From sequence record PZ338877.1: 64,000 nucleotides of DNA; one strand, written 5' to 3'. The position numbers and the translations under genes are program-made. This stretch comes from a phage. Of this stretch, positions 1 through 64,000 are shown one piece after another (positions within the stretch are counted from its first letter, which is position 1; the number at the start of each line of letters is the position of its first letter). The notes under the pieces were generated by a model, which did not search any database, was not told where the DNA came from, and saw nothing but the letters and a program-made list of their open reading frames with translations.

Positions 1-115
1 TTTAAGCATTTTAACTTGCCTCTTAATTCACAATAAGAAAGTCCTAAAAAGAACCCTAGTAAGACAGAACCTATGAACAACCCAATAATACTCTCTGCCA
101 TGTCTAACATCCAAC

Positions 116-159
116 AAAAAAAAAAAAGGTGATGTAAGCCTATCAAGACCCACATCACC
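116..159 (-). terminator. rho-independent terminator downstream of nrdD
   Basis: 8-bp stem GGTGATGT/ACATCACC (128-135/152-159) followed on minus strand by a 12-nt U-tract (116-127). Confidence 0.65.
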
Positions 160-169
160 TTGTCAAGTT

Positions 170-2314
170 TTACATAGAAATTCTATCACGAATCTCAGCG
201 ATTTTTGCATCGTTCATTCGGGATTCACCTTTAATCTTAGTCCATCCAAGATACCCACATACCCTATTAATCACAGAGATATCATGTGAATGGCAAACCT
301 CACATTCTTCAACATCAGCCTTTGGTCTGTTGCCACAATGTTCGCAGATTGCTAAGTCAAAGTTAAGTCCTTGATAAAAACCTTTCAACATACCTCTTGT
401 AATACAACTTTTAAGTGCTGGTAAGTTTTCTGGGTTAGCTACCCTTACATACTGGATTCTGCCACCTCTACAGATATGGAAGAATGGTTCTTCTAAGTCC
501 TGCTTCTCAAATGGTGAGATGTCTGCTGCAACATTCATATGGAAACTGTTTGTAAAGTATTCCTTGTCAGAGACACCTTTAATAACGCCAAACATATCTC
601 TGAACTGTTTTAGCTGAGTCCCACAAAGTGATTCTGCTGGAGTACCATATACCGCATACAAGAAGCCATCTTCGTTCTTAAACTCTTCAGTTTTCATGTT
701 AATGTATGCCAGAACATCGTATGCAAAACTATAGCTTCCAACTTCATGAAGTCGTTTACCTTCAGCAAGAACAGACAGCTCATCAAGAGCAGTAACCCCA
801 AAAGAAGCTGTGAAGGACTTCACGATATCCCAACCAACCTTGTCAGTAGGTTTCTTAGTCCCTTTGTACAGACCACCTTGTGTGAATGCAAGAGGGTTAG
901 AACTTGCTGGCATATTAGCAATCATTTCGTAGCGTTTCTTGTGGAAGCTGCGAATCATCTCTAGGTACTTATCAAGCTCTTTCCAGAAATCTAAACCATT
1001 CTCTTTAGAATACTGGTAAATCATTGGCAAGTTCAAAGATACAGCACCAATGTTAGCACGTCCAACGTAGAACTCTTCTCCATTCTCGTTAAGATATGGG
1101 GATAAGAAAGCTCTGCAACCCATCGGTGAAATTACCTTGCCAGAACGCTCAAAAGCCTCTGCTACAGCACCATGACCAGATACACTTAAGAAATCTGGAT
1201 ACATAGCTTTAGAGCAACACTCAATAGCTTTACTGTACAGTTGACCTTGACAGATATTCTCATCGTGTCTCTTCTGGTCATGAATATAAACCAGTTTAGG
1301 GAATACAACAGGCTTCTTACTCTTACCTTGTCCATTCATGCGAACATCAAGAATGGTGTTTGCAATCATGTATTGTAGTCGGTTGTCTTCATTAGACATG
1401 TCTGAGTCAAGTAAACCAAATGTTAAAGTTGTGAATGCAAAATCACCACGGCTGCAAGGTACAGTATTCAGTTTCATCTCTAGTGACTGGAAGCCTTGAG
1501 TTAATTCAATCTGTAGCTGCTCCATGACATAATTATGGTAATGTTCTTTAGGAATACCGTAGGATGCTGCTTTCTCAGCATGATAGCGTAGAGACTTCTT
1601 AGCATACGGTACAAGTACCTTATCAATCTCTGCTAAAGTAAATCCACCAAATTGCTGTGCAGTTGCTGAAAGAACTACATCACCGATAACCTGTAAGGCT
1701 GACAGCACAGACTTTGGTTCACAGTATTCAATGCCGGACATTTCAAAGCCACCTTTCAGTACTTTACCAATGTCGAACAGACAACAGTTGATACCACCAA
1801 AAATTAGGTCTCTCAAGTCGTGAATGTAGATAAACCCTTTCTCAATGGCTTCAAGTTCCTCTGGTGTGAGATGGTACTGTTTAAAGATTTCTTTAGTCAG
1901 ATAACCACGAATAATTGAACCTTTTGTAGAAATTAAACTGCTGTCAAAGTTAGCATTTTCACGGTCACCTAAGAAGAGCGTGTCCTTAGTCTTTTGGTAA
2001 AGCTCATCCCAATTTTGAGCAACCTCTTTACGGTAATTTCTATATGTTGAGTAAGACTCATAAATCTCGTGATTGACTTCTGCCAAAGCACCTTCAACAA
2101 TACTGTGAATATCATTTACTGAAATGAGCAAATTATTCTGCTTAGTGGACTTTACCAGAATCCTCATAAATGCTGACTCAAGAGCTTGGGTAACATCTGG
2201 TGGGAGTTCTTTATATCCAACCCTGTTAGCTGACTTAGTTACTGCTGCTAAAACTTTTTTGATATCCGGTTCTTCAAGTGAGCCATTCTTTTTAATAATT
2301 TGTACTTTGTTCAT
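170..2314 (-). CDS. nrdD: anaerobic ribonucleoside-triphosphate reductase (class III RNR)
   Basis: 714 aa; C-terminal Zn-ribbon (CEHCG...CEVCH) followed by glycyl-radical motif RVCGYLG; overall NrdD-like length and layout. Confidence 0.88.
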   Translation of the reverse strand: MNKVQIIKKNGSLEEPDIKKVLAAVTKSANRVGYKELPPDVTQALESAFMRILVKSTKQNNLLISVNDIHSIVEGALAEVNHEIYESYSTYRNYRKEVAQNWDELYQKTKDTLFLGDRENANFDSSLISTKGSIIRGYLTKEIFKQYHLTPEELEAIEKGFIYIHDLRDLIFGGINCCLFDIGKVLKGGFEMSGIEYCEPKSVLSALQVIGDVVLSATAQQFGGFTLAEIDKVLVPYAKKSLRYHAEKAASYGIPKEHYHNYVMEQLQIELTQGFQSLEMKLNTVPCSRGDFAFTTLTFGLLDSDMSNEDNRLQYMIANTILDVRMNGQGKSKKPVVFPKLVYIHDQKRHDENICQGQLYSKAIECCSKAMYPDFLSVSGHGAVAEAFERSGKVISPMGCRAFLSPYLNENGEEFYVGRANIGAVSLNLPMIYQYSKENGLDFWKELDKYLEMIRSFHKKRYEMIANMPASSNPLAFTQGGLYKGTKKPTDKVGWDIVKSFTASFGVTALDELSVLAEGKRLHEVGSYSFAYDVLAYINMKTEEFKNEDGFLYAVYGTPAESLCGTQLKQFRDMFGVIKGVSDKEYFTNSFHMNVAADISPFEKQDLEEPFFHICRGGRIQYVRVANPENLPALKSCITRGMLKGFYQGLNFDLAICEHCGNRPKADVEECEVCHSHDISVINRVCGYLGWTKIKGESRMNDAKIAEIRDRISM

Positions 2315-2334
2315 TATTGCCCCTTTACATGCTA

Positions 2335-2356
2335 AAAAGGTCTCCGAAGAGACCCT
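2335..2356 (-). terminator. hairpin terminator between small ORF and nrdD
   Basis: stem GGTCTC/GAGACC with CGAA loop, A5 on plus side giving U-tract on minus strand. Confidence 0.45.
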
Positions 2357-2362
2357 TTCATT

Positions 2363-2569
2363 TTAAATCTTTTTAGAAAACTTCGAAAAGAGTTCTCTTA
2401 GTTTTTCAGTGATGCCTAACTGTATCTCTAATATTTCAAAGATAACCCATAGTAACATGGCTCCGAACAACGAACCTTGTTCAAAATCAGTAAATAGGTT
2501 AACAACAAGCATACCAATTACAATAGCTGGTGCATCAACAACCAAACCTTCCCAAAGGCGTTTAAGCAT
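2363..2569 (-). CDS. small hydrophobic (membrane) protein
   Basis: 68 aa ORF between nrdD and redoxin; hydrophobic core VVDAPAIVIGMLVVNLF and LFGAMLLWVIFEIL. Confidence 0.4.
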   Translation of the reverse strand: MLKRLWEGLVVDAPAIVIGMLVVNLFTDFEQGSLFGAMLLWVIFEILEIQLGITEKLRELFSKFSKKI

Positions 2570-2804
2570 TGTTCACCTCTGCCATGAAATTCTGTAGCGT
2601 TCCAACAGGTTTTAGGTTTTGACCGTCAGTTTTCATGATGAATGGCATCTGACGAACTGGCATCTGTGCAATATCCATCAGGTCTGACAGTTCATAATCC
2701 TGCCCTAACATTCTCACAACATGGTCAATACCACGAGCTTTCGCAAAATTCTTTGCAGTCTCACACTGAGGGCATCCAGTTTTGGAGTAAATTACATAAG
2801 TCAT
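2562..2804 (-). CDS. nrdH: glutaredoxin-like redoxin (NrdH-type) for RNR
   Basis: 80 aa, CPQC redox motif near N-terminus, located immediately upstream of nrdB/nrdA. Confidence 0.7.
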   Translation of the reverse strand: MTYVIYSKTGCPQCETAKNFAKARGIDHVVRMLGQDYELSDLMDIAQMPVRQMPFIMKTDGQNLKPVGTLQNFMAEVNNA

Positions 2805-3877
2805 TAAGGAACCTCTAAAAATCCACTATTCAAATCATCTACAACAGTATTCAATAAATACGCACCGTTCTGTTGCTCCTGATTAGCATTCTGCTCTTTA
2901 TCAATTTCCATCTTCTTAATCATATACTTCAAAGGTGGTTCTTTAGGAGCTACAAAATCTCTGGGAATGCCAAACATATCATACAGTGGGGCAGCATTAT
3001 AGTAAACCCACTCATGAAGAAGCTTTGTATTTAACCCAACTACAGCACGTCCTTCAGAGAAGATATAATACGACCATTTTTCTTCACTTTCAACTACTTC
3101 ATCTAAGATTACTTTAATCTCTGGAAGAATTTGTTGGAAAGCTTTTTGCCACTCATCATCTCTTAAAGTTTCTTTTAAAACTTCAATATCAATTTTAGTG
3201 TGAAGGATTTCATCAAGCATAATTTTCTGGACAGCTTGAGCAATACCTTGAAATTTATCTTGAGCATCAAGTGCAAAAGTACATGCAAAGGATGCCATAA
3301 AAGAAATGCCTTCAAGTGCAGTCACTGCAAATAGACCTTTTAGAATCACTTTATGGAAGTGTAAAGGGTCTTTGTCCAGAAGCGAGTCACGGACATAACT
3401 CAGACGATAGTTTATGCCTTCATCTAGTAATTCTTCAAGAACACGATTCACAGTTTTTAATCGGTCTTGTACAGCAATGTTCTGGTTAATCTCATCTAAG
3501 ATTGTTTCAGGATTTTTAATACATTGCCTTACAATCTCTGAGTAAGTAAGAGCATGTAGGTTTTCAATCTCAGACTGCTTCATAATTGCAGTTGCATAAA
3601 TATCATCAGAGATGAATGGTGCAAAGGCAAATGCTAAGCTCTTAGCAACTTGGGTGTCTGCTTCCCACTGCCACTTAAGAATCTCAAGCATTACACCTGA
3701 CATTGATGCTGGCACACTCTCAAAATCAAGACGTGATTGCTCAAAAGGGAACTCATCTTCTGACCAATCTTGTGCTTTTTGTTGTTTATAGAGTTCAAAG
3801 ATTTTTGGGTAGTGCTTATTAAGTGAGTCAAATGTTTTTCTCTCACCACCTAAAAAGATTGGGTGTTGGTTAATCAT
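2804..3877 (-). CDS. nrdB: ribonucleotide reductase class Ia beta subunit
   Basis: ferritin-like di-iron protein of NrdB length adjacent to nrdA; start moved to internal ATG (MINQHP) with AAGGAG RBS to remove overlap. Confidence 0.82.
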   Translation of the reverse strand: MINQHPIFLGGERKTFDSLNKHYPKIFELYKQQKAQDWSEDEFPFEQSRLDFESVPASMSGVMLEILKWQWEADTQVAKSLAFAFAPFISDDIYATAIMKQSEIENLHALTYSEIVRQCIKNPETILDEINQNIAVQDRLKTVNRVLEELLDEGINYRLSYVRDSLLDKDPLHFHKVILKGLFAVTALEGISFMASFACTFALDAQDKFQGIAQAVQKIMLDEILHTKIDIEVLKETLRDDEWQKAFQQILPEIKVILDEVVESEEKWSYYIFSEGRAVVGLNTKLLHEWVYYNAAPLYDMFGIPRDFVAPKEPPLKYMIKKMEIDKEQNANQEQQNGAYLLNTVVDDLNSGFLEVP

Positions 3878-4131
3878 AGTGTGATTTCTCCTTTCTTTAT
3901 CATCTCTAAGGCTTGTTTTCTGTCTAAAACTTCCCAATTTTCTTTGTTAAACATGTCATAAGGTCTTGCATAGATTTTACCATCTGCTGTAGAGATGTAA
4001 GAGACACCAGCGACCCATGAGTCATCATTTTGTTTTATCATCATATCTGTGCTACTCACATAGTACAGCGTTTTCCGAGGTTTATGGAGCAAATATATGG
4101 GCCACTCATGATTTGCTATTAAATCTTTCAT
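3874..4131 (-). CDS. hypothetical protein
   Basis: ORF between nrdA and nrdB; start set at MKDLIANHEW with GGAG RBS, ATGA overlap with nrdB start. Confidence 0.45.
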   Translation of the reverse strand: MKDLIANHEWPIYLLHKPRKTLYYVSSTDMMIKQNDDSWVAGVSYISTADGKIYARPYDMFNKENWEVLDRKQALEMIKKGEITL

Positions 4132-4186
4132 AGTTTCTCCAAAGTTAATTTTAGAGGGTCTTTTACGACCCTCGTAGTTATTAAAA

Positions 4187-6421
4187 CTAAACACCACAAC
4201 CCTCGCAATAAGCATCTTGCAGTGCAGATTTACCTACACCAATGCGACTGTTAAGGTAGTACATGGTTTTCATACCTACTGAGTTGGCATAAATCATGTA
4301 CTTCAAAGCTTGAGCCAATGATACCTTCTTAGACTTTGCATAGTCAACATAGAAATCTGAAGAGATAGCTTGACCAGTGAACTTTTGAAAAATTGCATAA
4401 CAATCAATCAGGTCAAAGGTGTCAATATCCCAAGCAATTTCATAGACATACTTCAACTCTTCGTAATCTGGAACAATAAACAGTACGTTACCAGTTGCAG
4501 ACTTTTTAGTTAAAATAAAGTCACGAATTGGGTACAAGCCATTTGTCGTATTAGTTGCCAGTGAAGAACTCTCATTAGGCATGTAAGCTTCTAATACAGA
4601 GTTACGGATTCCACCATTTTCTTTAATACGTTGTGCTAAGTCATCCCAATCATAACGAAGTTTTGCATCATGCTTCTCATCAATCTTCCTGTTAGCTGTC
4701 TTTGGAGGAACCCAACCTTCAGGATATTTAGTGAACTGCATATACTCAGGCACACCACGTTCTTTAGCAAGTCTTAAAGAAGCTTCGTGTAAGTAGTAAG
4801 AGTGCATTTCAGCAAGCTCATGAAGCTTCGTCTTACCTGCTCTTGAAGAGTAGTTCACGTAGTTTTTCGCAAGGTAATGAGCCACATTTGTAAGGCCAAT
4901 CCCAACAGAACGACGCTTCTGGACATGGTTACGCATCGACGGATACGGATAATCCATAAGGTCAATAACGGAGTCAACCATTGCAAGAGCATAATAAGCA
5001 ACGTCAGCGTATTCATCTTCTGAAATTCTCCCTGCAACCAAACTAGCTAGGAAGCAAAGAGCTACCTCACCATCCTCTTTCACAGCGTCATCTCTGTAAA
5101 GGTCTGTCTCTTTCTCAAAGCCGTACACTGGCAACACAATTTCCATACAAAGATTTGACATCTTCAAAGGCTCTTTAAATGGTGTATGTGTGTTTGCATT
5201 ATTTGTGAAGAATGGATACACACGGCCTGTTGCATAACGCTGCTGGATAAACAGTTTAGCAATTTCACGAGCCTTTACTCGTCTGTGCTTAACACCTGAA
5301 TGCACTGCATGACCAACTGCCATAGCAAACTCATCAGCAGATGCTGTGTAGAACATGTCATAGAGCTTTGGTGCATCCTTGTAAGAGAATAGTAACCAGT
5401 CTGTATCATATTGAACACACTGCCAGAAATAATCATTTGTACCAAATGAGTAGTCCATCTCGTTAATACGTTTAGAAGGAACCGTTGTAGGATGCTTCAA
5501 ACGCAGTAAATCTTCAATCTGCGGGTCTAGAGCAGTGTAGAAGTTGTTAGCTGAACCACCACGACTCTTCTGTTTGTTTGCCTCTACAGATGAGCGTACA
5601 AGCTTGTAATAAGGCAGTTTACCCATGTGCTCAATAGTATTTTGACGGATACCATCACCAATAGTACGAGTCTCCATCAGCATCCCAATGCCAGCTTGCT
5701 TTGTAGTCATATCATAAGCAACCTTTGCAGCAATGCCTAGAGATTCAGCGGTATCATTTGCCTTAATCAAACAGCACGACGCATAACCTGATTTAGTAGC
5801 TCTTAAACCATTCAGATAAGGCGTAGGAGCGTTAATCTTCAGGTCAGATAGGTAAGTGTACAGCTTAATCACATCTTGCAGCCTACGGTGCTTTGGTTGC
5901 TTCTCAAAGGCTTTCATAGCCATACCCATAAACATAAATTGTGGTGACTCAAAAAGTCTTCCTGTTTTAATATCACGGATACCATACTTGTCTCTGAACT
6001 GTTTCAGGACTGCATAACCGTAAGAGATGTCTTTTGAGTGCACAATGTACCCTTGCAGATATTCAAGCTCTTCCTGAGAATAGTCCATCTTCTCCCAAAG
6101 TCCTGCTCTCTCCATATTTTTAACAAAGGTAACCAGCGTAGGAACCTTAGTAAAGCCTCCAAAGGCTTCTTTGTAGATAATCCCCAGAAGTAGCCGTCCA
6201 GCCATGTCTGAGTACTCTTGAGTTTGTTTATCAACACAAACATCAATCATGGCTTGGTGCATCTCTTTTGTAGTGCAACCCTCGTAGACACGTTTCATGG
6301 CTTCCATAGTGACTTCTGACCAGATAATTCCACGCTTATCTGCCCATGATGCCCACTTATTCAGTCTTTCTGGGTCAAAGTTTACTACTGTACCGTTTGA
6401 TTTTTTAATTGTCTTAATCAT
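4187..6421 (-). CDS. nrdA: ribonucleotide reductase class Ia alpha subunit
   Basis: 744 aa; C-terminal CEGCGV redox cysteine pair; typical RNR large-subunit size and context with nrdB. Confidence 0.88.
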   Translation of the reverse strand: MIKTIKKSNGTVVNFDPERLNKWASWADKRGIIWSEVTMEAMKRVYEGCTTKEMHQAMIDVCVDKQTQEYSDMAGRLLLGIIYKEAFGGFTKVPTLVTFVKNMERAGLWEKMDYSQEELEYLQGYIVHSKDISYGYAVLKQFRDKYGIRDIKTGRLFESPQFMFMGMAMKAFEKQPKHRRLQDVIKLYTYLSDLKINAPTPYLNGLRATKSGYASCCLIKANDTAESLGIAAKVAYDMTTKQAGIGMLMETRTIGDGIRQNTIEHMGKLPYYKLVRSSVEANKQKSRGGSANNFYTALDPQIEDLLRLKHPTTVPSKRINEMDYSFGTNDYFWQCVQYDTDWLLFSYKDAPKLYDMFYTASADEFAMAVGHAVHSGVKHRRVKAREIAKLFIQQRYATGRVYPFFTNNANTHTPFKEPLKMSNLCMEIVLPVYGFEKETDLYRDDAVKEDGEVALCFLASLVAGRISEDEYADVAYYALAMVDSVIDLMDYPYPSMRNHVQKRRSVGIGLTNVAHYLAKNYVNYSSRAGKTKLHELAEMHSYYLHEASLRLAKERGVPEYMQFTKYPEGWVPPKTANRKIDEKHDAKLRYDWDDLAQRIKENGGIRNSVLEAYMPNESSSLATNTTNGLYPIRDFILTKKSATGNVLFIVPDYEELKYVYEIAWDIDTFDLIDCYAIFQKFTGQAISSDFYVDYAKSKKVSLAQALKYMIYANSVGMKTMYYLNSRIGVGKSALQDAYCEGCGV

Positions 6422-6440
6422 TTTTAAATCCTACAGATGA

Positions 6441-6461
6441 AAAGAGCCTCCGAAGAGGCTC
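6441..6461 (-). terminator. hairpin terminator
   Basis: stem GAGCCTC/GAGGCTC with CGAA loop between 112-aa ORF and nrdA. Confidence 0.4.
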
Positions 6462-6467
6462 CCTAGT

Positions 6468-6806
6468 TTAAATCTTGAAAATTTGCTCATTCTGCCACAT
6501 ATCGTAAAACTTATCACTTACCTTTGTGACTGAAGATGTGTGCATACAATTCAGGGAGAACCATGATGATGTATTATTATCCATAATTGTTTCAAGCTTT
6601 TGTGTAACGTTCACATCCATGTCTGCAACAACGTAATTACCTCGCATCTTGCAAACAATTCTCCCAAACAAGATTGCACTTCTACCTCTTCGGTCATCAC
6701 AGTACATAACTGTGTCTCCGTGCTTAACGTCTTGTCCGATACTGTCAACACCTAACTTAGCACCTGAGATAATGTCATCATAAGATAACTTTTTCGCTTT
6801 AGACAC
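6468..6806 (-). CDS. hypothetical protein
   Basis: 112 aa ORF in co-oriented gene string. Confidence 0.5.
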   Translation of the reverse strand: MSKAKKLSYDDIISGAKLGVDSIGQDVKHGDTVMYCDDRRGRSAILFGRIVCKMRGNYVVADMDVNVTQKLETIMDNNTSSWFSLNCMHTSSVTKVSDKFYDMWQNEQIFKI

Positions 6807-7131
6807 GGTATTTCTCCAAGTTTCTTTTTAGATATAACCAACCATAGTCAGTTCTTTCTACACCCATGAAGAGTGGAGCCATCACAACTTTCCCAAAAGT
6901 ATTTCTGTGTAGGCAGATTTCAAAGGAATACTCTTTCTCGATATCAATCCCATATTTGTACAGGACTGCTTTTAAAACTTGTTCATTATCCAGAAGTGTA
7001 TCTGGAGTCTCACCATACTTCTCAAGTAACGGGTCATTCATAAACACCGTCATAGAAATATTGTAGTTTGAGAAGTGGCTCTTCTGAGCCACAACCTCTT
7101 TATTAATGTTCTGTGAATCCATTATAACCAA
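6799..7131 (-). CDS. hypothetical protein
   Basis: 110 aa ORF, short overlap with neighbours typical of phage operons. Confidence 0.5.
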   Translation of the reverse strand: MVIMDSQNINKEVVAQKSHFSNYNISMTVFMNDPLLEKYGETPDTLLDNEQVLKAVLYKYGIDIEKEYSFEICLHRNTFGKVVMAPLFMGVERTDYGWLYLKRNLEKYRV

Positions 7132-7858
7132 CCCCTTTTAACCAGCACTTCAGGTTATTAGCATCATAATTCAGTTTCGGGTATGAGGTTACATGGAACT
7201 GCTCACCATCGTAGTAGACAATATCTGCAATCCATAGTCCATTCTCTTTACAGAAATCTTTATCTGCTTTAGAGGTAATTGGATTAACTTCTACAAAACC
7301 ATCTACACCCAAATCCTTTAAGCTACCTACAATACCTTTGCAGATAACGCATGTCTCAGATACTACCACAAAAAGTTCTTGGCTTTCAAGCTCTACAATG
7401 TATTCACCAAGCTGTACTTTAGGGAGATTTGATTGCTTCATAATCTTCCCATCGGCTGCACGAACAATTGCATACCACTCTTTACCATCAACTACTGACA
7501 TTCTGATAACACACTCTTGACCAGTACGCTTCTCAACATCTGCAAGACGTTTTAAAGCTTCTTCATAGTCGTCTGTGTACTTCAGGTCATTATTATGGCA
7601 AACAGCTTCCATAGCGCCATTGTGGTCATGTTGCGACAGATAAATTAGACCGTCAAGAACATATTGCAAATCTGCCTGAGCATCCAGTGTCTCAATGGGG
7701 TCTTTCTCTTCAATTGCTTTTACAAGCTCTTTTGCTTCTTCAAGCATACACAGAGACTGAGATTTCAAAGACTCCCAATACTCATCACTGTAAGGTTGCT
7801 TTTGAGTGTTCCCACAACGAAGGTTCCAGTTTTTTACTGATTCTCTTGAGTTAAACAT
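7103..7858 (-). CDS. MazG-like nucleotide pyrophosphohydrolase domain protein (putative)
   Basis: N-terminal region LEEAKELVKAIEEKD...DAQADLQYVLDGL resembles MazG/HisE EExxE...D motifs; C-terminal half uncharacterised. Confidence 0.4.
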   Translation of the reverse strand: MFNSRESVKNWNLRCGNTQKQPYSDEYWESLKSQSLCMLEEAKELVKAIEEKDPIETLDAQADLQYVLDGLIYLSQHDHNGAMEAVCHNNDLKYTDDYEEALKRLADVEKRTGQECVIRMSVVDGKEWYAIVRAADGKIMKQSNLPKVQLGEYIVELESQELFVVVSETCVICKGIVGSLKDLGVDGFVEVNPITSKADKDFCKENGLWIADIVYYDGEQFHVTSYPKLNYDANNLKCWLKGVGYNGFTEH

Positions 7859-8082
7859 TCTGACTCCTTAAAATATTTGTTAACCTTTAGCTCTCGCGTT
7901 TCAATATACTCCAGATGCTCACGTAGCTCTTGACGTTTAAGCATTAGGTGCTGCATTTGGGATTCAACAGCTTCAACTTCTTTAATTATTGACTCTCTGG
8001 CATTTGCAAGAATGCGCTCAAGTTCTTCAATCTTGCTGTCAACTTTTGCTACATGACTCACAGCTTTACTTTTGTTAAACAT
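7834..8082 (-). CDS. hypothetical coiled-coil protein
   Basis: ORF with start moved to first ATG (MFNKSK); track start is TTG. Confidence 0.4.
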   Translation of the reverse strand: MFNKSKAVSHVAKVDSKIEELERILANARESIIKEVEAVESQMQHLMLKRQELREHLEYIETRELKVNKYFKESECLTQENQ

Positions 8083-8103
8083 TTTATTCTCTCTCAATAG
8101 TTA

Positions 8104-8601
8104 TCAAGCACAGTTTGCTTTCATTACCTTATGGATTCTTTTTTCAGCATCTTCATAAGTTTCTTTAGTAATAAACTTAATTGCTGCAATGTTGGCATTG
8201 TAGAAGAGTCTGAGCTTAGAGTCAATCCTTTTTGTCATTACATCGAATTTATGTTGGAGGTTTGCTTCACCATAAACTAGGCCACCTTTCGTGTAGTAGG
8301 TTTGGATAATGTAAAAGTCAAAAAATTCTTTTCCAAAGCTCTCGATATCTTTTTTAATATACTCAGAAGAAGTCTCATAAGTCATCCAATCACTCTCCTT
8401 AGTGACTACCTTCTTCCGAGTCTTGCCAGCAACTTTTCTTTTGGTCACACTATTAAGCTGTTTCTTTCCGATATAATATTGTCCGGTCTTCTTACAGTGT
8501 ACTAAATAGACAAAACCAAAATGTTTAGTGGGGTCAACTTCCCCACATAAAGATACCCAATGACCATAGGTAGGACAATTACCAAATCCTTTAATCTTCA
8601 T
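8104..8601 (-). CDS. GIY-YIG nuclease domain protein (putative homing endonuclease-like)
   Basis: GFVYLVHCKKTGQYYIGKK matches GIY-(x9-11)-YIG motif. Confidence 0.45.
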   Translation of the reverse strand: MKIKGFGNCPTYGHWVSLCGEVDPTKHFGFVYLVHCKKTGQYYIGKKQLNSVTKRKVAGKTRKKVVTKESDWMTYETSSEYIKKDIESFGKEFFDFYIIQTYYTKGGLVYGEANLQHKFDVMTKRIDSKLRLFYNANIAAIKFITKETYEDAEKRIHKVMKANCA

Positions 8602-9631
8602 TCATACACGGCTCCCAATTATATTTCTTAAAAGAGAAATTATCTTTTGGATTTCTCTCTTGATATGCTATCCAGAAATGCTGTTCCATTAACTCTAATG
8701 GTGTTTTGGTAACAGTCTGTCCATCCCATGATACATAGGTATAAGACTCTTTTTTAGCATAGAGTTCATAGATAGCATCAAGACACTCTTTATAAGTCTC
8801 TTTACCATCTAAAGCATTCATCACAGCTACTTTTCCAGCACCTTTAAGTCCGAAGTAGTTGTCTGCATTATCCCCAGCAACAGCCTGATAACACAAGAAT
8901 TTAAAACCTACACCAACTGTTTTTGCAGCTTTTGGTTTTGATTTGATAGGGCAATCCCAGATATCACCAACATTATTATCAGCAATAAAAATTAGTGGTG
9001 ACTTTTCATAAGTCATATCAATACAATAAGTACCTTCAGCTTGTCGAAGGTCTTTGTCAATACTCATAAGAGCAGCTTTCTTACCCATCTTTTCAGCTTT
9101 AGCAATAACGATTGAGTCGGCTTCGAAGCCACCCTTTAAGAGTTTGAACTCTGGTCTGGATAAAAGATATTCACGACAAGCAACTAAGTGTGTTGGTGTG
9201 ACAGCCTCTTTACGGTTACCTTGATATTGGTGCTCAAGACCTTTAATGTCTTTATGTTTATGCACACCTTTCTCTGTTAAGTAACCTACCCAAATTCTTT
9301 CTTTACCAACAACCTTAAGCCATTCCTGAAGAACCTGCTGAGTAGCCATGATAGCTTCTTTTTCACTCTTAGCTTCTTTCCAAGTCTGTCTTTCCCATTC
9401 ATCCTCATCAAATGTTAGGCCAAGCTCTTCCACAAAGATTCTCTGGTCTGCTAACCATCTTGCAGCATCTTTTGCATTATCAAATGGTTCAGACTCTTCT
9501 GCTGTGAGTTTATTGACGTATTTATATTTTGCTTTCTCAACTACACAAGCACCTTTATAGGCAATACTGTCAGAGTCAATAAAGACATGTGTAACTGAAT
9601 CGGGAAGTTTTGTTAGCGTATACTTCTCCAT
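8591..9631 (-). CDS. 5'-3' exonuclease / flap endonuclease
   Basis: 346 aa; N-terminal acidic cluster VFIDSDSIAYK and H3TH-like GDNADNYFGLKGAGK typical of FEN/5'-3' exo family. Confidence 0.7.
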   Translation of the reverse strand: MEKYTLTKLPDSVTHVFIDSDSIAYKGACVVEKAKYKYVNKLTAEESEPFDNAKDAARWLADQRIFVEELGLTFDEDEWERQTWKEAKSEKEAIMATQQVLQEWLKVVGKERIWVGYLTEKGVHKHKDIKGLEHQYQGNRKEAVTPTHLVACREYLLSRPEFKLLKGGFEADSIVIAKAEKMGKKAALMSIDKDLRQAEGTYCIDMTYEKSPLIFIADNNVGDIWDCPIKSKPKAAKTVGVGFKFLCYQAVAGDNADNYFGLKGAGKVAVMNALDGKETYKECLDAIYELYAKKESYTYVSWDGQTVTKTPLELMEQHFWIAYQERNPKDNFSFKKYNWEPCMNED

Positions 9632-9693
9632 TGTGACTCTCCATATGAAAAAGCCCCATACTAAGTACAGGGCTTTAAAGTAACTTTTAGAGA

Positions 9694-10551
9694 TTAGTCT
9701 TCTGTATCGAAGTCTTCATCTTCTTCATCATCTGGGTCTGGCAAGTCTTCATCGTCACCATCATCAGAATCATTCGAAGGTTTGTGGTCTTTTGCGTCTT
9801 CTTCAGTGATTTCACCATTATCTTCAACACCATCAAGACCAAGCATAGCTAGTTCGTCTTCATCCAGTTCAGGTTCACCGTTAGCACCGTTACCACCAGT
9901 GTAAGGTACAAGAGTATCAATGATAAACTGTTCCTGAATAGGTTTTGTCAGAACATTGTTCTCAAAAGTGTAGAAGTGAGTAGAAAGAATCACACTACCA
10001 AAAGAACCGTTACCGACTGCAATATCTGGATGAATTACATCATAGTTCTTGTCATCTTCATGCTTATCAGATGCTTGAGCTTTGATTTTCTTCATCGGCT
10101 GTTTAACAGCTACACGCTTACCGTTTACTTCTTCAATCAGCATTACAGGGAATGACTGTTTAGCTGTCCACACAGCACCATCTTTATAAGCTGCTGCACG
10201 ACTTACTTTCAGGATGTAGTAAGTGTCTGCTTCAAATGGTGGTTTGCAACCAAACTTCTCTTCGAAGTCATCTGCATCAACTGCTTCAGTAGTAACTTTA
10301 TCCCAACCTTCTGGGTTTTTCTTAGACTTAGTGAACTCTTTAAACAGTTTGTTACCATCTTCTGCAAGAATTGAAACACTGTAGTTGCAGTCTTTGCCTG
10401 GGAATTTCTTATCAATGGATTTACCTTTTCCCGGACGTGGTGAAGTGTTCAGGTAATAAAACCAAACATCTTTCAGCAGGTAACGCAGAGTTTGACGTTC
10501 AGTACCGTTGTACTTCTCTACCGGAGCTTTCATTTTAACAACTTTAGACAT
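9694..10551 (-). CDS. single-stranded DNA-binding protein (putative)
   Basis: 285 aa with strongly acidic C-terminal tail (DEDLPDPDDEEDEDFDTED) like phage SSBs; sits in replication cluster. Confidence 0.4.
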   Translation of the reverse strand: MSKVVKMKAPVEKYNGTERQTLRYLLKDVWFYYLNTSPRPGKGKSIDKKFPGKDCNYSVSILAEDGNKLFKEFTKSKKNPEGWDKVTTEAVDADDFEEKFGCKPPFEADTYYILKVSRAAAYKDGAVWTAKQSFPVMLIEEVNGKRVAVKQPMKKIKAQASDKHEDDKNYDVIHPDIAVGNGSFGSVILSTHFYTFENNVLTKPIQEQFIIDTLVPYTGGNGANGEPELDEDELAMLGLDGVEDNGEITEEDAKDHKPSNDSDDGDDEDLPDPDDEEDEDFDTED

Positions 10552-10623
10552 TATTTAAACCTCTATCTCAATTTATGAAGAGTACCAATTCTAGTTTGTT
10601 GATACTCTATTGTCAAATATTAA

Positions 10624-10773
10624 TTACTGGAAGTTGTGCTTATCTTTAGAAGCTGCTTTACGTGCAGTTTTTCCAGTTCTTACACGTTTCTCTTCATAGT
10701 ATTTTGCTGGTTTACCAGCAGTGGCTTTTAAGGAATCCCCAAAAACTTTTTCAAATGCTTTAGAGTGTTTCAT
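10624..10773 (-). CDS. small basic protein (49 aa)
   Basis: ORF below track threshold: MKHSKAFEKVFGDSLKATAGKPAKYYEEKRVRTGKTARKAASKDKHNFQ with GGAG RBS 8 nt upstream. Confidence 0.3.
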   Translation of the reverse strand: MKHSKAFEKVFGDSLKATAGKPAKYYEEKRVRTGKTARKAASKDKHNFQ

Positions 10774-11025
10774 GATATTCTCCGATATACTTGATATTCA
10801 AACACATTTTCTTTAATTATAAACAGCCAACTAATATTATGCTGAGGTAGCGCAATGATGACCGTAATCATGCTCTGGTGGAAATCTTGTTTTATCTCAA
10901 CTCCCCCATTGCATTTCATGTGGAGCATTCTATAGAACCTATCAATCTTTGTCAAACACTCTTCCTGAAATTTATTTAAACTTTTTTCTTCAAAGAAGGG
11001 TGTGAACCCCTCTCTTTTATAACTA

Positions 11026-13011
11026 TCACTCAGTTTCGAATGGGTAGTCATCTGTATCCTCACTTAATACAGGTGGAATCGTTGAGCTTTGACGCTGTTC
11101 TTCAGTATAGACTTCACCAGTCTCATGGTCAAACACTTCATCCTCATAATGAGGTAAAGAGTCATCGTAATGGTCTTCAGCTTCACCAATACCAAACTGT
11201 TGGCGAATATTTTCTGCTGCACCATCAATGTCAACACCACATCCAGAAGCTTTGATAAGGCGTCCTGTATCTGGATTGTACCAAGTATGACCAGCAATAC
11301 CTGTTGACTTACCATGACGACGACACTTAGTTAACTTGATTTTTGTCAAGTTTTTCTTAACAGGGTCTGGGTCAACCTTGTTACGCATTAACAGAATGTT
11401 GTTCATAGAAATCTGGAAGTATGCACCAGAACCCTTGATATCCTCTTCAGAGATATCTCCACCTTCAGAGTTAGCTTTCTGACCACCTGCACTTTTACGA
11501 ACGTGACAGACGTTAACCTGTGCATACTGGTAGCGTTTGCAACGACGCAATAGCTCAGACAAAACTTCCTCTTCATCAGTATCTGAACGTGACAGAGCCA
11601 ACGTAATAGGGTCAAGAATAATAATCTTACAGTCTAAACTGTTAACAAGGTAGTCAACAAACTCTAGCAGGTTATCTTGGTCAATTGCCCCTTGATGGTC
11701 AACGATATGTATACGACGACCTTTAGACAGTTCTGCGTGTGCCCCTTTTAATTCATCCCAATCCCGTTCATCATAAGGAATCTCAGAAATCTGTTTGCTC
11801 AGGTGGATTGCACAGAGCATCTCCATCAACTCTTCATAGGTATCTTCTACAGGAATTACACCGATATTATAATCAGTTTCTTTCCAAGCGGAATAAATCA
11901 TCTCACGAGTGTAAGCTGACTTACCTACTGAAGATGGTGCTGCAATAGTTGTAATCTCACCTAAACCATAGCCACCATAAGTCAATCTGTTCAAATCACC
12001 GAAAGATTCTGGGAAAGGAATCAATGGAATCTGACCACGATTCTTCATTGCCTCAAAACCATCTGCAAAGTTCTTGATACCAGCAGGGCAGTAACGAGGA
12101 GCATTGTAGATACGCTGCTTAAATCCTTCCAGAACTGTATCTTTCTCTTTATAGAACTTTGTCCACCATTCGTTAAGGTCTTTTACACCTTCTGGATACT
12201 GGAATAAACGAACCTTCTCAATAGGGAGGATACCAGCAGCCTCTTTTGTAGCTTTAGCACCTGCTTCATCGTTATCAAAGCACAAGTAAATCTCATCAAA
12301 TGATGTGATGTACTGATAGTTGTCTTTGATAGACTTAATGTTTGCACCTGATGGAACAGATACGTGACAGTAATTCTTACGACGAGACTTATCTTTAATT
12401 GCCAGAGAAGTCATGTAGATTGCCGTGGCACACTCCATCTCACCTTCCCAGATGAATAGACGGTTACCACCTTCTGGAGCAATCCATGAACCGAACATTG
12501 CCAGTTCACCTTTAATGTCTCCAACACCACCTGAAAAGTCTTTTAACTTTCCACGTAGATGTTCTTTTGGGTGGTCTTCTGGGTAGCGGTGACGAACACG
12601 GTAACCAACATGCTCTAGCTTGCCATCTTCATTGCGTTTGTAAGTTGGGTAGAAATGTGCGTCAATTTCACCGTCACTGTCAATGTCAACCTTGATGCCT
12701 AAACGCTCAAGGACTTTTGCAGGAATCTTCCTGTCTTTCAAGTCCATTGCTTCTAGGTTTTCTTTTACATCATCTAAATCCATTCCACGGAAAGTACGGT
12801 TTTTATTATCTGAACCAGTAGAATAAGTACTCACGATTTGTCCTTTATCAAAATCCCACTCTGGGAAACCTTTGTTACAGCTAAAGCAAGTCATTGAATA
12901 AGAATCATCGTCATGATGGTAGATTGAACCAGCATCTGATGAACCACAACGTGGACATGCACAATGACCAATAAACTGACCAGCCTCTTTTAATTTACGA
13001 CCTTTAGACAT
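11026..13011 (-). CDS. DNA primase-helicase (T7 gp4-like)
   Basis: N-terminal Zn-ribbon CxxC...CxxC, central primase region, C-terminal helicase with Walker A APSSVGKS; start set at ATG (MSKGRK) with GAAGAGG RBS. Confidence 0.85.
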   Translation of the reverse strand: MSKGRKLKEAGQFIGHCACPRCGSSDAGSIYHHDDDSYSMTCFSCNKGFPEWDFDKGQIVSTYSTGSDNKNRTFRGMDLDDVKENLEAMDLKDRKIPAKVLERLGIKVDIDSDGEIDAHFYPTYKRNEDGKLEHVGYRVRHRYPEDHPKEHLRGKLKDFSGGVGDIKGELAMFGSWIAPEGGNRLFIWEGEMECATAIYMTSLAIKDKSRRKNYCHVSVPSGANIKSIKDNYQYITSFDEIYLCFDNDEAGAKATKEAAGILPIEKVRLFQYPEGVKDLNEWWTKFYKEKDTVLEGFKQRIYNAPRYCPAGIKNFADGFEAMKNRGQIPLIPFPESFGDLNRLTYGGYGLGEITTIAAPSSVGKSAYTREMIYSAWKETDYNIGVIPVEDTYEELMEMLCAIHLSKQISEIPYDERDWDELKGAHAELSKGRRIHIVDHQGAIDQDNLLEFVDYLVNSLDCKIIILDPITLALSRSDTDEEEVLSELLRRCKRYQYAQVNVCHVRKSAGGQKANSEGGDISEEDIKGSGAYFQISMNNILLMRNKVDPDPVKKNLTKIKLTKCRRHGKSTGIAGHTWYNPDTGRLIKASGCGVDIDGAAENIRQQFGIGEAEDHYDDSLPHYEDEVFDHETGEVYTEEQRQSSTIPPVLSEDTDDYPFETE

Positions 13012-13204
13012 TAGCACCTCTTCGTTGTAGTTCTGCCTTCAATCCATTTTCAATCTTGTCCAGTTCATGAATTTCATCTGCAATCTCTTTCCTTCGTGAT
13101 TCAACTCTCTTAAGACGTTCAATCATTACCTCATTGGAAAGAGATGAGAGTTCCACTAAACGATGGTCAATAACTTTGAAATTATCTTTTACTCTCATCT
13201 TCAT
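13004..13204 (-). CDS. hypothetical coiled-coil protein
   Basis: 66 aa ORF overlapping primase start by 8 nt. Confidence 0.4.
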   Translation of the reverse strand: MKMRVKDNFKVIDHRLVELSSLSNEVMIERLKRVESRRKEIADEIHELDKIENGLKAELQRRGANV

Positions 13205-13212
13205 TCTCTCTT

Positions 13213-13956
13213 TTAAATTTTCAGGATAGCTCTTAGCTTACTTTCAAGGTCTTCAAGAGTACCATTATTATGGATAATGTCACGTGCATATTTGGTAGAA
13301 ATTCCATTTTCTGAAACATGTGATGAAACTTTATCCACATTGTCTCTTTTTACTTCAATAGTTTGGTGTGCAAATCTGCTCAACCACTCAGCTTCAGAGT
13401 CAAACCTTAAGTCACTGATTAAAACAACACCCTCTTGATTCCTAAGTGAACAAGATTCAAAGAAGCGAACCATCCGTTTTTCGAGGTCTTTAGCCCAGAA
13501 TTTGTCACCCATAACTTTACGGATAACTTCAGTGCCCCAAATCTGTTGAATTTGTCTTGATGAGAATTTATACTTCTTGCTAAATCCAAGACGTGTCAAT
13601 AGAGTCGGTTTAGCAACTTTCTTAAGCTCCATGATTAATCGTCCGGTTAACTCTGACATAAGCTTAAAGTCCATATGGTAACGCTCATCTCTGAAGGTGA
13701 ACTCAATAGCTTCCGTAACTTTAGGCATAAGTTCAGGGTATGATAAATCAAAAACCTGTGGAGTCTCTTTAGTTTCGCCGTAAAGGTCATTCCATGTTAA
13801 GTCAAATATCTTTGATGCAGATAGTTTAAGATTGTCTGCATAGGCCATTACTGCAACATTGTAACCATACTCATCTTCTAAGATATTCTTGACAATAGAA
13901 CATGATGTGTCTTTTCCAGAACGTGCCTTTCCAGTAAATGCAATAATACTACTCAT
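13213..13956 (-). CDS. deoxynucleoside monophosphate kinase
   Basis: P-loop FTGKARSGKDT near N-terminus as in phage dNMP kinases; start set at MSSIIAF with AAGGGA RBS. Confidence 0.65.
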   Translation of the reverse strand: MSSIIAFTGKARSGKDTSCSIVKNILEDEYGYNVAVMAYADNLKLSASKIFDLTWNDLYGETKETPQVFDLSYPELMPKVTEAIEFTFRDERYHMDFKLMSELTGRLIMELKKVAKPTLLTRLGFSKKYKFSSRQIQQIWGTEVIRKVMGDKFWAKDLEKRMVRFFESCSLRNQEGVVLISDLRFDSEAEWLSRFAHQTIEVKRDNVDKVSSHVSENGISTKYARDIIHNNGTLEDLESKLRAILKI

Positions 13957-14017
13957 TCTATTTCCCTTCATTACTAAAAAGCCCCCAACTAAGGAGGCTT
14001 GTAAGGTTTATAAAGAC

Positions 14018-14830
14018 TTAGTGCAGTTGGTCGGTATTAATCTGTGAATACTCTTTTTCAGCCATAGCTGATACTTGCTTCACAAAATCATCACCGAAGT
14101 TAATACGCAGTTTCTCTTCAATGATTGAAGCACCAATATTTACCAAAACGTCATTGATTGCTTGCATACTGACACCACCAGTCATCTCCTCAACGAACTC
14201 AATGGTTACACCCAACATCTGAGAAAGTTGGATTAGTGCAACGATATTCATCATTGTAGAAATAGCTGGAATCATCAGAGCGACCTTCACCTGTAGTGGT
14301 TCTACATCAGCTACAGAATCATCTTTCACAGCTTCTTCTAAAGAATCTTTAGTTTGCTGGATAATCTCTTTGATTCGTGGGGTTAACTCTTCTACACCCC
14401 AATCAAGTTTTTCATATCGTGAAAGCTTCTCTTCCATGCGCTTCTCAAGAGCAGCCATAACAGCACTTGTTGATGTAATGATTGTATCAATAAGGGAATC
14501 ATTATCCTGAGTCAGCAACAGTTCTTTATTTTCGTCTGACATCCTGATATAGTCATTCTTTTGCATTTCATAAAAAATGAACTCAGCAAGTGCGTCAACA
14601 CCAACAGCGATAGATGCCAGAGCTAGTGAAGTGTCTGTCAACATCATGTTAACCTGTTCTGCAAAAGCACCGTTATCAGACTTGTCTTTAGGCAAGTTAT
14701 AGCTTGCAGGCATAAACCGTTCTGTGTAGTTGTTTCCACGAAGAATCATAGCCATGCTTTCTACGGCATTGATTAAGAATGCTTCGTCAACACCTTTTTC
14801 TTTAAGCATCTGGTCTACAGTAGTGTTCAT
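14018..14830 (-). CDS. hypothetical protein
   Basis: 270 aa ORF. Confidence 0.5.
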   Translation of the reverse strand: MNTTVDQMLKEKGVDEAFLINAVESMAMILRGNNYTERFMPASYNLPKDKSDNGAFAEQVNMMLTDTSLALASIAVGVDALAEFIFYEMQKNDYIRMSDENKELLLTQDNDSLIDTIITSTSAVMAALEKRMEEKLSRYEKLDWGVEELTPRIKEIIQQTKDSLEEAVKDDSVADVEPLQVKVALMIPAISTMMNIVALIQLSQMLGVTIEFVEEMTGGVSMQAINDVLVNIGASIIEEKLRINFGDDFVKQVSAMAEKEYSQINTDQLH

Positions 14831-14831
14831 A

Positions 14832-15254
14832 TTATTTCTCTCTCAGTTGGTTAAGTTTCTTTCTAGAACATTTTAAGTTTTCTGATGAAGAAAAGTCAAG
14901 TGTCTTTTCAGAACGTGGATAGTAATGTCTATCCCAAGAAGTTTCAACATCGTTAATCAGTGACGCTAGATTACACAGGTCTGTACCACTTTGCAACTTC
15001 TTTTTAAGAGAATCAAGTAAAGCAACTGTGTCTTTAGCTTTACGCCTCGCTGTAGCAACATCTTTCATATGCTCAAATACAGAGCATTTTAAGTCATCTT
15101 CATAGTTTTCAGACAACTCTATTTCATGTTGTATATCAACCATTCTCCTGTGATGGTGAGCATATTCCCGTTGAGCAGCAATGTCAAGTTCTTCCAACTT
15201 CTGCAAAGCTCTAACAAAGTCAGCTATGTCTGGGTGAACAAACATTTTCTGCAT
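14832..15254 (-). CDS. hypothetical protein
   Basis: 140 aa ORF, last gene of minus-strand block before divergent intergenic region. Confidence 0.5.
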   Translation of the reverse strand: MQKMFVHPDIADFVRALQKLEELDIAAQREYAHHHRRMVDIQHEIELSENYEDDLKCSVFEHMKDVATARRKAKDTVALLDSLKKKLQSGTDLCNLASLINDVETSWDRHYYPRSEKTLDFSSSENLKCSRKKLNQLREK

Positions 15255-15428
15255 GTAAGCCTCTTTTAAGTAACTATTAAGTTTTAATCTTTTATCTTAA
15301 CGTATTCTATACGTTATACTTTAAAGCTTTTTAAAAGCTATTAAATAATCTTTTAAGAGTTTTAAAGTATCTGTATAGTTAAACTGTTAAGTAACCTTTT
15401 AAGTAAAAACCCACTTCGCAAAGATTAA

Positions 15429-15466
15429 CACCTTGTCAAGTACATTGTCAACTTGCTTTTTATAAT
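15429..15466 (+). promoter_or_regulatory. conserved motif CACCTTGTCAAGTACATTGTCAAC plus TATAAT, upstream of DNA polymerase
   Basis: 24-nt motif repeated almost identically at 57419-57442; TATAAT at 15461-15466; spacing not canonical sigma70. Confidence 0.4.
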
Positions 15467-15511
15467 TTTTTGCAGTAATGTATGTGGTTAATGATTTTAG
15501 AGGGAGTAAAA

Positions 15512-18211
15512 ATGGAAAACGTAGATTTTAAAAACTTACATTTAGTTGGTGATACAGAAACTGATGGTTTACTCCTTGAGTTCACTAAAGTGCACGTAAT
15601 GGCTTTCGCAGACTATAAATCTGACGATGAAGAGCCACCTGTATGGGTCTTTACAGATGAGCCTATCCTCGGTCACAAGTATACCAAGTACATTAAGGGT
15701 GGTTTGCGTGAAGGTGTTGAGTTTGCGTTAAAGGCAAAACGACTTTGCATCCATAATGGTCTGGGGTATGACTGGTGGGTTTTCAATCACATTGCACCTG
15801 ATTTGTGGAACTTTGATAATCCAAAGTGTAAGCCGTGGAGTAATTTCTTTCAGGATTCTCTTATCCAGTCTCGTGTTCAGTGGATGGATAGACCAACTCC
15901 AAAGGGCTATAAAGGTGCTCATGGTTTGGCTGCATGGGGTGCTCGTGTTGGTGTCCGTAAACCAGAGATTGAACATTGGGGTGTGTGGAATGCAGAAATC
16001 TTCACTCGTGTTGTAGAAGATATCCGTATCAACGCCAAAACTAAACGTGCATTGGATAATGAATATCTGAAGCTAAAGAAGTGTGGCGTAGACACCTATG
16101 AAACCTATATGCGAGCTAAAGAGACATCTTTCTGGATGAGTCAACAGGCTATCAATGGTTGGAAAGCTGATAAAGAGCTTATGGAGTTCCATGTAAAGGA
16201 ACTTGACAAGTTGACTAATGAGCTTGCTTCAGAAGTTGAACCACACCTTCCACCAACTATTAAGACCAAAGGTAAAGTCACTGGAGAAGAGTTTGCAAAA
16301 GCTTGGAATGAGTATGTTGAAACATTCGGTCATGCAGATGGACTGAAGAGAATTACCAAGTACCCTAAGACAAAGTATCGTCAACAGGTACGTAACGGTG
16401 AGATGCAGACATATGAAATCAAGCCATTTGGTAAACCAACTACAAAGATTTTTAACATTGAAAAGAGAAATTGCTATACACCAACCAACTCTGTAACTGG
16501 TGAAGAGTACAAGGAAGGTTTTGTAGCAATGAAGGATGCTCGTGCAATTTGCAATGAGTTGAACGCAAAGATTGGTAAGAAATGCAAAGACTGGAAGCCA
16601 GTAAAAACAGTTAAAACTGTGAAGTACTATAACAGTCATGTTGTTAACCACTTTGAGCTTGAGTCAAGTCGCTACACAGGTTTGATTGATGCACCATATA
16701 CACCAATTGAGTTCGAAGTTTCTCGTATGACTCAGGTAGCAGTTGTTAAAGACTACTTGAAATCAGTTGGTTGGATTCCAGATGACTGGAACTACAAGAA
16801 AGACTCAGATGGTCGTCCTGTTAAGGTTTGTCGTTTTAAAGACAACAAAAAGATGATTACAAAACATCCTAAGTGGCAGGAGATGGTTGAACGGTGTGGT
16901 TTGAGTTATGTTGAACATGAAGGTGTCCAGTACATTGAGCATAACTGGTCTGTGAAGAAGTACACAGATTTGCTTGAACCTTGCTTAATCCGTACTTCAC
17001 CAAAACTTACTGAATCATCTTATGATACGATTGAAGGTGAGCTTGGACAGAAGATTGCTAAGTACTATACTTTGATGCACAGACGCAGAACTATTGAGAA
17101 CTCAAAGGATGATGAAAAAGGTTGGTTGAACCAGATTCGTCCTGATGGTCGCCTTAGTGCTGGTGCAATGGTGTTTGGTACTTCAACTGGACGTATGACA
17201 CAATATGGTATTGTAAACGTACCGTCTGGTGCTGCTGTCTATGGGGAACCAATGAGGGCAGTGTGGATTTGTGAAGAAGGCACTAATGTTGTCTCTGTAG
17301 ATATGAACTCAGCCCAGCTAGTTCTTCTTTGTAACTTTATGGGTGACAAAGACTTCACCAAAGCGGTAACGCAAGGTAAAGAAGAGATTGAGTTTATTCG
17401 TCAAGAAGATGGACGCTATTACTGCAAACACTTTGATGAGTACCTCAACCCAGAGATTGATAAGTACCTTCGCTATGACTCTGAGAATGACCTTTACGTT
17501 GTCTATTCAGGGACTGATGCACACACACTGAACAGTATTTACTTTAGCTTGAATGATGAGCAGGATATCTTGACTTGCCGAGCTACTCAGGATGAGAACC
17601 TTCTCCATGAGATTAGCAAGGGTCGTAAGAAAGCTAAGAATGGTATCTATGCACTGCTGTTCGGTGCAGGCGATGAGAAGTTTGCTAAGACGATTAAAGC
17701 TGCAACTACTCAGGAAGGCGCACTGACTAAACAGACTTACTTTATTCGTTTGCCTAAAATTAAGAAACTGCTAGATGACTTGGAAGCTGACTACAAAGCG
17801 ACTAAAAAGGCACTTGAAGAGGTGTTTGGTAAGACTGCTGCAATCTCTAAAGGGGGTTTTGTAAAGGTTGCTGGAGCTTGGTTGTGGTGTAAATCTCCAC
17901 ACAAACTGTTGAACTATCTTTTGATGGGTTCAGAGGCGCAGATTCAAAATGAGGCAATTAACCTTGCTTGTCGTCGTATGATTGACGAAGGTTTGATGAA
18001 GTTGAATGGTCGTCAACCAGCTATTGGTGCTCGTTTGCTCTGCGCATATCACGATGAGACGAGTTGGGAATGTCCAGAAAGTATGACGGCAGATGTGAAA
18101 GCAGTTACTGACTGGTATTATGGACAAGCTTCTAAAAACTTAGGTCTTAAGAAAGAAACACTTGTTACAGGTACTGGTAAGGTTGGTAAAAGCTGGCTTG
18201 AGGTGCACTAA
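15512..18211 (+). CDS. DNA polymerase, family A (Pol I-like) with 3'-5' exonuclease domain
   Basis: Exo I motif GDTETDG; motif B KKAKNGIYALLFG; motif C YHDE; AGGGAG RBS before ATG at 15512. Confidence 0.88.
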   Translation: MENVDFKNLHLVGDTETDGLLLEFTKVHVMAFADYKSDDEEPPVWVFTDEPILGHKYTKYIKGGLREGVEFALKAKRLCIHNGLGYDWWVFNHIAPDLWNFDNPKCKPWSNFFQDSLIQSRVQWMDRPTPKGYKGAHGLAAWGARVGVRKPEIEHWGVWNAEIFTRVVEDIRINAKTKRALDNEYLKLKKCGVDTYETYMRAKETSFWMSQQAINGWKADKELMEFHVKELDKLTNELASEVEPHLPPTIKTKGKVTGEEFAKAWNEYVETFGHADGLKRITKYPKTKYRQQVRNGEMQTYEIKPFGKPTTKIFNIEKRNCYTPTNSVTGEEYKEGFVAMKDARAICNELNAKIGKKCKDWKPVKTVKTVKYYNSHVVNHFELESSRYTGLIDAPYTPIEFEVSRMTQVAVVKDYLKSVGWIPDDWNYKKDSDGRPVKVCRFKDNKKMITKHPKWQEMVERCGLSYVEHEGVQYIEHNWSVKKYTDLLEPCLIRTSPKLTESSYDTIEGELGQKIAKYYTLMHRRRTIENSKDDEKGWLNQIRPDGRLSAGAMVFGTSTGRMTQYGIVNVPSGAAVYGEPMRAVWICEEGTNVVSVDMNSAQLVLLCNFMGDKDFTKAVTQGKEEIEFIRQEDGRYYCKHFDEYLNPEIDKYLRYDSENDLYVVYSGTDAHTLNSIYFSLNDEQDILTCRATQDENLLHEISKGRKKAKNGIYALLFGAGDEKFAKTIKAATTQEGALTKQTYFIRLPKIKKLLDDLEADYKATKKALEEVFGKTAAISKGGFVKVAGAWLWCKSPHKLLNYLLMGSEAQIQNEAINLACRRMIDEGLMKLNGRQPAIGARLLCAYHDETSWECPESMTADVKAVTDWYYGQASKNLGLKKETLVTGTGKVGKSWLEVH

Positions 18212-18272
18212 TTAGTATTGACAAGGTGCTCATGGAAGAGTACCTTATACAATATCTTATATAGGAGGGCTT

Positions 18273-18482
18273 ATGAGCCACCGTGGAAGAACCCATGCAG
18301 CGATGATGAAAGGTGCTTCAAAGGAAACTATCAAGAACCGTAAGCAGAAGTTGTTTGAGAGGATGAACAGACTAATTGACAATTCATCTCTTTCAGGTTC
18401 TGAGAAGGTTTTCTTGAAAGGTAACCTGAAAAGCATTGCACAAGAGCTTATTGATATTGAATATTGGAGACACCAAAAATGA
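18273..18482 (+). CDS. hypothetical protein
   Basis: 69 aa, AGGAGG RBS; preferred over antisense ORF 18257-18511. Confidence 0.5.
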   Translation: MSHRGRTHAAMMKGASKETIKNRKQKLFERMNRLIDNSSLSGSEKVFLKGNLKSIAQELIDIEYWRHQK

Positions 18483-18691
18483 CACTTGCAGACGTTATCC
18501 AGCAACTTCACGACAATTGCTATACTCCAGAGTTGATTCAGGAGATGCTTATTGTAGTGATGCCTAGCAAGTTCGTAAAAGGTTTTAATCGTGATTATTT
18601 AATGTCTGCGCATATCATTATCGTTGACGGTAAGATTGCAAGAGACCGCACAGGAGTCCTTAAGGGTGAACGTATTAGTATTGACCTCTGA
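18479..18691 (+). CDS. hypothetical protein
   Basis: start at ATG overlapping previous stop (ATGA), GGAG RBS. Confidence 0.45.
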   Translation: MTLADVIQQLHDNCYTPELIQEMLIVVMPSKFVKGFNRDYLMSAHIIIVDGKIARDRTGVLKGERISIDL

Positions 18692-18708
18692 GTATTGGGA
18701 ACACCAAA

Positions 18709-18864
18709 ATGAAACGCAAAGTAAAATTCTTTAGTTTATATGGAAGGGTCGGTAAAGGTTTTGATTGGCAACTGTTACGCTCAGATGTTAAAAGCAACGA
18801 ATTAGCACAACTCATCATAAACTACCGGCGTACATACAGAGAAGTAGAACATCGTGAACAATAA
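18709..18864 (+). CDS. small protein (51 aa)
   Basis: below track threshold; MKRKVKFFSLYGRVGKGFDWQLL...; preceded by same TATTGG(R)(R)ACACCAAAAATG context as previous gene. Confidence 0.3.
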   Translation: MKRKVKFFSLYGRVGKGFDWQLLRSDVKSNELAQLIINYRRTYREVEHREQ

Positions 18865-18879
18865 AACAGGAGATGTGTT

Positions 18880-19116
18880 ATGTGGAAAGCAGTAATTGCA
18901 CTTGGTGTTATTTTTCTAGCTGGCTGCAACCCTTCTTATGAGGATAAAAATGCTTCTTATAGCCTCCCACCAGAGATGCAAGATTGCAAAGTCTATAAGT
19001 TACATGGTGATGCCATAAGCAGAGATATTGTTGTTGTCAGATGTCCAAACTCTCAAACAACAACATCTTATAGCTATGGCAAAAATGGTCAATCACACAC
19101 TACTGTTATTGAGTGA
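18880..19116 (+). CDS. small lipoprotein (candidate superinfection-exclusion or receptor-masking protein)
   Basis: 78 aa; signal peptide with lipobox LAGC (MWKAVIALGVIFLAGC); CAGGAG RBS. Confidence 0.55.
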   Translation: MWKAVIALGVIFLAGCNPSYEDKNASYSLPPEMQDCKVYKLHGDAISRDIVVVRCPNSQTTTSYSYGKNGQSHTTVIE

Positions 19117-19126
19117 GGTTTTCAAG

Positions 19127-19333
19127 ATGGAAGTCCTAGTAAACTATATCTACTGTTATGATGTTGTTCACTCCACTACAACCGTAGCTCAACGTAACCC
19201 AATCGTCCCACGAGAAGGTGAGTTGGTTCGAATCGAGGGTTGGACTTACACTGTGGAAAGCATCATTCATAAGTTTGATGTTGCTGGTGATGTTCAAGTT
19301 ATTGACGTAGAGATTGGTGGTAAGAGAAAATGA
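19127..19333 (+). CDS. hypothetical protein
   Basis: start at MEVLVNY with GAGTGAGG RBS. Confidence 0.4.
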   Translation: MEVLVNYIYCYDVVHSTTTVAQRNPIVPREGELVRIEGWTYTVESIIHKFDVAGDVQVIDVEIGGKRK

Positions 19334-19548
19334 CTGTAGAAGATAAATTTAAGAACGCAGTTCTTACAGAAGATGGTGAGCTTGAAACATTCATTCTTCG
19401 TGTGGATGGTAAGCTATTCCGGTGTCGTTGTGGGTCAAACTGTTTCCATAAACCAGATAAAAATGACTTAGAGCTTTACGCATGTAATGCTTGTTACACT
19501 TGGTATCACTCAGAGGTTAAAAATGACAATTCTGTACAAACAAAATAA
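19330..19548 (+). CDS. zinc-ribbon protein
   Basis: 72 aa with CRCGSNC...CNAC cysteine pairs. Confidence 0.45.
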   Translation: MTVEDKFKNAVLTEDGELETFILRVDGKLFRCRCGSNCFHKPDKNDLELYACNACYTWYHSEVKNDNSVQTK

Positions 19549-20623
19549 AGACGGCTCATTCAACGTCTGGTCATGCATTGCTGTAGGTGACAAAGTTATT
19601 ACAACCTACGGTAAAGAAAATGGCAAGATGATGTTTGAGGAGTACACAGCAGAACCGAAGAACATTGGTAAAAAGAATGAGCGTAACGCTGAACAGCAAG
19701 CTCTCTTTGAAGTTGCTGCTAAGTATAAAAAGCAAGTTGACCGCAAGGGTTACGCTTACACAAAAGAGTCTGCACAGAACACTGAAAAGGTAGGTGTACA
19801 GCTTGCTCACGATGCTGCAAAGGTTAGCCATGCAAAGTATCTGAAGTTCCCTGCTGATGCTCAACCAAAACTTGATGGTGTACGTTGTAGAATTTCAAGA
19901 GATGCTGATTCAGTTAGCTTCACGGCTTATTCTCGTGAGAATACTGTTTACAACGTCCCAGCAGAACTAATCCCAGATTTACTTTTGTTGCTTAAACTGC
20001 ATCCACAAGTTGAAGACTTTGATGGTGAGATTTATGCTCATGGTTGGGACTTAGAAGATATTGTGTCTATGATTAAGAATGCTGACAACCCAGAACGTCA
20101 CCTTCTTAAATTCTACTGGTATGATATCTGTGACAATTTAAAAACTTGGCCTGAGCGTCGTGAAATTATTGATAGCTCACCCATTATTGAGCTTGGTGAT
20201 ACCTGTAGAGTAGTTCCTGTACAGACTATCCGTGTTAACTCTTGGGAAGAGTTTGATGAAGCTCATGATAAGTGGGTTGAAGCTAAGTTTGAAGGTGCAA
20301 TGTACCGTTCAATCTCTGAAGACTCCTTCTATGAGTGTTGTCACCGTTCATACTTCTTGATTAAGCACAAGAAGATGCACACTGAAGAGTTTAAAGTGAC
20401 TGGTGTCAAGACTGATAAACGTGGTCATGGCAAGTTCGTTGTAGAGACTCTTCCTAACGTTTTTGTAGATGTCTCATGGAAGACTACTCATGAGAAGAAA
20501 CAGTATCTTGCTGAGCATCCTGAAGAGTTTATCGGGAAACCTTTAACGGTTCAGTTCCAGAAGATGACTCGTAAAGGGTCTTTACAGTTCCCTGTTGGTC
20601 TCGTTATTAGGGATTATGAATAG
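19523..20623 (+). CDS. ATP-dependent DNA ligase
   Basis: nucleotidyltransferase motif I KLDGVR (compare T7 ligase KYDGVR); about 366 aa. Confidence 0.8.
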   Translation: MTILYKQNKDGSFNVWSCIAVGDKVITTYGKENGKMMFEEYTAEPKNIGKKNERNAEQQALFEVAAKYKKQVDRKGYAYTKESAQNTEKVGVQLAHDAAKVSHAKYLKFPADAQPKLDGVRCRISRDADSVSFTAYSRENTVYNVPAELIPDLLLLLKLHPQVEDFDGEIYAHGWDLEDIVSMIKNADNPERHLLKFYWYDICDNLKTWPERREIIDSSPIIELGDTCRVVPVQTIRVNSWEEFDEAHDKWVEAKFEGAMYRSISEDSFYECCHRSYFLIKHKKMHTEEFKVTGVKTDKRGHGKFVVETLPNVFVDVSWKTTHEKKQYLAEHPEEFIGKPLTVQFQKMTRKGSLQFPVGLVIRDYE

Positions 20624-20811
20624 TGAAAAGAGAGATTATCAAGTTTACAAATCCGGGTGGCTGTTGTCCGGTTCATGATAAGTACCCTAGCAACACTTAC
20701 AAGAATAGGCGCTCTATCAAGAAGAGGTCACTCTTTATTAAGAAAGAGCACAGGCATGTGAGGCGGGTCGTTAAGCAAAATCTTCATAAAACTTTATTAG
20801 AAAGTTGTTGA
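20623..20811 (+). CDS. hypothetical basic protein (GTG start)
   Basis: 62 aa ORF using GTG start; lysine/arginine-rich; weak support. Confidence 0.2.
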   Translation: MKREIIKFTNPGGCCPVHDKYPSNTYKNRRSIKKRSLFIKKEHRHVRRVVKQNLHKTLLESC

Positions 20812-20865
20812 CATAGAAAATTTGGTGAGTATACTGAGCAGCATAAACCAACGGGTACTCACCAG

Positions 20866-20904
20866 CATCACTTAAGGGTCTTCTAAGAGGGTTTTTAAGT
20901 GATG
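20866..20904. repeat. 39-bp palindromic element, copy 1
   Basis: CATCACTTAAGGGTCTTCTAAGAGGGTTTTTAAGTGATG; near-identical copy at 22396-22434. Confidence 0.8.
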
Positions 20905-21035
20905 TACGGCAATGCAAGGCTAGGTCCGGTTATGTCAGGTCGGGTCCGGTTAGGTTCTGTGCGGGTAGTTAGTCTCAGCTACATTAAAATGAGACTTACC
21001 TTTTTAAAAGGTCTTTAAACAGGGTCTTTTAATAA

Positions 21036-21118
21036 GGTTTGGTCTGGTAGGGTAGGTTGGGGTAAGGTTAGGTAAGGTGAGGTAAGGTCGGGTTTAGTAT
21101 GGTATGGGTGGATGGTAG
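21036..21118. repeat. G/T-rich tandem short repeats (GGTNNG units)
   Basis: GGTCTGGTAGGGTAGGTTGGGGTAAGGTTAGGTAAGGTGAGGTAAGGTCGGGTTTAGTATGGTATGGGTGGATGGTAG. Confidence 0.8.
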
Positions 21119-21197
21119 TAGCCACGTTAAAAATCTACCAAGTTTCTAAAGAGTCTTCTGTTGAGGGTTCTTTACAAACAACTTAACAATCAACTAA

Positions 21198-21803
<606 letters not shown>

Positions 21804-21805
21804 TT

Positions 21806-22246
21806 ATGAATACAAAAGCATTAGCAGCAAAGTTTAGTTACGGTGACACTGTATCACATTCTGAGATGGACACCTTCTTAGGGATTGTGAAGCCAACTTA
21901 TCAAGGTGACATTGTTAAGTACGAAGATGAAATGAAGGCTTATGCGCTTACACGTCTAAACCGACTTGAGAAGTTTATTGAGAAGCTTCTTAAAGAAGAG
22001 AAGATTTATCTGGTTGCTTCAATGGGTGTTGGTTATCGTGTGGTTGAACCTAAACATCAAGCAACTATTGCAAAACGCAAAATGTCTGGTAAGATTGGTC
22101 GTGCTTTAAAGCAAGCCACTCAAGCGATTGAGAATGTGAATACTATGGCACTTAGCCACCAAGAACGTTCACGACTAATTGAACAGCAAAACCACTTAGC
22201 TGCTATGAAAGCTAACATTAACAAGCAACGTAGAAAACCTTTCTAA
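21806..22246 (+). CDS. hypothetical protein (cassette gene 2)
   Basis: 146 aa; followed by strong terminator. Confidence 0.5.
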   Translation: MNTKALAAKFSYGDTVSHSEMDTFLGIVKPTYQGDIVKYEDEMKAYALTRLNRLEKFIEKLLKEEKIYLVASMGVGYRVVEPKHQATIAKRKMSGKIGRALKQATQAIENVNTMALSHQERSRLIEQQNHLAAMKANINKQRRKPF

Positions 22247-22257
22247 GTTGACTAGGT

Positions 22258-22280
22258 AGCCTCTTCGGAGGCTCCTTTTT
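22258..22280 (+). terminator. rho-independent terminator
   Basis: stem AGCCTC/GAGGCT with TTCG loop then TTTTT. Confidence 0.65.
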
Positions 22281-22310
22281 AAAAGGTCTTTTAAGAGGGT
22301 CTTTTAATGA

Positions 22311-22365
22311 GGTAAGGTGCGGTCTGGTAAGGCATGGTATGGTTGGGTGAGGTGAGGTATGGGTA
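22311..22365. repeat. G/T-rich tandem short repeats
   Basis: GGTAAGGTGCGGTCTGGTAAGGCATGGTATGGTTGGGTGAGGTGAGGTATGGGTAG. Confidence 0.8.
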
Positions 22366-22395
22366 GTTAATCGGAGCTACATTAAAATTCGATTA

Positions 22396-22434
22396 CATCA
22401 CTTAAGAGTCTTCTAAGAGGGTTTTTAAGTGATG
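22396..22434. repeat. 39-bp palindromic element, copy 2
   Basis: CATCACTTAAGAGTCTTCTAAGAGGGTTTTTAAGTGATG; 10-bp arms CATCACTTAA/TTAAGTGATG. Confidence 0.8.
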
Positions 22435-22437
22435 CTC

Positions 22438-22512
22438 GGTCGGGTTTGGTCGGGTTTGGTAGGGTGTGGTTCGGTATGGTGTGGTTTGGTGTGGTATGGT
22501 ATGGTATGGAAG
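22438..22512. repeat. G/T-rich pentamer-like tandem repeats (GGTNT)n
   Basis: GGGTTTGGTCGGGTTTGGTAGGGTGTGGTTCGGTATGGTGTGGTTTGGTGTGGTATGGTATGGTATGG. Confidence 0.8.
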
Positions 22513-22545
22513 GATGGCAGTAGCCTTATAAAAAATCTGCCAAAT

Positions 22546-22589
22546 AAGCTATAAAATCTGTTGACAAGTCAGGTGTTATAGCTTATTTT
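22546..22589 (+). promoter_or_regulatory. sigma70-like promoter with overlapping operator-like inverted repeat
   Basis: TTGACA (22561-22566) - 17 nt - TATTTT; flanked by 8-bp inverted repeat AAGCTATA/TATAGCTT; about 45 nt upstream of 22634 gene. Confidence 0.35.
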
Positions 22590-22633
22590 TATACTCAATG
22601 TAATACAAAATTTAATATAACTTTGAGGTCATT

Positions 22634-23017
22634 ATGAAAAAGATTTTATTAGCTGCTGCAATGGTTATGGCAATGAATTTATCAGTCAATGCAACAGAAC
22701 TCCCCAATGTGGACTTATCAGGTGTTCCAGAAGACACTTGCCAGATTGTAAAAGGTGTCGCTCTAGCTAATGGCGAGCTACTTAAACCAATCTCTGAAGA
22801 ATCTTTAACAGAGATGACGGATAAGGTAACTGACTATCAGTATCGTGTTCTTGCAGAGTATTTCCTGCAATCTGCAAACATTAAAGAGAAGCACCATGAG
22901 GATATTGATGTACAGGCTATGCTCAATCATCGTATTCAGTTTAAAGAAGATTTGATGCAAAAAGCTATGTACGGTGTTGAGTATTTCTTAGAAAACAGAA
23001 GCTGCACAGGTATTTGA
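22634..23017 (+). CDS. secreted/periplasmic protein
   Basis: 127 aa; N-terminal signal peptide MKKILLAAAMVMAMNLSVNA with A-x-A cleavage context. Confidence 0.5.
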   Translation: MKKILLAAAMVMAMNLSVNATELPNVDLSGVPEDTCQIVKGVALANGELLKPISEESLTEMTDKVTDYQYRVLAEYFLQSANIKEKHHEDIDVQAMLNHRIQFKEDLMQKAMYGVEYFLENRSCTGI

Positions 23018-23018
23018 T

Positions 23019-23231
23019 ATGGCTCTTAAAAAGTTACATCCCAGAAGCGGTTATGGTAAGATAATTGATGATACAGACGGCTTTACAGTCTTTACAGTTA
23101 TCTGTCAAGATGATTCACAGATTGAAAAGGCTCTTGATGATTATCTTAATGATGAACGTGAAAAGGTTAGGGCTACAAACATAGATTCATTGATTGACAC
23201 TTCACGCAAACGGAAGAAGAAAGATGAATGA
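23019..23231 (+). CDS. hypothetical protein
   Basis: 70 aa, basic C-terminus. Confidence 0.4.
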   Translation: MALKKLHPRSGYGKIIDDTDGFTVFTVICQDDSQIEKALDDYLNDEREKVRATNIDSLIDTSRKRKKKDE

Positions 23232-23523
23232 GGTTTTTGACCCTTATGCTCCACAAGATGATTGGGAGGCTGACAGAGAGGCTGAAATGGAAAGCTATAT
23301 TTGTCCAATGGATGTAGACGAAATGAGAGATTTCGTTGCACATCGTTTTAAGAGAGAGATTAAATCCAGAGGTCTTTCTCAAGAGCAAGTTGCTAAAATT
23401 TGTGGTATCTCTCAGGCTCGTGTATCCAACATAGTCAATCTCACTGGTAATGTCTCTCTTGAGTTTATGTTGGAAGTATGCGAAAAATTTGGTGTTAATT
23501 TTAATTTAAGGCTGGCAGATTAA
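23224..23523 (+). CDS. helix-turn-helix transcriptional regulator (XRE/Cro-like)
   Basis: HTH-like segment LSQEQVAKICGISQARVSNIVN; start at MNEVF overlapping previous stop. Confidence 0.55.
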   Translation: MNEVFDPYAPQDDWEADREAEMESYICPMDVDEMRDFVAHRFKREIKSRGLSQEQVAKICGISQARVSNIVNLTGNVSLEFMLEVCEKFGVNFNLRLAD

Positions 23524-23524
23524 T

Positions 23525-23884
23525 ATGAAACGTGAAAACATTATCCACTCTGAAAACTTCGCATTAGGCTTTTATGGTGTGCCTACTCACCTTGAAAAGC
23601 ATTACGGTGCTAAGATTCTTTCCAATCTCATTATGGCTTACAAAGATGGTAAGATTAAGCATACTGAGAAGAAGCGAGTCATGGGATACATGGCTGTAGG
23701 TTCAGCAATCTCGAACATTAAACTGGAAACAACAAGTAATAAAATTGTAAAAGACCACTTTATCCAAGAGCTTTACCACAATCTTGATGGTGTAGATGTT
23801 CAGGCTGTTTGGTTGGATGTTGATGGTCACAACTACACAAGTTTCGTTTTCAAAAATGATGACATCAAGTGTCTGTTCCCATAA
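23525..23884 (+). CDS. hypothetical protein
   Basis: 119 aa ORF. Confidence 0.5.
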   Translation: MKRENIIHSENFALGFYGVPTHLEKHYGAKILSNLIMAYKDGKIKHTEKKRVMGYMAVGSAISNIKLETTSNKIVKDHFIQELYHNLDGVDVQAVWLDVDGHNYTSFVFKNDDIKCLFP

Positions 23885-23897
23885 TAGGTGATTAGTT

Positions 23898-24413
23898 ATG
23901 ATTGATATCTTCTTACAAGATGCTCATGCAGATTTCCTTAAAGAGATGCTTAAAAAGTTTATGGCTTCACAGTATGAGAATGAAGCATCTTTTAAAATAG
24001 TTACGTGTGGCGACGAAGCTGGTTTTGTTGAGATTGAACATGAAGGTACTGGAAAGACTGTTTGCAAGTTACCTGATAGTATGTTCTCTAATACATTCTT
24101 AACAAAGACTAGTATCAATGTTAAGCTGGTTCCACAGATTGAAACATACTCTGGTACAGATTATCCTAAAGGCTTTAAATCACTGATGAAGCACTTCTTA
24201 GATGATTTCGTAAGTAATCTTATTAGTGAGGTAACAGAAAGCCGTACAATATTAACTGTAGAGAACATCGGAGGAACTATCAGGATTACTTCTGACCGCT
24301 ACTCTATGAGCCTCTTCGACTTCGTTCCTAAGAACTTTGATGGTATTCTGGATGAAGAAGATGACTGTGTAGACTTTATATTGGTTCTTGAGCCAGTTTT
24401 TGAGGTTAAATAA
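23898..24413 (+). CDS. hypothetical protein
   Basis: 171 aa ORF. Confidence 0.5.
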   Translation: MIDIFLQDAHADFLKEMLKKFMASQYENEASFKIVTCGDEAGFVEIEHEGTGKTVCKLPDSMFSNTFLTKTSINVKLVPQIETYSGTDYPKGFKSLMKHFLDDFVSNLISEVTESRTILTVENIGGTIRITSDRYSMSLFDFVPKNFDGILDEEDDCVDFILVLEPVFEVK

Positions 24414-24674
24414 ATGAAAATTGAACACTGCTATGAGTCTGATGGAACACCTATCCGTTGTCCACATTGTGGATGTACAGACTTGCAAGGTGAAGTTCAT
24501 GTGATTGTTAATGGTCATATAGCTGAAGAAAGTACTACATGTGTTGGTTGTGGTGAGCATCTATCATTCTGGGCTTATGGTTCATACCAACCTACACCAC
24601 ACTTAATCTACCATAGTAATAAAGCTGTGAAGAATGTTATCAACTGGTTCATTAAGAAAGGATTTATAAAATGA
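24414..24674 (+). CDS. zinc-ribbon protein
   Basis: CPHCGC...CVGCGE cysteine pairs. Confidence 0.45.
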   Translation: MKIEHCYESDGTPIRCPHCGCTDLQGEVHVIVNGHIAEESTTCVGCGEHLSFWAYGSYQPTPHLIYHSNKAVKNVINWFIKKGFIK

Positions 24675-25216
24675 TTAAACTAATTTTTGCAAGTGGTGAA
24701 AATGGGGAGTTTGGTACTCCAACTGGTATGCCGTGGCCTCGACATAAACAGGACATGCAAGAGTTTAAGAGGCTCACTAAAAATAACTTAGTAGTGATGG
24801 GTAATGAGACTTTTAAGACTCTGGGGAGTAAACCTTTACCAGAACGTGCAAACCTCATCTTAACAAACTCTGTACCATACTTAGGCATAGACTTTGGCAA
24901 AGATGAAGTAATGTATGCTAAAGCCAGCAAAGAATCCTTTGGAGCATTTTTGAAGTATCTTGATAGCTCTATTGATGAAGATGTCTTTGTAATTGGTGGT
25001 GCAGGTGTCCTTGTCGATGCTTTACCGTATGCTGATGTAGTGTTCCATACAGTTTTCCATAAAGTTACTGAAGAGGCCACTGTACATTTACCTTTTGAAA
25101 ACTTCTTTGAGAAGTTGTATGATAACCGTGTATTTACAAAGGTACAGTCAAAACCATCAGAGGATGGTAAAGCAACTTTTGAAATTTATGTTCCACAAGT
25201 AAAAGGACAATTTTGA
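24671..25216 (+). CDS. folA: dihydrofolate reductase
   Basis: 181 aa; N-terminal IFASGENGEFG...MPWP motif typical of DHFR; directly upstream of thymidylate synthase. Confidence 0.8.
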   Translation: MIKLIFASGENGEFGTPTGMPWPRHKQDMQEFKRLTKNNLVVMGNETFKTLGSKPLPERANLILTNSVPYLGIDFGKDEVMYAKASKESFGAFLKYLDSSIDEDVFVIGGAGVLVDALPYADVVFHTVFHKVTEEATVHLPFENFFEKLYDNRVFTKVQSKPSEDGKATFEIYVPQVKGQF

Positions 25217-25217
25217 T

Positions 25218-26117
25218 ATGTCACAAGCAGATTCGAGTTACAAAAATATCCTGAACCATGTTTTGTCAGTTGGTGAACTGCGTACTACACGAACTGGAGA
25301 TGTTATCTCTGCATTTGCTCCACCTCAGTTTCGTTTTGATATGCGAACTGGTTTCCCGCTCTTAACATCTAAACAGGTGTTTACACGGCAAGTTATTGGG
25401 GAAGCTTTATGGTTCCTGAATGGTGAGAATAAGCTGGGTGAACTCCGTTACCGCACTTGGGGTGAAAATGATGGAGAACGTTGGACTATCTGGTCAGATG
25501 ATTTTAAACGCTGGTTAAGCTCTAATTATTCTTCTGAACAGGATTGGTTAGAGGATGCAGGTGGAAGAATCTACGGAGTTCAGTGGAGAAACTTTGAAGG
25601 TCATAATGGTTGTGTTGTAGACCAGTTAGAAACCTTAGTAACAAAGATGAAGGGTGATATCACAGACCGTTACATGCTAGTTAATGCTTGGAATGCAGCA
25701 GATATTGCAGCAAACTCAATGGCTTTAGCACCTTGTCATGTTCTGTTTCAGATTTATATCACTAATGAAGGTGAAGTTGACTTACAATGGTATCAGCGTT
25801 CAGTAGACACCTTTTTAGGACTTCCGTTTAATATTGCATCTTATGGTTTTATTCTGGAAGTTCTTTGTAAGATGACTGGATACACTCCACGGTACTTGAT
25901 AGGTGTCTTTGGAGATACTCAGATTTATCAGAACCATATGAAGCAGGTTTATGAACTGATGAGCAATGAAGAGTTCCATGCACCTACTTTTGAGATTGGT
26001 CTACAACTTAATACTTTAAGTGACCTGAAACATCTCACTGCAAGTGACTTTATTGGTGGCATTATCAACTACCAACATGCAGGGAAGATTGAAGCACCTT
26101 TGTCAGTAGGTAAATAA
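25218..26117 (+). CDS. thyA: thymidylate synthase
   Basis: 299 aa; active-site region ALAPCH and conserved ThyA-like blocks; ORF uninterrupted (no intron). Confidence 0.85.
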   Translation: MSQADSSYKNILNHVLSVGELRTTRTGDVISAFAPPQFRFDMRTGFPLLTSKQVFTRQVIGEALWFLNGENKLGELRYRTWGENDGERWTIWSDDFKRWLSSNYSSEQDWLEDAGGRIYGVQWRNFEGHNGCVVDQLETLVTKMKGDITDRYMLVNAWNAADIAANSMALAPCHVLFQIYITNEGEVDLQWYQRSVDTFLGLPFNIASYGFILEVLCKMTGYTPRYLIGVFGDTQIYQNHMKQVYELMSNEEFHAPTFEIGLQLNTLSDLKHLTASDFIGGIINYQHAGKIEAPLSVGK

Positions 26118-26124
26118 AACAAAA

Positions 26125-26148
26125 AAGGCTCCCGTAAGAAGGAGCCTT
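26125..26148. terminator. hairpin terminator between convergent genes
   Basis: 8-bp stem AAGGCTCC/GGAGCCTT; A-tract on plus side gives U-tract for the minus-strand gene. Confidence 0.5.
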
Positions 26149-26153
26149 AAACT

Positions 26154-26525
26154 TTACTTTTCAGTATTCTTTGTGTTCTTCTCAGTAATAGCTTGGAGGG
26201 CTGATACTGATTGAGCCAGATTGTTAACACTATCAGAGAATTTATCAAGAGTCTTAGTAAGTTTTGCGTTCTCACCCTTAACATTCTCTAACTGGACTTT
26301 CTGGTTCTCCATCCCTAGCTGAAGCAGCCTCATATCAGACTGTAAATCACGAATAGCTGAATAATTACTTTTGGAATAATTATCTAACTGCTGTAACTTT
26401 GTTGTGATAGACACTTCTTGCTTACCATCCGAGACTTGCATGGTGGTATACATCCCAATAACACTAAAAATACCAACTACAATTGCACCAATATTATTTT
26501 TAAAAGCTTCCTCTAGCCACTTCAT
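26154..26525 (-). CDS. membrane-anchored coiled-coil protein (candidate lysis/spanin-like or fibre-assembly)
   Basis: 123 aa; N-terminal TM IGAIVVGIFSVIGMYTTM then coiled-coil region. Confidence 0.4.
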   Translation of the reverse strand: MKWLEEAFKNNIGAIVVGIFSVIGMYTTMQVSDGKQEVSITTKLQQLDNYSKSNYSAIRDLQSDMRLLQLGMENQKVQLENVKGENAKLTKTLDKFSDSVNNLAQSVSALQAITEKNTKNTEK

Positions 26526-26719
26526 TTATTCTCCCCCTTAAAAGCTTTTTCTAAGTTATCTACGAACTCATCATCAATAGGTGTGTCTGTCTTACTCGCA
26601 AGGTATCTTGCAAGCCTAAAGAACACTTTCTCAATCATGTATTCACTTAGAAGGGATAAAATGAGTTTCCAGAAGAAGCTACCTAGATTTTTTAGAAGAA
26701 TTGCTAGGATTGTAGGCAT
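26522..26719 (-). CDS. small membrane protein
   Basis: 65 aa, hydrophobic N-terminus; ATGA overlap with downstream gene. Confidence 0.35.
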   Translation of the reverse strand: MPTILAILLKNLGSFFWKLILSLLSEYMIEKVFFRLARYLASKTDTPIDDEFVDNLEKAFKGENK

Positions 26720-26798
26720 TTAATCACCTCATCAGCCAAGATGGTGAGAATACCCATAAAGAATATTAACACCATCTTAACAATCAGTCAATAAGGGA

Positions 26799-29144
26799 TT
26801 AAGCAGTTCTTACCCAAGCCATTAACTTGTAGAACTGGTTAGTAACACTAAATGCTGAACCAGAACCTGTACCCCCAGTGTTACCACTTACTGTGTGACT
26901 GTGAGCACCAATACCAACTGAGTGAGCGTGGTTACCAGCAGACGCAGCAGTACCACTTACAGAGTGGGTGTGAGCACCGTTAGCATCAGTGTAACCCGGC
27001 CCTGAACCAACGTATGCACCACCACCACCAGAATAGTGCTGTGAGTTCTGACCAATCCACGAAATAGAGTGGTTGTGGTTACCAGCAGATGAAGTAGAGC
27101 CACTTACAGAGTGACTGTGAGCACCAGTTGTGTTAGTGTTTTTTGTTCCGTAGTCAAAAGATGAAGTGGTAGCAGAAAAACTGTGAGTGTGTGAAGGCAA
27201 GTTCCCAACAGCTAACGTCACAGAGTCTGAACCACCAGTTGTAGCAACATCTGAACCGTTTGCTGCTGCAATTCTGATAGTTCTACCAACACCATTGTTG
27301 AGGTACGTCCAAGTTAGACCAGGCAGTGCTGTATTAGGGTCAACATTACTGTTAAACCATGTCACAATACCCACTGGATAGATTTTATTAAGGTCTGTAG
27401 AATCACTTACTGCCTGTGCAATCTTCTGGTCAGTTTCAGTTTTAGTGTATGCACCAAGCTCTGAAGGGGTTGGTTTAAATGCCGTTGAATACAACTGTGC
27501 AGTTCCAACATATTCTCCATCTGACCCATAAGCATATGTGAAGACATCAAGACCTTTAGACCCATATGTAAAAGAAATACCTCTAGCATGAGCAATACCA
27601 GCAGAATGTGCTACATGGATGGCTAAATCTTTCATACCCTGCTCAATATCGTTGTTTCTTACAAACCCTGAATAGTCTTTATTGAATGATGCTGTGTCAT
27701 CCAACCTATTAGTTGTCCTTACCATTAAAGATTGGTTTAACAGTTTTGTTTTTAAGAAATATCTAGCATCAATGTTAGTCCAATCTGAAGGCTGAACTTG
27801 ACCAATGATTTTCACATTTTTATTCAACAAGAAAACATCTTGCATATAAATCGTAGTTGCAGTGCTGCTGTTATGGATAATAAGTCTTTCTGGGTTGGAT
27901 GATTCCCCATTCCCAATGTACCACCTTCTAACACCATCAGCATTATGACCAGCAAAGTATAGCTCTCCGTCTTGTGTAGTATTCTTTAGCTGTAACAATG
28001 AGCCATTCTGATTAATAATCTGTGCAGACCTGAAAGTGTTCACATCACTTAACTTAGCAAGATTACTCAAAGTTCCTGCTGGGATGTATCTAGCGTCAAT
28101 GTTAGTCCAATCTGAAGGCTGAACTTGACCAGTGATTTTCACAGTCTTAGTAGTGGTAATCACATTTGACAAAGAGATAGTTGTACTCGTGGTGTAGTTA
28201 TGTAGGTTGACTACAGAATCAGAGTTATCAGTCCCTAAGTAGAACTTGTTTGTCCCATCAGCTTTCTGACCAAGCAGGTATAGCCCAGTTGCATCAGAGG
28301 CATTTTTAATAACTAGCACAGCATTATCTCTAGTGATATTGAACTCTCCTACAAAATTATTAATACCCCTGAAGGTGTTATTACCAACTAGCTGTGCAAA
28401 TCTCTGATTAGCTGCCGTCTGTGTGAAGTATCTAGCATCTAAGTTAGACCAATCAGAAGGTTGAACTTGACCAGTAATCTGGAGAGACTTGTTCACAGTG
28501 ATTAAGCTATCCAAAATAGCTACATATGCACCAGATTTAACATTTTTTAAAACAAGATTGTCTGTACCTTTGTTATCATTACCTAGATACCACCTGTTAG
28601 TACCATCTGCATCTTGACCGCGAATATACAGCGGCATTCCTTGTGTAATATTCTTAACAATAATAGTTTCATTATCAGATAGAATATTTTGAGTACCTCT
28701 AAAGGTGTTACTTGCAGCCAATCTTGAGTATCTTGCATCATTCTCTTCATTAGTTCTCATCCCAAGCTCATTAGGGCTTGGCTTATTCAGAGTATGATAA
28801 ACAGTTGCCGACCTTGAAGCATCTGCAATAGTTAGTTTAAGGCCATTTGCGTTAATTTTAAAAGTCTTTAAAACATCCCCGATATTAATCTCAGAAGAGC
28901 CTGTTGGGTCAAAGACTGCCTTACCACCATAAAGTAACTTAACAATCCCTAAGTCACCCGTCATAGTACTACCAGCAATCTGGACAAATCTCTCAAGCTT
29001 AAAAGACGCTAAGAAGTCTTGATAGGTCATTCGACGGTCTTCATCACCTAGCATTTCAGGTCTCTTTTTAACCCTGACATGGAGAAGGTCGTCTGAACGA
29101 ATTGTATCAATTGAGTTTAATTCACTCAACTTGTAATCTGCCAT
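26799..29144 (-). CDS. long tail fibre with HxH-rich distal tip
   Basis: about 782 aa from internal ATG ([10 protein letters not shown]) with AAGAGG RBS; three tandem ~110-aa repeats each ending QVQPSDW(S/T)N(L/I)DARY; C-terminal Gly/Ser/His-rich HxH repeats. Confidence 0.7.
27700..28750 (-). repeat. three tandem ~330-bp intragenic repeats in tail fibre gene
   Basis: near-identical DNA blocks TATCTAGC(A/G)TC(A/T)A(T/A)GTTAG(T/A)CCAATC(T/A)GAAGG(C/T)TGAACTTGACC at 27762, 28087, 28429. Confidence 0.8.
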
Positions 29145-29190
29145 TATAAATTTTCCTCTTAAAAGGGGCTTTATAGCCCCTGTAAAGAAA

Positions 29191-30339
29191 TTAAGCTGTT
29201 CTCTGCCATACATACAATACGAAGGATGGCTGTTCAACACTAAATGCTTGACCAGAACCAGTTGTACCAGTTGTACCAGAGTGTGAATGCTCACCTGCTC
29301 CGGTTACTGTTACTGTTGCTGAGTGGTTGTGGGAACCAATTGCAACAGTATGGCTGTGAGCACCAATACCAACCGTGTGATTATGCGCACCAATTGCTAC
29401 AGAGTGAGTGTGGTTGTTAGCTGTTGTCAATGTAGCTCTTGGGTCATAGCTTGCCCCCTCAACCGATAAACCTCTCCAGCCACCATCAGCATAGCCACGG
29501 TTAATGAATGTTGTTTGTGTTAAACCAGCAGAACTTGTTGTTCTGTTGCCATAGTCATAAGTAGATACGGTCTTGGTTCCGTAGTCAAACGTGGTAGTTC
29601 CTTTAGTACCATAATCAAAAGCACTGATAGAGGCCGTTGCACCATGAGTGTGACCACCACCAGTGACGTACACTGAGTGGGTATGTGCAGGGATGTTATT
29701 AACCGTCAGTGCAGTAGTCTGTGAACCAAACGTTGAACCAACTGGCCTAGAATCACTATCATAACCTACAAGTGCTCTCCCTTTTGAGACTAACTCCCAA
29801 GTACCTCCACAAATTAAATATGTAGAGGGGTTTGCAGGATTCATAGAGAGATGGATAGTACCTACTGGATAAGAAGCCTGAACAGCCTTGTACAAGTTAT
29901 TTACTGCTCTTGCTGTAGCATACTTATCTGCATCTTCATTATAAAGGTTAGATGTTGTCCAGTTCTGGACATTACTTAAACCAACCTGTGCCTTAGTTGT
30001 ATTGTGTGGGTTGCTCTTGTCATTAATATGCTCTTGAATAAGGCTATTAACCTCTTCTGAAGACATAATCTGGAGATTTTTTCTTGCCTCAGCTACATTA
30101 ACAATATCTGATAAGTTATTTGCAGCGACTAACTGAAGAGCATTAATAACATTATCTAAACCAATTTGTGTCTTAGTAACACCATGAGGGTTATTTCTTA
30201 GGCTTGAGTGTGGAGCAAGTAATTGCTCAAGAGTACATCTCTTATCCTCAATACCCTGCTTAAGATGGAAGATATCACTAAGGTCAATTGGTAAGGCTGC
30301 TTGAGGCAAGGCACTAATTTGAATTTCACCTACTGCCAT
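29191..30339 (-). CDS. tail fibre / receptor-binding protein with HxH-rich tip
   Basis: 382 aa; C-terminal HTHSV...GAHNHTV...GAHSHTV repeats and C-terminal end homologous to long fibre. Confidence 0.65.
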
Positions 30340-30341
30340 TA

Positions 30342-38360
<8,019 letters not shown>

Positions 38361-38361
<1 letters not shown>

Positions 38362-38600
38362 TACATTTTTCCTGCTCTTCTAAGTTCGTTGTAAGCAATT
38401 TCCTCTTTATACGACCTCTGAATTTCAAGAAATTGTCTCAATGATAATAAATCAGAGAATGTCATAGCAAAGAGTTGGTCAAGTGTTTCTTTACACCCTT
38501 CCATACCATAAATAGCAAGCACAAATTTCATCTCGTCTGCTTCTTCATAGGTTGCCTCTACAGCAGCATCAGTCAGTGGTGTCTGTAGAGTGTTACCCAT
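38361..38600 (-). CDS. tail assembly chaperone, frameshift extension (T part of G-T)
   Basis: 79-aa ORF in -1 frame relative to upstream chaperone; reachable by -1 slip at UUUUUUC. Confidence 0.6.
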
Positions 38601-38602
38601 GT

Positions 38603-39001
38603 TTACTGAGAAGTTAGGCTTTTGAAAATGCTTGCTTCGAAAAAACTTCCGAAGTTTGCCTCCAGCGCAAATGCTAAGTAATCAATAAATTCACCATAGT
38701 TTGCTTGGAAGTATGTATCAATATTGAGTGGGAAGTCATCAACAGTTGCCCCTTGAAATAGCAGGGTAGCCATTTCTTCTAGGTTAATTTCCTCAATTCT
38801 GTCAAAACAAGCTTCAACAAGTTCTTTAAATGGAACCATTGGAGCTTCTTTCTTATCTTTATCCGTCAGACTTGATAGCATCTGTGCAAATGTTGGAACA
38901 ACAATTTTACCCAACTTCATAGACATCTTAATACCGTCTCTTGCCCCAAGCAGAATGATATTTACTTTCTTACCATTAATTACTCTAGATTCTGTTTTCA
39001 T
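38603..39001 (-). CDS. tail assembly chaperone (G-like)
   Basis: 132 aa between tail tube and tape measure, contains slippery site near 3' end. Confidence 0.65.
   Translation of the reverse strand: MKTESRVINGKKVNIILLGARDGIKMSMKLGKIVVPTFAQMLSSLTDKDKKEAPMVPFKELVEACFDRIEEINLEEMATLLFQGATVDDFPLNIDTYFQANYGEFIDYLAFALEANFGSFFEASIFKSLTSQ
38639..38645 (-). promoter_or_regulatory. programmed -1 ribosomal frameshift slippery heptamer U_UUU_UUC
   Basis: heptamer in zero frame (codons UUU UUC = FF of ...GSFFEAS) 12 codons before stop of 132-aa ORF; -1 frame continues without stop into 79-aa ORF. Confidence 0.6.
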
Positions 39002-39030
39002 TGTGATTCCTTAATACTTTTAAAAGAAAC

Positions 39031-39062
39031 AAAAAAGGGGAAGACCTTTTAAAGTCTCCCCC
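39031..39062 (-). terminator. rho-independent terminator after tail tube gene
   Basis: stem GGGGAAGAC/GTCTCCCCC with U-tract on minus strand. Confidence 0.55.
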
Positions 39063-39074
39063 TTATAGGATTTA

Positions 39075-39521
39075 TTAAACACTTGACGCTGGAATTGTAG
39101 AAGTGTAGTCTAGCTTCTCACAACCAAAAATCCAAGTTTTAGAGTTCTGGTCACGACCAAGTTCAATCTGTGGCAATTCCTGCAACCAAGCATTAATACC
39201 AGTTGCCAGAACAGAGCCTGATGGGTCGTAGATTACGAAGTTAGAAGAGATATCTTCTTCAAGTTCCATATTGTCTTGTTTAGCTTGAATTGCAGAAAGC
39301 ATCTGGTTAGAGAGAGAAGTCTGCATTAGCTCAATCTCAATAGTACCTGTCTTGTCTGCATTTCTTGTCAGAGCAACTTGACCACCTGCACCTACAACTG
39401 GTGTAATAAGTGGTGATGTTCTCTGTAGACGTAAGAATGAGTCTGGGGCAAAGCCTTCAATAGCAATGCCGTTCCAGCTACATACAACGTCTTTAGGGGA
39501 ATATTGCTGATACATAGCCAT
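39075..39521 (-). CDS. tail tube protein
   Basis: 148 aa directly downstream of sheath gene, followed by terminator. Confidence 0.6.
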   Translation of the reverse strand: MAMYQQYSPKDVVCSWNGIAIEGFAPDSFLRLQRTSPLITPVVGAGGQVALTRNADKTGTIEIELMQTSLSNQMLSAIQAKQDNMELEEDISSNFVIYDPSGSVLATGINAWLQELPQIELGRDQNSKTWIFGCEKLDYTSTIPASSV

Positions 39522-39536
39522 TCCAATTTACCTCTA

Positions 39537-40889
39537 TTATTCGTAAGCCACTGTACCTTTCAAGTCAACATCCAAGATAGCACCTGCTAAGATACCTGCG
39601 AAGGTAACGTCTTTCAGGATACGAGCTTTCTTGTCTGCCAAAGCAACTTGAGAGGCTTTAGGAACATTAACTGTGTAAGATGACAGGAAGTTTCTGTTAA
39701 CTGCTCTTTGTAGAGAGGTTTCAATGACTTGACGAATACGGGTAATACCAGTATCATCATAAGTAATCTTACCACCCTTCTGATTAATTAGCAAGTCTCT
39801 CAGAGAAGTTTTCAGGTCTGATTCTAACCAGTCAACACCACGGATGATGTCAATCCATTCCCCACCAGAAGTAATCCCTCTACGAACCACTGGAACACCA
39901 CCATCAAGGTCAATAAAGTTACAGTGACGTGCATCTAAAGCAGACTTCTGAATACTTGTCAGAGGTCTCTGATTAGATGGCTGTAGAGAAGCAGTTACAC
40001 CAGTTAACTGCGCATTACCCCAAGCAATTGAACCTGCATCATATGGAGCACCATAAGCAATGTATGCCATCTCTGGATAATCTTCTGCCGCTGTGTGATG
40101 CCACAAACAAACTGTACGAGTGTACATATTCTTAGCAAGCTGTGCTGGGACATCATTTGCACTAGCCAATTCTGTACCTTGTAGTGCTGCTACATCAGAG
40201 TTAGCCGTGAAGAAGACTTTCTTACGAGCCTGAATCTCGGAAGCCATTGCTAAGACAAACTGTTGAGTTCTATCTTCTGCTGCAATGAAATACCAGTCGG
40301 TAGAGTAAGTTTCGATGGCTGCCAGAGCAGTTGATGCTGTATCAGCAGTTGTACTTGCAACATATACAGTCTGTGCTGTAGTTGTTACTTTCACAAAGTC
40401 ATTATCACCAGCTTTGGTAATAATCATTGTGGCAGAACCATTGCTACCAGTTACGTTCACAGAAACCTTATCTTTGATTGTTGGGTCAGCTTCAATCTGT
40501 GTTTTAAACTGTTGCAACACGTTTTCAGCAGTGTCTTCAGATTGTGCTGTATACTGATATGGTTGAGAAATTCCACCGCCAGCAGCTACAGTAATTGAGT
40601 AGTCTGTACTTTCAGTAACGGCATTAGGAATTGATACAGTGTACTGCATAGCACGTCTACCAATATAAAGCTGAGTTACTTTAGGAGTCTGACTCCAAAG
40701 TTGTTTAGCAGCCTTATATGCAGCAGTATTCTCATCGAAATCTTCAGCAACTTCAGTTAAGGAAGTGTAACCACGAACTCTTTCTTCAAAATTATCTGTT
40801 GAAGCTAAGAATAGTGGCAAACCAAAACCTTCTCTTGTAGTTCCTGCGGTGTTCAATGTAATATCTACATTAACAATTGGATTCCACAT
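39537..40889 (-). CDS. tail sheath protein
   Basis: 450 aa, position upstream of tube; sheath-like size. Confidence 0.65.
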   Translation of the reverse strand: MWNPIVNVDITLNTAGTTREGFGLPLFLASTDNFEERVRGYTSLTEVAEDFDENTAAYKAAKQLWSQTPKVTQLYIGRRAMQYTVSIPNAVTESTDYSITVAAGGGISQPYQYTAQSEDTAENVLQQFKTQIEADPTIKDKVSVNVTGSNGSATMIITKAGDNDFVKVTTTAQTVYVASTTADTASTALAAIETYSTDWYFIAAEDRTQQFVLAMASEIQARKKVFFTANSDVAALQGTELASANDVPAQLAKNMYTRTVCLWHHTAAEDYPEMAYIAYGAPYDAGSIAWGNAQLTGVTASLQPSNQRPLTSIQKSALDARHCNFIDLDGGVPVVRRGITSGGEWIDIIRGVDWLESDLKTSLRDLLINQKGGKITYDDTGITRIRQVIETSLQRAVNRNFLSSYTVNVPKASQVALADKKARILKDVTFAGILAGAILDVDLKGTVAYE

Positions 40890-41489
40890 TTATTTTACCC
40901 CTTTGGAGTCTACATCTAGATGGATAGTATATTCTGGTGGCTCTTGTCCTTCTTCATAAACCAACTCACCATCAACAATGACACGCTCAATAATACTTCC
41001 ACGTTCATCTTTCAGGACTGAGTTTTTTACAAGTGTTACAACAAGAGGTGCAGAATTTTCGAAATCTGTATTGAGATAAGTATAATCATTTGGGATTGCT
41101 CCAGTGTCTAGCACTGTAGCTCCTGTTTCTTCAAGGATTAAATCTCTGACTGAACTCATCTCTAATCGTTGTTTAAGCTCAAGCATAATACTGTGAGCAC
41201 CTTTACCATTTACCGTAATCAATACAGGAATCTGAAAAGCAATTCTGTAACAAACTACATCATCCTCAACAAACTTATCAAGAACCCAACCATAAGGTGT
41301 TGCAGCATCTTGACAGTATACGGTGATAAATGGTTGGTCAGGTTTTAAACCTTTGTCATTTGAGTTATCAGAAGGGTAAGCTCTAATTACGTTTGGCCTA
41401 TTATTTTTATCACGAGCTAGTCTGTGACCAATAACATCCACTAAGGTTCTAACTAGACCTTTTTCAAGTTCTGCTGTTTCTAACTGCAT
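40890..41489 (-). CDS. tail completion / neck protein (putative)
   Basis: 199 aa between head and tail modules. Confidence 0.35.
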   Translation of the reverse strand: MQLETAELEKGLVRTLVDVIGHRLARDKNNRPNVIRAYPSDNSNDKGLKPDQPFITVYCQDAATPYGWVLDKFVEDDVVCYRIAFQIPVLITVNGKGAHSIMLELKQRLEMSSVRDLILEETGATVLDTGAIPNDYTYLNTDFENSAPLVVTLVKNSVLKDERGSIIERVIVDGELVYEEGQEPPEYTIHLDVDSKGVK

Positions 41490-41865
41490 TCATTTTATCC
41501 CTTCTAATAATGATATATTCGTAATGGGACGTATGGGCTAATTGTTGTGACCAATCCATAGTCATAAATACTTCATACTCATGACCATCAATCATAACAA
41601 TGTCAGACTCATTCCACTCTACATCATCTGAAGTTCTAAGTTTATATGTAGTATACAGGATTCTTGTATCGGTGAGTCTAATACCTTCCGGTAAAGCAAT
41701 CTGTGTACCGTTCTTTACAGAACCTTTGATGTATGGCTGAATATTACCTTTGCAGTTAACCTCAACAATATCTTGTGAAGATACCCAATCACCATCATCA
41801 TTATAATAACCGTCTTCAGAGACTTTACGCTTTACTACAAAGCTGTGTCTGTTTAAGAGTCTCAT
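41464..41865 (-). CDS. head-tail joining protein (putative)
   Basis: 133 aa, ATGA overlap with upstream gene. Confidence 0.35.
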   Translation of the reverse strand: MRLLNRHSFVVKRKVSEDGYYNDDGDWVSSQDIVEVNCKGNIQPYIKGSVKNGTQIALPEGIRLTDTRILYTTYKLRTSDDVEWNESDIVMIDGHEYEVFMTMDWSQQLAHTSHYEYIIIRRDKMNAVRNSRT

Positions 41866-42344
41866 TTTTTAATACCCTTCTTAGTAGAAATTTTATAAGC
41901 AAGGTTCTCCCTTAAGTCACCTGTCTCAACAAGAGGTGCGTTAAAACCTTTTTTCTTGACTGTGGAAGGTGCGTTAGGAGGGAGGATAGCAGAATTACCA
42001 AAACCTCTTTTAATTGCCTTTTGAGCATTCTTTGCAAATGCTTCTAAGGTATCTGAAGGGTCTGTGTTGAGACTGCTAAGTTGCTTATATAGATTCTTCT
42101 TAGTCTGCTCTAACAAGGTCTGTCTGTTTAGCATCATAGTGATTTCAAACAACCTACGATATACTTTACCAGAAGCTGAGGGAACCCCAATAACTTCTTG
42201 TAAATACATTAAAGCAGGATAAGAAAAACCAGAGCTATGTTGACCTTGTTCTTGAAAATACCCAACTTGAGCATTAGCCGTTTGCAAGTTCTTCATAGCC
42301 CCGACTAATTTTGCTCTAGCGGGGTGAATAACCCTTTTAACCAT
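41862..42344 (-). CDS. head-tail adaptor / virion morphogenesis protein (putative)
   Basis: 160 aa. Confidence 0.4.
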   Translation of the reverse strand: MVKRVIHPARAKLVGAMKNLQTANAQVGYFQEQGQHSSGFSYPALMYLQEVIGVPSASGKVYRRLFEITMMLNRQTLLEQTKKNLYKQLSSLNTDPSDTLEAFAKNAQKAIKRGFGNSAILPPNAPSTVKKKGFNAPLVETGDLRENLAYKISTKKGIKK

Positions 42345-42793
42345 TATTCATCTCGCTCGATAATAAATACGCCATTAACACGGTTGCAGTAATCTCTGCC
42401 TTCGTATCTGGCAGCATCACCATATTCTGTGTATTTCTTGACAGAGCAAGGATTCTGACGACGCATGTCAATGTCACACTGATTAATACCACCTGCATAT
42501 GGCAGTCCTGAAACAGAGCTTTTAACAAGGTCGTCATAAACAGCTTTCAGAGATTTGAATCTGGAAGAGTTACGTAAATAAACACCACCAACCTTCTCAT
42601 CTCCCATCTTGGCTACTTGAAAGAGTAAATATTTAAGAGCTTTGATGGCTGCTTTCTTTTCATCCTTTCCAGATTCTAGATAGAACCACTCTAGCACAGA
42701 CTGCTCAATAAGAATCTCATCATTATTGGTGTCTGTGCAGAGGATTCTTACTCTATCAAGAGGGTTATTGGCTGGGTCGCCTGTATAACACAT
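42344..42793 (-). CDS. head completion / connector protein (putative)
   Basis: 149 aa downstream of major capsid. Confidence 0.4.
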   Translation of the reverse strand: MCYTGDPANNPLDRVRILCTDTNNDEILIEQSVLEWFYLESGKDEKKAAIKALKYLLFQVAKMGDEKVGGVYLRNSSRFKSLKAVYDDLVKSSVSGLPYAGGINQCDIDMRRQNPCSVKKYTEYGDAARYEGRDYCNRVNGVFIIERDE

Positions 42794-42813
42794 TCATAAC
42801 CCTCCTAAATTTA

Positions 42814-43920
42814 TCAGCCACCTTTAGCGTCAGCACGAACATCTACCAGCAACTGAGGACGAGTACAGTATGGCAGCATGTAAGAGTGAGCTTCGAAGTC
42901 AATACCTTCGTCACGGTCTTTTTCGTATTCGAATACGTACAGTTCCTGACCAAGTGTATTTGCATAACCCATCTTAGGACATGGGCCATATGCCACTTCG
43001 AAGATGTTGTTTGCTTCACCCAGCATAGAAACGTTAGGGAAAGCATGGCCTACACCAACAGTTGCTGCTACGCTATCAATGCTCACCAGAGTGTGAACCT
43101 TACCACGCTTGTCTTTGAACTTACCGTTGTACTGGACAAACTTAACACCACCGTAGTAGAAAGTGTTCATATGAGCCTGAACGCCGTCAGTACCACCAGT
43201 TCTCAGAGAACCAGTAATCTGTTGCCAAGCCAGTGGAGTCTGCTGTGCAAGATAAGCGTCACGAATCTTAGGATGCTTAACCAGTTTGCTGAAGAATACA
43301 CGGTCAACAACTACGTGAATTTCTTCACCGTTGATTACAGTGCCAGTCTTCGCTTCGTCTTCCATGTGCATACGCAGTTCTTCAATAGATGCGTCGATGT
43401 CAGCATTAGGGTTGTCAAGGTCGAAGTAAACAGTCTTCTTCTCAACGTCGAACTGCTTGTACAGGTCAGCATACAGCGTACCACGAGCATCAACAACTTT
43501 ACCCTTCAGAGCTTGCATAAATAGGAACTCACGAGTAATATCGAACTTGGTACGAATCTTCATCAGCTTCTTAGCACGTACTACAGCTTCAGTAGTCAGT
43601 TCGTTTGCAGTGCCTGGCTGACGTACACCCTGAATTTCATCAGGAGTGATGCTTTCAACTTCTTTGAAGTACATCATTGGGAAGCTGATTTGACGAACAC
43701 GCTCAGGTGCGCTAGTCTCTGCTTTACGGCTATCACGGTCTACCGCATCAAGCAAGCTAACATCCCAATCAGTCAAGTCCATAAGGAAAGTAGTTTGGGT
43801 GATTGGTGCTGAACGGAACAGACCTAAGTTGGAAATATACCCATAAGTATTTGGGATAGACTGGACTTCACCAGTCAGGTCAGCAAGGAAAAATCTGCTT
43901 TTTTCAGAATTAGTCAACAT
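42814..43920 (-). CDS. major capsid protein
   Basis: 368 aa, downstream of protease/scaffold and decoration-like gene. Confidence 0.7.
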   Translation of the reverse strand: MLTNSEKSRFFLADLTGEVQSIPNTYGYISNLGLFRSAPITQTTFLMDLTDWDVSLLDAVDRDSRKAETSAPERVRQISFPMMYFKEVESITPDEIQGVRQPGTANELTTEAVVRAKKLMKIRTKFDITREFLFMQALKGKVVDARGTLYADLYKQFDVEKKTVYFDLDNPNADIDASIEELRMHMEDEAKTGTVINGEEIHVVVDRVFFSKLVKHPKIRDAYLAQQTPLAWQQITGSLRTGGTDGVQAHMNTFYYGGVKFVQYNGKFKDKRGKVHTLVSIDSVAATVGVGHAFPNVSMLGEANNIFEVAYGPCPKMGYANTLGQELYVFEYEKDRDEGIDFEAHSYMLPYCTRPQLLVDVRADAKGG

Positions 43921-43953
43921 TGTAAAATTCTCCAGAATGTCTTATTATTGTTA

Positions 43954-44331
43954 TTACAGGCCAGTTGGTACGAAATCAATACCTTTAGCAGCCAGAGCTT
44001 TCTTGACTTCAGTAGCGTCAACGCTTGATTCAAGAGTCAGCATGTCTTTCAGTTCTGCGTCACGGTAAATACCAACAACTTTCAACTGACCATGATAAGA
44101 CAGTTGCAGGTCTGCGTAGAAATTAACGATACATACAGAGTCTGCTTGGGCTTCTTCTCCAGCTTGTACCTTAGTACCATCTGCTTTCAGAACTTCGCCT
44201 ACACGGTATTCTGTAGATGCCTGTGGGGTGTACTCTTTACGAGAGTGGCCTGTTGGGGTAACCTGTTCCCAAAGAATGATATCATTCAGAGGTTCTCTTT
44301 TACCTAACTTAGTAAAACCTTGATATGCCAT
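43954..44331 (-). CDS. head decoration / scaffold-associated protein (putative)
   Basis: 125 aa between protease and capsid genes. Confidence 0.35.
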   Translation of the reverse strand: MAYQGFTKLGKREPLNDIILWEQVTPTGHSRKEYTPQASTEYRVGEVLKADGTKVQAGEEAQADSVCIVNFYADLQLSYHGQLKVVGIYRDAELKDMLTLESSVDATEVKKALAAKGIDFVPTGL

Positions 44332-44342
44332 TATTGTGTTCC

Positions 44343-45689
44343 TTATTTGATAAGAGATTTTAGAGCATTCTGGAGAGCCAGTTTGCGTTGTTCAGCGGTG
44401 TCTTCGGAAGCATTCTTAGCTGGTTCTTTTTCTTCTTCAACCAAATCAGCTTCGCCGTCATTACCCACTTCTTCCATAGCGTTGGAATGTTCAAGAACAG
44501 CACCAGCAGTTTCTTTCAGCTTGGTAATTTCTGATTCTTTTTCTTCCATTGCAGAAGCATGGGATGCGATAGTTTCATTAAGTTTCTGGTTAGCACCTTC
44601 CATAGCATTCATAAACAGAACACTCAGAGGGTTATCAAGACCAGCACCTAAAATAGTCGTTGCAGCTTCTTTTGCATCAAATCCAAAAGCTTCAGCAGAA
44701 GCAGAAATCTTATTAGTCAAATCTGACAAAGCAGCTTCCTGTTCTTTAGCTTTCATTTGAGCAACCTGAAGACGCAAAGCTTCTAGTTCTTGCTTTTCTT
44801 GTTCAGTCATTTCTTCACCTGAATTGTTAACGTTTAAACTTACAGGAGCCTCTTCAGAACCTTGTAAGTAATTTAAGAAATCATCTTGAGACATGATTGA
44901 GTTAATTAAACCAAGTTCAAGAGCTTCCTGAGCAGAATAAACATTCGCCTCAGTATTCTTTACAGCTTCTTCAGAGAGATTACGAGATTCAGCTACAAAA
45001 CCTGTGAAGGTTGCGTAGGTATCATTAATTCTCTTTTGAAGTCTTTCTTTGCTTTCTTCTGAAAGTGCTTGGAATGGTGAACCCATACCTTTAAACTCAC
45101 CAGCTTTGATGACGTTAATTGTTACGCCATTCTTTTCAAATGCCTTAGTCAATTCCTGATGAACCATGATTACACCAATAGAACCAACATCTGCATCTGG
45201 TGATGCAATAATTTCTTCAGCAGAAGATGCAAGAGCATATGCAGCGGAACAAGCGAACTCATCTACATAAGCAATAATTTTCTTTTGGCCTCTTGAAGCC
45301 ATAATGTGACGTGCTAATTCAAAGCAACCTGAAGCTTCACCACCACCAGAATCAATATGCAGAACAATAGTCTTAATTGACTCATCTGCTAAAGCTTCGT
45401 CAAAGCCTCTACGTAAACCTTCATAAGAGCTTAAACCACCTGTACACATTGCATCAATGAATGTCATACGATGAGTTAAACCACCCATAATAGGAATAAT
45501 AGCAATGTCATCTTTTACTTTTAAAAGACTTCTTGCTTCACCTTTGGGTTTATCAAAGTTTACTGCTGCTTGGACATCACCCAGCAATCTGTTATTCACA
45601 TAAGTTGCTGCTGAGTGAGCTAATGATTCAGTGGCTAGTAAAGGTTGGTTGAATAATCTATCAGCAAGTCTGAAGATATTCGAACTCAT
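44343..45689 (-). CDS. prohead protease (S49/ClpP-like) fused to scaffold-like C-terminal domain
   Basis: 448 aa; protease-like N-terminal domain (GGGEASGCFELA, SAAYALA) and C-terminal coiled-coil Glu/Ala/Lys-rich region. Confidence 0.65.
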   Translation of the reverse strand: MSSNIFRLADRLFNQPLLATESLAHSAATYVNNRLLGDVQAAVNFDKPKGEARSLLKVKDDIAIIPIMGGLTHRMTFIDAMCTGGLSSYEGLRRGFDEALADESIKTIVLHIDSGGGEASGCFELARHIMASRGQKKIIAYVDEFACSAAYALASSAEEIIASPDADVGSIGVIMVHQELTKAFEKNGVTINVIKAGEFKGMGSPFQALSEESKERLQKRINDTYATFTGFVAESRNLSEEAVKNTEANVYSAQEALELGLINSIMSQDDFLNYLQGSEEAPVSLNVNNSGEEMTEQEKQELEALRLQVAQMKAKEQEAALSDLTNKISASAEAFGFDAKEAATTILGAGLDNPLSVLFMNAMEGANQKLNETIASHASAMEEKESEITKLKETAGAVLEHSNAMEEVGNDGEADLVEEEKEPAKNASEDTAEQRKLALQNALKSLIK

Positions 45690-45700
45690 TTTTACTCACC

Positions 45701-46033
45701 CTATTTGTTTAAATCTACAGAGACTGAAGAGATAACATAGATACCTTCTTCAGCAAAGAATTGAGGTTTGCTAAGAGCACCAGTTGCCACGCATTTATTG
45801 TTAGCATCCCACAAGCTATAGTGTGAGACCGTTGCAGAAGCTGGGACAGTAATATTAACTGTGTCTTCTGAGGCAATTAAGCCATTATCCGGTTCAGAAA
45901 AATAAATAGCCACTGGCTGAGTAACCTTATTTGCTGTAGGGTCTGCCGTTGGGTCTACATTGTGTAAAATAATAGTCGTTGGGGTTAGCGTGGCGAGGAT
46001 TTTATTCTTACCATCAATAGTTAATGTTCCCAT
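45701..46033 (-). CDS. hypothetical head protein
   Basis: 110 aa. Confidence 0.4.
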   Translation of the reverse strand: MGTLTIDGKNKILATLTPTTIILHNVDPTADPTANKVTQPVAIYFSEPDNGLIASEDTVNITVPASATVSHYSLWDANNKCVATGALSKPQFFAEEGIYVISSVSVDLNK

Positions 46034-46533
46034 TAATTAAACCTTACTTTTTGTTTAAGGACTGTTGAATGGTTACCAGATTCATCTACCACATTTACAA
46101 TCATATCATATACTTTACCTTTGACAAGTACTTTGTAATCATTTTGTGAAAAAATGTATTCAAGTCTGTTTGTTTCTTTATTAACTGTCATTGGAGATTG
46201 AAATGCAGTGTCGAGGGTAATGAAAGCGGCTTCAATGCTATTAACATTGATACGTTTATTCTCGCAGTTATATAACTTTACACCCAAAAGGCATGAACTG
46301 TCAAATGGAATTTTAACAATTTCACTACAATTTCCTGAAATAAACGGTTTTCCACTCATTGGTGCATCAAGTAACCTACAAATAGTGAAAACGTCAGAGA
46401 TTCCACCATCACTAACATAACCTGAAAGGCTGACCCTTGAGCCAGCCTCTACAGATAGCTTATCAGTAATGATAAGGACACCTCTATACGAATGCACTCG
46501 TGTAGCATTTGAAATAGAGATAACTTCAGCCAT
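46033..46533 (-). CDS. hypothetical head protein
   Basis: 166 aa. Confidence 0.4.
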   Translation of the reverse strand: MAEVISISNATRVHSYRGVLIITDKLSVEAGSRVSLSGYVSDGGISDVFTICRLLDAPMSGKPFISGNCSEIVKIPFDSSCLLGVKLYNCENKRINVNSIEAAFITLDTAFQSPMTVNKETNRLEYIFSQNDYKVLVKGKVYDMIVNVVDESGNHSTVLKQKVRFN

Positions 46534-48008
46534 TATTTATTTGCCTTATTTGCTGTGCTTGGGTCTTTTGCTGAAGGTGTCTTTGCAGTACCTTCTCCAG
46601 CGGTCTTATAACCATCTCCTGAACGGCTTTGGCTATTCGGAGAAAGCTTTTCAGATACTGGCTGAGACTCATCAGCAGGAGGAAGACCAATATGCTCTCT
46701 AAGTTTGTTAGATAGCTCTTTGTCAACTTCCAAAGCACCTACTGCAACAGTCTTCTGAATATAAGAACCAATTGCTTCAAGGTCTGGAGTTTCGATATCA
46801 TCATATGTGATTTGTACATGTTCTTCATCATCCCACATATTAAGAGCATAAGTCTGCGCAACTAAATCACGGTTAATTACGTTCTTAATTTGCTTCAGCA
46901 GAATATCTACTGACATTGCTAATAAGCTTGTCTTAGAATCTGCAAGAGAGAATGAACCATATTTTGACTGACCCATAGCAAGAACATCTGACATAAATGC
47001 CATCATAATCTGCTTAGAATACCTGTCAATAATAGAACCTGTGTCATATGCTTTAGCACCCTGTCTAGAAACTAATGAGAACTCAAAAATATCCTCTTTA
47101 GTATCTGGGTCGATATATCTAGGCCAGATTAAACCTGCTCTGTCGTTAGCAATCATATCATTAACAACAGTTTTGCAGTATTGTACGAAAGCTTTCTTTT
47201 CAGGTTCTGCATTTTCATCCAGATAATCTGGTGGTAAACCAATCTTTGGCATACCCACTAAGTCTCTTGAAACACCAACAGCTTCATACTCTTCAATCTG
47301 TACTTTATACTTCCACGGTACATAAGCATTAAGTAATGGTGAACGACCTTCTGGGTTACCATACTCATCATCATACTTAAACAGCATGAATTTAGCTCGT
47401 GGGAGTTTTCTTGTTAGTGGTCTTTCTCCAAGATTAATTGCTCCAGCAATATGTGAAACATTTCTCAGATTTTGTCTTACACCAGTAACTTTTCTAAAGT
47501 CTTCGTCAAAATACCACTTATCAAGTGTTGACTGGTTTCTGATTGGTAATTTAGCCCACCCAATTAGACCATCATCAAATTTTGACTGATACTTTCCTTT
47601 CTTACCCTGACGTTTCTTATAAACCTTTTCGTTAACACAGAACCCATAAGTGCAGAATGACATTACAGAGTTAATAAAATCTGCCCAATCATGCTCCATG
47701 TCATCCATTAAAGAATTAAAGAAGTCTGCTCTTTCAAGCATTTTAGGGTCTTGCTCTTTTCCCTTTGGAGGTACGAATCTCCAGTTGACTTTTCTGACAA
47801 ACATCTTAATAATATTTACAGATGCTGCTACAGCAGGGTCACGCATCATTAATTGGAAAGTTTTAATACTTTCAGGGAACCTTAGTGCCTGACGAGGTTC
47901 TTCATAGATTCTACCATTCTTAACCTTCAGACCCAAAGAACCTACTTCACCCATTCTAAATGGTGGTAAGCTTTCTTGTGTTTCTGTAATTTCTGCCATT
48001 CTTCTCAC
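46533..48008 (-). CDS. portal protein
   Basis: 491 aa immediately downstream of terminase large subunit. Confidence 0.75.
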   Translation of the reverse strand: MRRMAEITETQESLPPFRMGEVGSLGLKVKNGRIYEEPRQALRFPESIKTFQLMMRDPAVAASVNIIKMFVRKVNWRFVPPKGKEQDPKMLERADFFNSLMDDMEHDWADFINSVMSFCTYGFCVNEKVYKKRQGKKGKYQSKFDDGLIGWAKLPIRNQSTLDKWYFDEDFRKVTGVRQNLRNVSHIAGAINLGERPLTRKLPRAKFMLFKYDDEYGNPEGRSPLLNAYVPWKYKVQIEEYEAVGVSRDLVGMPKIGLPPDYLDENAEPEKKAFVQYCKTVVNDMIANDRAGLIWPRYIDPDTKEDIFEFSLVSRQGAKAYDTGSIIDRYSKQIMMAFMSDVLAMGQSKYGSFSLADSKTSLLAMSVDILLKQIKNVINRDLVAQTYALNMWDDEEHVQITYDDIETPDLEAIGSYIQKTVAVGALEVDKELSNKLREHIGLPPADESQPVSEKLSPNSQSRSGDGYKTAGEGTAKTPSAKDPSTANKANK

Positions 48009-48015
48009 CTAGCTA

Positions 48016-49632
48016 TCAACGTCTAAGCCCCTCATATGGGTTTCCTCTCACTAAGTCTGTGTGAGCACCCATTGATGGTGGCTTGAATAATTTAACTTCG
48101 TTAAGACTGTTGAAAGCATCACTGGTAGCATCCACTTGGTCATCTTTAGTTTTACCGTCACCACAAAAACCTTCAAGTTCTTGAAAGTAAGCTTCGTTCC
48201 AACTGCCTCTCAAGACTTTTACAAGTCCAGCTTCAGAAGCAGCAGAAAATCCCGCAAAGCGGGTAACTTTATCTTTATTTGTTGGTTTAGCTCTTGCGCG
48301 ATAACCTTTCTCGGCAAGTTTCCTGATGAGGGATGTTGCATAGGATTTACCAGCAGCGCCTGGGTCTTGAGGGATAAAAATACCAGTTCGCTTACCGTCA
48401 CTTTCAGCAGTCAAATTAATTTGTGTTTCGACTCCAGAGGGTCTATCTCTAAATCTTACTACATCAATGATATAATAGCAACCGTCTTTTTTAGATTTAC
48501 CCATCTTAACACCCGCTGTCCAGTCTGGGTTAGGGTTAATTTCAGATGGTAAAGTTGCTGCTAAGTCCCATGCTCTGACATCAAACACATCTTCTGGGAG
48601 TGAATCAACAATCTCACACCATTGTCTTTGCCAATAGTTTGAACCTTCTGCACGAGCCTTCCAGTTACCGAAACGAAGTCTTGCAACGTTTACAGGTGTG
48701 TTGTTTTCCAACTTACCACGATACTTAGGCTCTAAGAAGTCAAGAATTGGGTTATCATCAATCGTACCAGAGATGAAGGTGTATGTCTGAGGAATCTCAA
48801 GAGGGAACATTTCAAGAATCTTGTCTCTCTCCCAATCAGAAACCATCACACCATCATTCATAACATACCAACGAATACGACCACATTTCTCAGGGTCTGG
48901 GTAACCTTCTTCATCTAAGAATGGCTCTACCCAATCATAAATGAAGTGGTCTCTATCTGGGTTCATAGAAATCTTCATGTATGAATCGCCTTCAGCACCA
49001 GAACGTAGACGGGTCTGTAGGTATGAAATCTGTGAAGCAGAAAAGTGCGTACCTTCGTCAAAGTAGATAGCTGAGTACTCAATACCCTGATGACCTTCAG
49101 CGTGCTTTTCAAGTTCTAGGTAGGTAAACTTAATAGTTGCCCCAGAAGGGAACGTGATAGTCATCTTCTGCTCGTGAGGAACCCCACCAAACTTACCAAA
49201 TAGTTTCTTTGCAGCAGGCCATAAACCACCTTGTAACTGTGTTGTATTTCGACGGAAATATACAGCGTTATAGTTAGGGTCTTCAATAAACCTTAAAGAG
49301 TCCATTAACAATGCAGCAGTCTTACCAGCACCAGCAGCACCACCATATAGAACCAAGTCAGCATTAGTATTTAAAAAGACCTCTTGAGAACCCGGCTGAG
49401 GGGCTACATAGTTCTTATCAGTCATCAATTTGAAGATAAGTCTAACTTGGTCTGGTGTGTATCTTAATAAAGTCAGAATTTGAGTTGGAAGGAATTTAGA
49501 GGGGTCTTTACCGAATGATTTGATAATTTCTTTTACTTCATCAGAAAGCCCCAACTCTCCAGCTAGGACTTTCCTAACATCTTCCACTCGCTTCTGCTTA
49601 ACAGCATTTAAGTCCATTAAGCACCTCCGCAA
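48016..49632 (-). CDS. terminase large subunit
   Basis: 538 aa; Walker A LYGGAAGAGKTAAL; C-terminal nuclease-like region. Confidence 0.85.
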   Translation of the reverse strand: MRRCLMDLNAVKQKRVEDVRKVLAGELGLSDEVKEIIKSFGKDPSKFLPTQILTLLRYTPDQVRLIFKLMTDKNYVAPQPGSQEVFLNTNADLVLYGGAAGAGKTAALLMDSLRFIEDPNYNAVYFRRNTTQLQGGLWPAAKKLFGKFGGVPHEQKMTITFPSGATIKFTYLELEKHAEGHQGIEYSAIYFDEGTHFSASQISYLQTRLRSGAEGDSYMKISMNPDRDHFIYDWVEPFLDEEGYPDPEKCGRIRWYVMNDGVMVSDWERDKILEMFPLEIPQTYTFISGTIDDNPILDFLEPKYRGKLENNTPVNVARLRFGNWKARAEGSNYWQRQWCEIVDSLPEDVFDVRAWDLAATLPSEINPNPDWTAGVKMGKSKKDGCYYIIDVVRFRDRPSGVETQINLTAESDGKRTGIFIPQDPGAAGKSYATSLIRKLAEKGYRARAKPTNKDKVTRFAGFSAASEAGLVKVLRGSWNEAYFQELEGFCGDGKTKDDQVDATSDAFNSLNEVKLFKPPSMGAHTDLVRGNPYEGLRR

Positions 49633-49638
49633 ATAGAA

Positions 49639-49839
49639 TTATTCAGAGTCTGTAGCAGTCTCTTCTTTCTTAACTTCGAACTTTGCATCAACAGCATCAA
49701 GAAGTGCATCCATAGATGCTTCTTTGATATCAATACCTGTTGCTACAGACAATCTGTCTGCAATTGCCATGATAGTATTCTGCATAAATTCTAGCTTCTT
49801 ATTAGCTTCATAAAGTTCTTTATAAACGGTCTCGCTCAT
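49639..49839 (-). CDS. hypothetical small protein upstream of terminase (possible small terminase-associated)
   Basis: 66 aa. Confidence 0.3.
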   Translation of the reverse strand: MSETVYKELYEANKKLEFMQNTIMAIADRLSVATGIDIKEASMDALLDAVDAKFEVKKEETATDSE

Positions 49840-49964
49840 TATGTTTTCTCCAAATAATTAACCATGTTTCCCCTTAAAAAAGACGGTACAGAGACCGTCA
49901 AGGAGAAACCACAATGTACGTCAGAGACATACTGTATAAGGCTTCTTATAAAGTATAACTCTGT

Positions 49965-50024
49965 AAAAAAGCCCTGTCTAAAAATACTCTTCGGTAGCGA
50001 AAGGAAGAATACTTATAGCAGGGC
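49965..50024 (-). terminator. terminator at 3' end of tRNA array
   Basis: long imperfect hairpin closed by GCCCTG/CAGGGC followed by U6 on minus strand, about 40 nt downstream of tRNA-Cys. Confidence 0.55.
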
Positions 50025-50061
50025 ATTATTATTATTTTAATTGAGAGAGAGTAAAATAACT

Positions 50062-50137
50062 TGGAGAATCCGAAGGGACTCGAACCCTTATAAACCTGTT
50101 TTGCAGACAGGCACATATCCATTTCTGTCACGGATTC
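50062..50137 (-). tRNA. tRNA-Cys (anticodon GCA)
   Basis: minus-strand cloverleaf: T-arm AAGGG-ACTCGAA-CCCTT, anticodon arm CCTGT-TTTGCAG-ACAGG, acceptor CGGATTC, CCA encoded. Confidence 0.8.
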
Positions 50138-50141
50138 AAAT

Positions 50142-50234
50142 TGGAGGAAGATACCAGACTTGAACTGGTACACCGATTTCTCAGCTACTGGCAGTTTAGC
50201 AAACTGCTCCCTTACCTTTTAGGGTTAATCTTCC
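50142..50234 (-). tRNA. tRNA-Ser (anticodon GCU), class II
   Basis: T-arm ACCAG-ACTTGAA-CTGGT, anticodon arm GCAGT-TTAGCAA-ACTGC, 21-nt variable arm, 7-bp acceptor, CCA encoded. Confidence 0.75.
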
Positions 50235-50235
50235 A

Positions 50236-51033
50236 TTATTTCTGTAATGCGTTCTTCATTTCTGGTGTTGCAATAGTGTCAATCACACCAGTTTTACAAG
50301 CATCATCAAACCAGTCTGGTAAGATACCTGCTAAGAACCCATTGATATTCGTTTTAAGGTACTCTGCAATAAGGGCAGCTTCTTCTTCAATCATCTGCAC
50401 AACTTCATCTGCATAAGCTGTAATCTTCGAGATACCTTCATTAATCTTACTAACAGCTTGATTAGCTAAATCAGAAATAGTATCAAGACCTTTATCAATA
50501 GCATCCTGTAAGTCGCTTAATACACCATTAACGCCATCTAGTGTGCTGTTAATTGTATCCATAGCTTTTTGACCATACTCTGTAGCAACACCCATAATAC
50601 CACTAAATGGTGTACAACCAACTTGCTCTCCTGCTGCACCCATAACATTGGAGTAGCCTTTTGCTACCTGCATACGTGAGGAAAACTCATCAATAGATTT
50701 TTGACCATAATCTGTCAATGTTTTAGTAGTTGCTGTAGTGCTTGTCAGACTCGTTGTAAAGCTATTAAGCAGAACTGTTGTAAGTCCAGCAGCAATGAGC
50801 TTATCCTTCATTGTAGGGTCTGTTACAGAGCTAATAGAGCTTACAAGTGATGTAGAGGCAGCTACGGTTCCACCTAGAACTGCTGCACCAGTAATAAGGG
50901 GATTAGAAAACCCTCTACCGGTTTTTAAGAGATTAAAAATCTCCTTACCTTGTTCTGTCATCTCTTTCATTAAGCACCTTTGAAATTGGTAGTCCAGTGG
51001 GATTTGAACCCTCTTCTCATGTTTTTCAGACAC
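50236..51033 (-). CDS. hypothetical Ser/Thr/Ala-rich protein embedded in tRNA array
   Basis: 265 aa ORF between tRNA-Ser and tRNA-Phe. Confidence 0.45.
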   Translation of the reverse strand: MSEKHEKRVQIPLDYQFQRCLMKEMTEQGKEIFNLLKTGRGFSNPLITGAAVLGGTVAASTSLVSSISSVTDPTMKDKLIAAGLTTVLLNSFTTSLTSTTATTKTLTDYGQKSIDEFSSRMQVAKGYSNVMGAAGEQVGCTPFSGIMGVATEYGQKAMDTINSTLDGVNGVLSDLQDAIDKGLDTISDLANQAVSKINEGISKITAYADEVVQMIEEEAALIAEYLKTNINGFLAGILPDWFDDACKTGVIDTIATPEMKNALQK

Positions 51034-51063
51034 GCGCTTTAACCATATAAGCTACTTGGACTA
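50987..51063 (-). tRNA. tRNA-Phe (anticodon GAA)
   Basis: T-arm GTGGG-ATTTGAA-CCCTC, anticodon arm CATGT-TTTTCAG-ACACG; ends approximate. Confidence 0.65.
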
Positions 51064-51068
51064 TAAAT

Positions 51069-51144
51069 TGGGGTGACCTACGGGATTTGAACCCGTATAG
51101 ACCATGTTCACAGCATGGGTCATTACCATTTATGATAAGGCCAC
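51069..51144 (-). tRNA. tRNA-His (anticodon GUG)
   Basis: T-arm ACGGG-ATTTGAA-CCCGT, anticodon arm CCATG-TTCACAG-CATGG, D-stem TCAT/ATGA, CCA encoded. Confidence 0.8.
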
Positions 51145-51175
51145 ATTTAAGGACTCTCGTAAGAATCCTTAGAAG

Positions 51176-51251
51176 TGGCAGCGGCATAAGGATTTGAACC
51201 TTAATAAGACAGCTTCAGAGACTGCTGCATTGCCAGTTATGCTATACCGCT
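51176..51251 (-). tRNA. tRNA-Gln (anticodon CUG)
   Basis: T-arm TAAGG-ATTTGAA-CCTTA, anticodon loop TTCAGAG (rc CTCTGAA), D-stem GCAT/ATGC, CCA encoded. Confidence 0.75.
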
Positions 51252-51256
51252 AAATT

Positions 51257-51335
51257 TGGTACTCCATATCGGATTCGAACCGATACATAACACAGATTTT
51301 AAGTCTGGCCTCTCTGCCAATTGGAGTAATGGAGC
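51257..51335 (-). tRNA. tRNA with Leu-type anticodon UAA, short variable region
   Basis: T-arm ATCGG-ATTCGAA-CCGAT, anticodon loop TTTTAAG (rc CTTAAAA), 7-bp acceptor; only 79 nt. Confidence 0.6.
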
Positions 51336-51337
51336 AT

Positions 51338-51413
51338 TGGCGGGGGATGTTGGAATTGAACCAACTTCTTCGATTTCAAAGACCGAGGTTTTAACCTTGT
51401 AAACTAATCCCCT
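51338..51413 (-). tRNA. tRNA-Gln (anticodon UUG)
   Basis: T-arm GTTGG-AATTGAA-CCAAC, anticodon arm TCGAT-TTCAAAG-ACCGA, D-stem GTTT/AAAC, CCA encoded. Confidence 0.75.
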
Positions 51414-51421
51414 TTAAATCT

Positions 51422-51979
51422 TTACTTTCTTAGTGGATGAATAAAGAATGCCAACATAACTCTTTCCCTTGAGAATGCTCTTTCTTCTGGGACAACACTT
51501 TTAAGTTTCCATCCAACATAAATTCTCCAGTAGAATTGTTTACCAAAGACTTTAATTGATGGGATAAAGGCGAATAATCCCCAAGCATTACTGTTCCACA
51601 TTAGGAGATAACCTGTCTGATTATCTTCAGGGTCAGAACTTACGTTGATATTACCTTTCCACTTAGTAACATCTTTTACATCTCTTCCTAACACATGGTA
51701 AGAGAAGTTATAAGCTTTGTTTCTCCAGAGCCATCCAACTCTCTGCAAATAGACACCCAGCTTACCAATCTTTCTAATCTTAGCCCATCTTTTAATGTGA
51801 CCTTCATCACCATCAATTGGGTTGTCATATGTCTCCATCCATCTGAATCCGAAAGGTAGATGTCCTTTCTTCTCACTATAGAATGGAACTACAAAAGGTG
51901 CTAAGATAACTGCTAAGGTTGCTGCCAATGGGTCTAACAAAGCTAGGAAAATCCATGAAGCATACTTCAAATATCTCAT
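51422..51979 (-). CDS. membrane protein embedded in tRNA array
   Basis: 185 aa; N-terminal hydrophobic helices (ASWIFLALLDPLAATLAVILAPFVVPF). Confidence 0.45.
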   Translation of the reverse strand: MRYLKYASWIFLALLDPLAATLAVILAPFVVPFYSEKKGHLPFGFRWMETYDNPIDGDEGHIKRWAKIRKIGKLGVYLQRVGWLWRNKAYNFSYHVLGRDVKDVTKWKGNINVSSDPEDNQTGYLLMWNSNAWGLFAFIPSIKVFGKQFYWRIYVGWKLKSVVPEERAFSRERVMLAFFIHPLRK

Positions 51980-51998
51980 CTAAATAGCCTCTTTAAAT

Positions 51999-52074
51999 TG
52001 GTGCAGGATAAGGGATTCGAACCCCTATTAACAGCTTCGTAGACTGCTGCTCTATCCATTTGAACTAATCCTGC
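51999..52074 (-). tRNA. tRNA-Arg (anticodon ACG)
   Basis: T-arm AAGGG-ATTCGAA-CCCCT, anticodon loop TTCGTAG (rc CTACGAA), acceptor GCAGGAT/ATCCTGC, CCA encoded. Confidence 0.8.
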
Positions 52075-52188
52075 TTACCTACAAGAACACCATACAGTTT
52101 TTCACAATCTTTGTTTTTACGTCTGTTTAGGTATGACGCTCTAAACTTTTTTGCTATTGACTTATCACTCATAGTGCTCTCCCAAAAT

Positions 52189-52266
52189 TGGTGTTCCAAG
52201 ACGGATTCGAACCGTCACTAGTACAAGGTTTGAGCTTGCATCCTCTGCCAATTGGGATATTGGAAC
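52189..52266 (-). tRNA. tRNA with Leu-type anticodon CAA, class I-like (78 nt)
   Basis: T-arm GACGG-ATTCGAA-CCGTC, anticodon arm ACAAG-GTTTGAG-CTTGC, perfect acceptor GTTCCAA/TTGGAAC, A73, CCA encoded. Confidence 0.65.
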
Positions 52267-52267
52267 A

Positions 52268-52342
52268 TGGTGCTCACTAAAGGACTTGAACCTTTTTCTT
52301 CATCTTGTAAGGGTGATGTTTTACCATATAAACTAAGCGAGT
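52268..52342 (-). tRNA. tRNA-Val (anticodon UAC)
   Basis: T-arm AAAGG-ACTTGAA-CCTTT, anticodon loop TTGTAAG (rc CTTACAA), D-stem GTTT/AAAC. Confidence 0.7.
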
Positions 52343-52437
52343 ATGAAAGAGGTCTGAAGTTGTGCCGCTCACTCAACTCCGTGGAATTTGTTACGGTCTT
52401 CAGTTGACACCAGCGGTCTTTCACTTGACCTCTGAAT
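52343..52437 (-). ncRNA. structured non-tRNA element inside tRNA array (candidate small RNA)
   Basis: 95 nt between tRNA-Val and tRNA-Thr; closing 7-bp helix AGAGGUC/GACCUCU plus internal inverted repeats; lacks T-loop consensus; contains a GGTCTTCAG motif copy. Confidence 0.3.
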
Positions 52438-52513
52438 TGGTGCTCCCACAAGGATTCGAACCCTGATAAGTTGCTTACAAGGCAACCGTAATAGCCAATT
52501 ATACGATAGGAGC
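52438..52513 (-). tRNA. tRNA-Thr (anticodon UGU)
   Basis: T-arm CAAGG-ATTCGAA-CCCTG, perfect anticodon stem GTTGC/GCAAC with loop TTACAAG. Confidence 0.8.
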
Positions 52514-52520
52514 ATTAATT

Positions 52521-52595
52521 TGGAGCATCCAGAGGGAATCGAACCCTCAACCTCAGTTTGGAAGACTGTAATTTTCCCGTTTAAACTATGGATGC
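52521..52595 (-). tRNA. tRNA-Gly (anticodon UCC)
   Basis: T-arm GAGGG-AATCGAA-CCCTC, anticodon loop TTGGAAG, perfect acceptor GCATCCA/TGGATGC. Confidence 0.8.
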
Positions 52596-52601
52596 ACTAA
52601 T

Positions 52602-52677
52602 TGGTGGAGTCACTGAGAATTGAACTCAGTTCCCAAGTTTGCAAAACTCGAATTTTAACCATATAAACTATGACCCC
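52602..52677 (-). tRNA. tRNA-Ala (anticodon UGC)
   Basis: T-arm CTGAG-AATTGAA-CTCAG, anticodon arm CAAGT-TTGCAAA-ACTCG. Confidence 0.7.
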
Positions 52678-52683
52678 AATGTT

Positions 52684-52759
52684 TGGTACAGGTGGAGGGA
52701 ATTGAACCCATCGTCTTACTGATTAAGAGTCAGCCGCATAACCATTTTGCTACACCTGC
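52684..52759 (-). tRNA. tRNA-Lys (anticodon CUU)
   Basis: anticodon stem CTGA/TCAG with loop TTAAGAG; acceptor ACAGGTG/CACCTGC; paralogous to tRNA at 53998-54073. Confidence 0.7.
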
Positions 52760-52766
52760 ATTGATT

Positions 52767-52844
52767 TGGTAGGAGACAAGGGATTCGAACCCTCAAACAC
52801 CAACTTCTAAGGATGGTAGGTTTACCAATTACCGTCAATCTCCC
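52767..52844 (-). tRNA. tRNA with Leu-type anticodon UAG, class I-like (78 nt)
   Basis: T-arm AAGGG-ATTCGAA-CCCTC, anticodon arm CCAAC-TTCTAAG-GATGG, A73, CCA encoded. Confidence 0.6.
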
Positions 52845-53097
52845 ATTAAATCTTTTTAGAGAACTTCTAAGAACCTAAGCAACAAGGTTCCACAACAAGC
52901 TGTAATAACCTTAGAAGCCCTCTAAAAAGACCTAAATATGTCTTTGCATAGTCTTGTTTAATCCGGTGACTAGAACCTTTGGAGAGCTTGATATTATCTC
53001 TTCTCCGTGACACCTACTAGGTGCTTTATCAGTGTGTACGACAATACACGAGGGATAAACCGAAAATGCGAGCAAGCATGACGGTGTAAATCTTATT

Positions 53098-53188
53098 AGG
53101 CGGTAAGTAAAGGAGTCGAACCCTCACCGTATCTCTACAGTGGCAACAGTTTTCAAGACTGTTTGGCTGCCATTAGCCGCTACCTACC
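53098..53188 (-). tRNA. tRNA-Ser (anticodon UGA), class II
   Basis: T-arm AAAGG-AGTCGAA-CCCTC, perfect anticodon stem ACAGT/ACTGT with loop TTTCAAG, long variable arm. Confidence 0.7.
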
Positions 53189-53201
53189 CCTAATAAGACT
53201 T

Positions 53202-53284
53202 TGGCATGGGACGGAGGAGTTGAACCCCTTTGAAACGGTTTTGGAGGCCGTTGCTCATGCCTTAGAGTCTTAACATCGTCCCAC
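53202..53284 (-). tRNA. atypical tRNA-Trp-like gene (anticodon core CCA, 9-nt anticodon loop)
   Basis: T-arm GGAGG-AGTTGAA-CCCCT, acceptor ATGGGAC/GTCCCAC, CCA encoded; anticodon stem AACGG/CCGTT encloses 9 nt (tRNA sense CCUCCAAAA); D region about 8 nt longer than canonical. Confidence 0.5.
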
Positions 53285-53426
53285 ACTATAATTCGAAGCT
53301 TACCGTATTTTCGCAACACTGTAAAGCCCCTTCTCAGATTATTTACATGTTCTGGAAAACATGAGATACAGACCACCTCCTTACACGGAGACCCGATAAG
53401 GTCGTCTAAGCAATCTGCTAACTATT

Positions 53427-53503
53427 TGGCACACCCTACAGGATTCGAACCTGTAACTAACGATTTAGAAGACCGTTGCTCTATCCAATTGAACTAAGGG
53501 TGC
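53427..53503 (-). tRNA. tRNA-Arg (anticodon UCU)
   Basis: T-arm ACAGG-ATTCGAA-CCTGT, anticodon arm ACGAT-TTAGAAG-ACCGT, D-stem GCTC/GAAC. Confidence 0.8.
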
Positions 53504-53839
53504 ATTAATCTTTAAAGACTCTCTTAGAAAGCCCTTAAAGATGCCCACCTTATTAATCATACCGTGGGCGAGTACGCCAAATTCTTTGATGAGGGATTGG
53601 AAGACCTCACTGGTGTTTAGCCTATCAAGCTACTGCCAGAAAAACATTGTCGTTTGCATTTATTTTAAATTTGCAAAATAGACGCTACGCAACGAAAACT
53701 ATTCAGAATATGTACAACAAATTTCCCCACATTGTGTTACGTCTAACGCTCATGTATTGGTGTTTGAATTATACATATTGTGAAGTATTTTAGTTACTAT
53801 AAAGTGGTCACATCTTAATGTCAACAACTTTATTGAAAT

Positions 53840-53915
53840 TGGTACTGGTAGGTGGAATCGAACCACCGATGTTCCCTTATCAGGGGAGTGTTATAACCTT
53901 CTTAACTATACCAGC
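53840..53915 (-). tRNA. tRNA-Ile (anticodon GAU)
   Basis: T-arm GGTGG-AATCGAA-CCACC, anticodon loop TTATCAG, acceptor ACTGGTA/TACCAGC. Confidence 0.8.
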
Positions 53916-53916
53916 T

Positions 53917-53993
53917 TGGAGGTTCAGATGGGAATCGAACCCACATTCATAGGGCTTATGAGACCCCTGCATTACCTTATCTGCGACTGAACC
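53917..53993 (-). tRNA. tRNA with CAU anticodon (Met/fMet; three G-C pairs in anticodon stem)
   Basis: T-arm ATGGG-AATCGAA-CCCAC, anticodon arm AGGGC-TTATGAG-ACCCC, perfect acceptor GGTTCAG/CTGAACC. Confidence 0.75.
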
Positions 53994-53997
53994 ATAT

Positions 53998-54073
53998 TGG
54001 TAGAAGTGGAGGGATTCGAACCCATCGCCTGTCAGATTAAAAGTCTGCCGCATCACCATTCTGCTACACTTCC
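53998..54073 (-). tRNA. tRNA-Lys (anticodon UUU)
   Basis: anticodon stem CAGA/TCTG with loop TTAAAAG; acceptor AGAAGTG/CACTTCC. Confidence 0.7.
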
Positions 54074-54275
54074 ATTAAATTACCTTTGCAGTAACCTACG
54101 CAGACCTTGCTAAAGGGTCTGTAGAGTCATTTCCTCTTAAGCTAATCTAGAATCATGCTAAGGAAATTCATCGGCACTCATGGGACGACATAATTAGCCA
54201 CATAAGCTACTGCAAAGATAATTACCAGACCGTTGTTTATCATCTTAAGTGCTACCATTACACCAACTCGACATC

Positions 54276-54321
54276 TGCCGAGTGAAGGAATCGAACCTTC
54301 GCCTTTTCTTTACCGGAGAAA
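54276..54321 (-). pseudogene. tRNA-like fragment (3' half only)
   Basis: intact T-arm GAAGG-AATCGAA-CCTTC and 3' acceptor strand plus a 5-7-5 hairpin, but no complementary 5' acceptor strand; anticodon loop has C at position 33. Confidence 0.35.
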
Positions 54322-54336
54322 TAGATTGTTTAAGTT

Positions 54337-54360
54337 TTGCTGTAAACGGTCTTCTGTAAA
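54337..54360. repeat. short repeat family copy (TTGCTGTAAACGGTCTTCTGTAAA)
   Basis: one of 4-5 copies of TTGCTG(Y)A(W)(W)(Y)GGTCTTCTG within tRNA array. Confidence 0.7.
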
Positions 54361-54423
54361 TTTGTTGAGCCAGACCAAGTTTTAAATTTTTCAAAATTAA
54401 ATTGGCTTGAAATTTTAAGTAAC

Positions 54424-54444
54424 TTGCTGTATTTGGTCTTCTGC
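54424..54444. repeat. short repeat family copy (TTGCTGTATTTGGTCTTCTGC)
   Basis: same motif family. Confidence 0.7.
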
Positions 54445-54530
54445 TCCTTTAAAGAATACTCGTAAGAACTCTTTAAGGGAGGGGCTAAATAGCCCTCTCA
54501 AAACATCATCTTGAAATACTTATTATAATT

Positions 54531-54608
54531 TGGCGGTTACGAAGGGATTTGAACCCTCATCATCTCCCGTGACAGGGGAGTATTTTAACCAGATTAAACT
54601 ACATAACC
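54531..54608 (-). tRNA. tRNA-Asp (anticodon GUC)
   Basis: T-arm AAGGG-ATTTGAA-CCCTC, perfect anticodon stem CTCCC/GGGAG with loop GTGACAG. Confidence 0.8.
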
Positions 54609-54614
54609 TTTATT

Positions 54615-54702
54615 TGGTGTGCCGTGTAGGAGTCGAACCTACCGAGTCTCAATGACAAGGGATTTACAGTCCCCACCGCTACCATCTACGGGATAACGAC
54701 AC
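54615..54702 (-). tRNA. tRNA-Tyr (anticodon GUA), class II
   Basis: T-arm GTAGG-AGTCGAA-CCTAC, anticodon arm AGGGA-TTTACAG-TCCCC, 15-nt variable arm. Confidence 0.75.
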
Positions 54703-54773
54703 ATTTTATTATTCTATTCAGGCTAAGGACTTGCACCTTACAAATCGGTGAGCAATCGCTTCTCTCCTAAATT

Positions 54774-54850
54774 TGGCGGTTAGTCAGGGATTCGAACCCT
54801 GTGCCATTCGCTTAACAGGCGACCGCACATACCTTATGTGCTTCCTAACC
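54774..54850 (-). tRNA. tRNA-Asn (anticodon GUU)
   Basis: T-arm CAGGG-ATTCGAA-CCCTG, anticodon loop TTAACAG, D-stem GCAC/GTGC. Confidence 0.7.
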
Positions 54851-54902
54851 TTAATACATTGCCAGACCGTGTTTTTTTCTTTTATCCGCAAAAAGTAGTT
54901 TG

Positions 54903-54927
54903 TTGCTGCATACGGTCTTCTGCAAAA
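54903..54927. repeat. short repeat family copy (TTGCTGCATACGGTCTTCTGCAAA)
   Basis: same motif family, immediately 3' of tRNA at 54929. Confidence 0.7.
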
Positions 54928-54928
54928 T

Positions 54929-55005
54929 TGGAGGCGGGTGCAGGAGTCGAACCTGCCGATACCATGCTAATGAGACATGTGAGACGCCCTTTCTCTATAC
55001 CCGCA
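54929..55005 (-). tRNA. tRNA with CAU anticodon (second copy; Met or Ile2-type)
   Basis: T-arm GCAGG-AGTCGAA-CCTGC, anticodon arm CATGC-TAATGAG-ACATG; 1:72 unpaired; U at position 37. Confidence 0.6.
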
Positions 55006-55069
55006 ATTCTTAATGACCAGACCAAATCTCTTCTTTGTCCGATTTACCTTCAGATGAATAAGATTAAGT

Positions 55070-55094
55070 TTGCTGTAATTGGTCTTCTGTCAAA
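55070..55094. repeat. short repeat family copy (TTGCTGTAATTGGTCTTCTGTCAAA)
   Basis: same motif family, immediately 3' of tRNA-Glu. Confidence 0.7.
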
Positions 55095-55096
55095 AC

Positions 55097-55174
55097 TGGC
55101 GTTCCAGAAGGGATTTGAACCCTCAAATATCCACTTTGAAAGAGTGGTGACTTTACCATTTTGTCTACTGGAAC
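55097..55174 (-). tRNA. tRNA-Glu (anticodon UUC)
   Basis: T-arm AAGGG-ATTTGAA-CCCTC, perfect anticodon stem CCACT/AGTGG with loop TTGAAAG, perfect acceptor. Confidence 0.8.
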
Positions 55175-55181
55175 ATTAATT

Positions 55182-55258
55182 TGGTCTCTGTTGGAGGACT
55201 TGAACCTCCGGCCTTACCGCCCCAAACGGAACGCTCTACCAAGCTGAGCTAAACAGAG
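55182..55258 (-). tRNA. tRNA-Pro (anticodon UGG)
   Basis: T-arm GGAGG-ACTTGAA-CCTCC, anticodon loop CCCCAAA, D-stem GCTC/GAGC, perfect acceptor. Confidence 0.8.
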
Positions 55259-55423
55259 ATAAACTTTTCAAACTCTATGTAACCACTTTAACATTATTTT
55301 TTAGTGGTTGTCAAGAACTTTTTTAAAATATTTTTCAGTATCTTAGAAAAGCTCTCATTTCGTTTCTATGTAGAACATATTAAAGGGTATCAAACACATT
55401 GTCAATACCCTTTTTAAAACTTT

Positions 55424-56839
55424 TTACCAGATGTAACGGTCAATCATTACTGCTTTGAGCATTACGCTGATTGGGTCAAACTTCTCACCGCCAAGAAGAG
55501 CTTTTAAAGTGGCTGGAGAGAACCCTGATACCATTGCTACACCATTATCCTTAACAGATACTTCGCAAGTACCATTACGGTTTGCTAAGTACCAGAATAC
55601 TAGTTGCGGCATTTCGTATCCAGCTTTTTTGTACTTACTCTGAATTGCTTCAAAGTTTGTACGACCATTTGCACCATCAACCTGATTAAACTCCATATCA
55701 GAGAAGATAATGAGCTTACTTGGCATATCTTTCTGAGTCAAGTTGTTTCTCTTACCTACCTCAAGGATACGGTCAAAAGCTGCTTGTAAGTTAGTTGAGC
55801 CATATTCAACATGACGCATTACCTGACGGTGACGGTTTCGTAAATCACCACTCAGTTCAATGAAATGAGGGTTTGTTGAATAGACCATTAACTCATCTTT
55901 AAAGCAACCTGTATTGCGTTCTGCTACATACAAGGCAAGTGATACACCAATATCAAGGGCAGTAATTGAGCCAAGATTCACCCAAGACATTGAGCTTGAA
56001 ACATCAGTCATACATAAGATGTTTTCACCTTCTGCCATCCAGTTTGGTAGTGCTTTCCACTGCTCATTAGCGACATCAGCATTACCATACTTGATAGATT
56101 TAATCACATCGTATGGGTAAACAGCACCAGCGTTAATCTTGGCCTCACCTTTTGAGAGGGACTCGATGTAAGCTTTGTAACGTTCCCCATCTTTACGGCT
56201 AAAGAGCTTTTGGTAACGTGCAGCAGCGAGTGAAGGAATCTTGCTGTAGTCAATCTTACCAAACTCATTAGCAGAGATTTTTTGCTCAACCGTATCAGAT
56301 AGTGCAGATAACAGTGTGCGATACTCCTTCTCACTTAAGTTTGCAAACTTACAGAAACGTTTTACAAACTGTTTATGGCGTGGTTTTACTCGTGGCAACC
56401 ACTTAGCTGCTAAACCTGCTGTTGCAGGGTCTAGTAATGCTGATTCTAAATGTTTGAAGGCATCTGTCTCAAAACGAGTACCTACGAAGATTTTGAAGTC
56501 ATCAAAACGACCAAGTTCTGCAATCTTATCCATAATGCGAAGAACCTGTGTAGGTTCTAAAACTTTATCTTCAATTGCTTGAAGTAAAACAGTTCGGAAA
56601 GCTTTACGCTCACCCATACCTTCTCGTACATCTCGCATATGCAGTAAAATACGAACTGCAACATCAACATCCTCACGCAAAGCTTTGTAGAACAGGTCTG
56701 GTAAGATTTCTACATTGCTACGGCTTGAGCCAGCGGCTTTGTAAAAATCTACCAGAGCAGACATTGATGAAGTATGGTTTACAGCACCATTTTCAGTTCG
56801 ACCTGCATGAAGGTGCGCATGTTTAAATAACTCGCTCAT
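55424..56839 (-). CDS. vWA-domain protein with N-terminal helical domain (Ro60/TROVE-like or DUF2828-like, putative)
   Basis: 471 aa; C-terminal von Willebrand A fold with MIDAS-like DVSSSMS and later LIIFSDMEFN; N-terminal about 270-aa helical region; first gene upstream of tRNA array. Confidence 0.55.
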   Translation of the reverse strand: MSELFKHAHLHAGRTENGAVNHTSSMSALVDFYKAAGSSRSNVEILPDLFYKALREDVDVAVRILLHMRDVREGMGERKAFRTVLLQAIEDKVLEPTQVLRIMDKIAELGRFDDFKIFVGTRFETDAFKHLESALLDPATAGLAAKWLPRVKPRHKQFVKRFCKFANLSEKEYRTLLSALSDTVEQKISANEFGKIDYSKIPSLAAARYQKLFSRKDGERYKAYIESLSKGEAKINAGAVYPYDVIKSIKYGNADVANEQWKALPNWMAEGENILCMTDVSSSMSWVNLGSITALDIGVSLALYVAERNTGCFKDELMVYSTNPHFIELSGDLRNRHRQVMRHVEYGSTNLQAAFDRILEVGKRNNLTQKDMPSKLIIFSDMEFNQVDGANGRTNFEAIQSKYKKAGYEMPQLVFWYLANRNGTCEVSVKDNGVAMVSGFSPATLKALLGGEKFDPISVMLKAVMIDRYIW

Positions 56840-56919
56840 ATTTTACTCTCTTCTCTCATTGTTGTTTGATGTGACAGACTTTAGAGCAACTTTGTAGAGT
56901 CTGTCAACACCTTTTAAAA

Positions 56920-57291
56920 TTATTTTTTGAGAGTCGCTACAGCAGAGAACGTTGGTTTGTTATCTGTCTGTGGCTGACCACCATTATCAGTGGTCTTCTT
57001 AGTGTCTGCTGCAAGTGCTTTCATCTCACCTGCTGAGTGAGTAAAGATAGTTTTACCGACCTCAATCATGCTCTTGATGGTTACGTCATCTGTGTTTAAC
57101 CCGAACTCTGCAAGTTTGGCAGCGTCCCTTGTAACAATCGCCTCAAACAACTTTGCAGCAAACTCAGCAGAATTATCAATGGTCAGTTGAGCTTTTACGA
57201 GTGAGCTTTTGTTACGTGAACCTTTTGGTCTTCCAGATGGGTTACCAGACTGGCCTTTTTTAAACTGGCCTTTGTTTGTTCTGTTTTTCAT
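56920..57291 (-). CDS. hypothetical protein with basic N-terminal GNPSGRPKG (AT-hook-like) motif
   Basis: 123 aa; N-terminus KGQFKKGQSGNPSGRPKGSRNK. Confidence 0.45.
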   Translation of the reverse strand: MKNRTNKGQFKKGQSGNPSGRPKGSRNKSSLVKAQLTIDNSAEFAAKLFEAIVTRDAAKLAEFGLNTDDVTIKSMIEVGKTIFTHSAGEMKALAADTKKTTDNGGQPQTDNKPTFSAVATLKK

Positions 57292-57418
57292 TGGTATGCC
57301 TCTTATAAGACCTCTTAAAAGGCTTTTAAGATAAAAGATAGATATCCAGAAAGATATCTGTTTAAATAGCCTTTTTAGAGGAACCTTTTAAGTTATCTTC
57401 TAAGTATTTATAAGCCTA

Positions 57419-57495
57419 CACCTTGTCAAGTACTTTGTCAACAACTTTTTTAGCTTGCAATAGTTCTTGACTTGTTGTATGGATTACTGTACCAT
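57419..57495 (+). promoter_or_regulatory. conserved motif CACCTTGTCAAGTACTTTGTCAAC followed by sigma70-like promoter
   Basis: motif near-identical to 15429-15452; downstream TTGACT (57467-57472) - 17 nt - TACCAT (57490-57495). Confidence 0.45.
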
Positions 57496-57540
57496 CTTAC
57501 TTAAAGCTGTAGGTCTGCCTTGTTCTACAAAGGAGACTTA

Positions 57541-57702
57541 ATGAGAAAATCAAACAACCCGAAGAAAGGTAAAAATACCAATCACTGTAAGGAATCAAAA
57601 AGGGTAGAGTTACTCTACTATTCATCCTCTGAAATTGGTCTGTACCTGTTCTTTCAAAATTACAGAAGACAAGAGGATTATCTATGTGTAGTTCCCAATT
57701 AG
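57541..57702 (+). CDS. hypothetical small basic protein
   Basis: 53 aa from ATG with AAGGAG RBS. Confidence 0.3.
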   Translation: MRKSNNPKKGKNTNHCKESKRVELLYYSSSEIGLYLFFQNYRRQEDYLCVVPN

Positions 57703-57917
57703 AAATCGCAGATATTATAGATTTATATCAAACTGCAAAGAGTCATGGCTATATAACCTCAATTGGAAAGAATAGTCACTACGATGCTTTGACTGGAATG
57801 TATTTCAGGGCAATGGCTCAATCTAGTGAACAGCACTTGATGGTTTCTTCCAGTGAGTTTACTTCGTTTCTCTATTGCAGCAAAATCATAAATCGCAGGA
57901 GAACTGAAAAATGTTAA
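57684..57917 (+). CDS. hypothetical protein
   Basis: 77 aa, AAGAGG RBS. Confidence 0.4.
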   Translation: MCSSQLEIADIIDLYQTAKSHGYITSIGKNSHYDALTGMYFRAMAQSSEQHLMVSSSEFTSFLYCSKIINRRRTEKC

Positions 57918-58501
57918 CAGTAAGTTTTAATTACAATAGTGATGGCTCTGTATCAATTAATTCACCATATGCAAATGACCTATTGAAAGAGCTAGTTAAT
58001 CAGTGTGATAGAGGTCTTCACTATGTCCCAAATTCTTTCAAGCAGAAGACTATTGCTAATAACTTGATGCGTGTGACGGTTACAACATCAAATCCAAACT
58101 ACGACATTGATAGTGAAAGCCCTTATTCTTTAGTGGCTCTTGGAGAGTGCAGTCAATTTAAACTTGTATGCCACGACTCAGAAACATTTCTTAAGGTGTT
58201 TTCCAACCTTATTCACAATAATAAGTACGGGTATGTTGACGGTAGTGCAAACTTCTATCCAGCAAACTATACATGCCTATTGATTGATAATATGAGAAGT
58301 AGCAAGCAAGAGCCTACAGAAATCTCATTTGATGTGAACTCTAGTCCAGACGCAGAAACAAGTAACAACTTTGATATGAGTTACGCGCTATCACTTAGCA
58401 AGAAATCCGAGTTCATTGATTATGTCAATGGATTTGGTTTTAAGTTTGACGAGAACATGAATCTCAAAAAACTTAAGAACCTACTTAAGACCAAAGCTTA
58501 A
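57911..58501 (+). CDS. hypothetical protein
   Basis: 196 aa, AGGAG RBS. Confidence 0.5.
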   Translation: MLTVSFNYNSDGSVSINSPYANDLLKELVNQCDRGLHYVPNSFKQKTIANNLMRVTVTTSNPNYDIDSESPYSLVALGECSQFKLVCHDSETFLKVFSNLIHNNKYGYVDGSANFYPANYTCLLIDNMRSSKQEPTEISFDVNSSPDAETSNNFDMSYALSLSKKSEFIDYVNGFGFKFDENMNLKKLKNLLKTKA

Positions 58502-58548
58502 GTATAAACAGGGGCTAATGCCCCTTTATCTATTTATAAGGATATTTA

Positions 58549-58920
58549 ATGAAGGCTAAGAGTGCAAAAGACTTTTATTGCTTCCTACAATCCTATATCA
58601 ATTCCGTGGAGAAAGGTGATAGATATAATCTTAAAGATGTTATTGCATCACCTTTAACATGGAGACTTAGCAAATGGCCTGAAGAAGATATCACACCCAC
58701 TAGTAAACAACCTACCTACATCCCAGATATTAATCTCCCAGATTCAGATAAGTTATTGTACCCAATGTTCCACATTGTTGGGCTTGGTACATTTCTTATG
58801 GATATCCAGTATGTAATCGGTAAAGGTTATAAGGTTGAAGGTATCGTTGTTGGTGATGTGTCTCCACAACATAAAGGCTATTTTAGATTAAACGCACGTT
58901 TAGAGGCTAAAAAGAAATGA
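58549..58920 (+). CDS. hypothetical protein, paralog of N-terminal domain of downstream Ig-like protein
   Basis: 123 aa; shares motif (F)(L/F)MD(I/L)QYVI..GK with 58917-59801 product. Confidence 0.5.
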   Translation: MKAKSAKDFYCFLQSYINSVEKGDRYNLKDVIASPLTWRLSKWPEEDITPTSKQPTYIPDINLPDSDKLLYPMFHIVGLGTFLMDIQYVIGKGYKVEGIVVGDVSPQHKGYFRLNARLEAKKK

Positions 58921-59801
58921 TTAAAGCAAAGACTTACCCAGACTTCAAAGAATTTGTAAAGGGCTTCATTGCAAATGTAAAAGCTGGTAAGAGATATGAT
59001 TTTAGAACATATCAAGAAGCTATTTTACCACTCACCTATAGCTCATATTGGCCTGAAGCTGATATTGCAGAGGTTAAGAAGTTTGACTACAAACCAGACT
59101 ACAAAGTTCCTTTTAGTGATGAACTCCTTTACAGTGTTGGCGCACAGATGAGAACTGCTGATTTCTTCATGGATTTACAGTATGTAATCATCAACGGTAA
59201 AGATGTTGACACAATTTACTGTGAATGGTTGGCAAGAGTTAAGCCGTTCTCAATGCTGAATGCTAAGTTGAAAGATGCCATCACACCACCATCAATCACT
59301 CAGCAACCAACAAACCAAACAGTCAATGAAGGTGGAACGCTTACTCTAAGTGTTGTTGCATCTAATGCCACTGGTTATCAGTGGAAGAAAGATGGTGAGG
59401 ACATCTCCAGTGCCACTTCTGCAACTTACACAAAACAATCCGTAGCGCCTGCTGATGCTGGTTCATATACTTGTGTTGTATCTGGAGAGGGTGGGACAAG
59501 TGTCACCTCAGATGCAGCAACAGTGACTGTGAATGCCTTACCAGTTATCACTCAACAACCATCCAATCAAGAAATCACTGAAGGTGATACCTTAACACTG
59601 AGTGTTGTGGCAACAGGTGCAACAGGTTACCAGTGGAAGAAAGGTGAGGAAGTCATCCCAGACGCAACTGCTGCAACTTACACTAAAGAAGGTGCAACCG
59701 CTGCTGATGCAGGAAGCTACACCTGTGTAGTAACTGGCGCAGGTGGCTCTGTAACATCTAATGCAGCAACAGTTACAGTTAACCCAACAGGGGAGGCATA
59801 A
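58917..59801 (+). CDS. protein with two tandem immunoglobulin-like domains
   Basis: 294 aa; C-terminal half has two about 83-aa repeats (...TLTLSVVA..ATGYQWKK.GE.I..AT.ATYTK...A.AADAGSYTCVV.G.GG..TS.AATVTVN) with I-set-like W and C. Confidence 0.6.
   Translation: MIKAKTYPDFKEFVKGFIANVKAGKRYDFRTYQEAILPLTYSSYWPEADIAEVKKFDYKPDYKVPFSDELLYSVGAQMRTADFFMDLQYVIINGKDVDTIYCEWLARVKPFSMLNAKLKDAITPPSITQQPTNQTVNEGGTLTLSVVASNATGYQWKKDGEDISSATSATYTKQSVAPADAGSYTCVVSGEGGTSVTSDAATVTVNALPVITQQPSNQEITEGDTLTLSVVATGATGYQWKKGEEVIPDATAATYTKEGATAADAGSYTCVVTGAGGSVTSNAATVTVNPTGEA
59281..59780 (+). repeat. tandem ~250-bp intragenic repeat encoding Ig-like domains
   Basis: two near-identical DNA/protein units. Confidence 0.7.
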
Positions 59802-60265
59802 TGCAACTCTCAAGAAAAGGTTTAGAAGCCATTAAGTTCTTTGAAGGTCTGAAGTTAGAGGCTTACGAAGACTCTGCCGGAATCCCAACAATTGGGTATG
59901 GTACAATCCGTATTGACGGAAAACCTGTTAAGATGGGTATGAAAATTACTGCTGAACAGGCTGAACAGTATCTTCTTGCAGATGTTGAGAAGTTCGTTGC
60001 AGCAGTGAATAAAGCTATCAAGGTTCCAACTTCTCAGAACGAGTTCGATGCACTTGTAAGTGAAACATACAACATCGGTATCACAGCTATGCAGGATTCT
60101 ACATTTATCAAGCGCCACAATACTGGTAATAAGGTAGGTTGTGCAGAAGCTATGCAGTGGTGGAACAAGGTTACAGTCAAAGGTAAGAAGGTCACTTCAA
60201 ACGGCCTGAAAAACAGACGTAGAATGGAAGCTGACATTTATCTTGACAGTGTATATCCAAAGTAA
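59801..60265 (+). CDS. endolysin, GH24 lysozyme
   Basis: 154 aa; catalytic triad spacing E-x8-D-x5-T in FEGLKLEAYEDSAGIPTIGYG; no N-terminal TM. Confidence 0.8.
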   Translation: MQLSRKGLEAIKFFEGLKLEAYEDSAGIPTIGYGTIRIDGKPVKMGMKITAEQAEQYLLADVEKFVAAVNKAIKVPTSQNEFDALVSETYNIGITAMQDSTFIKRHNTGNKVGCAEAMQWWNKVTVKGKKVTSNGLKNRRRMEADIYLDSVYPK

Positions 60266-60274
60266 TATCTTCAT

Positions 60275-60299
60275 AGGCTCCTTCGGGAGCCTTTTTTAT
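60275..60299 (+). terminator. rho-independent terminator after endolysin
   Basis: stem AGGCTCC/GGAGCCT with TTCG loop followed by TTTTTT. Confidence 0.7.
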
Positions 60300-60316
60300 T
60301 TTCTAAGGAGAAAATT

Positions 60317-60715
60317 ATGAAGCTTTGGGCTAGTGACTTTGGGACTTTTAAGTACACTCGTAATGGTTCACTTGTACGCATCATTGGGAGTAACGTTGTT
60401 ACAGTTGGTGATAGGGTACATACAATGTTCACCGTTGAATTGGTTGAACTCTCACCTATTGAGGCTGCTAATAACGGTTTATTCAAATTTGAGACTTACC
60501 ATGTAAATGAGCATGGACAATTTAATACTCTAGGTGAAAGTGGCCTTGATATTATTTCAGAGAACCCATTGACAAGAGAGCAGCTTGCAGGTTACTATAA
60601 AACCATTCTTGAGAGAACTTTGGCAACACATGAGAATGAAGCCAGATATCACATTGAACGGTGTGAAGTTCTAAAAGCAAAAATCGAACAAGCAGAGAGA
60701 GGTTTTTATGAATAA
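60317..60715 (+). CDS. hypothetical protein
   Basis: 132 aa, AAGGAG RBS. Confidence 0.5.
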   Translation: MKLWASDFGTFKYTRNGSLVRIIGSNVVTVGDRVHTMFTVELVELSPIEAANNGLFKFETYHVNEHGQFNTLGESGLDIISENPLTREQLAGYYKTILERTLATHENEARYHIERCEVLKAKIEQAERGFYE

Positions 60716-61115
60716 AGATGTTAGAGATATTAAAGTAAAGGTTGACACATTTGGTCATGATGGTCGAGAAGACATTGGTTTTGCCGACGCAGTAATATTC
60801 AAGTGCAATGGAGATTTATGCCTTTGTTTTACAGGGTCTGGAAGCACCCTTCATCGAGTGCGAGATGATGAAGATGGTTGCCCTGTATTTGGTTGGTTTG
60901 ACAGGGAGTTCCCTCTTTACGCAATCCACTACCCAGATGGTAGTGAAGACTGGACGACTCAATCAATCTTTGATGAGCTTAACGGTGTTCCAGTTGAGCA
61001 AGAAGAAGAAGAAGAGCAAGAACCTGTTGAACTCACCTTCACTTTTATCAAAGAAGAGACTGTTGGGGACTTATCAGTAACTGAAGCAATCCAAGTTACA
61101 CAGGTTATTCGTTAA
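60708..61115 (+). CDS. hypothetical acidic protein
   Basis: 135 aa with EQEEEEEQE stretch. Confidence 0.5.
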   Translation: MNKDVRDIKVKVDTFGHDGREDIGFADAVIFKCNGDLCLCFTGSGSTLHRVRDDEDGCPVFGWFDREFPLYAIHYPDGSEDWTTQSIFDELNGVPVEQEEEEEQEPVELTFTFIKEETVGDLSVTEAIQVTQVIR

Positions 61116-61408
61116 TGAGTAAAGTACAGGTTATTTTCCCTATTTGTGACTTCTCACTAGAGCGTGAACTTGACCTGTACGAAGAAATTACTGACGAAAT
61201 CATCTGGTCTGTTGTAGAAGAGGCTATCAAGAAACTGTATGGTGGCCTCTTAAATCCATCAAGTAAAAAGCTCAACACTAAACAAGTAGCTGATACGTAC
61301 ACTTCATACGATGCCTACAACAAACCTTTTGAGAATACCTGCTTTGACCTTATGGTAGGTAATAATAAAGTCAACTATTTCTTCGTCAGAGAGTTTAACG
61401 ATGAGTAA
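61115..61408 (+). CDS. hypothetical protein
   Basis: 97 aa. Confidence 0.45.
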   Translation: MSKVQVIFPICDFSLERELDLYEEITDEIIWSVVEEAIKKLYGGLLNPSSKKLNTKQVADTYTSYDAYNKPFENTCFDLMVGNNKVNYFFVREFNDE

Positions 61409-61745
61409 GCTCCACGTAACGGTCTATAAAAACTTCTCAGATATCAAAGAGTCTTTAACCAATAAGCTTGACATGCAACGGAAAAGACTCTTTTTGATGT
61501 ATGACATTGACAACTACAACCATCCTAAAGAGTTTAACTACAAAGATGGTACAAAGGTTGTTGAATTTGAAGATTCTGTAACGGTGTATGTCAAACACGA
61601 CTTACCAGCAAAGTATATAGGGATGTTAGAGTACTACATATTCAAACATACAGGTATGCGTGGTGAATCTGTCAAGATATCTTCTATAGAAGTTTTTGAG
61701 AAACCTAACACACAACTTAAAAAGTATTTAATGAGGAAACTGTAA
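61401..61745 (+). CDS. hypothetical protein
   Basis: 114 aa. Confidence 0.45.
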   Translation: MSKLHVTVYKNFSDIKESLTNKLDMQRKRLFLMYDIDNYNHPKEFNYKDGTKVVEFEDSVTVYVKHDLPAKYIGMLEYYIFKHTGMRGESVKISSIEVFEKPNTQLKKYLMRKL

Positions 61746-62326
61746 TGTCCGAAGAGCAACAGGATATTATCCCACAAGTAACATTAGTCCAACATTTTGG
61801 AAACATTGAAGGGTGTGTTGCACTTTTTCAACCAAGTATCAATTCCCCTGCAAAAGTTTGCAAGTTGACTATGAATGTTAATAACATTAGTGTCTGCCTT
61901 GTTGATGAAGTCCAGTACTTCAAGTTTAATGACAGAGAAGTTGATGCTGCACTTTTGAAGTATCGAGCTAGTCTCGAAAAAGATATTGACCATAAAGAAC
62001 TTGTAACACTGTTTGGTGACCTTCACAAGCTTCTTGAAAAGGTTATGAAGCGTACATACTACATGAATAATGGTTCAATTATCACCACCCTAATTTCACC
62101 GTGTATCTCAGAGCCAATTCTGACCGATGATGGCGGGTACTATGTTGTAGCATCAGCAGATTCTGACTGGTGGATGAAAAATACAGCACTGAAGACAGTG
62201 ATTGAAGCCATTCGTGAGCATATCCCTTCATTCAGCCCGTGGAAAGGGAAAGGTGATGAATTTATCGCACTATTGAGTGAAGAGAGCAACAAGCGCAGCG
62301 CATTACTGCCTAAAAAATACTCTTGA
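61745..62326 (+). CDS. hypothetical protein
   Basis: 193 aa. Confidence 0.5.
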   Translation: MSEEQQDIIPQVTLVQHFGNIEGCVALFQPSINSPAKVCKLTMNVNNISVCLVDEVQYFKFNDREVDAALLKYRASLEKDIDHKELVTLFGDLHKLLEKVMKRTYYMNNGSIITTLISPCISEPILTDDGGYYVVASADSDWWMKNTALKTVIEAIREHIPSFSPWKGKGDEFIALLSEESNKRSALLPKKYS

Positions 62327-62398
62327 CCAAGTATACAATATTAACTATGATGGGAGCTATCGAGAGGTAGTTCCCTTTTTAGTTTCTGGAGAATAGAT

Positions 62399-62944
62399 AT
62401 GCCTAAAGTGAAAGAACACGATAAAATTATTTTGTATGTTAAACAGAACCCTTCAAAGAGTGTGGAGGCTGTTGTAACACATATCTCGCATACTGGCACA
62501 GTTTATTTTCGACCACTGAAGAACTTAGACTTTGACATAACACCAAACCACACATTTAGTACCTCCGCAAGACTGTGTGCAGGAACTGTATACTCAACTG
62601 CTGAGATTGAGTCTTTAGCTTTCACAGGTGCTTACAAGAACTTTATAGGGATTGCTTTAAAGGACTCTGAGGAATCTTTTAAATTTTTCATGGATGCTGC
62701 CAATGGTGGTCGTAGATATACCATGCCAGTCTTTAAGAAAGTTGATACAGAGATTGTCAACAAGTGCGAAGAAATTAGCAGTGACCTGAAGGAACTTAAG
62801 GCATCTGTGCAGAATGCAATTTACATTATTGAAAAGAATCACTTAGAAGTTCTTTTCAGAGATATGCTGAAAGCAGGGTTTACTCCAGACGAAATTACAA
62901 GAGAAACTCAACGTCAGTTCAGAAATGCTATGGTGAAAGAATGA
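62399..62944 (+). CDS. hypothetical protein
   Basis: 181 aa. Confidence 0.5.
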   Translation: MPKVKEHDKIILYVKQNPSKSVEAVVTHISHTGTVYFRPLKNLDFDITPNHTFSTSARLCAGTVYSTAEIESLAFTGAYKNFIGIALKDSEESFKFFMDAANGGRRYTMPVFKKVDTEIVNKCEEISSDLKELKASVQNAIYIIEKNHLEVLFRDMLKAGFTPDEITRETQRQFRNAMVKE

Positions 62945-63159
62945 AAAAGCTAACTACAGTTGAAGATTACTACAGGCTGTCTCTATTAGAACAATACCGT
63001 AGAAGTCAGAATATCAGAAAATGCTATGGTAAACACGCTGAAGGTGACTTTTACCGTTGCTACGATGCAGATTTAAAAGGTGTAACACCTAGAGGGAAAG
63101 TCCTGCAAAGACTTGTTGACCTTGAGTGGAACAAACGATTGAGAGAGGTTGGAAAATGA
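62941..63159 (+). CDS. hypothetical protein
   Basis: 72 aa. Confidence 0.4.
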   Translation: MKKLTTVEDYYRLSLLEQYRRSQNIRKCYGKHAEGDFYRCYDADLKGVTPRGKVLQRLVDLEWNKRLREVGK

Positions 63160-63659
63160 TTTACGAAGAAAGATACAAGATAGATTATCAGGATACTCGT
63201 CATCATACTTCTTTGAGAGTAACCAAACCAAATGGAGATACCGGTATCATAGCACATTTTGGTGGTGATTATTGGTACGGTACAGGTTGCTTTGAAGGCT
63301 ACAATAAAGAATACTTGAAAGCTTTCTACAGAGACTTTACAAATGACTACAACAGGGTTGTTGATGAAAAGAATAAGTGCATTAAGCATGAACACCATGC
63401 CAGAGGTTGTTTAAGTACGGTAATGGTACTGGCATTTTTCCTAGCAACATTACTGGCAGTGTTAGCAATCAGTTCCATAGCTCAAGACTTAACCATTGCA
63501 CAGATTACTGCAAAGGTATATGATGTTTGGTACTTGTATGCTGTCCCTTTAGTTGGTATCATCATCGCACTAATGAGATTCAGAGTTCATAAGAAACGTC
63601 TTAAGGATTCTGAGGTTAAACTTGAAGAGGTAAGTAAAGAATGCAACCTACAATTATAG
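63156..63659 (+). CDS. membrane protein (two predicted TM helices)
   Basis: start at MIYEERY with GAGAGG RBS; C-terminal hydrophobic segments VMVLAFFLATLLAVLAISSIA and LYAVPLVGIIIALM. Confidence 0.45.
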   Translation: MIYEERYKIDYQDTRHHTSLRVTKPNGDTGIIAHFGGDYWYGTGCFEGYNKEYLKAFYRDFTNDYNRVVDEKNKCIKHEHHARGCLSTVMVLAFFLATLLAVLAISSIAQDLTIAQITAKVYDVWYLYAVPLVGIIIALMRFRVHKKRLKDSEVKLEEVSKECNLQL

Positions 63660-63735
63660 CTGTATGTGTTCGTTTTGCAATCGCTGAAATGATTAACAAG
63701 GCAATCTTAAAAGATGCCTATGGAGAAACTAAGTA

Positions 63736-63960
63736 ATGATTAAGACACCTGTACCAATTTTTGGATTTCCTTCTATTGAAGAGTTCAAAGTTTATCTTGA
63801 CAAAAACTTTTACAATGAGCAGCCTGTTACTCTACTGAAGAGTGACTTATCAGAGCTTCTTGATATGGTTATCAAGGCAACTTCTGAGAAGGAACCTGAA
63901 CAGAAAGCTGAGAAGAAGACTAGTAAGAAATCTGAAAAGAAGACTGAAAAGTCTGAGTAG
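63736..63960 (+). CDS. hypothetical protein with Lys/Glu-rich C-terminus
   Basis: 74 aa. Confidence 0.45.
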   Translation: MIKTPVPIFGFPSIEEFKVYLDKNFYNEQPVTLLKSDLSELLDMVIKATSEKEPEQKAEKKTSKKSEKKTEKSE

Positions 63961-64000
63961 TAGCTTGAGGGGTTACTTGATAGCCCCTTTGTAGAAACTT

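What the first reader, a model, noticed from the sequence alone, without database searches (positions are those of the whole stretch)
15256..15466. Duplicated intergenic module ending in CACCTTGTCAAGTAC(W)TTGTCAAC
The intergenic regions upstream of the DNA polymerase (15256-15466) and upstream of the 57541 gene block (57296-57495) both begin with GCCTCTT(T/A)TAAG, are AT-rich with repeated CTTTTAAG/TTAAAAG boxes and an internal palindrome, and end with a nearly identical 24-nt motif. Both sit at minus-to-plus transcription switch points. The spacing to TATAAT does not fit a simple sigma70 promoter, so this may be a phage-specific promoter or regulator-binding site. The same motif on the opposite strand reads TTGACAAGGTG (a -35-like box), and a partial copy overlaps the nrdD terminator at 156-167.
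Basis: seen in the sequence. Interest (0 to 1): 0.55.

Follow-up and report, generated by a model that had tools for sequence, protein, structure and literature searches.

The report
Duplicated phage promoter-and-leader module
The repeated 24-base motif is, read on the opposite strand, most likely the core of ordinary host-type (sigma-70) promoters that start the two long leftward operons of a Felix O1-like phage; it is real and strongly conserved but mostly ordinary, apart from an unexplained second copy of the -35 box.

Summary
The window is a Felixounavirus (Felix O1-like E. coli/Salmonella myovirus), and the two regions are its two divergent-transcription gaps. Most of the interpretation needs turning round.

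On the minus strand the motif reads aaaaAG..GTTGACAA-N5-CTTGACAAGGTG, followed by TAATCT (18-nt spacer, TGn) or TAGGCT (17 nt). That is a sigma-70-type promoter pointing left: A-tract, perfect -35, TAnnnT -10.

- "GCCTCTT(T/A)TAAG" is the reverse complement of the Shine-Dalgarno sequences of the leftward genes.
- The AT-rich CTTTTAAG boxes and palindromes lie in the 115-160-nt leaders of the leftward mRNAs. These leaders are predicted to fold as long hairpins.
- Both TTGACA hexamers and the TAnnnT are kept across three genera, while the linker between the hexamers varies.
- The plus-strand TATAAT is not conserved.
- More distant Ounavirinae have one TTGACA-16/17/18-TAnnnT (TTTACA in phiEa21-4 R2) at the same places.
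- Whichard et al. (2010) already predicted the R2 copy as "P41" but missed the R1 copy.

Two things remain unexplained: the conserved second TTGACA inside the spacer (three such promoters per genome), and leaders that are several-fold less variable than the flanking genes. No transcription-start data were found, so promoter use is inferred.

The parts
15446..15451 (-). R1 leftward promoter, distal -35 hexamer TTGACA, preceded on the minus strand by the A-tract AAAAAGCAAG (15452-15461)
   Evidence: invariant in 18 distinct sequences from three genera
15434..15439 (-). R1 proximal (spacer-embedded) second TTGACA, within CTTGACAAGGTG; role unexplained
   Evidence: invariant, while the 3 nt in the linker between the boxes vary
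15422..15430 (-). R1 leftward extended -10, TGtTAATCT (hexamer 15427->15422), 18 nt from the distal -35; TAGTCT in Mooglevirus
15255..15415 (-). R1 leftward leader (about 160 nt, start inferred). AU-rich CUUAAAAG boxes form a long predicted hairpin whose 5' end pairs with the SD region. SD AAGAGGC is the reverse complement of 15259-15265; the ATG is at 15254->15252.
   Evidence: z -2.2 to -2.7; 3 pairs with compensatory changes; diversity 0.005 against 0.017-0.105 in flanking CDS
15453..15481 (+). R1 candidate rightward promoter for the DNA polymerase: TTGCTT (15453-58), 17 nt, TAATGT (15476-81). It lies back-to-back with the leftward -35.
   Evidence: TTGCTT-17-TA(A/G)(T/G)GT kept in Mooglevirus and Suspvirus, whereas TATAAT 15461-66 is not
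57436..57441 (-). R2 leftward promoter, distal -35 hexamer TTGACA, preceded by AAAAAAGTTG. This is 'P41' of Whichard et al. 2010.
   Evidence: PMC3185647
57424..57429 (-). R2 proximal (spacer-embedded) second TTGACA
   Evidence: invariant in 13 distinct sequences while linker, AGGTG and -10 interior vary
57413..57418 (-). R2 leftward -10 hexamer TAGGCT, 17 nt from the distal -35 (TAGCCT, TAGTGT or TAAGTT in other lineages)
   Evidence: rank 17 of 128,000 positions with a crude hexamer matrix
57292..57406 (-). R2 leftward leader (about 115 nt, start inferred): long AU-rich hairpin built from the CUUAAAAG/CUUUUAAG boxes. SD AAGAGGC is the reverse complement of 57298-57304; the ATG is at 57291->57289.
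   Evidence: z -3.2; one C-G/U-A compensatory pair; diversity 0.0014 against 0.046-0.059 in flanking CDS
57435..57495 (+). R2 candidate rightward promoters for ORF40 (ATG 57541). First: TTGTCA (57435-40, the reverse of the distal box), 18 nt, TGcAATAGT (57456-64). Second: TTGACT (57467-72), 17 nt, TACCAT (57490-95).
   Evidence: TGnAATAnT kept in divergent lineages
137..166 (-). Solo copy: TTGACAAGGTG (166->156), 18 nt, TAGGCT (142->137), embedded in the nrdD terminator hairpin (126-161). Candidate promoter for the small membrane-protein gene downstream.
   Evidence: conserved in Mijalis
18218..18246 (+). Solo copy: TTGACAAGGTG, 17 nt, TACCTT, just after the DNA polymerase stop, with a hairpin in the spacer

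Best explanation
The 24-nt motif is the -35 box plus spacer of a host-type (E. coli/Salmonella sigma-70) promoter on the minus strand. Read leftward, each copy has an A-rich upstream tract, a perfect TTGACA, a 17- or 18-nt spacer and a TAnnnT -10 hexamer (TGtTAATCT in R1, TAGGCT in R2). These two promoters start the two long leftward transcription units. One is the replication and nucleotide-metabolism unit, beginning with the homologue of Felix O1 ORF97. The other is the tRNA, packaging and structural unit, beginning with the ORF41 homologue. The rest of the 'module' is the transcribed leader of those mRNAs: an AU-rich long hairpin of 115-160 nt built from self-complementary CUUWWAAG words. 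Each gap also holds separate rightward promoter candidates set back-to-back with, or overlapping, the leftward -35. Shown here: the sequence anatomy, its conservation, and its resemblance to the phage's other promoter-like sites. Inferred: that RNA polymerase actually starts there, with predicted starts near 15415 and 57406 on the minus strand. A second TTGACA 12 nt downstream, inside the spacer, is under selection, but the geometry does not explain its role. My best guess is that it is a site for a trans-acting regulator, or that it modulates polymerase binding.
For: Identity: the window matches about 260 Felix O1-like phage genomes at 90-97% and is reverse-complemented relative to Felix O1. 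Anatomy: TTGACA-18-TAATCT with TGn (R1) and TTGACA-17-TAGGCT (R2) on the minus strand. Family resemblance: other intergenic, co-oriented TTGACA-16/18-TAnnnT sites in the window carry the same upstream 'aaaaAGttg' (56907, 55405, 55314, 53824, 20808, 22561). Conservation: both TTGACA hexamers and the T, A and final T of the -10 are kept in Felixounavirus, Mooglevirus, Suspvirus and two further lineages. Meanwhile the linker, the 'AGGTG' and the interior of the -10 vary. Deeper conservation: the leftward strand of the same gaps carries a single -35 hexamer, 16-18 nt and TAnnnT, followed by an AT-rich boxed leader. This holds in Arno18, SE5 and Panisse for R1 and in phiEa21-4 (TTTACA) and Wc4-1 for R2. 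Literature: Whichard et al. 2010 predicted P41 = TTGACA(N15)TATAGG at 21515-21541, which is the distal box of R2. They found no phage RNA polymerase or known polymerase modifier. Their RT-PCR puts ORFs 41, 42, 96 and 97 in the same class, maximal at 25 min. Recurrence: TTGACAAGG occurs 5 times in Felix O1 against 0.66 expected, always intergenic and co-oriented with the downstream gene. A third double-box promoter sits upstream of ORF22 and is kept in Mijalis with a different TAnnnT. The SD reading follows directly from the sequence: CTTAAAAGAGGCTTACATG and CTTATAAGAGGCATACCAATG.
Against: No transcription-start data for any Ounavirinae phage were found, so use of these promoters is inferred. 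The -10 hexamers match TATAAT at only 3 of 6 positions. The consensus scanner did not list either site. With a crude hexamer matrix R1 ranks only 137th in the window. A plain promoter does not explain why the spacer-embedded TTGACA is invariant. It also does not explain why the leaders are several-fold less variable than the neighbouring genes.
Confidence: 0.8

Rival explanations
1. Besides carrying the -35 box, the doubled box TTGACAA-N5-(C)TTGACAA is an operator. A phage or host DNA-binding protein would recognise the direct repeat and co-regulate the three double-box promoters (P97, P41, P22), switching them off or on over time. This is compatible with the best explanation rather than exclusive of it.
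For: The proximal hexamer is invariant across five lineages although it has no usable -10 at 16-18 nt (it ranks 4220th and 301st as a -35), while its surroundings vary. There are three such promoters per genome, conserved between genera. The phage encodes an XRE-type helix-turn-helix protein at 23194-23523. Whichard et al. state that temporal control is unexplained.
Against: No binding data exist. XRE-type proteins normally bind inverted repeats, not direct ones. RT-PCR classes differ between ORF22 (5 min) and ORF41/97 (25 min). Distant Ounavirinae manage with a single box.
Confidence: 0.3
2. The motif acts on the + strand as a phage-specific promoter or activator site for the rightward genes (the DNA polymerase and the ORF40 block), together with the downstream TATAAT.
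For: TTGTCA matches the -35 consensus at 5 of 6 positions. In R2 the second TTGTCA lies 18 nt from a conserved TGcAATAGT, so the distal box may serve as a -35 in both directions there.
Against: TATAAT at 15461 is lost in the sister genera. The distances from the motif to the rightward -10 candidates differ between R1 and R2. No phage RNA polymerase or sigma is known in this group. The T4 MotA-box geometry does not fit.
Confidence: 0.07
3. The AT-rich, repeat-rich, palindrome-bearing gaps are replication origins, with iterons and an unwinding region. The adjacent promoter could prime replication through a transcript, as at the T4 oriF/oriG or T7 origins.
For: The non-coding DNA is extremely conserved and contains repeated boxes and palindromes. 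R1 lies between the polymerase and primase-helicase genes. Cumulative GC skew has local minima at 15452 and near 58773.
Against: The skew simply follows gene orientation. R2 is not near replication genes. Compensatory changes in the hairpin arms and pairing of the leader 5' end with the SD fit an RNA role better. There is no 10-11-bp phasing of A-tracts. No origin has been mapped in this group.
Confidence: 0.07
4. The conserved leaders are RNA control elements. They could be nut- or put-like antitermination signals, letting polymerase read through the many internal terminators. Alternatively they could be RNase III or translation-control hairpins that mask the first ribosome-binding site.
For: The leaders fold better than shuffles (z -2.2 to -3.7 in Felix R1, R2 and P22, Moogle R2 and Pecto R1, R2). 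There are 1 (R2) and 3 (R1) compensatory pairs. The leader 5' end pairs with the SD region in several lineages. Seven annotated terminators lie inside the R1-leftward unit of Mijalis. How terminators are passed is an open question. The arrangements CUCUUAAAAG + 11 nt + hairpin (R1) and CUCUAAAAAG + 12 nt + hairpin (R2) loosely recall boxA-boxB (comparison from my own knowledge of lambda nut).
Against: The boxA consensus (CGCUCUUA / GCUCUUUAACAA) is matched only partly. Rfam gives no hit. Moogle R1 and the Kolesnikvirus leaders are not significantly structured. No N-like protein was identified. The sequences are too similar for strong covariation statistics.
Confidence: 0.2

Closest known systems
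Predicted promoter P41 of phage Felix O1 (Whichard et al. 2010, PMC3185647)
   Same: It is the same element as the R2 copy: the distal TTGACA at Felix O1 21515, in the ORF40/41 gap, pointing towards ORF41.
   Different: The authors paired it with TATAGG at 15 nt rather than TAGGCT at 17 nt. They did not note the second TTGACA. They reported no homologous sequence in the ORF96/97 gap, where the R1 copy is in fact present at Felix O1 63532.
Strong sigma-70 early promoters of coliphages, with an A-rich upstream element, a consensus -35 and often a TGn extended -10 (for example T7 A1, T5 N25, lambda PL/PR; from my own knowledge)
   Same: Host polymerase, a perfect TTGACA, a 17-18-nt spacer, TAnnnT, an upstream A-tract, and a location at the heads of long operons in divergent gaps.
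   Different: The -10 hexamers are weak (3 of 6), and a second perfect TTGACA sits inside the spacer. No start sites have been mapped.
Lambda PR/PL-type promoters with operators overlapping the -35 and spacer
   Same: A conserved sequence inside the promoter spacer that polymerase contacts do not explain would fit an operator.
   Different: The boxes here are direct repeats identical to the -35 hexamer, not inverted-repeat operators. No repressor is known.
Lambda nut (boxA-boxB) and HK022 put leader elements
   Same: Paired, similar elements sit just downstream of the promoters of two long operons that contain internal terminators. Each has a short linear box followed by a hairpin.
   Different: The boxA match is only partial, the hairpins are AU-rich and much longer, and there is no Rfam hit or N homologue.

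Membership tests
Bacterial sigma-70 (housekeeping) promoter | -35 hexamer close to TTGACA | tested here: met
   Perfect TTGACA on the minus strand at 15451->15446 and 57441->57436.
Bacterial sigma-70 (housekeeping) promoter | -10 hexamer with T-12, A-11 and T-7, placed 16-18 nt from the -35 | tested here: met
   TAATCT at 18 nt with TGn (R1) and TAGGCT at 17 nt (R2). Only 3 of 6 positions match TATAAT, but the key positions are kept in all lineages.
Bacterial sigma-70 (housekeeping) promoter | Located upstream of, and co-oriented with, a gene or operon | tested here: met
   The sites lie about 160 nt and 115 nt upstream of the first genes of the two leftward units.
Bacterial sigma-70 (housekeeping) promoter | The functional positions are conserved while neighbouring positions drift | tested here: met
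   and 30/64/65 for the distant genera.
Bacterial sigma-70 (housekeeping) promoter | Transcription starts 6-8 nt downstream of the -10 with sigma-70 holoenzyme | not testable with these tools
   No TSS or RNA-seq data for Ounavirinae were found in the paper library.
T4-type middle promoter (MotA/AsiA) | MotA box (a/t)(a/t)(a/t)TGCTT(t/c)A centred at -30, 11-13 nt from a TAnnnT | tested here: not met
   TGCTTTT at 15454-60 abuts TATAAT (0 nt) and lies 15 nt from TAATGT. Whichard et al. found no polymerase-modifying proteins.
T4-type late promoter (TATAAATA) | Conserved TATAAATA at -10 | tested here: not met
   TATAAATA occurs in the R2 leftward strand of Felixounavirus but is AATAAATA or AATAAAAC in the sister lineages.
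Lambda-type nut site | boxA consensus (CGCUCUUA / GCUCUUUAACAA) followed by a boxB hairpin in the leader | tested here: inconclusive
   CUCUUAAAAG + 11 nt + hairpin in R1 and CUCUAAAAAG + 12 nt + hairpin in R2. The match is partial and lies in low-complexity sequence. No Rfam hit.
Replication origin with iterons | Mapped initiation of DNA synthesis and an initiator protein binding the repeats | not testable with these tools
   Only indirect features are available.
Genome terminus or packaging site | Location at the physical ends or the direct terminal repeat | tested here: not met
   Felixounaviruses are reported to package with direct terminal repeats (581 bp in Pr103Blw). In the records of Pr103Blw and D4, R2 lies about 7.5-9 kb and R1 about 48-53 kb from the record start. 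This rests on the inference that those records start at the physical end.

The most novel reading that the evidence does not exclude
The doubled -35 box plus the ultra-conserved structured leader form one regulatory cassette, present three times per genome (P97, P41, P22). A still unidentified factor would bind the TTGACAA direct repeat to time these promoters. The leader RNA would then either modify the elongating polymerase, allowing read-through of the many internal terminators, or gate translation of the first gene. That would answer the question Whichard et al. left open: how a phage with no polymerase or sigma of its own orders its transcription.
Probability: 0.15. Interest if true: 0.55.

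Novelty: new member of a known kind. Interest (0 to 1): 0.3.

Why it matters
Felix O1-like phages are widely used for Salmonella typing and biocontrol. Yet their transcription programme is unmapped, and the genome paper says its temporal control is unknown. Two results give concrete targets for 5'-end mapping and promoter engineering. First, both divergent gaps carry the same leftward host-type promoter. Second, three promoters per genome share a doubled -35 box and a related leader. The result also corrects the published statement that the ORF96/97 gap holds no promoter-like sequence. In itself, a sigma-70 promoter with its leader is an ordinary feature.

Tried and rejected
- **Plus-strand promoter using TATAAT:** rejected, because the spacing is wrong and TATAAT is not conserved.
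- **T4 MotA-box and T4 late-promoter readings:** the geometry or the conservation fails.
- **Rfam scans of both gaps:** nothing credible; the only hit was a plant microRNA model at E = 0.25.
- **Consensus promoter scanner:** it does not list the sites because it demands 4 of 6 matches in the -10. A crude hexamer matrix ranks them 17th (R2) and 137th (R1), so hexamers alone are not decisive.
- **Intrinsic DNA curvature:** no 10-11-bp phasing of A/T tracts.
- **GC skew as an origin signal:** it follows gene orientation, so it is uninformative.
- **The phage helix-turn-helix protein as a sigma region 4 mimic:** it is an ordinary XRE/HipB/SinR-type domain.
- **Genome terminus:** one isolate contig (L165) starts 118 nt upstream of the ORF41 homologue's ATG, close to the predicted R2 start. 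However, in DTR-typed relatives R1 and R2 lie kilobases from the record start.
- **IMG/VR scan for TTGACAAnnnACTTGACAA:** among 95 non-Felix hits, 15 have TAnnnT at exactly the offset expected for a 17-nt spacer. My rough estimate of chance occurrence among millions of promoters is of the same order, so I draw no conclusion.
- **Literature searches for mapped starts or RNA-seq in Felix O1-like phages:** nothing found.

Full report
**What the window is.** The 5 kb around the first region and the 1.8 kb around the second match about 260 phage genomes at 90-97% identity. Nearly all are Felixounavirus or its relatives, infecting Escherichia, Salmonella, Shigella and Citrobacter. Against the annotated Felix O1 genome the window is reverse-complemented.
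- R1 (15255-15511) is the gap between ORF96 (DNA polymerase, + strand here, ATG 15512) and ORF97 (minus strand, 14832-15254).
- R2 (57292-57540) is the gap between ORF40 (+, ATG 57541) and ORF41 (minus, 56920-57291; a DUF5681 protein).
- These are the only two divergent points of the genome's four transcription units, as described by Whichard et al. 2010.

**The observation.**
- The 24-mer occurs exactly twice, with one variable base and none expected by chance.
- CTTWWAAG words are about 20-fold enriched in both gaps, even against the local dinucleotide composition.
- The partial copy at 156-167 overlaps a strong terminator.
- One further copy of the half-motif was missed: TTGACAAGGTG on the + strand at 18218.

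**Turning the motif round.** On the minus strand the two copies read:
- R1: ataaaaagcaaG-TTGACA-ATGTACTTGACAAGGTGT-TAATCT
- R2: ctaaaaaagttG-TTGACA-AAGTACTTGACAAGGTG-TAGGCT

Each has a perfect -35 hexamer, an 18- or 17-nt spacer and a TAnnnT hexamer. R1 also has a TGn extended -10, and both have an upstream A-tract. The same 'aaaaAGttgTTGACA' head is seen at the other intergenic, co-oriented TTGACA-16/18-TAnnnT sites of the window (56907, 55405, 55314, 53824, 20808, 22561). The phage therefore has a recognisable promoter type, and the motif belongs to it.

The 'CTTTTT' that follows the motif on the + strand in both copies is this A-tract. 'GCCTCTT(T/A)TAAG' is the reverse complement of CTTA(A/T)AAGAGGC, the ribosome-binding site 4-6 nt before the ATG of ORF97 and ORF41.

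**Comparative evidence.** I collected the two gaps from IMG/VR contigs and from GenBank phages of other genera.
- *Conservation within the motif.* In 18 distinct R1 sequences and 13 distinct R2 sequences, both TTGACA hexamers are invariant. These sequences span Felixounavirus, Mooglevirus, Suspvirus and two further lineages.
- *Variation around it.* The 3-6 nt between the hexamers vary freely. 'AGGTG' varies (ACGTG, AGATG, AGCTG). The -10 changes only at its interior positions: TAGGCT, TAGCCT, TAGTGT or TAAGTT, and TAATCT or TAGTCT. This is the pattern expected of a sigma-70 promoter.
- *The plus-strand TATAAT.* The hexamer at 15461-66 becomes TGAAGA or TGAAAC in the sister genera, which removes the main prop of a + strand reading.
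- *Distant genera.* In Kolesnikvirus and the Pectobacterium phages the leftward strand of the same gaps carries a single box and an AT-rich boxed leader. The promoters are TTGACA-17-TAGGCT (Arno18), TTGACA-17-TACATT (SE5, Panisse), TTTACA-17-TGcTACACT (phiEa21-4 R2) and TTGACA-18-TGaTACCCT (Wc4-1 R2).

**Relation to the literature.** Whichard et al. predicted 'P41 (TTGACA(N15)TATAGG 21515-21541)', which is the distal box of R2. They also wrote that no other homologous sequences were found in the 40-41 or 96-97 gaps. The R1 copy, at Felix O1 63532, is such a sequence. They found no phage RNA polymerase and no known modifier of host polymerase. They left open how temporal control and passage of the 'numerous' terminators work. 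In their RT-PCR table, ORFs 41, 42, 96 and 97 all peak at 25 min, which is consistent with shared control. I found no mapped transcription starts for any member of the subfamily.

**The second box.** The proximal TTGACA lies 12 nt downstream of the distal one, that is, inside the spacer. It has no acceptable -10 at 16-18 nt (AAGTGG in R1), yet it is invariant.
- *Solo copies.* The same words recur as TTGACAAGG(T/G)G at three other intergenic places in Felix O1. All are co-oriented with the next gene and 17-18 nt from a TAnnnT: after rIIA, after nrdD (window 166->137) and after the polymerase (window 18218-18246).
- *Statistics.* That makes 5 occurrences against 0.66 expected.
- *Setting.* In those three sites the -35 abuts a hairpin and the -10 lies inside or just after it. 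After nrdD that hairpin is a terminator. Transcripts that begin there would lack the 5' arm of the hairpin.
- *A third doubled promoter.* TTGACAATACCCCTTGACA-ttgg-TAACTT lies upstream of ORF22, outside the window. It is kept in Mijalis with TAGATT. Its leader starts like that of R1 (GGGGGTTTATCTAAAAGG against GTGGGTTTTTACTTAAAAGG).

So the doubled box is a conserved design used three times per genome. Its mechanism is not settled by sequence. A regulator site is my leading guess, and it is compatible with the promoter reading.

**The AT-rich part.** From the predicted starts to the ATGs the leftward mRNAs have leaders of about 160 nt (R1) and 115 nt (R2).
- *Folding.* They fold into long imperfect hairpins whose arms are the CUUAAAAG/CUUUUAAG words, with z-scores of -2.2 to -3.3. 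The third module and the Pectobacterium-phage leaders behave alike (z -2.4 to -3.7). Mooglevirus R1 and the Kolesnikvirus leaders do not.
- *Covariation.* Compensatory changes exist but are few: one C-G/U-A pair in R2, and three pairs in R1. The R1 pairs include the helix CUUAAC/GUUAAG, which becomes CUUUAU/AUAAAG or CUUUAC/GUAAAG.
- *SD pairing.* In several lineages the 5' end of the leader pairs with the Shine-Dalgarno region.
- *Low variability.* Within Felixounavirus the leaders have nucleotide diversity of 0.005 and 0.0014, against 0.017-0.105 in the flanking genes.

They are therefore functional, but whether in RNA stability, processing, translation control, antitermination or DNA-level binding cannot be decided here. 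Rfam has nothing.

**Rightward promoters.** Conserved candidates lie to the right of the motif.
- R1: TTGCTT-17-TAATGT (15453-81).
- R2: TTGTCA-18-TGcAATAGT (57435-64) and TTGACT-17-TACCAT (57467-95).
- In R2 the rightward -35 is the reverse reading of the distal box (TTGWCAA is nearly palindromic). The two divergent promoters may therefore compete for the same 7 bp. This is inference only.

**Verdict.** The element is best read as a pair of paralogous host-type promoter-plus-leader modules on the opposite strand. One copy was already predicted in 2010. It is a new member of a known kind, with two modestly interesting loose ends: the doubled -35 box and the ultra-conserved structured leaders.

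Noticed in passing
window 20866-21135 and 22274-22530 (+ strand): Four copies of an intergenic module in the rightward polymerase/ligase unit. Each begins with an A/T box part (CCTTTTTAAAAGGTCTTTTAAGAGGGTCTTTTAAT, or the hairpin CATCACTTAAGGGTCTTCTAAGAGGGTTTTTAAGTGATG). Then come 50-80 nt of 5-nt-periodic GGT repeats (GGTAT/GGTGT/GGTTT...). The module ends with a hairpin GGGTAGTTA..GCTAC followed by ATTAAAAT. It uses the same CTTTTAAG(AGG) word as the R1/R2 leaders. No Rfam hit. Function unknown.
   Followed up: partly
window 126-166 (minus strand), 18218-18246 (plus strand); Felix O1 L129:2298: Candidate promoters overlapping hairpins. TTGACAAGG(T/G)G abuts the 5' arm of a hairpin, with a TAnnnT hexamer in the loop, in the 3' arm or just after it. 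The hairpin after nrdD is a terminator. Transcripts starting there would escape it. The arrangement is conserved in Mooglevirus.
   Followed up: partly
Felix O1 L129:11269-11460; Mijalis record position 78065 (minus strand): A third double -35 promoter (TTGACAATACCCCTTGACA-N4-TAACTT or TAGATT) lies outside the window, upstream of ORF22. Its leader opens like that of R1 and is well structured (z -3.5).
   Followed up: yes
window 23194-23523 (+ strand): A 109-aa XRE-type helix-turn-helix protein, the homologue of Felix O1 ORF85 'transcriptional regulator'. It is the only obvious DNA-binding regulator seen near the finding and a candidate for binding the palindromes or boxes.
   Followed up: partly
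IMG/VR loci L018, L020, L028, L031, L051, L084, L086, L102, L104: An unrelated family of viral contigs carries tandem 12-bp arrays (TTGACAAAGCAC)n, resembling iterons or centromere-like repeats. Separately, about ten low-GC contig families have TTGACAAnnnACTTGACAA-N4-TAnnnT promoters of the same doubled design, which may be chance.
   Followed up: no
window 55424-56839 and 56920-57291 (minus strand): The first two genes of the R2-leftward unit, ahead of the tRNA cluster, are a DUF5681 protein and a 471-aa DUF2828/DUF7788 protein. PHROGs and RefSeq call the latter an 'RNA-binding protein'.
   Followed up: no

What the first reader, a model, noticed from the sequence alone, without database searches (positions are those of the whole stretch)
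18880..19116. 78-aa phage lipoprotein, candidate superinfection-exclusion factor
The product has a lipoprotein signal peptide with lipobox LAGC, a good RBS, and lies in the early plus-strand block, not next to lysis genes, and is not proline-rich like o-spanins. Small early lipoproteins in virulent phages often mask the phage receptor, as with T5 Llp and Cor-type proteins.
Basis: partly seen in the sequence, partly recalled or inferred. Interest (0 to 1): 0.5.

Follow-up and report, generated by a model that had tools for sequence, protein, structure and literature searches.

The report
Widespread small phage lipoprotein, function unknown
This is a real 78-residue lipoprotein gene of a Felix O1-like phage, belonging to a large uncharacterised family (DUF4884 / phrog_902) found in many unrelated virulent phages; it is unrelated to the T5 Llp and Cor receptor blockers, and excluding further phage infection is plausible but unproven.

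Summary
ORF 18880-19116 (+) has an AGGAG ribosome-binding site 7 nt upstream, a 15-residue signal peptide with lipobox L-A-G-C, clear purifying selection, and lies between the DNA polymerase and DNA ligase genes of a Felixounavirus. The endolysin is 41 kb away.

- The protein belongs to phrog_902 / Pfam DUF4884. This family has at least 1,244 clusters at 50% identity, and all annotated members examined are unnamed or generically named.
- The family occurs in Ounavirinae, T4-like, T5-like, Vequintavirinae-like and jumbo phages of Enterobacteria, Vibrio, Aeromonas and Acinetobacter, always as a single gene with no conserved neighbour.
- The lipid-anchor Cys and two further Cys at fixed spacing are invariant, within the motif LPxELxDCKVY…VVRCPNSxTTT.
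- Without its signal peptide it shows no similarity to T5 Llp or T1 Cor.
- It is not next to a receptor-binding gene, and near-identical copies sit in Salmonella and E. coli phages.
- Ounavirinae have a separate spanin pair, so it is not a spanin.

Best guess (about 0.3): an envelope-anchored, disulfide-stapled β-domain that binds a conserved periplasmic component, most likely to block secondary infection after adsorption. No function has been shown.

The parts
18868..18872 (+). Shine-Dalgarno sequence AGGAG, 7 nt upstream of the ATG
   Evidence: Read directly from the sequence.
18880..19116 (+). Coding sequence of the 78-aa prolipoprotein, a member of phrog_902 / DUF4884
   Evidence: ORF list. 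phrog_902 match, E = 3.7e-17. PF16225:DUF4884 in the precomputed gene table. Third-position substitution bias 86/38/232.
18880..18924 (+). Signal peptide, residues 1-15 (MWKAVIALGVIFLAG): K3 n-region and a 10-residue hydrophobic core
   Evidence: Sequence. Every full-length homologue has an equivalent N-terminus.
18916..18927 (+). Lipobox L13-A14-G15-C16. C16 is the predicted lipid-modified first residue of the mature protein. N17 at position +2 is not a Lol-avoidance residue, so the outer membrane is predicted.
   Evidence: C16 is invariant in 66/66 aligned homologues. The distribution of +2 residues is. The sorting rule is from established E. coli knowledge and was not tested.
18928..19113 (+). 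Mature domain (62 residues after the lipid Cys), predicted as a small all-beta unit of two hairpins
   Evidence: AlphaFold2 model of the mature part: strands at mature residues 5-7, 22-26, 35-39, 45-51 and 54-60, mean pLDDT 68. No fold relative was found.
18964..18999 (+). Conserved motif L29-P-P-E-M-Q-D35-C36-K-V-Y-K40 (family consensus LPxELxDCKVY), containing the first invariant non-lipid Cys
   Evidence: D35 and C36 are invariant in A2. The lipid-Cys to Cys distance is 20 residues (5th-95th percentile 18-22) across the family.
19030..19065 (+). Conserved motif V51-V-V-R-C55-P-N-S-Q-T-T-T62 (family consensus VVRCPNSxTTT), containing the second invariant Cys. C36 and C55 flank an antiparallel hairpin, so a disulfide is likely.
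   Evidence: C55 is invariant, and R54, P56, N57, S58 and T60 are at least 90% conserved. Cys-Cys spacing is 18 residues (16-20). Strands 37-41 and 50-54 pair in the model. The disulfide is inferred.

Best explanation
The gene encodes a real, exported, lipid-anchored mini-protein of the phage family DUF4884 / phrog_902.

Shown at the sequence level: a translated ORF under purifying selection; a Sec/SPase II-type signal peptide with an invariant lipobox Cys; and a 62-residue mature part with two further invariant Cys at fixed spacing and two strongly conserved motifs.

Inferred:
- After Lgt/LspA/Lnt processing, the Felix O1-type protein (Asn at +2) is carried by Lol to the inner leaflet of the outer membrane.
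- DsbA closes a C36-C55 disulfide that staples a beta-hairpin.
- The tether is only about 12 residues, so the domain sits close to the membrane facing the periplasm.

The family is spread as a stand-alone gene through many unrelated virulent phage lineages, and the same motif is kept across different host genera. I therefore propose that it binds one conserved periplasm-exposed component of the Gram-negative envelope, or of incoming phage ejection machinery, rather than a phage-specific receptor.

The most likely benefit is to make the already infected cell refractory to further phage genome entry or envelope damage. That would be superinfection exclusion, or protection from lysis from without, acting after adsorption. 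It would resemble T4 Sp/Imm in logic, not Llp/Cor. The gene is expressed with the DNA-replication genes and is dispensable for growth.
For: - Gene and lipoprotein features.
- Family membership: phrog_902 E = 3.7e-17, and 66/66 aligned members hit phrog_902. PF16225:DUF4884 is recorded for this exact protein and nearly all homologues.
- Family size: 1,244 50%-identity clusters at E <= 1e-3, 746 at E <= 1e-10, nearly all 75-140 aa.
- Phage distribution: Ounavirinae; T4-like Acj61, Aeh1 and PX29; T5-like Vibrio JSF10; Vequintavirinae (UPEC06) and similar ~142-150 kb phages (phiTE, CR3); Asteriusvirus and other jumbo phages; Acinetobacter phages of 44-104 kb.
- Rare in bacterial genomes: the motif VVRCPNS[QS]T gave one confirmed locus in one genome each of 185,579 species.
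- Stand-alone module: all-against-all comparison of neighbours in 19 diverse loci found no recurring partner.
- Accessory and dispensable: frameshifted alleles occur in nature (P0013, P0014, P0059). Ounavirinae phage SUSP1 lacks the gene and carries a Tad2-like gene in the same slot, between the homologues of the 75-aa and 68-aa ORFs.
- Conserved target rather than a variable receptor: the gene is present in all 21 Ounavirinae-like viral contigs, with mean identity 88% against 93-95% for polymerase and ligase. Near-identical alleles occur in Salmonella and E. coli isolates.
- Weak hint towards an exclusion context: in Acj61 the homologue lies directly upstream of spackle.
- Hint towards a periplasmic rather than outer-membrane-embedded target: homologues in E. 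coli jumbo phages (C-D-A) and in UPEC06 (C-D-Q) have Asp at +2, which is the E. coli inner-membrane retention signal. Felix-type proteins have Asn.
Against: - No experiment and no homology to any characterised protein supports any function.
- The annotated members examined are labelled 'hypothetical', 'Lipoprotein' or 'DUF4884 domain-containing'.
- The structure model is only moderately confident (pLDDT 68) and has no informative fold neighbour.
- The spackle adjacency is seen in one phage only. In Aeh1, Phab24, JSF10, UPEC06 and the jumbo phages the neighbours are unrelated small ORFs.
- The slot in SUSP1 holds a probable counter-defence gene, which would fit a counter-defence role for the lipoprotein equally well.
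- The local Pfam copy did not reproduce the DUF4884 hit, so that label rests on precomputed tables and on NCBI naming seen in a paper.
- Early timing, outer-membrane sorting, the disulfide and lipidation are all inferred.
Confidence: 0.3

Rival explanations
1. Llp/Cor-type receptor lock. The lipoprotein would bind the periplasmic face of the phage's own outer-membrane receptor and switch it to a form that cannot bind phage. This would prevent re-adsorption and the loss of progeny on cell debris.
For: Size and general architecture match T5 Llp (77 aa) and T1 Cor (75 aa): signal peptide, lipobox, and two more Cys in a roughly 60-residue mature part. All three have a loosely similar 'P-x-x-x-C-x-x-Y' start to a hairpin. 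15 of 66 family members give weak hits to the Cor PHROG phrog_1119, best E = 1e-4. The gene belongs to a virulent phage and lies in a non-late block.
Against: With signal peptides removed there is no significant similarity (hhalign probability <1%), so the phrog_1119 and full-length hhalign signals may be signal-peptide matches; the phrog_1119 hit regions were not inspected. Cys spacing differs: here +20 and +39 from the lipid Cys, whereas in Llp and Cor it is about +8-10 and close to the C-terminus. The gene is about 7.7 kb from the nearest tail-fibre gene and on the other strand, whereas llp and cor abut the receptor-binding or tail-tip genes. The same motif is conserved in phages of different host genera and genome types. 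Felix O1-type phages are reported to recognise the LPS core rather than a TonB-dependent transporter (PMC8594841, plus general knowledge), and a periplasmic lipoprotein cannot mask LPS.
Confidence: 0.1
2. An envelope-directed host-takeover or counter-defence factor, not an exclusion factor. The lipoprotein would bind and neutralise a conserved host periplasmic or membrane component, such as an envelope-stress or defence sensor, a protease or nuclease, a cell-wall enzyme or a lipoprotein partner. Alternatively it would tune envelope stability or lysis timing for the phage's own benefit.
For: It is a stand-alone accessory gene in hyperplastic 'small early gene' regions of many virulent phages. 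In SUSP1 the same slot holds a Tad2-like (anti-Thoeris) gene, which marks it as an accessory or counter-defence hot spot. A conserved motif across host genera suggests a conserved host target. Asp+2 variants suggest the target can be reached from either membrane.
Against: There are no hits to PADLOC models or to any named anti-defence family. No known envelope-located defence is shared by all these hosts. No partner gene or structural analogue was found.
Confidence: 0.3
3. An outer-membrane spanin subunit or other lysis protein that disrupts the outer membrane at the end of infection.
For: It is a small outer-membrane lipoprotein with extra Cys. 7 of 66 family members give weak hits to the Rz-like spanin PHROG phrog_456, best E = 6e-5, which may reflect the signal peptide or lipobox; the matched regions were not inspected.
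Against: No type-II membrane partner gene overlaps or adjoins it. It is 41 kb from the endolysin. Ounavirinae carry a canonical overlapping i-spanin/o-spanin pair near rIIB (Mushroom gp091/gp092; SUSP1). It is not proline-rich and is predicted to be folded. No C-terminal transmembrane segment is present, so it is not a unimolecular spanin.
Confidence: 0.02
4. A non-functional or spurious ORF whose lipobox is a chance feature.
For: The protein is short, every examined record annotates it as hypothetical, and frameshifted alleles exist.
Against: Strong third-position bias, a canonical ribosome-binding site, presence in all 21 Ounavirinae-like viral contigs, and at least 1,244 homologous clusters that keep the lipobox Cys and two other Cys.
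Confidence: 0.02

Closest known systems
T5 Llp (lytic conversion lipoprotein) and the Cor lipoproteins of T1, phi80 and N15
   Same: A prolipoprotein of about 75-78 aa from a phage, with a lipobox, a mature part of about 60 residues containing two additional Cys, and expression before late genes. Llp acts from the periplasmic side of the outer membrane (PMC9586334).
   Different: The mature domain shows no detectable sequence or fold relationship. The Cys spacing is different. The gene is not linked to the receptor-binding gene. The family is conserved across phages of different host genera and genome types, rather than co-varying with a TonB-dependent receptor.
T4 spackle (Sp) and Imm, which act after adsorption on phage genome delivery
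   Same: An early, envelope-located small protein of a virulent phage with a contractile tail. In the T4-like phage Acj61 the DUF4884 gene lies immediately upstream of sp. The proposed logic is the same: a block in the periplasm, independent of the receptor.
   Different: Sp is annotated as a periplasmic protein and, from general knowledge, Imm is an inner-membrane protein; neither is a lipoprotein. There is no sequence similarity. T4 itself has no DUF4884 gene at that position, because gp61.4 is unrelated.
Pfam DUF4884 (PF16225) / PHROG phrog_902
   Same: This protein is a member: phrog_902 E = 3.7e-17, and PF16225 is recorded in the precomputed tables. NCBI already labels an 86-aa protein of an E. 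coli phage as 'DUF4884 domain-containing' (PMC12210894).
   Different: These are catalogue entries with no function attached. The local Pfam copy did not return the hit. A Bacteroides protein (BT_3183) also carries the label (PMC8931616), and its relation to the phage proteins was not examined.
o-spanins (Rz1 type)
   Same: Small phage outer-membrane lipoproteins containing Cys.
   Different: Spanins are encoded with or inside an i-spanin gene, and are proline-rich and largely unstructured. Ounavirinae have their own spanin pair elsewhere.
Entry- or surface-exclusion lipoproteins of conjugative plasmids (TrbK, TraT) and the Gram-positive prophage lipoprotein Ltp (TP-J34)
   Same: Lipid-anchored small proteins that block DNA entry into a cell already holding the element. 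Ltp is thought to act on the incoming phage's ejection machinery rather than on the receptor (general knowledge).
   Different: The only similarity is at the signal peptide: TrbK_RP4 E = 0.03 over residues 9-43 of one homologue. These proteins come from different hosts and have different domain sizes.

Membership tests
Bacterial-type lipoprotein (Lgt/LspA substrate) | N-terminal signal peptide with a positive n-region, a hydrophobic core, and a lipobox [LVI][ASTVI][GAS]C within the first ~35 residues | tested here: met
   K3, then A4-L13, then L-A-G-C16. It is the only non-shadow lipobox ORF in the six-frame scan of the window.
Bacterial-type lipoprotein (Lgt/LspA substrate) | Evolutionary conservation of the lipobox Cys | tested here: met
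   Invariant in 66/66 aligned homologues. A strict regular expression finds a lipobox in 194/223 members, and most of the rest have atypical boxes.
Bacterial-type lipoprotein (Lgt/LspA substrate) | Actual diacylglyceryl modification and globomycin-sensitive cleavage | not testable with these tools
   Requires labelling or mass spectrometry.
DUF4884 (PF16225) / phrog_902 | Significant match to the family profile | tested here: met
   phrog_902 E = 3.7e-17 covering residues 1-76, and 66/66 relatives hit it. PF16225 is listed without a weak or faint mark for this exact protein. Caveat: hmmscan on the local Pfam copy returned no PF16225 hit.
DUF4884 (PF16225) / phrog_902 | Family signature: lipid Cys, about 20 residues, (D)C, about 18 residues, RCPNSxTTT, with a total length of 75-140 aa | tested here: met
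   C16, D35-C36 and C55 are present and the motifs are intact.
Llp / Cor superinfection-exclusion lipoproteins | Sequence or profile similarity of the mature domain | tested here: not met
   hhalign of mature parts gives probability 0.3-0.6% and E about 0.1-0.2, against Llp-vs-Cor E = 4e-4 as a control. No PDB sequence hit, although per PMC9586334 a FhuA-Llp crystal structure exists.
Llp / Cor superinfection-exclusion lipoproteins | Gene placed next to the receptor-binding or tail-tip genes | tested here: not met
   T5 llp is 80 nt from oad, and T1 cor follows the tail-tip genes. Here the neighbours are small ORFs between polymerase and ligase, and the nearest tail-fibre gene is about 7.7 kb away on the opposite strand.
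Llp / Cor superinfection-exclusion lipoproteins | Intramolecular disulfide joining a Cys near the mature N-terminus to a Cys near the C-terminus | tested here: not met
   In Llp the Cys are at +10 and +58, and in Cor at +8 and +56, counted from the lipid Cys. Here they are at +20 and +39, closing a single hairpin.
Llp / Cor superinfection-exclusion lipoproteins | Cognate receptor is a TonB-dependent transporter, and the lipoprotein co-varies with the receptor-binding protein | tested here: inconclusive
   The receptor was not tested. Literature places Felix O1-type recognition on the LPS core (plus general knowledge). Alleles 93-99% identical occur in Salmonella and E. coli isolates, which argues against co-variation. 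Tail-fibre sequences were not compared directly.
Llp / Cor superinfection-exclusion lipoproteins | Exclusion phenotype on expression | not testable with these tools
   Requires plating and adsorption assays.
o-spanin (Rz1-like) | Encoded within, overlapping or next to an i-spanin gene in or near the lysis cassette | tested here: not met
   The flanking ORFs have no transmembrane segment. The endolysin is 41 kb away. Canonical spanin pairs exist elsewhere in Mushroom and SUSP1.
o-spanin (Rz1-like) | Proline-rich, largely unstructured mature part | tested here: not met
   4 Pro in 62 residues, and five beta-strands are predicted.
Plasmid entry-exclusion lipoprotein TrbK | Match to TIGR04359 above its cutoff | tested here: not met
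   The best hit is E = 0.03, 14.3 bits against a cutoff of 23, in one homologue and over the signal-peptide region only.

The most novel reading that the evidence does not exclude
DUF4884 would be a receptor-independent, broadly used entry-blocking lipoprotein of virulent phages. It would be a tiny disulfide-stapled beta-domain, tethered to either membrane, that jams a universal periplasmic step of phage genome delivery or a universally conserved envelope factor needed for it. This would explain why unrelated lineages of myo-, sipho- and jumbo phages infecting Enterobacteria, Vibrio, Aeromonas and Acinetobacter all keep the same motif as a stand-alone gene. That would be a new class of superinfection exclusion, and it would point to a shared weak point in phage entry.
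Probability: 0.2. Interest if true: 0.75.

Novelty: new variant of a known kind. Interest (0 to 1): 0.42.

Why it matters
Small phage lipoproteins are the best understood way a virulent phage closes the door behind itself, but the characterised examples (Llp, Cor) are narrow, receptor-specific families. This gene belongs to a much larger, uncharacterised lipoprotein family that crosses phage families and host genera. Two outcomes are possible:
- If it is an exclusion factor, it would act on something common to many phage-host pairs. That bears on the design of phage cocktails, because one phage in a cocktail could then shut out others, including the Felix O1-type phages used in biocontrol. It could also reveal a conserved envelope component needed for phage entry.
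- If it is not, it is still a compact, conserved binder of some periplasmic target, and worth a simple expression screen.

Tried and rejected
- Pfam, NCBIfam and PADLOC scans of the protein and of diverse homologues gave nothing meaningful. The TrbK and LPAM/LptM hits cover the signal peptide only.
- PDB sequence searches with the single sequence and with the family profile gave nothing.
- hhalign against full-length T5 Llp gave 87% probability. I rejected this as a signal-peptide artefact after trimming.
- I looked for conserved neighbours in 19 diverse loci and found none.
- I tested whether T4 gp61.4, which sits in the same position relative to sp as the Acj61 homologue, is related. It is not.
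- The Llp homologue search returned only 4 close relatives, too few for a deep profile.
- I hoped to use the genome-wide CRISPRi-ART fitness map of the Ounavirinae phage SUSP1 (PMC11879866), but SUSP1 lacks the gene.
- Literature searches for DUF4884, PF16225, phrog_902, 'phage-encoded lipoprotein', and Felixounavirus or Felix O1 with lipoprotein, spanin or superinfection found no functional study.
- Rfam on 18000-23200 gave nothing.
- The promoter scan gave no more sites than shuffled sequence.
Full report
**What is there.** The window is part of a Felix O1-like myovirus genome (Ounavirinae, Felixounavirus).
- The 4-kb stretch around the finding matches 263 phage records, the best at 92-95% nucleotide identity.
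- The 78-aa protein is 100% identical to a protein of Escherichia phage CL1.
AGGAG lies at 18868-18872, 7 nt before the ATG. K3 and a 10-residue hydrophobic stretch lead to L13-A14-G15-C16. The mature part has 62 residues and only 4 prolines.
- The upstream ORF ends at 18864 and the next one starts at 19127, so the gene sits in a tightly packed run of small + strand ORFs between the DNA polymerase (15482-18211) and the DNA ligase (19487-20623).
- The + strand block continues to DHFR and thymidylate synthase (about 24671-26117). It is followed by the minus-strand structural block, which begins with tail-fibre genes at 26799-29294.
- 'Early' is therefore an inference from gene content. No private promoter stands out, and promoter-like sites are no more frequent than in shuffled sequence.

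**Is it more than chance?** Yes.
- A six-frame scan of the whole window, using every possible start, found only three other lipobox-like ORFs. All three are antisense shadows inside large genes and have no ribosome-binding site.
- Among 15 distinct alleles from related viral contigs, differences fall 86/38/232 on codon positions 1/2/3, and synonymous codon changes outnumber non-synonymous ones 194 to 110.
- The gene is present in all 21 Ounavirinae-like viral contigs retrieved. Its neighbours, the 51-aa, 69-aa and 72-aa ORFs, come and go.

**The family.**
- The protein hits PHROG phrog_902 (unknown function) at E = 3.7e-17.
- The precomputed tables of the large protein collection list PF16225 (DUF4884) for this exact protein and for almost every homologue.
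- hmmscan against the local Pfam copy did not return that family for any member. I take this to be a version difference: PF08139 is .17 locally and .18 in the tables. NCBI already names an 86-aa protein of an E. coli phage 'DUF4884 domain-containing' (PMC12210894).
- A profile search of 1.84 billion cluster representatives found 1,244 proteins at E <= 1e-3 and 746 at E <= 1e-10, nearly all 75-140 aa.
- The alignment shows an invariant lipobox Cys, an invariant D-C about 20 residues later, and an invariant Cys a further 18 residues on. The consensus is LPxELxDCKVY … VVRCPNSxTTTxYxxGK … V(I/V)D.
- The distances are tight: 18-22 residues from the lipid Cys to the next Cys, and 16-20 between the two non-lipid Cys.
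- AlphaFold2 gives a small all-beta unit of moderate confidence (pLDDT 68). C36 and C55 flank an antiparallel hairpin, so a disulfide staple is plausible.

**Where the family lives.** It lives in phages, and essentially in virulent ones.
- Lineages found:
  - Ounavirinae.
  - T4-like phages of Acinetobacter and Aeromonas (Acj61, Aeh1, PX29).
  - T5-like Vibrio phages (JSF10, and hundreds of ~114-kb Vibrio phage records).
  - Vequintavirinae (UPEC06) and similar ~142-150 kb phages (phiTE, CR3, a Pantoea phage).
  - Asteriusvirus and other 350-380 kb jumbo phages.
  - Acinetobacter phages of 44-104 kb.
  - Metagenomic viral contigs of 64-381 kb.
- A scan of one genome for each of 185,579 bacterial and archaeal species with the peptide VVRCPNS[QS]T returned one confirmed locus, in Hylemonella. 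That pattern is narrow, but the same motif is common among the phage proteins.
- Names given by sources are 'hypothetical protein', 'Phage protein' or 'Lipoprotein'.
- An all-against-all comparison of the genes within 3 kb in 19 diverse loci found no recurring neighbour. One contig (L030) has two tandem paralogues.
- The gene is therefore a self-contained module sitting in the variable 'small early gene' regions of large lytic phages.

**Testing the Llp/Cor idea.**
- I fetched T5 llp and T1 cor. All three proteins are about 75-78 aa, have a lipobox, and have two further Cys.
- hhalign of the family profile against full-length Llp gave 87% probability, but only over the signal peptide and the first few mature residues.
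- After cutting both sides at the lipid Cys the probability fell below 1% (E about 0.1). Llp against Cor still scored E = 4e-4.
- The weak hits of 15/66 members to the Cor PHROG and of 7/66 to a spanin PHROG may be signal-peptide effects of the same kind; I did not inspect the matched regions.
- The Cys pattern differs: Llp and Cor tie the N-terminal region to the C-terminus, whereas this family staples one hairpin.
- Gene position differs. llp is 80 nt from the receptor-binding gene oad, and cor follows the tail-tip genes. Here the nearest tail-fibre gene is about 7.7 kb away on the other strand.
- Llp works by jamming the plug of the TonB-dependent transporter FhuA from the periplasm (PMC9586334), and such lipoproteins are receptor-specific.
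- In contrast, this family keeps one motif across phages of several host genera and genome types. Alleles 93-99% identical occur in phages isolated on Salmonella and on E. coli K-12, C and O157.
- Felix O1-type phages are described as recognising the LPS core (PMC8594841, plus general knowledge). A periplasmic lipoprotein cannot cover LPS.
- I conclude that this protein is not a member of the Llp/Cor family, and that a receptor lock is an unlikely mechanism.

**Not a spanin.**
- The flanking ORFs have no membrane segment.
- The endolysin is at 59801-60265.
- Annotated Ounavirinae genomes carry a canonical overlapping i-spanin/o-spanin pair near rIIB (Mushroom; SUSP1). That region lies outside this window.

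**Accessory character.**
- Frameshifted alleles exist in assemblies (P0013, P0014, P0059).
- The Ounavirinae phage SUSP1 lacks both this gene and the 51-aa ORF. Between the homologues of the 75-aa and 68-aa ORFs it carries a 70-aa protein that matches the Tad2-like (anti-Thoeris) Pfam family at E = 4e-5, 24.5 bits against a cutoff of 25.
- The slot is therefore a swap site for host-interaction genes, and the lipoprotein is not needed for basic growth.
- This also means that the published genome-wide knock-down map of SUSP1 (PMC11879866) says nothing about it.

**A small but possibly telling detail.**
- Felix-type proteins have Asn at +2, which predicts outer-membrane sorting in E. coli.
- The homologues in E. 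coli K-12 jumbo phage Sharanji and in EC.P1 start C-D-A, and the one in the Vequintavirinae phage UPEC06 starts C-D-Q. Asp at +2 is the classical inner-membrane retention signal (established knowledge, not tested here).
- Across the family, 26 of 194 proteins have Asp at +2.
- If these proteins do the same job from either membrane on a tether of about 12 residues, their target is more likely something in or crossing the periplasm than the periplasmic face of one outer-membrane protein.

**Most likely mechanism.** The steps shown are the gene, the signal peptide and lipobox, the conserved Cys and motifs, the family's distribution, the lack of partners, and dispensability. The steps inferred are lipidation, sorting, the disulfide, early expression, and everything about function.
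- My best reading (about 0.3) is an envelope-anchored, disulfide-stapled mini-domain that binds a conserved periplasm-exposed component. The effect would be to make the infected cell refractory to further genome entry or to envelope damage by later-arriving phages. This is closer in logic to T4 Sp/Imm than to Llp. The position next to spackle in Acj61 is the only contextual hint, and it is a single case.
- An equally live rival (about 0.3) is an envelope-directed counter-defence or host-modulation role, which fits the Tad2-like replacement in SUSP1.
- The receptor-lock reading gets about 0.1.
- The spanin reading and the spurious-ORF reading get about 0.02 each.

**Verdict.** The gene is an ordinary member of an already catalogued but functionally blank family. 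Its interest lies in the breadth of that family and in how easy the decisive experiments are, not in anything unusual about this copy.

Noticed in passing
window 20840-21200 and 22250-22560: Two intergenic regions carry GGT-rich pentamer arrays (GGTNN)n, for example 21040-21115 and 22438-22510. Each is preceded by the same 37-nt box, TCACTTAAGRGTCTTCTAAGAGGGTTTTTAAGTGATG, which has self-complementary ends (two exact copies, none expected by chance), and by a shared 'AGCTACATTAAAAT' box. Strong sigma-70-like promoters lie beside them (20808, 22561). There is no Rfam match. Function unknown.
   Followed up: partly
window 22634-23017 (+): A 127-aa ORF (phrog_4332, unknown function) begins MKKILLAAAMVMAMNLSVNA|TELP, which looks like a Sec signal peptide. 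It would be a second exported protein in the same + strand block, just after a strong promoter-like site.
   Followed up: no
L072 7009-7221 (-), Escherichia phage SUSP1 (KT454805): SUSP1 lacks the lipoprotein and the 51-aa ORF. In the same slot it carries a 70-aa protein that matches Pfam Tad2-like (anti-Thoeris) at E = 4e-5, just below the cutoff. This marks the slot as an accessory or counter-defence hot spot.
   Followed up: partly
L065-L067 (T1-like viral contigs), residues 1-17 versus the rest: Three T1-like contigs have a lipoprotein with a signal peptide identical or nearly identical to that of T1 Cor (MKKLITII(A/T)AAFILTGC), joined to an unrelated mature domain (AQNLKNGDCVTYAYGSC…). 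This looks like modular swapping of the exclusion domain behind a fixed leader.
   Followed up: no
L073 1504-1755, L074 1459-1710, L004 4001-4267: Family members in E. coli jumbo phages (EC.P1, Sharanji) and in the Vequintavirinae phage UPEC06 have Asp at position +2 after the lipid Cys, and 'EAGC' in place of 'DC'. This predicts inner-membrane retention, unlike the Felix-type Asn+2.
   Followed up: partly
L030 6001-6297 and 6294-6620 (192-kb viral contig): Two tandem paralogues of the lipoprotein family lie side by side, both with lipoboxes.
   Followed up: no
Protein collection versus local Pfam copy: PF16225 (DUF4884) is recorded for this protein and almost all homologues in the precomputed tables. 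hmmscan against the local Pfam-A returns no such hit, even at E = 10. This is probably a release difference.
   Followed up: partly
Phage records GU169904 (Staphylococcus phage SA1) and MG065664 (Campylobacter phage A132): Records labelled as Staphylococcus and Campylobacter phages contain this Felixounavirus gene at 95-96% identity. They are probably mislabelled or contaminated deposits. Several ~88-kb contigs labelled as Salmonella or E. coli assemblies are likewise whole phage genomes.
   Followed up: no
L052 4037-6770 and L053 6815-7342, relatives of window 15482-18300: Relatives carry homing-endonuclease genes (Endonuclease_7, HNH_3/AP2) inserted within or just after the DNA polymerase gene. 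In one of them the polymerase is called as a shorter 727-aa product. The window has an intact 909-aa polymerase.
   Followed up: no
L003 2652-2927 (Acj61) and L006 4208-4981 (Hylemonella): Other unrelated lipobox proteins lie within a few genes of the family member in Acj61 (MKYFAIALALLVSSGC…) and in the single bacterial locus found (…VGLTGCAGS…). The Hylemonella locus was not checked for prophage character.
   Followed up: no

What the first reader, a model, noticed from the sequence alone, without database searches (positions are those of the whole stretch)
26799..30339. Two paralogous tail fibres with His-rich HxH tips; the longer has three tandem 110-aa repeats
Both fibre proteins end in Gly/Ser/His-rich segments with repeated HxH (HTHSV, HNHS, HSHTV) and a shared C-terminal end (...GSG.AFSV...W.RTA), like the metal-binding fibre tips of T4 gp37/gp12. 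The 782-aa fibre has three tandem repeats each closing with QVQPSDW(S/T)N(L/I)DARY, encoded by about 330-bp DNA repeats. Such repeats and paralogous tips are substrates for host-range change by recombination.
Basis: partly seen in the sequence, partly recalled or inferred. Interest (0 to 1): 0.5.

Follow-up and report, generated by a model that had tools for sequence, protein, structure and literature searches.

The report
Felix O1-type short and long tail fibres
These are the ordinary short and long tail-fibre genes of a Felix O1-like (Felixounavirus) phage, whose T4 gp37-like histidine-rich receptor-binding tips and repeated shaft domains have already been described, including by cryo-EM of a close relative.

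Summary
Both end in Gly/Ser/Thr/His-rich segments, with 7 and 6 HxH motifs, and share the ending ...GSG.AFSV...W.RTA. The long fibre has three tandem repeats of 109-114 aa, each closing QVQPSDW(S/T)N(L/I)DARY.

The window is a Felixounavirus. The genes match Bas63 gp26 (short fibre) and gp27 (long fibre), and Felix O1 gp76/gp77. Both tips match the T4 gp37 tip structure 2XGF by sequence (E about 1e-14), and the HxH motifs align with T4's iron-binding motifs. The 2025 Bas63 cryo-EM paper (PMC12609058) already describes this architecture.

Three corrections:
- The HxH motifs line the needle shaft. The receptor-contacting head lies between them, and the shared C-terminal end folds back to the collar.
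- The number of 110-aa repeats is essentially fixed: three in 119 of 120 homologues and in four GenBank relatives.
- What varies is the small head cassette (at least 27 types), the module after repeat 3, and the HxH count in the short fibre.

Some head cassettes are shared between long and short fibres and with T4 gp37, so that part of the recombination idea stands. Verdict: already known, low interest.

The parts
29191..30339 (-). Short tail fibre gene (382 aa), orthologue of Bas63 gp26 and Felix O1 gp76. It has an N-terminal baseplate-binding region, helix-turn motifs, and a gp37-like tip.
   Evidence: ORF. PHROG 2097 tail fiber, E 2.7e-128. Pfam Gp10_C, E 1.6e-17. 2XGF, E 9.8e-15. 99% identical homologue P0121. 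Gene order matches Bas63.
26799..29144 (-). Long tail fibre gene (781 aa plus stop), orthologue of Bas63 gp27 and Felix O1 gp77.
   Evidence: ORF and ribosome-binding site. PHROG 4277 over its full length, 1204 bits. Pfam PF20744 three times, E 1.6e-49. Homologues 69-97% identical.
28428..28769 (-). Long-fibre repeat 1 (aa 126-239), ending [14 protein letters not shown]
28086..28427 (-). Long-fibre repeat 2 (aa 240-353), ending [14 protein letters not shown]
   Evidence: Alone it hits PF20744 with E 1.9e-13.
27759..28085 (-). Long-fibre repeat 3 (aa 354-462), ending [14 protein letters not shown]
27390..27758 (-). Fifth, non-repeat beta-rich module plus helical linker (aa 463-585). Relatives carry alternative versions of this module.
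   Evidence: No sequence homology to repeats 1-3. Predicted beta strands, then a helix at 568-581, in a low-confidence model. Replaced by unrelated modules in momo-type (843 aa) and Suspvirus (733 aa) long fibres.
27192..27389 (-). Long-fibre collar domain (aa 586-651)
   Evidence: Nearly invariant among 120 homologues. Aligns to the short-fibre collar and the T4 gp37 collar.
26889..27191 (-). Long-fibre needle with six HxH motifs (aa 652-752), enclosing the head
   Evidence: 2XGF alignment covers aa 650-761. Pfam Phage_fiber PF03335.
26976..27065 (-). Long-fibre head cassette (about aa 694-723, [29 protein letters not shown]), the predicted receptor-contacting tip
   Evidence: Lowest conservation in the protein, 0.31. 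This head type occurs in 32 of 121 long fibres. It is found mainly in phages isolated on E. coli K-12.
26802..26888 (-). Long-fibre C-terminal segment (aa 753-781, ...[22 protein letters not shown]), predicted to return to the collar
   Evidence: The last 12 residues are identical in all 120 homologues. Aligns with the C-terminal end of T4 gp37. Topology as described for Bas63 and T4.
29686..29871 (-). Short-fibre collar domain (aa 157-218)
   Evidence: Pfam Gp10_C. Matches the gp10 structures 2FKK and 5HX2 and the gp37 structure 2XGF. This is the confident part of the AF2 model, and Foldseek matches it to gp10.
29281..29685 (-). Short-fibre needle with seven HxH motifs and three FDYGTK-type repeats (aa 219-353), enclosing the head
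29413..29556 (-). Short-fibre head region (about aa 262-309), the predicted receptor-contacting tip
   Evidence: Conservation 0.10-0.35 among 70 homologues. This head type occurs in 12 of 63 short fibres.
29321..29412 (-). 27-bp tandem repeat (3.4 copies) encoding 9-aa His-box units ([27 protein letters not shown]) of the returning needle strand
   Evidence: Tandem Repeats Finder, family D1, translation
30342..30644 (-). 100-aa protein, counterpart of Bas63 gp25, the platform on which the long fibre attaches
   Evidence: PHROG 4141. Identified by gene order and by the sizes of the neighbouring wedge proteins in the Bas63 paper.

Best explanation
These are the two baseplate fibres of a Felixounavirus, a Felix O1-like myophage.

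Each protein is expected to trimerise. The N-terminus docks on the baseplate: the short fibre on a wedge protein, and the long fibre on the 100-aa platform protein encoded just upstream.

The long-fibre shaft is a chain of beta-rich domains separated by short helical linkers. Three of these domains are recognisable sequence repeats belonging to Pfam PF20744.

Both fibres end in a T4 gp37-type receptor-binding tip. This has a collar, then a six-stranded needle in which each HxH motif from the three chains forms an octahedral metal site. That predicts six sites in the long fibre and seven in the short one. A small head sits at the far end, where the chain turns back, so the conserved C-terminal strand ends at the collar. 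The head is the part predicted to contact the receptor. For this genus the receptor is lipopolysaccharide, mainly its core.

Host range is diversified by exchange of the head cassette at the conserved His-box flanks, by replacement of the module after repeat 3, and by changes in His-box number in the short fibre. It is not diversified by changes in the number of 110-aa repeats.

Shown here: gene identity, homology to 2XGF, motif alignment, and the conservation pattern. Inferred: trimer formation, metal binding, hairpin topology and the receptor.
For: - Genus and synteny: megablast gives 95.7% identity to phages CL1 and C600M2, and 229 related records, almost all of Escherichia, Salmonella and Shigella phages including named Felixounavirus entries. 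Gene order matches Bas63 gp23 to gp27.
- Family hits: PHROG 4277 and 2097, Pfam PF20744 three times, Phage_fiber and Gp10_C.
- Both tips hit the T4 gp37 tip 2XGF.
- In a three-way alignment, the long fibre's six HxH sit on T4 H883, 915, 929, 966, 980 and 989. Five of the short fibre's seven sit on T4 H883, 966, 980, 989 and 998.
- HxH counts lie far above shuffled expectation.
- Conservation maps show an invariant collar and C-terminal strand around a hypervariable centre in both fibres.
- There are at least 27 head types. Two occur in both long and short fibres.
- In phage JH2 both fibres carry the same cassette, 77.5% identical over 275 nt.
- The long-fibre heads of EC106 and VpaE1, and T4 gp37 itself, each match a T4-like head cassette taken from a short-fibre homologue at 74-83% over 92 aa.
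- Published descriptions: Bas63 cryo-EM (PMC12609058), Felix O1 genome (PMC3185647), VpaE1 (PMC4690856), and LPS-core dependence (PMC8594841).
Against: - Monomer AlphaFold2 models are poor in the needle and head (pLDDT below 50). The hairpin topology and the metal sites therefore rest on homology, not on a structure computed here.
- Only three of the five shaft domains reported for Bas63 are detectable as sequence repeats.
- No counterpart of the available N-terminal 132 aa of T4 gp38, the chaperone of gp37, was found in the window (best tblastn E 0.072). Assembly may therefore differ from T4.
- The receptor for these particular head types is not established.
Confidence: 0.9

Rival explanations
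1. One reading: the 110-aa tandem repeats and the paralogous tips are active recombination substrates, so fibre length (repeat number) and tips change among relatives and drive host-range change.
For: - One metagenomic homologue, P0089 (680 aa), has an exact deletion of repeat 2 at the conserved junction.
- Repeats 2 and 3 share a 36-nt exact match at the junction.
- Head cassettes are shared between long and short fibres.
Against: - There are three repeats in 119 of 120 homologues, and in Shy, typing phage 11, Si3 and the Suspvirus mistaenkt.
- The Bas63 authors report no variation in repeat number across the genus.
- The repeat DNA is only about 58% identical.
- P0089 comes from a single 2.4-kb short-read contig and could be an assembly collapse.
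- Within this window the two genes share at most 20 exact nucleotides. Direct-repeat recombination between them would also delete most of the long-fibre gene.
Confidence: 0.1
2. The 382-aa protein is not a fibre. It would instead be a baseplate pin or wedge protein like T4 gp10, as some records annotate its homologues ('baseplate wedge subunit and tail pin').
For: - Pfam Gp10_C, E 1.6e-17.
- PDB sequence hits to the gp10 structures 2FKK and 5HX2.
- The best Foldseek matches are T4-like gp10 chains.
- The mistaenkt record annotates the homologue this way.
Against: - The gp10 similarity is confined to the collar domain (about aa 139-227).
- The rest of the tip aligns with the gp37 needle and head and carries seven HxH motifs.
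- Cryo-EM of Bas63 shows the orthologue as a 430-A fibre attached to a wedge protein.
Confidence: 0.05
3. The His-rich segments are low-complexity Gly/Ser/His linkers without a specific metal-binding role.
For: The composition is biased, with S, G, T, H and A making up about 65-75%. No metal analysis is available.
Against: - The motifs are position-specific. H652, 654, 676, 678, 739, 741, 748 and 750 are invariant in the 30-sequence alignment, and H690, 692, 725 and 727 are at least 90% conserved.
- They align one to one with the HxH motifs of T4 gp37, which coordinate iron in the needle.
Confidence: 0.03

Closest known systems
Escherichia phage JohannRWettstein (Bas63) gp27 long tail fibre and gp26 short tail fibre (cryo-EM, PMC12609058)
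   Same: - Same genus, gene order and protein sizes.
- Both have a gp37-like collar, needle and head tip.
- The short fibre has seven HxH and the long fibre six.
- The long-fibre shaft consists of repeated beta domains with helical linkers.
- The region is 94.9% identical in DNA over 78% of its length.
   Different: The long-fibre head cassette differs. Bas63 has an HHxH at H692, H693 and H695, which matches the most common head type found here (62 of 121 long fibres). This window has the [15 protein letters not shown] type. Bas63 is reported with five structural beta-helix domains, whereas only three are sequence repeats here.
Salmonella phage Felix O1 gp77 and gp76 (PMC3185647), and E. coli phage VpaE1 gp75 and gp74 (PMC4690856)
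   Same: They are orthologous fibre pairs. Their C-terminal homology to T4 gp37 was noted in 2010 and 2015. They also show a conserved N-terminus with a variable C-terminus and middle.
   Different: The Felix O1 long-fibre tip is 68.5% identical to this one over the last 139 aa. VpaE1 carries a T4-like head, which this window lacks.
T4 gp37 receptor-binding tip (PDB 2XGF)
   Same: The collar, the HxH needle and the C-terminal strand are homologous (E about 1e-14). The HxH motifs align, and there is a FDYGTK motif on the outgoing strand.
   Different: - T4 gp37 is the distal subunit of a four-protein fibre and needs the chaperone gp38. Here the tip is fused to a single-chain fibre, and nothing similar to the available part of gp38 was found in the window.
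- The head sequences are unrelated to T4's.
- The long fibre has six HxH, not seven.
T4 gp34 rod region (PDB 5NXH, 4UXE)
   Same: It has repeated beta-rich domains separated by short helical turns. The Bas63 authors report this resemblance. Foldseek returns weak matches, probability 0.95-0.97.
   Different: No sequence similarity was detected. The model used here has low confidence and the TM-scores are very low. T4 gp37 does not hit Pfam PF20744.
T4 gp10 and gp12 C-terminal collar domains
   Same: The short-fibre collar matches Pfam Gp10_C and the gp10 structures.
   Different: No gp12 chain was matched by sequence at E<=1. From my own knowledge, gp12 has a single metal site rather than a multi-site needle.

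Membership tests
Felixounavirus long tail fibre (PHROG 4277; Bas63 gp27, Felix O1 gp77) | Full-length sequence homology | tested here: met
   PHROG 4277 matched over aa 2-782 of the 782-aa translation used in that call (one codon upstream of the ATG) against profile positions 1-780 of 780, 1204 bits. 120 homologues are 69-97% identical, mostly at 100% coverage.
Felixounavirus long tail fibre (PHROG 4277; Bas63 gp27, Felix O1 gp77) | Three PF20744 repeats in the shaft | tested here: met
   Pfam PF20744 matched in three stretches, E 1.6e-49. Three repeats in 119 of 120 homologues.
Felixounavirus long tail fibre (PHROG 4277; Bas63 gp27, Felix O1 gp77) | Position in the baseplate and fibre gene block: wedge 2, wedge 1, platform, short fibre, long fibre | tested here: met
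   ORF order and sizes are 489, 285, 100, 382 and 781 aa. They match Bas63 gp23 to gp27 and the annotated relatives.
Felixounavirus short tail fibre (PHROG 2097; Bas63 gp26, Felix O1 gp76) | Sequence homology across the whole protein, and seven HxH motifs as in Bas63 | tested here: met
   PHROG 2097, E 2.7e-128. P0121 is 99% identical. Seven HxH, compared with seven reported for the Bas63 short fibre.
T4 gp37-type receptor-binding tip (PDB 2XGF) | Sequence homology of the needle, and of the collar, to 2XGF | tested here: met
   Short fibre: E 9.8e-15, aa 146-352 against chain positions 18-229, covering collar and needle. Long fibre: E 8.6e-14, aa 650-761, needle only. The long-fibre collar is linked through the short fibre (34% identity). 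Its own Pfam Gp10_C score of 20.5 bits is below the 27-bit cut-off.
T4 gp37-type receptor-binding tip (PDB 2XGF) | HxH motifs at the positions of T4's metal-binding HxH | tested here: met
   Three-way MAFFT alignment. The histidines are invariant or at least 90% conserved among homologues.
T4 gp37-type receptor-binding tip (PDB 2XGF) | Hairpin topology: head in the middle of the tip sequence, C-terminus returning to the collar, six-stranded needle | tested here: inconclusive
   The conservation pattern fits: conserved flanks around a hypervariable centre. The monomer AF2 models have pLDDT below 50 in this region. The topology is reported for the Bas63 orthologues.
T4 gp37-type receptor-binding tip (PDB 2XGF) | Bound metal ions (iron in T4) and a trimeric state | not testable with these tools
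   This needs a trimer model with ions, or an experiment.
T4 gp37-type receptor-binding tip (PDB 2XGF) | A dedicated gp38-type chaperone gene downstream | tested here: not met
   The downstream ORFs are a 65-aa protein and a 123-aa protein, both in PHROGs of unknown function; relatives annotate the 123-aa one as holin. tblastn of the available N-terminal 132 aa of T4 gp38 against the window gives a best E of 0.072. This is a feature of the T4 system rather than of the fold.
T4 gp34-like rod of repeated beta-helix domains | Structural similarity of the repeats to 5NXH | tested here: inconclusive
   Foldseek matches 4UXE and 5NXH at E about 2e-4 and probability 0.95-0.97, but TM-scores are at most 0.15 and the model's mean pLDDT is 47.
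T4 gp12 short tail fibre | Sequence homology to gp12 | tested here: not met
   No gp12 chain appears among the PDB hits at E<=1 for either protein.

The most novel reading that the evidence does not exclude
The conserved GxHxH His boxes act as recombination linkers that move a head cassette of about 30-45 aa (the segment between the flanking HxH motifs). The cassette would move between homologous fibres of different phages, between the two paralogous fibres of one genome, and between Ounavirinae and T-even phages.

Evidence that fits this reading:
- In JH2 the long and short fibres share a cassette that is 77.5% identical over 275 nt, while the rest of the two genes does not align.
- The long-fibre heads of EC106 and VpaE1 belong to the same cassette type as the T4 gp37 head.
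- The short fibre's HxH count ranges from 6 to 11 among homologues, which could tune needle length.
- A Suspvirus long fibre lacks the head altogether and has four HxH.

His-box-mediated swapping is established for T-even gp37 (from my own knowledge). I did not find the paralogue-to-paralogue conversion described in the Felixounavirus papers I read.
Probability: 0.45. Interest if true: 0.3.

Novelty: already known. Interest (0 to 1): 0.12.

Why it matters
It matters little as a discovery. The two-fibre architecture, the gp37-like HxH tips and the repeated shaft domains are already published for this genus.

The practical value is in annotation and engineering. The receptor-contacting element should be placed at the inter-HxH head, at long-fibre aa about 694-723 and short-fibre aa about 262-309, and not at the C-terminus. 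The natural cassette boundaries at the His boxes show where heads could be swapped to retarget Felix O1-like therapeutic or diagnostic phages. The comparison also shows that the number of shaft repeats is not a variable worth screening.

Tried and rejected
- Tandem Repeats Finder did not report the ~330-bp repeats because they are too diverged. It found only the 27-bp His-box array.
- An HMM of the three repeats, and hhalign profiles, found no fourth or fifth sequence repeat in aa 30-129 or 463-585. Only the short KP(S/T)PSE(L/I)G linker motif is shared.
- The AlphaFold2 monomer models had mean pLDDT 61.9 (short fibre) and 47.3 (long fibre). The needle and head are unreliable, so I did not analyse metal-site geometry.
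- Foldseek on these models gave only weak matches: gp10 for the short fibre, and the Mu fibre and gp34 for the long fibre.
- The PDB sequence search returned no Bas63 or Sf14 fibre chains. The Bas63 paper says the fibre density was unsuitable for modelling rotamers.
- Wholesale exchange of complete tips between the long and short fibres is rejected. All long-long tip comparisons score at least 185 bits, and the best long-short comparison scores 171 bits. Only the central cassette is shared.
- The apparent 3.1-kb long-fibre match in phage Shy was the short and long fibres joined by the search, not an extra repeat.
- tblastn of T4 gp38 against the window found nothing.
- A paper search for 'His box' together with 'tail fiber' and 'recombination' found nothing in the held library. 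The T4 tip paper and the T4 fibre review were not held.
Full report
**What is there**

The region holds two adjacent genes on the minus strand. One is 29191-30339 and encodes 382 aa. The other is an ORF open from a GTG at 29294. Its real start is the ATG at 29144, which follows an AAGAGGA ribosome-binding site, and every homologue begins MADYKLSEL.

The genes lie 46 nt apart. Two small ORFs of 65 and 123 aa follow, and then a strong terminator-like hairpin at 26125-26148. The fibres therefore sit near the end of a late structural operon, two small ORFs before its terminator.

**Checking the observation**

The long fibre has six HxH motifs (H652, 676, 690, 725, 739, 748) and the short fibre has seven (H219, 230, 310, 319, 328, 337, 351). 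No shuffle out of 20,000 of either whole protein reaches these counts. The tips are rich in Ser, Gly, Thr and His. The two C-terminal regions are 34% identical (E 1e-16) and share the ending GSG.AFSV...W.RTA.

The long fibre contains three tandem repeats, at aa 126-239, 240-353 and 354-462. Each closes with QVQPSDW(S/T)N(L/I)DARY. They are 37-45% identical to one another, and hhalign gives about 100% probability for each pair.

The DNA periods are 342 and 327 nt. The DNA copies are only about 58% identical, apart from a conserved junction of about 63 nt that holds a 36-nt exact match between repeats 2 and 3. That divergence explains why Tandem Repeats Finder did not report them.

**Identity**

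The DNA is 95.7% identical to Escherichia phages CL1 and C600M2. In all, 229 phage records match; almost all are Escherichia, Salmonella and Shigella phages, including named Felixounavirus entries.

The long fibre matches PHROG 4277 over its full length. It also matches Pfam PF20744 ('gp37_trimer') three times, Phage_fiber (the His-box repeat) and, weakly, Gp10_C. The short fibre matches PHROG 2097 and Pfam Gp10_C.

The upstream genes encode proteins of 489, 285 and 100 aa. They correspond to Bas63 wedge 2 (gp23), wedge 1 (gp24) and the long-fibre platform (gp25). The two fibres are therefore the orthologues of Bas63 gp26 (short fibre) and gp27 (long fibre).

**Relation to T4**

Against all PDB sequences, both tips hit the T4 gp37 receptor-binding tip 2XGF, with E 8.6e-14 and 9.8e-15. 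The short-fibre collar also hits gp10. No gp12 chain is matched.

In a three-way alignment with T4 gp37, the long fibre's six HxH fall on T4 H883, 915, 929, 966, 980 and 989. Five of the short fibre's seven fall on T4 H883, 966, 980, 989 and 998, and the other two (at 230 and 351) are extra. The shared ending aligns with the C-terminal strand of gp37.

According to the Bas63 paper, the T4 motifs coordinate iron along a six-stranded needle. The chain doubles back at a small head that contacts the receptor, and then returns to the collar. The HxH motifs therefore line the needle shaft. The distal extremity is the segment between them, and the C-terminal end is proximal.

**What varies among relatives**

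Among 120 long-fibre homologues, the following are almost invariant: the N-terminal 140 aa, the collar (aa 581-660), and the returning needle with the C-terminal strand (aa 741-781). The repeat cores are variable (0.4-0.8 identity to the window residue), but the repeat junctions are conserved. The head, around aa 701-720, is the least conserved part at 0.31. The short fibre shows the same pattern, with the head at 0.10-0.35.

Repeat number is three in 119 of 120 homologues. It is also three in Shy, O157 typing phage 11, Si3 and the Suspvirus mistaenkt. The Bas63 authors reached the same conclusion from AlphaFold 3 models of all Felixounavirus long fibres.

The one exception is P0089 (680 aa), which has an exact deletion of repeat 2. 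It comes from a single 2.4-kb short-read contig, so I cannot tell a real deletion from an assembly collapse.

Three other things do vary:
- **The head cassette.** There are at least 27 types among 184 tips.
- **The module between repeat 3 and the collar.** It is replaced by an unrelated module of about 130 aa in momo-type fibres of 842-848 aa, and by a third version in Suspvirus.
- **The HxH count in the short fibre.** It ranges from 6 to 11 among homologues, with 9 the most common. In this window part of the returning needle strand is encoded by a 27-bp tandem array at 29321-29412.

**Recombination**

Whole tips of the long and short fibres form separate classes, but the central cassette crosses between them.
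- The GYINGAQPNGTRGDWD head type occurs in one long fibre and three short fibres. An aligned long/short pair is near-identical through the central ~90 aa, while the two collars share about 30%.
- In phage JH2 both fibres of the same genome carry this cassette, 77.5% identical over 275 nt.
- A T4-like head type occurs in eight long and two short fibres. The long-fibre heads of EC106 and VpaE1, and T4 gp37 itself, each match a cassette of this type taken from a short-fibre homologue at 74-83% over 92 aa.

In this window, however, the two genes carry different heads. They share at most 20 exact nucleotides and two short patches of 79-86% identity.

**Structure prediction**

The monomer AlphaFold2 models were of limited use.
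- In the short-fibre model the collar was confident, but the needle and head were below pLDDT 50. Foldseek matched T4-like gp10 chains.
- The long-fibre model had a mean pLDDT of 47. It showed beta-rich cores for repeats 1-3 and for the following module, with helices between them. It gave weak matches to the Mu tail fibre and to the T4 gp34 rod.

This agrees with the published comparison to gp34 but does not test it independently. By sequence, only three of the five shaft domains reported for Bas63 are repeats.

**Prior knowledge**

- C-terminal homology of both Felix O1 fibres to T4 gp37 was reported in 2010.
- VpaE1 (2015) reported the same homology, plus a conserved N-terminus with a variable middle and C-terminus.
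- The 2025 Bas63 cryo-EM paper describes the collar, needle and head tips. It reports seven and six di-histidine motifs, the beta-helix repeats, their invariant number, and the variability of both the tips and the repeats.
- For this genus the receptor is lipopolysaccharide. Bas63 depends completely on an intact LPS core.

**Verdict**

The finding is real and correctly read in outline, but it describes a known architecture. The repeat-number hypothesis is not supported. The tip-exchange hypothesis is supported at the level of the head cassette. Novelty: already known. Interest: low.

Noticed in passing
window 50062-55258: A cluster of 26 tRNA genes, all on the minus strand, including tRNA-His(GTG). 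Felix O1 is reported to have 22 tRNAs.
   Followed up: no
window 29321-29412: A 27-bp tandem repeat (3.4 copies) inside the short-fibre gene encodes 9-aa His-box units. The total HxH count of short-fibre homologues ranges from 6 to 11, so copy-number variation here, rather than in the 110-aa repeats, may be what changes among relatives.
   Followed up: partly
window 29542-29622 (short fibre, about aa 240-266): Three FDYGTK-type units of about 9-11 aa ([28 protein letters not shown]) lie on the outgoing needle strand. T4 gp37 and most relatives have two units followed by two more HxH motifs, which this short fibre lacks.
   Followed up: partly
window 29971-30195 (short fibre aa 49-64 and 108-123): An NPHxxTKxQ(I/V)GLxNV motif occurs twice in the short-fibre N-terminal half. 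[quoted passage not shown]
   Followed up: no
L002 1501-3702 (Escherichia phage mistaenkt, Suspvirus): Its 733-aa long fibre has a tip with only four HxH motifs and no head segment (...[30 protein letters not shown]...). This looks like a deletion between His boxes. It also has a third version of the module after repeat 3.
   Followed up: partly
P0016, P0094; L004 3255-5801 (O157 typing phage 11): Long fibres of 842-848 aa replace aa about 479-548 of the standard fibre with an unrelated module of about 130 aa (YYNKSSADNRYLRVRSTGFNT...). Repeats 1-3 and the tip are kept.
   Followed up: partly
L008 (Logan SRR8427688 contig, 2362 nt): A 680-aa long fibre lacks exactly repeat 2. I could not tell a real deletion from an assembly collapse at the conserved repeat junction.
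   Followed up: partly
window 26154-26719 and 26125-26148: Two small minus-strand ORFs follow the long fibre. One is 65 aa (PHROG 402). The other is 123 aa (PHROG 4038) with a hydrophobic N-terminal stretch that I read as a likely membrane segment, and relatives annotate it as holin. A strong hairpin terminator follows, facing the end of the thymidylate synthase gene on the other strand. No tail-fibre chaperone gene is adjacent.
   Followed up: partly
search results: Records named 'Campylobacter phage A132' (MG065664.1) carry Felixounavirus-type fibre genes, and a 'Staphylococcus' phage record also appears in the organism tallies. These are probably mislabelled or contaminated entries. JGI names two long-fibre homologues (P0025, P0090) 'protein tyrosine phosphatase superfamily (DUF442)', which looks like a misannotation.
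   Followed up: no
hits H115-H123 (Aeromonas T4-like phages): Long-fibre aa about 456-565 (the end of repeat 3 plus the following module) is 36-40% identical to the 'small distal tail fiber subunit' (gp36-like) of Aeromonas T4-like phages. This fits the view that the single-chain Felix O1-type fibre is a contracted fusion of T4 fibre parts.
   Followed up: no
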